Source: Silvanigrellaceae bacterium
GTDB taxonomy: Bacteria > Bdellovibrionota_B > Oligoflexia > Silvanigrellales > Silvanigrellaceae
Length of the DNA stretch: 10,537 bases
NCBI GenBank assembly: GCA_049423385.1
Contig: JBMSQQ010000107.1
Span: 1 to 10,537, forward strand
Direction of reading: 5' to 3'
Part shown: positions 1-10,537 of the stretch, one piece after another
How the letters are laid out: the number at the start of each line of letters is the position of its first letter
Position numbering within the stretch: the stretch's first letter is position 1
Made by a program: the position numbers and the translations under genes
Notes under the pieces: generated by a model
Told to the model about the DNA's origin: nothing
The model's database searches: none
Seen by the model: only the letters and a program-made list of their open reading frames with translations

Positions 1-187
1 AGGTGGCTTTTTCGGAAGGATTCAACGCGCAATGGGCCTAATTCGGCCTAGACCCGAAGAGCGCCATCGCCGGAGTCGAGAATCCTATCCGCGAACAGGG
101 TGTCCCAACTGCAGCTGAAAATTTCGAGTCGATCAGATAAATTGTCAATCCCTCGATGGCGATTGAGCCCGTGACGACATTCTAACA

Positions 188-213
188 ATGCCGATCTGAT
201 CGGGCGTCTTTTT
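188..213 (+). terminator. Possible intrinsic terminator for a gene entering from the left edge
   Basis: ATGCCGAT-CTG-ATCGG(G)CGT hairpin (about 8 bp with one bulge) followed by CTTTTT. Confidence 0.3.
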
Positions 214-375
214 CAAGGACTTCGGGCAAAACAACTTGTCTGATGTTCATAATTTTGTCGATTTTTAGAAGAAAAACACCAACAGCAGTGCGCTCCGCAT
301 TCCATCATCATGTAAAATAAGGCGACACCAATCAAACACTGCTTATGGATTTTGACAAAACCCGGGAGAACGAAC

Positions 376-2238
376 GTGAATCCTCCGATGCTTCGATTGT
401 ATCCGCTGTTGATGGCGATCGCGAGTCTTTCAACACTGACAGCATGCTTGAAGCCAAAAACAACCAACGATTCACAAATATCCGGCAACGCTACCGGAAG
501 ACCCGTTGCCATCGTTCAATGTTCCATTCCGCAAGGAAATGGTGGCAATTGGGCGGCAACTCTTGGCTGGATTTCAGAGCAGATGATGGTCAGGGCAGAG
601 CAGGCAGATCAAATCGCAAAGAGCGGAAAATCGGTTGGAGTCTTTCTTGGTTGCATGCTGGGGGGAAGCTCGGGATCGGTCGTCACCAACGTCGTGATGC
701 GATTGCTGAACAACAACAACCTGGTCGCTGGTGCACGTCCGGACAAGTTGTTTTCGGTAGATGAAACCCGCACGATGGCCCGTGCAGTTCGCTACGTGGC
801 AATGGCTGCAGATTTGAATCTTCGTGAGCTTGCTGTCTTCTTTGCCCAGGTGGCTGGAAACAACGTCGTGACTCTCACCAACAAATCAACAATTGTGGAC
901 AGAATAAAAACCTTGTTTGGACAAACTGAGCCCAAATGGTGGAATGGTCAACAGGTTGATGGAAACTTGATGCTCATCGACTTTGCGACACTGATGCATC
1001 TCGCTCAACATCTGACAGCTGAGATGATCAATGAGCCGGTCGAAAAATTTCTCGAAGGTGAAATACTGAAGCTGGCAAAATCAAAAAGCATCTTGAAGGT
1101 GACGGATTTTGCTCTTTTCAACGATTTGAAAAAGATGTCTGCCTCAAATCCGGAAGCAAACAGCCTCGACAGGATTCTCGAAAAACAGTCGAACCTGATT
1201 GGCAAAACTGCAGACGACTTCGTCGCAAAGCACTTTGCACTTGGGCAGTACAAAGCTCGCTATGTGACAAATGTGTTTCGCGGTGGAAAGCAGGATTATC
1301 CGCTTACAGTCACGCTCAATCAGCCCCTGGCAGATGGCTTCTGCACCATCACAATGGCCGCACTCGGGTTGAGTCCCAACGAACTGACACTGGAGCGCGC
1401 ACCCGACTACAAGACCCTGCGACCCGTTGTTTTTTGCTCAGGCACCATGGTGAGGACGTTGCTGAAGTCCAGCCTGTACCGAAGACATCTTCGTGAAGCA
1501 AACCCACACGCCAGCCGCTATGTTCTCGCCACTGTGCGTGCATCCCGTGGCTCCATCAGCCCCAGCATTCGTGAGCCCGGAATGATGAGCGAATTGATTG
1601 GCAATGCCGATGAGGGGGTGCTGGAAGTCGAGGAGTTGTATGCCCCGGACATGGACAAAAAGATGAACGGTGAATTGACGTTCCAACCAATGAGCATTGT
1701 CGATCTGACCAAAAGGGGCAACGGTGTGAAACCAAAACTGGGTATCGCCGGTGGATTTCCGGATCGTCGCATCAGCGCATGGATGATGTCATACTTTTTC
1801 ATCGACAAGATGGATGAATTGAAACGCAATGGATACGACATCATTGGCCGCATTGGATTGTTTGGAAAGCCGGACAACCGCGCTGCAGACAAATTCGATA
1901 CTTCATCGATCAGGAATATTTTCTCCGCGAATCCCCAGGCGGGCGAGGCAAACATCAAGGACTGGTATTCCTTTCAGGATGCCTATTGCAACGTCTTCGA
2001 GAGCTACTTCGCAGCAAATGGAGGCAGGGTGACGACCGTGGCATTCAATTGGGATCTCACAAAACTTCCTGCTGCGCAGAGTGGAGCAAGCCGGCTGATT
2101 CTCGTCAAGGGAGCCAACGCTGCGAGAAGCCAGTTGGGACTTTACGAGTCGAAGGTGTTTTCGGGCTTTGTGTTTGATCCAAACGCGGATTCCGACCATG
2201 TTCCACAATTGAACCATGGATATCCTTGCAAGCCATAA
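376..2238 (+). CDS. Lipoprotein with divergent patatin-like (phospholipase) motifs, about 620 aa
   Basis: Long ORF (track 352..2238). GTG at 376 lies 7 nt after GGAG (365-368); ATG 388 is an alternative start. A hydrophobic signal ends in lipobox LTA|C. Motifs in patatin order: GNGG (535-546), GxSxG = GGSSG (661-675), PVVFCSG (1423-1443), SIREPG (1564-1581), AGGFPD (1747-1764). The CDS is secure; the family call is moderate. Confidence 0.75.
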   Translation: MNPPMLRLYPLLMAIASLSTLTACLKPKTTNDSQISGNATGRPVAIVQCSIPQGNGGNWAATLGWISEQMMVRAEQADQIAKSGKSVGVFLGCMLGGSSGSVVTNVVMRLLNNNNLVAGARPDKLFSVDETRTMARAVRYVAMAADLNLRELAVFFAQVAGNNVVTLTNKSTIVDRIKTLFGQTEPKWWNGQQVDGNLMLIDFATLMHLAQHLTAEMINEPVEKFLEGEILKLAKSKSILKVTDFALFNDLKKMSASNPEANSLDRILEKQSNLIGKTADDFVAKHFALGQYKARYVTNVFRGGKQDYPLTVTLNQPLADGFCTITMAALGLSPNELTLERAPDYKTLRPVVFCSGTMVRTLLKSSLYRRHLREANPHASRYVLATVRASRGSISPSIREPGMMSELIGNADEGVLEVEELYAPDMDKKMNGELTFQPMSIVDLTKRGNGVKPKLGIAGGFPDRRISAWMMSYFFIDKMDELKRNGYDIIGRIGLFGKPDNRAADKFDTSSIRNIFSANPQAGEANIKDWYSFQDAYCNVFESYFAANGGRVTTVAFNWDLTKLPAAQSGASRLILVKGANAARSQLGLYESKVFSGFVFDPNADSDHVPQLNHGYPCKP

Positions 2239-2292
2239 GACCAGGGATAAAATGGTTTGCGAGTCGAATGGATTCCAATTTGCAAGCACGGG

Positions 2293-3666
2293 ATGATTGT
2301 GGATATTCAACTGAGACCATTCATTGTCTTTGCGTATTTTTCGGCTGCCCTCACAGGCTGCATATCGTCGAAGTCGTCGACAGTCGAATCGGGCAGTCGC
2401 GATTCAAAGGTCAACATTTCTCCTGAACGCTACCTGGAACAGTTTGAAGCCACTGAATTCGCCAAGTGTATCGACGAAGACGGAAAGGCCACCGGAAGCA
2501 TTGTCTCGATTTGGCGGATCAAGAATCTCACGGGCGATAACATCACACCATTTATTCAAGGATTTGCTGGAAAATTCAGGACCCTCAAAGGCACTCTCCT
2601 GGAGTTTCAGAGTTTGGTGACCCAGGAAGAAAAGCGATTTGCCCTGCCACTGTTGATGAAGCCGGAGCTCTTCCCTCGCGGCTCGTACAGTGCCTACAAA
2701 ATGCGCTTTCTTGAAGATGACATTCGACACGGAATTTCCATTCTCAACAAAGATGGAAAGAATTCCGCCCGCAATGATTTTACGACTGCCACGCTTTACA
2801 TACCGAGATTTGCGCTGGGCGGAGAATTTGCCACCCGCTACTACCTCAGGATCGATGACGATCAATCACACGAGATGAGTTGCCAGGCGGTCACTGAAGC
2901 CACAAGAGCGAGGCTCTCAACAGTCGCTGCAAAAGATGGACTTCATGGTTTCACAGGGGTGAGAGGGAAAAAGGTCGATATTTTTCTCAACCTGCACAAG
3001 CGAGACAAAGAGCAGCTCAAGTTCACGGTGGGCACGGGCGCAGGTGACACCTCGGCGACAAATTCTCCTTCCCTGCAACTGGTCAAGGCCAGCGACAAAG
3101 ACCTGCGGCCCACGGGAAGACCTAAAATTTACGATAAAATTTATGAGCACACGCGCATCTTTGAATGCAAGAAGGAAGGCGCGGTGGACGCAATTTGGCG
3201 CGTGGCCGACGACAATGGAAAAAAACTTTCGATGGAGGCTCGCTACATCACTGGATTTGCTGGCGAGCTGCATGACAAGATGACCGGCAACAAATTCAGC
3301 TTCAATGCAGTCTCTGTTGACCCTGCTCCAGCTTTTTACTCGGGTACGATGCCGCCGAATGCGCATTTTTTCTTTCCATCCATCGAATTTGATGATGACG
3401 ATTTCAAGCAAAGAATCGCGACACACTCTGCGCTTCCAAACCTCCCTGCAACCTTCAAGTCGGGCGGCGGCACGGTCTTCATCCCGCGGGATGGTTCAGG
3501 CCGTGCAGTTTCTGTTTCACTGTCCATGGGCAAATCATTGCGTGGAGATCCTTTCCAGGCCACTGCCCAGTGCCTGCCGGTGATCGATAAGGTTTCGTCC
3601 TGGATTGAGCATTGCCTTGGACAAGAGAACAGAAAAACAGCGGGTGTTGCCTGTAAACCAAAATGA
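2293..3666 (+). CDS. Hypothetical lipoprotein with two tandem homologous ~150-aa domains, about 457 aa
   Basis: Long ORF (track 2257..3666). ATG 2293 or GTG 2299 precedes signal FIVFAYFSAALTG|C (lipobox) and a Ser-rich linker. An internal duplication is visible. The stop overlaps the next start (ATGA 3663-3666). Confidence 0.8.
   Translation: MIVDIQLRPFIVFAYFSAALTGCISSKSSTVESGSRDSKVNISPERYLEQFEATEFAKCIDEDGKATGSIVSIWRIKNLTGDNITPFIQGFAGKFRTLKGTLLEFQSLVTQEEKRFALPLLMKPELFPRGSYSAYKMRFLEDDIRHGISILNKDGKNSARNDFTTATLYIPRFALGGEFATRYYLRIDDDQSHEMSCQAVTEATRARLSTVAAKDGLHGFTGVRGKKVDIFLNLHKRDKEQLKFTVGTGAGDTSATNSPSLQLVKASDKDLRPTGRPKIYDKIYEHTRIFECKKEGAVDAIWRVADDNGKKLSMEARYITGFAGELHDKMTGNKFSFNAVSVDPAPAFYSGTMPPNAHFFFPSIEFDDDDFKQRIATHSALPNLPATFKSGGGTVFIPRDGSGRAVSVSLSMGKSLRGDPFQATAQCLPVIDKVSSWIEHCLGQENRKTAGVACKPK
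2443..3582 (+). repeat. Protein-level tandem domain duplication (copy 1 ~2443-2892, copy 2 ~3142-3582)
   Basis: Ordered shared motifs: FEATEFAKC/YEHTRIFEC, IWRI/IWRV, FIQGFAG/YITGFAG, FLEDD/FDDDD, TLYIPR/TVFIPR, CQAV/CLPV. Confidence 0.8.
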
Positions 3667-4610
3667 AATTGAGGACGTTGGGAATGAAATTGCACTGTTT
3701 GAATATCAAACTGGGAATCGTCCTTGCAGCTGGATTTGTATCCACACCGGCGATGGCATGGGTCAAGTTGAGTGAGTGGAAAAAGCCCAAAGTCTTTGGA
3801 CTTTCACCCAGCGCGGATACAGCATCCATCAACAGCACAATGCAAAATGCTGGCTCAGGAGAAAATTCAATCTCGATGAACAAAACCAGCTCCTCGGTGC
3901 TGGCCCTCTACCCCATGCTCGACAACCTTGTTGCAGGGTTCAATTTTGGTGGAAGTGTTGGAGAGATTAAAAGCATTCCAACCCCAGCAGGCAACCGTGG
4001 CATGAAGACGAGCGGAAGCTGGCTGGAATTGGCTGCACTCTATGCATTCAATGACAACATCTCTGTCTACTTTTCCCCAGGCATGAGCTCAAAGAGATCA
4101 TCCGCGGAGGGCAAGGAGACGCGAGAGAATTTTGCAAGTCTGACCACCTACGGAGTTTATGCCATTGATGACAATGTTGGCCTGGGTCTCGGCTTGAGTG
4201 CGCGAAGGAATACGCGGAGCCAGACGGTAATTCCGCTCGTGGGTGGCGCATGGCAGGCATCGCCTGATGTCAGGATTGACGGTTGGCTGCCAGCCAACGT
4301 TCATGCCCGCTGGAAACTGGGCGAAGGGCAGGCCGTTTTTGCAAGACTCGAACTCGCAGGAGAATCGGCCTTGAGTGAAGGCATAATCACCGACAGCAAG
4401 ACCGAAGTTCAACTGCTTGGTGGTCAATTCCTGATCGGTTATTCGATTGGTACCTTGATTGGATTTGGAACAGGGGCGGTGCGAATCGACCCTTCGATTG
4501 GCTTTTACAAGGGACAGCTGTCCCAAACAAATGTTTCATCCGGATCAAAAAGCGAGAAGTCGACAGGTTTGAATCCGCTGGCCGACGTCAGGATTGCTGT
4601 CGCATTTTGA
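3663..4610 (+). CDS. Outer-membrane beta-barrel protein (possibly DUF6268-like), 315 aa
   Basis: Sec signal ending PAMA|W. Many alternating amphipathic segments (WLELAALYAF, ISVYFSPG, VGLGLGLSAR, AVFARLELAG). C-terminus ADVRIAVAF ends in Phe, typical of BAM substrates. ATGA coupling to the upstream gene. The DUF6268 resemblance (IPLVGGAW...WLP) is from memory only. Confidence 0.75.
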   Translation: MKLRTLGMKLHCLNIKLGIVLAAGFVSTPAMAWVKLSEWKKPKVFGLSPSADTASINSTMQNAGSGENSISMNKTSSSVLALYPMLDNLVAGFNFGGSVGEIKSIPTPAGNRGMKTSGSWLELAALYAFNDNISVYFSPGMSSKRSSAEGKETRENFASLTTYGVYAIDDNVGLGLGLSARRNTRSQTVIPLVGGAWQASPDVRIDGWLPANVHARWKLGEGQAVFARLELAGESALSEGIITDSKTEVQLLGGQFLIGYSIGTLIGFGTGAVRIDPSIGFYKGQLSQTNVSSGSKSEKSTGLNPLADVRIAVAF

Positions 4611-4639
4611 AAAAATTGGTCGGACATTTCGCTCAGTGC

Positions 4640-5764
4640 TCAAAACTCAAGACAGCCCTGCACAACAAGAGTTTGTTGCTGATCGGCCAAATCGAAATAG
4701 GTCTTTTCCCAGTAATCAACGTCTTCAAAAAATGAAAAGGTTTGCCGAAAGAATGGATCGTTCCAGCGTCCGGCAATCCAGCCGATATAATGGATCATCT
4801 TCAGTGTTCGAAGCGGTTCCACAAATATTTCCCAATCGGCTGGAAGCGCCCGGAAATCGCGATAACCCTCGGTGAGCATTCCAAGCGCATAAGCAGAAGG
4901 TGTGACATCTTCCAGATGATCCGGAACCACACAGCCACAGGTCGATGCCAGTGGCCACAGGTCCTGCATGGCGAGTCCATACTGACAGTCATCAAAATCA
5001 ACAAACCAGAATTGTCCGCCTTCGGTCATTTGCACGAGATTCAACCGGTGCAGGTCGCCGTGAACGGGAATGAAAGCGTCTGCTTCCGGCAACCATTCGA
5101 GGCCTCTTCCGATGTTTTCAATCACCTGAAAAATACCCTGCTGAAATTGTCGCGGAACCTTGTTCCACTCCATCAGGTTTTTAAGCGGCGTGTGGACGTA
5201 CATGTCGAGGCTGAAGCGAGGTCGAACAAATTTCTCGGAATCCACATGCCGCTCAAAGAGATTGTGCATGCGCGCAATGGTGCGGCCAATCCCGATGAGG
5301 TCCTTCTCTTCAAGTTCCAATGGAACCCGTCCATAGATTTTTTTCCAGATGGCAAAAGAGAAATCCCCGGCACGACCCAAGGTGGGTGTGGTTGGAAAGC
5401 CCGACGGCAATTCACCCTTGAGCCTTTGCCGCAATGTGCCTGCCTCGGGATGAACAAACGAACTTTCAACAATCGGAATCAAGGCAGGAGTCTCAATATT
5501 CTCCTCGGCAAGCAACCTGAGGAGCGCGTGTTCGCTGACGAGCATTGCAGGCGTCCAACGCTGTGGCCTGTAGAATTTGATGATGATTTGACCGACGCCA
5601 CGCGGTTGTGACGAGTCCTCGACCTCAACGGCATAGACCCTGTTTTCCATGCTGTTGAGCTGTTGAAAGCGTCCAGTGGAACGAAGACCACTGGATTCGG
5701 CTGCCGCCAAAATCAAATCGGCGTCAAGCTTGGAAAAGTGGTCTGGCGAGTCGGAAGGTTTCAC
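4640..5764 (-). CDS. srkA: Ser/Thr protein kinase, SrkA/RdoA (YihE) family, APH-like fold, about 374 aa
   Basis: Family motifs LNSMENRVY, IKFYRPQRW, HGDLHxxN (catalytic), VDFDD (metal binding), QDLW, EPLRTLKMIHYIGWIAGRWNDPFF. Start placed at GTG 5764, which forms a GTGA overlap with the upstream stop (5761-5763); ATG 5797 is the alternative. Confidence 0.9.
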   Translation of the reverse strand: MKPSDSPDHFSKLDADLILAAAESSGLRSTGRFQQLNSMENRVYAVEVEDSSQPRGVGQIIIKFYRPQRWTPAMLVSEHALLRLLAEENIETPALIPIVESSFVHPEAGTLRQRLKGELPSGFPTTPTLGRAGDFSFAIWKKIYGRVPLELEEKDLIGIGRTIARMHNLFERHVDSEKFVRPRFSLDMYVHTPLKNLMEWNKVPRQFQQGIFQVIENIGRGLEWLPEADAFIPVHGDLHRLNLVQMTEGGQFWFVDFDDCQYGLAMQDLWPLASTCGCVVPDHLEDVTPSAYALGMLTEGYRDFRALPADWEIFVEPLRTLKMIHYIGWIAGRWNDPFFRQTFSFFEDVDYWEKTYFDLADQQQTLVVQGCLEF

Positions 5765-6996
5765 GGAGCGGTGCAGTTGTAGGGAGGTGGTGCACATTCG
5801 GCCGGCAGATAACTTTCAGGATTCGGCGTTCCTGATGCGAGCCCGGCACAGTACATGTTTTTGCAGGTTGTTTGCTTTTGTTCAGGATTGTCACCAATTT
5901 TATTGAAATAATCCGTTGCCTTCGTCTTTGCGTCGCTCAGGGCCTGTTGCGTTTTGGCAGCAGATGCACCACCCGTTCCCGAGCCCGCCGCAGTTTGTCC
6001 GACATTCACGAACTTGCCCAATCCGTCGAGCGCAGCATCGAGAGTGGAGTCGATGGACGAAAGGGAAGCTTTGGTCTCGGCTGGCAGATTCAAGCCAACA
6101 ATCACTGCGGAGATCACCCGGGCCTGGGCAAGAGTGTAGTTTACGATGCCTGTAGGCGACGTCACACTCGACACCAAATTGTTGAGACCCGTCAGCGCCG
6201 CGTTCAACCTTGTCAGATTGCTTGCAGCTTGAGTCGCATCAGTTGCCGATCCCAAGGAACTGATCTCGGTTTGATATGACTGTGCCTGCGTCTGGGCTTT
6301 GGGAGTCTTGCCATCGGCTTCTGTGGGTACAAAAATCGGGAACAAGGTCGCAACCTGGATGAGCGCAGTCATCATGCCAGCGAGCAGAACATCGGAATTT
6401 GAAGTCGAGATTCCGTCTTTGCAGGCAGCAACATTCAAAGCTTCCTTGATGGCGGCTGTCTGGGCCTTGAGCTTGTTGATCGTTTCCACCGGAAACAATG
6501 GACAAATGGTTTCAAAAGCCTTTTGAAGCGCAGCAAATTCGTCAAAGCTGGATCGCAGGCTGTTGATGTTGGTCAACAGGTTCTGACTCTCCTTTGCCTT
6601 GATCGCATCGGATTTTTCCTTGGAGAGTCCGGCTCCGCTGGTCAGGGCTGTGATGTTGCTCCCCGATGTGCTTCCCGAAGTTGACTTGGACTTGATGACA
6701 TCGAACACCGAGATGTTGGATTTTCCGAGATAGGAGTACGCAAGTCGAACACGACCATTGATGTTGCTCGGGTCCTTTTCAACAAGCTTTTCGAGCAGCT
6801 CGACAGCCTTTGAGTAATCCCCTGCATCATATGCGGCCTGTGCCTCGATCGTCAGCCGAGATGGAGTTTCCTTGCGATCGGGGCTCGACAAAAATCCGCA
6901 GGCCGTGATGAACAACAGCGGACCGGCAAATGCCACACACTTGATTTTTGATTTCAAGGAAAGTGATTTTTTGCAGGAATCCAATTTCGAAATCAT
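5761..6996 (-). CDS. Hypothetical lipoprotein with N-terminal TPR-like helices, helical Ala/Ser/Thr-rich body and Cys-rich C-terminus, 411 aa
   Basis: GGAGG 8 nt before ATG. Lys-rich N-region plus hydrophobic stretch and lipobox ITA|C. TPR-like AQAAYDAGDYSKAVELLEKLVEKDPSNINGRVRLAYSYL. Tail TCKNMYC...EC...NCTAP. Confidence 0.8.
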   Translation of the reverse strand: MISKLDSCKKSLSLKSKIKCVAFAGPLLFITACGFLSSPDRKETPSRLTIEAQAAYDAGDYSKAVELLEKLVEKDPSNINGRVRLAYSYLGKSNISVFDVIKSKSTSGSTSGSNITALTSGAGLSKEKSDAIKAKESQNLLTNINSLRSSFDEFAALQKAFETICPLFPVETINKLKAQTAAIKEALNVAACKDGISTSNSDVLLAGMMTALIQVATLFPIFVPTEADGKTPKAQTQAQSYQTEISSLGSATDATQAASNLTRLNAALTGLNNLVSSVTSPTGIVNYTLAQARVISAVIVGLNLPAETKASLSSIDSTLDAALDGLGKFVNVGQTAAGSGTGGASAAKTQQALSDAKTKATDYFNKIGDNPEQKQTTCKNMYCAGLASGTPNPESYLPAECAPPPYNCTAP

Positions 6997-7004
6997 CGGG
7001 CGGC

Positions 7005-7009
7005 CCTCC
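7005..7009 (-). promoter_or_regulatory. Shine-Dalgarno site of the TPR lipoprotein gene
   Basis: GGAGG on the minus strand, 8 nt upstream of ATG 6996. Confidence 0.75.
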
Positions 7010-7041
7010 GGTTATTGCTCAGCAGGCAGACTTGCACAACC

Positions 7042-7069
7042 ATGTTAACGGAGTGTGGCCCGGGCTCAA
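7042..7069 (-). promoter_or_regulatory. Candidate sigma70-like promoter for the lipoprotein-srkA pair
   Basis: TTGAGC-N16-TAACAT on the minus strand in the 156-bp fusA/lipoprotein spacer. Confidence 0.3.
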
Positions 7070-7076
7070 TGCAACA

Positions 7077-7110
7077 AATTTGCCGCCCAATAGTGGGGCA
7101 GAAGCAAATT
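7077..7110 (-). terminator. Imperfect inverted repeat after fusA, possible weak terminator
   Basis: Outer arms AATTTGC/GCAAATT with an inner GCCC/GGGC stem. Only a poor U-tract (TTTGTT) follows. Confidence 0.3.
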
Positions 7111-7152
7111 GAACCCCATTTCATCGGCTTTTTCGAACATCCCTGTCGAGCC

Positions 7153-9219
7153 TCAGACCAGACCCATAATCTTGTCCTGAAGGTTTTTTGGCACAGGCTC
7201 GTAATGGGAGAACTGCATGGTGCTGCTCGCACGCCCCTGCGACAAACTCCGAATGTCGGTTTCATAGCCAAAGAGTTCGGCCAAGGGGATTTCAGCCTGA
7301 ACCACCTGAAGATGTCCACGGGCATCGAGACCGAGAACGCGTCCACGACGACCGTTGACGTCGGAGACGATCGTGCCGCTCGATTCGGGCGGAACCACGA
7401 CTTCGACCTTCATGAACGGCTCCATCATCACAGGCGCAGCTTTTTCGAGTGCAACACGCGCCGCATTTGCCACGGCGACCTTGTAGCAGACCTCATCCAC
7501 GAGCTGTGGATCATATGAGAAGTCCGTCACCTCGACCTTCAGGTTCACGAGCGGATAGCCGCACAACGGACCACTGCTGACCGCACCTTCAAGACTTTCC
7601 TTCAGAGCGCCAATGACGTTGGCTGGAATATTTGGCTTCTTTACAATTTCAAGCGCAGGTGCGCCTCGTTCATCCGATGCCACAACCTTGAGAGCGACCC
7701 AGGCAGAAAAGTTTTTATTGTTCAGGGGGCGAGAGAATTCCTCGCGCGCTGCGGCGGATTTGACAATCGACTCGCGGTAGCTGACCTGCGGCTTGCCGAT
7801 ATTGGCTTGCACCTTGAACTCCCGCAACAAGCGGTCTGCAATAATCTGCAGATGAAGTTCACCCATACCGGAGATCAACACCTGTCCGGTATCCTCGGAT
7901 GTGCTCACCCGCAGCGAAGGATCTTCCATTGCAAGACGATTGAGGCTCTGCATGAGTTTGTCGAGATCGGCTGTTGATTTGGGCTCCACTGCAAGCGAGA
8001 TCACCGGCTCCGGGAACTTCATCGCCTCATATGCAATCGGGGCTTCAATCGCCGCAAGAGTGTCACCGGTGACGGCAAACTTGAGTCCGACCAAAGCGAC
8101 AATTTCACCTGCAGACACCTCTTCAACTTCAGAGCGGTCGTTGGCATGCATCATCAAAATTTTTGTCACGCGCTCCTTCTTTTGTTTGAGCACATTCTGC
8201 ACCGCATCACCAACTTTAAGTTTACCACTGTAAATGCGAGCGAATGACAAGGTGCCAACAAAAGGGTCGCTCATGATCTTGAAAACAATGGCAGAGAACG
8301 GCGCATCTGCACTGTGCGGACGCATGCCCTCTTTCACAACTCCTTCAACTTCGACACCCTTGACGGCAGGAACGTCGAGTGGAGAGGGCAGATAATCCAC
8401 AATGGCATTCAGCAGCGGCTGAATGCCTTTGTTCTTGAATGCGGTACCCATGAAAACAGGGACGAGGTTGATTCCGACCACCGCCTTGCGCAATGCTTTC
8501 TTGATCATTGCGGGTGTAACGTCGGCATCCGACAACACGGCCTCGGCGAGCGCATCGTCGAAGTCGGCAAGGTTTTCGATCAGCTCTTGCCTGTACAAGT
8601 GTGCATCGTCAGAAAGATCGGCTGGAATTGAGGTTTTTTCAAATGGCGAATCCTTGTCGTCGCCTTTCCAGATCCAGGCCACCATTTCCACAAGGTCAAC
8701 AACGCCAACAAACGAACTTTCGCTTCCGATGGGAAGTTGGGCCAAGGCCACCTTCGCGTTGAGTTTGCTGCGCATGGATTCAATGCACATTTCAAAATCG
8801 GCGCCGACTTTGTCCATCTTGTTGAGGAAAGCAATGCGCGGAACATGGTAGCGCTCGGCTTGACGCCAAACTGTTTCGGACTGTGGTTCAACACCATTTG
8901 CAGCATCGAAAACAGCAACCGCACCGTCGAGCACACGCAGTGAGCGCTCAACTTCAATAGTGAAGTCAACGTGTCCGGGAGTATCGATGAGGTTGATACG
9001 GTTGTCGTTCCAGAACACGGTCGTGGCAGCGGATGTGATGGTGATTCCACGCTCCTGCTCCTGCACCATCCAGTCCATCGTTGCAGTGCCTTCATGCACC
9101 TCACCCAGCTTGTGGCTCTTTCCCGTGTAATAAAGCAGTCGCTCAGAAGTCGTGGTTTTTCCGGCGTCGATGTGCGCCATGATTCCAATGTTGCGAAACA
9201 GACTCAGGTCGTGACTCAT
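7153..9219 (-). CDS. fusA: Elongation factor G, divergent domain IV (EF-G2/spdEFG2-like), 688 aa
   Basis: [16 protein letters not shown] (G1), RGITI (G2), DTPGHVDF (G3), NKMD (G4), GTAFKNKG (G5), GMGELHL, YRE, and C-terminal RSLSQGRA. Located after rpsL-rpsG. ATG 9219 is preferred over TTG 9225 (AAGAG 7 nt upstream). Confidence 0.97.
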
Positions 9220-9344
9220 GAACAAACTCTTTCACGTGCTGGTGGGCAGAAAAGTTGCCCGCAATGTTTCCGGTATCTAGCAAAAGCGGCTTGAAAAATC
9301 ATCCGCACCAACGCCCGCCACCCCTTCTTTTTTGATAGAGGCAC

Positions 9345-9376
9345 AAAAAAACAGCGCCCGGGTACGGGGCGCTGCT
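9345..9376 (-). terminator. Rho-independent terminator between rpsG and fusA
   Basis: Minus strand reads AG-CAGCGCCC-CGTACCC-GGGCGCTG-TTTTTTT: a perfect 8-bp GC-rich stem, 7-nt loop and U7 tract, about 25 nt after the rpsG stop. Confidence 0.85.
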
Positions 9377-9401
9377 TCTGCTTGAATTGCGGCGGTGATT
9401 T

Positions 9402-10051
<650 letters not shown>

Positions 10052-10465
10052 TTACTTCTTGCCCTTCTTTGCTGGTTCGGCGACGGCTGCGCCTCCCTTG
10101 GGCTTTTTGGCTCCGTACTTGGAGCGCGACTGACGGCGCTTCGCAACACCGGCGGTGTCCAATGAACCGCGGACGATGTGGTAACGCACACCGGGAAGGT
10201 CTTTCACACGACCGCCACGCACGAGAACAACGCTGTGCTCCTGGAGGTTGTGGCCTTCGCCTGGGATGTAGGAAATGACTTCAAAACCTGAAGTCAAACG
10301 AACCTTGGCAACCTTACGGATAGCCGAGTTCGGTTTCTTGGGAGTGGTTGTGTACACGCGGGTGCACACTCCACGACGTTGCGGGCAGTTCGCCATTGCT
10401 GGTGACTTACTGCGGTAGATCTTGGGGTGACGCCCCTTCTCTACGAGCTGGTTAATGGTTGGCAT
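10052..10465 (-). CDS. rpsL: 30S ribosomal protein S12 with C-terminal extension, 137 aa
   Basis: [69 protein letters not shown] upstream. Confidence 0.99.
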
Positions 10466-10537
10466 CGCACACCTTTCTTATATGTATGCAAGAAACGCTT
10501 GGTTGTACCGCATTCAAGCAGGGCCGCACCCTAGCGA

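Follow-up and report, generated by a model that had tools for sequence, protein, structure and literature searches.

Which EF-G performs translocation in this Silvanigrellaceae bacterium? The window, the whole stretch of 10,537 nucleotides that was analysed, carries an EF-G gene in the str cluster, and the initial annotation proposed that this gene has lost the translocation loops of domain IV and encodes a recycling factor rather than the translocase. The genes concerned are listed below.

7153..9219, minus strand: str-type EF-G gene (ORF translation; TIGR00484 888.9 bits; five-domain Pfam architecture; eroded domain IV tip)
9345..9374, minus strand: terminator-like hairpin followed by T7 (stem scan and sequence reading)
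9402..9875, minus strand: rpsG, ribosomal protein S7 (TIGR01029 220 bits), the upstream neighbour of the str EF-G gene
10052..10465, minus strand: rpsL, ribosomal protein S12 (TIGR00981 225 bits), the first gene of the str cluster

The ORF that contains the str EF-G spans 7153..9225 on the minus strand and translates to EF-G. Its stop codon is at 7153-7155 and its start codon is likely the ATG at 9219-9217, 7 nt 3' of GTGAAAGAG, which gives a protein of 688 aa. The position after rpsL and rpsG is the one by which EFG I genes are recognized. The spacer between rpsG and fusA is 182 nt long and contains the terminator-like hairpin, which starts 28 nt past the rpsG stop and has an 8-pair stem (7 G-C) and a 7-nt loop. 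The hairpin scan reported 9345..9374 on the plus strand and the T run is on the minus strand; the role as a terminator is putative. Inspection of the gene neighbourhood found no tuf downstream of the str EF-G gene. In a sister genus the str EF-G gene lies outside the str cluster.

Most of the protein is that of an ordinary EF-G. The G motifs (G1 AHIDAGKT, G2 RGITI, G3 DTPGH, G4 NKMD, G5 GTAFKNKG) are intact, domains II, III and V are canonical, GTP_EFTU of Pfam scores 221 bits and the Pfam scores for the other domains are normal, in agreement with the initial description of G1-G5 and of domains III and V as near canonical. Switch I has no insertion, as had been noted and as the alignment shows. 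The body is ~55% identical to Thermus EF-G, and among PDB matches Thermus EF-G scores 777 bits, EF-G2mt 493 and EF-G1mt 488, so that by bit scores the protein is nearer overall to canonical EF-G than to EF-G2mt. It passes the NCBI EF-G equivalog model TIGR00484 with 888.9 bits (cut-off 659.4). This model is, however, blind to EF-G subfamilies, since the second EF-G of the genome, described below, also scores 968 and thus higher.

Other EF-G-like families were compared as well. Like the str EF-G, both EFG II (Thermus EF-G2) and the ribosomal protection proteins of Tet(M)/Tet(O) type are GTPases related to EF-G in which domain IV is modified. EFG II lacks RGITI and has a poorly conserved G domain, whereas the str EF-G has RGITI and a canonical G domain; together with the score on the NCBIfam EF-G2 model NF009377 (374 bits, cut-off 890), this rules out an EFG II identity. 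A Tet ribosomal protection identity is ruled out by the NCBIfam tet_protect score (357 bits, cut-off 775). The score on the EFG-like NCBIfam model is also far under its cut-off.

The divergence of the str EF-G lies at the tip of domain IV, where three elements are replaced.

7705..7731, minus strand: domain IV loop I, RPLNNKNFS, residues 497-505, in place of (K/R)Q(S/T)GGxGQ(Y/F) (alignment)
7633..7638, minus strand: K528-P529 in domain IV, in place of the conserved GG of GG(A/V)IP (columns 99% and 97% Gly in intact EF-Gs)
7480..7524, minus strand: domain IV loop II, residues 566-580, in place of DGSYHxVDSSEMAFK (alignment)

Both loops had been placed exactly by the initial annotation. Loop I aligns without gaps to rqtggrgqyg of Thermus EF-G and carries Q498P, G500N, G501N, G503N and Q504F, all at positions with 100% conservation among 71 intact EF-Gs. 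Both conserved loop 1 glycines are thus Asn (G500N, G501N); PMC8203779 gives it as a mark of spdEFG2 that one or both of them are lost. Loop II also aligns without gaps, to dgsyhevdssemafk of Thermus EF-G, with the changes G567F, H570D, V572Q, D573L, S574V, S575D, A578C and F579Y. Asp570 occupies the position of the conserved His, the absence of which had already been remarked on. The length of the loop and the equivalent of E. coli E589 are kept, and the equivalents of H583, D586, S587 and S588 are changed. The replacement of GG by KP at 528-529 is an addition to the initial list. In E. coli numbering, the canonical EFG I tip residues Q507, GG, H583 and D586 are all replaced.

The changes are concentrated in domain IV. 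Across the 250 columns with at least 90% conservation in the 71 intact EF-Gs (65 canonical and 6 spdEFG1-type), the str EF-G differs at 45, and these comprise 23/35 columns in residues 481-600 vs 22/215 elsewhere (Fisher p 5e-12). Non-conservative changes are found at 18 of the 35 domain IV columns and at 7 of the 215 others. The Pfam EFG_IV model gives 45.8 bits for the str EF-G, 170.8 for canonical EF-G and 128.8 for the second EF-G, with similar scores for the remaining domains. In E. coli, Q507, G509, G510, Y514, H583 and D586 are described as contacts to the codon-anticodon duplex (PMC7749637), and mutations at duplex-contact positions are reported to slow translocation or to cause frameshifting (PMC7749637; PMC4666400). 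The equivalents of all six are among the residues replaced in the str EF-G.

Is this a protein that is being lost? The gene is under purifying selection and is not decaying. The estimate rests on the pair with the nearest orthologue, since dS is saturated in most others: the gene as a whole has a dN/dS of 0.017, with 0.047 in domain IV and 0.012 over residues 1-480. Orthologues with 87-98% identity are present in 12/12 genus genomes searched. New tip motifs, FSRxxxxKxF(S/T)A and D(F/Y)S(Y/F)D, are conserved family-wide. The canonical loop I motif is missing in 35/35 other str-type copies (12 from the genus, 12 from the family, 5 from the class and 6 from named Bdellovibrionota) and in 10/10 additional class-level copies, and the loop sequences of the Bdellovibrionota lineages are unlike those of Planctomycetes. 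A broad homologue search with the str EF-G protein returned mainly canonical EF-Gs from many phyla, which served as the reference set; records of its own genus were not among the matches of that search.

The initial annotation had predicted that a spdEFG1-type gene exists elsewhere in the genome, and such a gene was found. A second full-length EF-G of 711 aa (G000:C150:2672-4807, here the C150 paralog) has intact loops, KKQSGGSGQF for loop I and DGLHHPVDSSEMAFK. It has a switch I insertion, KGKSGVG, where the str EF-G has HEG. Among solved structures, mitochondrial EF-G1 matches it best (818 bits vs 675 for E. coli EF-G). A three-residue switch I insertion (consensus KDG) and affinity to mtEFG1 are described as the hallmarks of spdEFG1 (PMC3150367), and the C150 paralog has both. 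The two proteins of the genome are 42% identical. C150-type copies carry a basic C-terminal tail of ~10 residues (YKAKRAAENK) in 18/18 genomes; a comparable extension of EF-G1mt is reported to clash with RRF (PMC8203779). The tip residues that contact tRNA and mRNA are invariant in 18/18 genomes, and the C150-type copy is the more conserved of the two in 145/153 genome pairs, a count over kin that are not independent.

The pairing of the two genes extends beyond this genome, which is a Bdellovibrionota genome, probably from the class that includes Oligoflexales. Two EF-G matches at E<=1e-100 are present in 36/41 relatives' genomes, the source genome counted, and an eroded copy is paired with an intact one in 23/23 genomes where both were read. 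A complete Bdellovibrio genome has the same pair of an eroded and a spdEFG1-type copy. In one family, f4, the intact partner has no switch I insertion. No third full-length EF-G was found in the source genome (90.6% complete) or in the complete Bdellovibrio genome, and the str EF-G therefore occurs, at that completeness, with a spdEFG1-type partner and with no intact-loop EFG I, the co-occurrence expected of spdEFG2. The frr gene is present in the source genome, divided between two contig ends. Weaker matches on contigs C32, C82, C88, C24 and C18 cover parts of EF-G only and were taken for putative other translational GTPases. Contig C53 begins with an EF-G-like piece of 49 aa that shares 53-59% identity with canonical EF-G. 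A remnant of EFG I was considered for it and rejected, because the first 133 bases of the contig have no counterpart in 12/12 genus genomes, where the adjoining DNA has one, and from base 134 on the contig overlaps the end of contig C167. The piece is probably a chimeric contig end.

spdEFG2 is the second EF-G of Spirochaetes, Planctomycetes and 'delta-proteobacteria', and its characterised example is Borrelia burgdorferi EF-G2. The spd groups were reportedly defined by Atkinson and Baldauf in 2011 (MBE). The initial annotation had asked for an EF-G phylogeny that includes these groups and their mitochondrial counterparts. A 50-row tree, which retained the loop columns and had no Borrelia or mitochondrial EFG2 rows, placed the Bdellovibrionota str copies with Planctomycete EFG2, apart from EFG I and spdEFG1 (UFBoot 99, SH-aLRT 97); the grouping is thus with the Planctomycete part of that set. 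An AU test against placing the str copies with EFG I gave p 0.041, which is marginal and concerns a group chosen after the tree was seen. The two Planctomycete sequences were labelled spdEFG2 on the grounds of phylum and of a spdEFG1-type copy that accompanies them; Planctomycete EFG2 scores 421 bits with EF-G2mt and 387 with EF-G1mt. Read directly, the Planctomycete EFG2 genes are likewise str-linked and heavily eroded in the domain IV loops. Outside the loops, K416T, T660S, I77L and M649L are common to both groups. A homologue search with Planctomycete EFG2 showed no Spirochaete or mitochondrial EFG2 among the at least 120 matches listed, all of them at least 75% identical. The organism names shown for these matches were Mariniblastus or Planctomycetota.

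Taken by sequence, the str EF-G is probably a spdEFG2-type recycling factor and the C150 paralog a spdEFG1/mtEFG1-type translocase. A split between a translocase, spdEFG1, and a recycling factor, spdEFG2, is the published model (PMC3150367, PMC8203779), and Borrelia EF-G2 and EF-G2mt are reported to act in recycling only (PMC8203779). The C150 paralog, which retains the tip residues that contact tRNA and mRNA, most likely performs translocation. We infer that the str EF-G has lost translocation and retained recycling activity. It would most likely work with RRF, the product of frr, to split post-termination ribosomes, and its domain IV would press on RRF domain II and on bridge B2a (h44/H69). 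Mutations of the loop 1 tip are reported to harm elongation and barely touch disassembly (PMC8203779). The rewritten loop II, however, is not obviously neutral for recycling, because deletion of loop II or S588P in E. coli is described as impairing both recycling and translocation (PMC4666400).

Did the str EF-G descend from spdEFG2 at all? A spdEFG1-type gene could have arrived in Bdellovibrionota and a str-located EFG I could then have shed its loops on its own; the protein would act in recycling, by convergence, without being a spdEFG2 orthologue. The legend of Fig. 2 in Margus et al. 2011 states that delta-proteobacterial EFGs are not unambiguously EFG I or spdEFG2, the str EF-G has no pairwise preference for EF-G2mt over EF-G1mt, and the loops differ in sequence from those of Planctomycetes. 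The f4 partner without the switch I insertion is also in keeping with such an origin, since it implies that partners are exchangeable. Against it stand the 99/97 branch and the AU result, the str linkage of both groups and the four substitutions that they have in common outside the loops. We regard a convergent origin as unlikely.

A spdEFG2-type recycling factor could also be more than a protein with a relaxed tip. The new motifs are held by purifying selection, which suggests that the change is more than relaxation. It is conceivable, though rather doubtful, that the rebuilt tip (FSRxxxxKxF(S/T)A, D(F/Y)S(Y/F)D and KP for GG) touches bridge B2a (h44/H69) or a co-evolved surface of RRF in a way specific to this lineage, which would be a distinct splitting mechanism or a further function, and that the str gene is a direct fusA descendant whose translocation role passed to the duplicate. 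The same conserved motifs, which suggest a defined new contact, would suit a different ribosome job, such as a stress or quality-control GTPase or ribosome protection or rescue, with neither translocation nor RRF-dependent splitting. The rewriting of a loop that is described as important for E. coli recycling (PMC4666400) and the location outside the str cluster in the sister genus fit this as well. However, the Tet protection, EF-G2 and EFG-like scores are far under the cut-offs, and should the spdEFG1-type partner be unable to work with RRF, as EF-G1mt is reported to be (PMC8203779), another EF-G must recycle and the str EF-G is the only other candidate found. Such a job is improbable.

Could the str EF-G still be a translocase with a divergent tip, either the main one or one of dual function, and the C150 paralog an accessory factor? 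Its position after rpsL and rpsG, its intact GTPase motifs, its overall similarity, highest to canonical EF-G, and its passing of TIGR00484 would lead one to expect this. Yet all loop I residues that contact tRNA or mRNA are replaced together with H583 and D586 of loop II, and at several of these positions one substitution is reported to be enough to cripple translocation or the reading frame in E. coli (PMC7749637; PMC4666400). The C150 paralog has the invariant tip, is the more conserved copy in most pairs of these related genomes and scores higher on TIGR00484 (968 vs 888 bits), and a translocase role for the str EF-G appears very improbable. That the gene is decaying or results from faulty assembly, for which the unusual loops are the one argument, is hardly credible given an open frame over 688 aa, 12/12 orthologues and a dN/dS of 0.017 that rules out a pseudogene.

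How does the proposed recycling factor compare with known systems? It shares with spdEFG2 a spdEFG1 partner with the switch I insertion, the loss of the loop 1 glycines and the grouping with Planctomycete EFG2. Published alterations of loop 1 are mild: a single Gly is changed in Borrelia EF-G2, and a Gly with two neighbours in EF-G2mt (PMC8203779). In Borrelia EF-G2, known here by description, one loop 1 Gly is Ala; the erosion of the str EF-G goes much further, with the whole of loop I, the greater part of loop II and the GG replaced, and outside these elements the protein is unusually near canonical EF-G. The initial annotation had ascribed the same erosion to known spdEFG2 and mtEFG2 proteins; this holds for the Planctomycete copies and is overstated for the characterised factors, as their published change is mild. 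EF-G2mt (ribosome-releasing factor 2, GFM2; PDB 7L20) is described as a recycling-only paralog paired with EF-G1mt. Like the str EF-G it has an altered loop 1, said to be unfit for the decoding centre, and lacks the C-terminal extension borne by the translocase paralog. The str EF-G differs from it in having no mitochondrion-specific additions and in scoring about the same with EF-G1mt.

A str copy for recycling, as proposed here, and a translocase elsewhere in the genome has a counterpart in P. aeruginosa, where the str-encoded EF-G1A appears to act in recycling (PMC3832671). The Pseudomonas copies, however, are recent EFG I duplicates with 84% identity, and the two proteins here, at 42%, belong to different subfamilies. 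With canonical EFG I (E. coli and Thermus fusA) the str EF-G shares the str position, the domain architecture, the G motifs and the TIGR00484 pass; it differs in lacking the conserved loops I and II and the GG, in the second EF-G of the genome and in having no tuf after it. The division of labour between paralogs is the known spdEFG1/spdEFG2 pattern, and it is the erosion of the str EF-G tip that is unusually thorough.

Automatic annotation will label the str EF-G as fusA/EF-G because it passes the equivalog model. Its position suggests a translocase, and the real one is probably the unlinked paralog. The mislabelling matters for marker-gene phylogenies based on fusA and for antibiotics that target EF-G in predatory bacteria. 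The sequence evidence helps with the question of EFG I or spdEFG2 that Margus et al. 2011 noted as ambiguous for delta-proteobacteria. With its near-canonical body and fully replaced tip, the str EF-G would be a convenient protein for separating the needs of recycling from those of translocation, including the disputed role of loop II. If the assignment proposed here is right, the split between translocase and recycling factor would extend across Bdellovibrionota.

The EF-G encoded in the window has lost the canonical loops at the tip of domain IV, as the initial annotation had claimed, and the intact-loop EF-G that it expected elsewhere in the genome is present. The gene and its neighbors are as follows.

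10052-10465, minus strand, rpsL
9402-9875, minus strand, rpsG
9345-9374, minus strand, terminator-like hairpin (8-bp stem with 7 G-C, 7-nt loop) followed by T7
7153-9219, minus strand, EF-G in the fusA position, full-length
4640-6996, minus strand, downstream of fusA, putative TPR lipoprotein (411 aa, one TPR-like stretch) and APH/SrkA-like kinase (385 aa)

The listed EF-G ORF begins with TTG at 9225. The ATG at 9219 is preferred because it lies 7 nt downstream of GTGAAAGAG and agrees with the start of the orthologues, which gives a protein of 688 aa. This protein matches TIGR00484 (NCBIfam EF-G) at 888.9 bits (cut-off 659.4), all five EF-G domains are detected by Pfam, and among solved structures it is closest to Thermus EF-G (777 bits), with mitochondrial EF-G2 and EF-G1 at 493 and 488. 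The hairpin lies 28 nt past the rpsG stop in the rpsG-fusA spacer, which at 182 nt is unusually long (about 80-180 nt in genus relatives). Hairpin and spacer together suggest that transcription of fusA is in part separate from that of rpsL-rpsG. tuf was not found downstream of the EF-G gene; in this genome it is broken across two contigs, with one part closing C24 and the other opening C141. The lipoprotein and kinase ORFs overlap by 37 nt, and the latter matches NF008738 at 235 bits. For three successive plus-strand ORFs at 352-4610 of the window (628, 469 and 315 aa), Pfam gives no match at E<=0.001.

Loop I, canonically KQ(S/T)GGxGQ(Y/F)G, reads RPLNNKNFS at bases 7731-7705. Loop II, canonically DGSYHxVDSSEMAFK, is at bases 7524-7480 and by motif alignment has D in place of the His equivalent to H583. 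Neither needs a gap when aligned with its canonical counterpart in Thermus EF-G, so both have changed by substitution only. The remainder of the protein is as had been described: G1-G5 are canonical, switch I has no insertion, and domains III and V are near canonical. The Pfam scores of these two domains and of the G domain are similar across all EF-Gs compared, whereas those of domain IV differ.

EFG_IV (Pfam) scores of the EF-Gs compared, in bits
Window EF-G, 45.8
Planctomycete EFG2, 55.8
Family member, 57.3
Bdellovibrio and an Oligoflexales MAG, about 91
Second EF-G of the window's genome, 128.8
Canonical EF-G, 170.8

Conservation was assessed in an alignment of 65 canonical EF-Gs (many phyla, >650 aa), 6 spdEFG1-type proteins and the str-type copies, that is, orthologues of the window EF-G. 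Excluded from the 65 were two sequences that are not EF-G (L004, L009), two partial ones (L028, L080), one that is garbled beyond domain III (L041), one that duplicates the window (L133) and anything shorter. The window EF-G departs at 45 of the 250 columns that are at least 90% conserved among the 71 intact-loop EF-Gs. With domain limits that we assumed, approximately, from Thermus EF-G and that are consistent with the Pfam limits, 23 of 35 conserved columns are changed in residues 481-600 versus 22 of 215 elsewhere (Fisher 5e-12); for non-conservative changes alone the counts are 18 of 35 and 7 of 215. Outside both loops, residues 528-529 are KP where GG is conserved.

The window EF-G is not decaying. 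Orthologues with 87-98% identity are found in 12 of 12 genus genomes searched. The nearest of them gives dN/dS values of 0.017 (whole gene), 0.047 (domain IV) and 0.012 (residues 1-480); other pairs are dS-saturated. The new loops are kept within the family as FSRxxxxKxF(S/T)A and D(F/Y)S(Y/F)D. The GGxGQ motif of loop I is missing from all 35 other aligned str-type copies (12 genus, 12 family, 5 class and 6 named Bdellovibrionota records, from Bdellovibrio, Bacteriovoracaceae, Oligoflexales and Bdellovibrionales), two of which are partial with loop II not fully readable, and a further 10 of 10 class-level copies are eroded. Two of these ten have particular loops: G032 (L169) retains the loop II His with loop I eroded, and in G025 (L168) loop I is shorter by a 2-residue deletion and loop II longer by a 2-residue insertion. 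Erosion is least in Bdellovibrio and fullest in the window's family. The window's lineage lies next to a clade holding an Oligoflexales-titled MAG.

The link between the eroded EF-G and the str cluster seems to be weakening. In four genomes of sister genus g5 (G016, G022, G023, G024) it shares a contig with rpsG but at a distance of 240-456 kb, and in G015 (genus g4) it is on a separate contig. Among 11 assessable family loci outside the genus, 7 have neither rpsL nor rpsG in the 1.5 kb upstream. Part of the family has therefore lost the str linkage.

The second EF-G of the window's genome (3.47 Mb, 183 contigs, 90.6% complete) was found by genome search on contig C150 (2672-4807; full-length, 711 aa) and shares 42% identity with the window EF-G. 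It has both loops intact (KKQSGGSGQF and DGLHHPVDSSEMAFK) and scores 968 bits against TIGR00484, above the window gene. Its switch I carries an insertion (KGKSGVG versus HEG in the window protein), a defining mark of spdEFG1 (Margus et al. 2011, PMC3150367), and its best solved relative is mitochondrial EF-G1 (818 bits; E. coli EF-G 675), so that the partner is of the spdEFG1 type that had been anticipated. The gene is preceded by a D-Ala-D-Ala-ligase-like ORF (named by eye) and not by translation genes. This paralog retains loop I and the His of loop II in 18 of 18 genomes read. Of 153 genome pairs, which include kin and are not independent, 145 show it as the better conserved of the two copies. 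In all 18 genomes, the window's own and 17 relatives, it also closes with a basic tail of roughly 10 residues (YKAKRAAENK or a variant), with 25 residues past an anchor motif versus 15-16 in the str-type copy (11 genomes with the motif in both). This tail, missing from the str-type copy, resembles the C-terminal extension of mitochondrial EF-G1, which is required for translocation and clashes with RRF (Koripella et al. 2021, PMC8203779). By analogy the C150-type partner may be incapable of recycling.

At E<=1e-100, 36 of 41 related genomes, including the window's own, have two EF-G matches, three have one, one has three and one has none. Nor is the eroded copy the only EF-G of a complete genome, since a complete Bdellovibrio genome holds exactly two; it also has a 29%-identical protein in a 537-aa open frame. 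The two copies agree with the entry for Bdellovibrio bacteriovorus in Palmer et al. 2013 (PMC3832671), which gives two EF-Gs with lengths of 701 and 702 aa and an identity of 41%. In family f4, G027 and G029 (L162-L165) have an eroded str-type EF-G and an intact-loop EF-G without the switch I insertion; the translocase partner may have been exchanged there. A 49-aa EF-G-like piece at the start of contig C53 (3-149), 53-59% identical to canonical residues ~150-198, was rejected as a third EF-G of the window's genome: none of 12 genus genomes has a counterpart to its 133 bases, and the end of contig C167 overlaps bases 134-187. Most probably this contig end is chimeric.

What would an EF-G with such a tip do? 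Residues Q507, T/S508, G509, G510 and Y514 of loop I and H583 and D586 of loop II contact the codon-anticodon duplex, and changes at Q507, H583, D586, S587 and S588 lead to slower translocation or frameshifting (PMC7749637). By motif alignment these loop I residues are P, L, N, N and S in the window EF-G, which also has D, L, V and D at H583, D586, S587 and S588, with E589 retained. Such a tip should make for a very poor, error-prone translocase. Recycling uses domain IV as a body pressing on RRF domain II; loop 1 of EF-G2mt clashes with h44 at bridge B2a, and loop 1 tip mutations are reported to have a negligible effect on disassembly (PMC8203779). Because the tip contacts are replaced, and recycling needs the body of domain IV while the loop 1 tip hardly matters, the window EF-G is most likely a recycling-specialised factor. 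The RRF gene, frr, is present but split by the assembly between contig ends C89 and C13 (profile positions 1-114 on one end, 99-175 on another). The main caveat is the role of loop II in E. coli recycling, which is impaired by loop II deletions and S588P but not by other single loop II changes (PMC4666400). The rewritten loop II, of the same length and conserved in the family, may thus have its own role at B2a.

Two Planctomycete genomes have a spdEFG1-type copy and a second EF-G with eroded loops (HRLVNGQQLFA; LDAETTE-ESTPMAFS). The eroded one directly follows rpsL-rpsG, and no spdEFG1-type copy is so placed. A tree was built (LG+C20+F+G4 by PMSF, loop columns kept in) from 50 sequences hand-picked before any tree: 20 Bdellovibrionota str-type, 6 spdEFG1-type, 2 Planctomycete EFG2 and 22 canonical. 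A branch splits str-type copies and Planctomycete EFG2 from EFG I and spdEFG1 (UFBoot 99, SH-aLRT 97). The EF-G phylogeny that the initial annotation called for thus joins the str-type copies to EFG2, represented in this tree by the Planctomycete sequences. Constraining the str-type copies with EFG I is 9.5 log-likelihood units worse (AU p 0.041, a marginal value, for a group that was named once the tree was known). Outside the loops, both groups have K416T, T660S, I77L and M649L in otherwise conserved columns. Pairwise scores give no clear preference for EF-G2mt, and Margus et al. 2011 (PMC3150367) found delta-proteobacterial EFGs not unambiguously assignable to EFG I or spdEFG2. On these sequence comparisons we lean towards placing the str-type Bdellovibrionota copies with spdEFG2.

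The window EF-G and its C150 partner follow the same pattern as the published split into spdEFG1/spdEFG2 and mtEFG1/mtEFG2. A parallel to the proposed role is found in Pseudomonas, where the str-encoded EF-G is reported as the recycling copy (PMC3832671). No description of EF-G loop state in Bdellovibrionota was found in the part of the literature that was searched; the supplements of Margus et al. 2011 and Atkinson 2015 may already list Bdellovibrio EF-Gs. New here are that this lineage belongs to the pattern, that it extends across the phylum, how far the erosion has gone, and that the str position is common with Planctomycetes.
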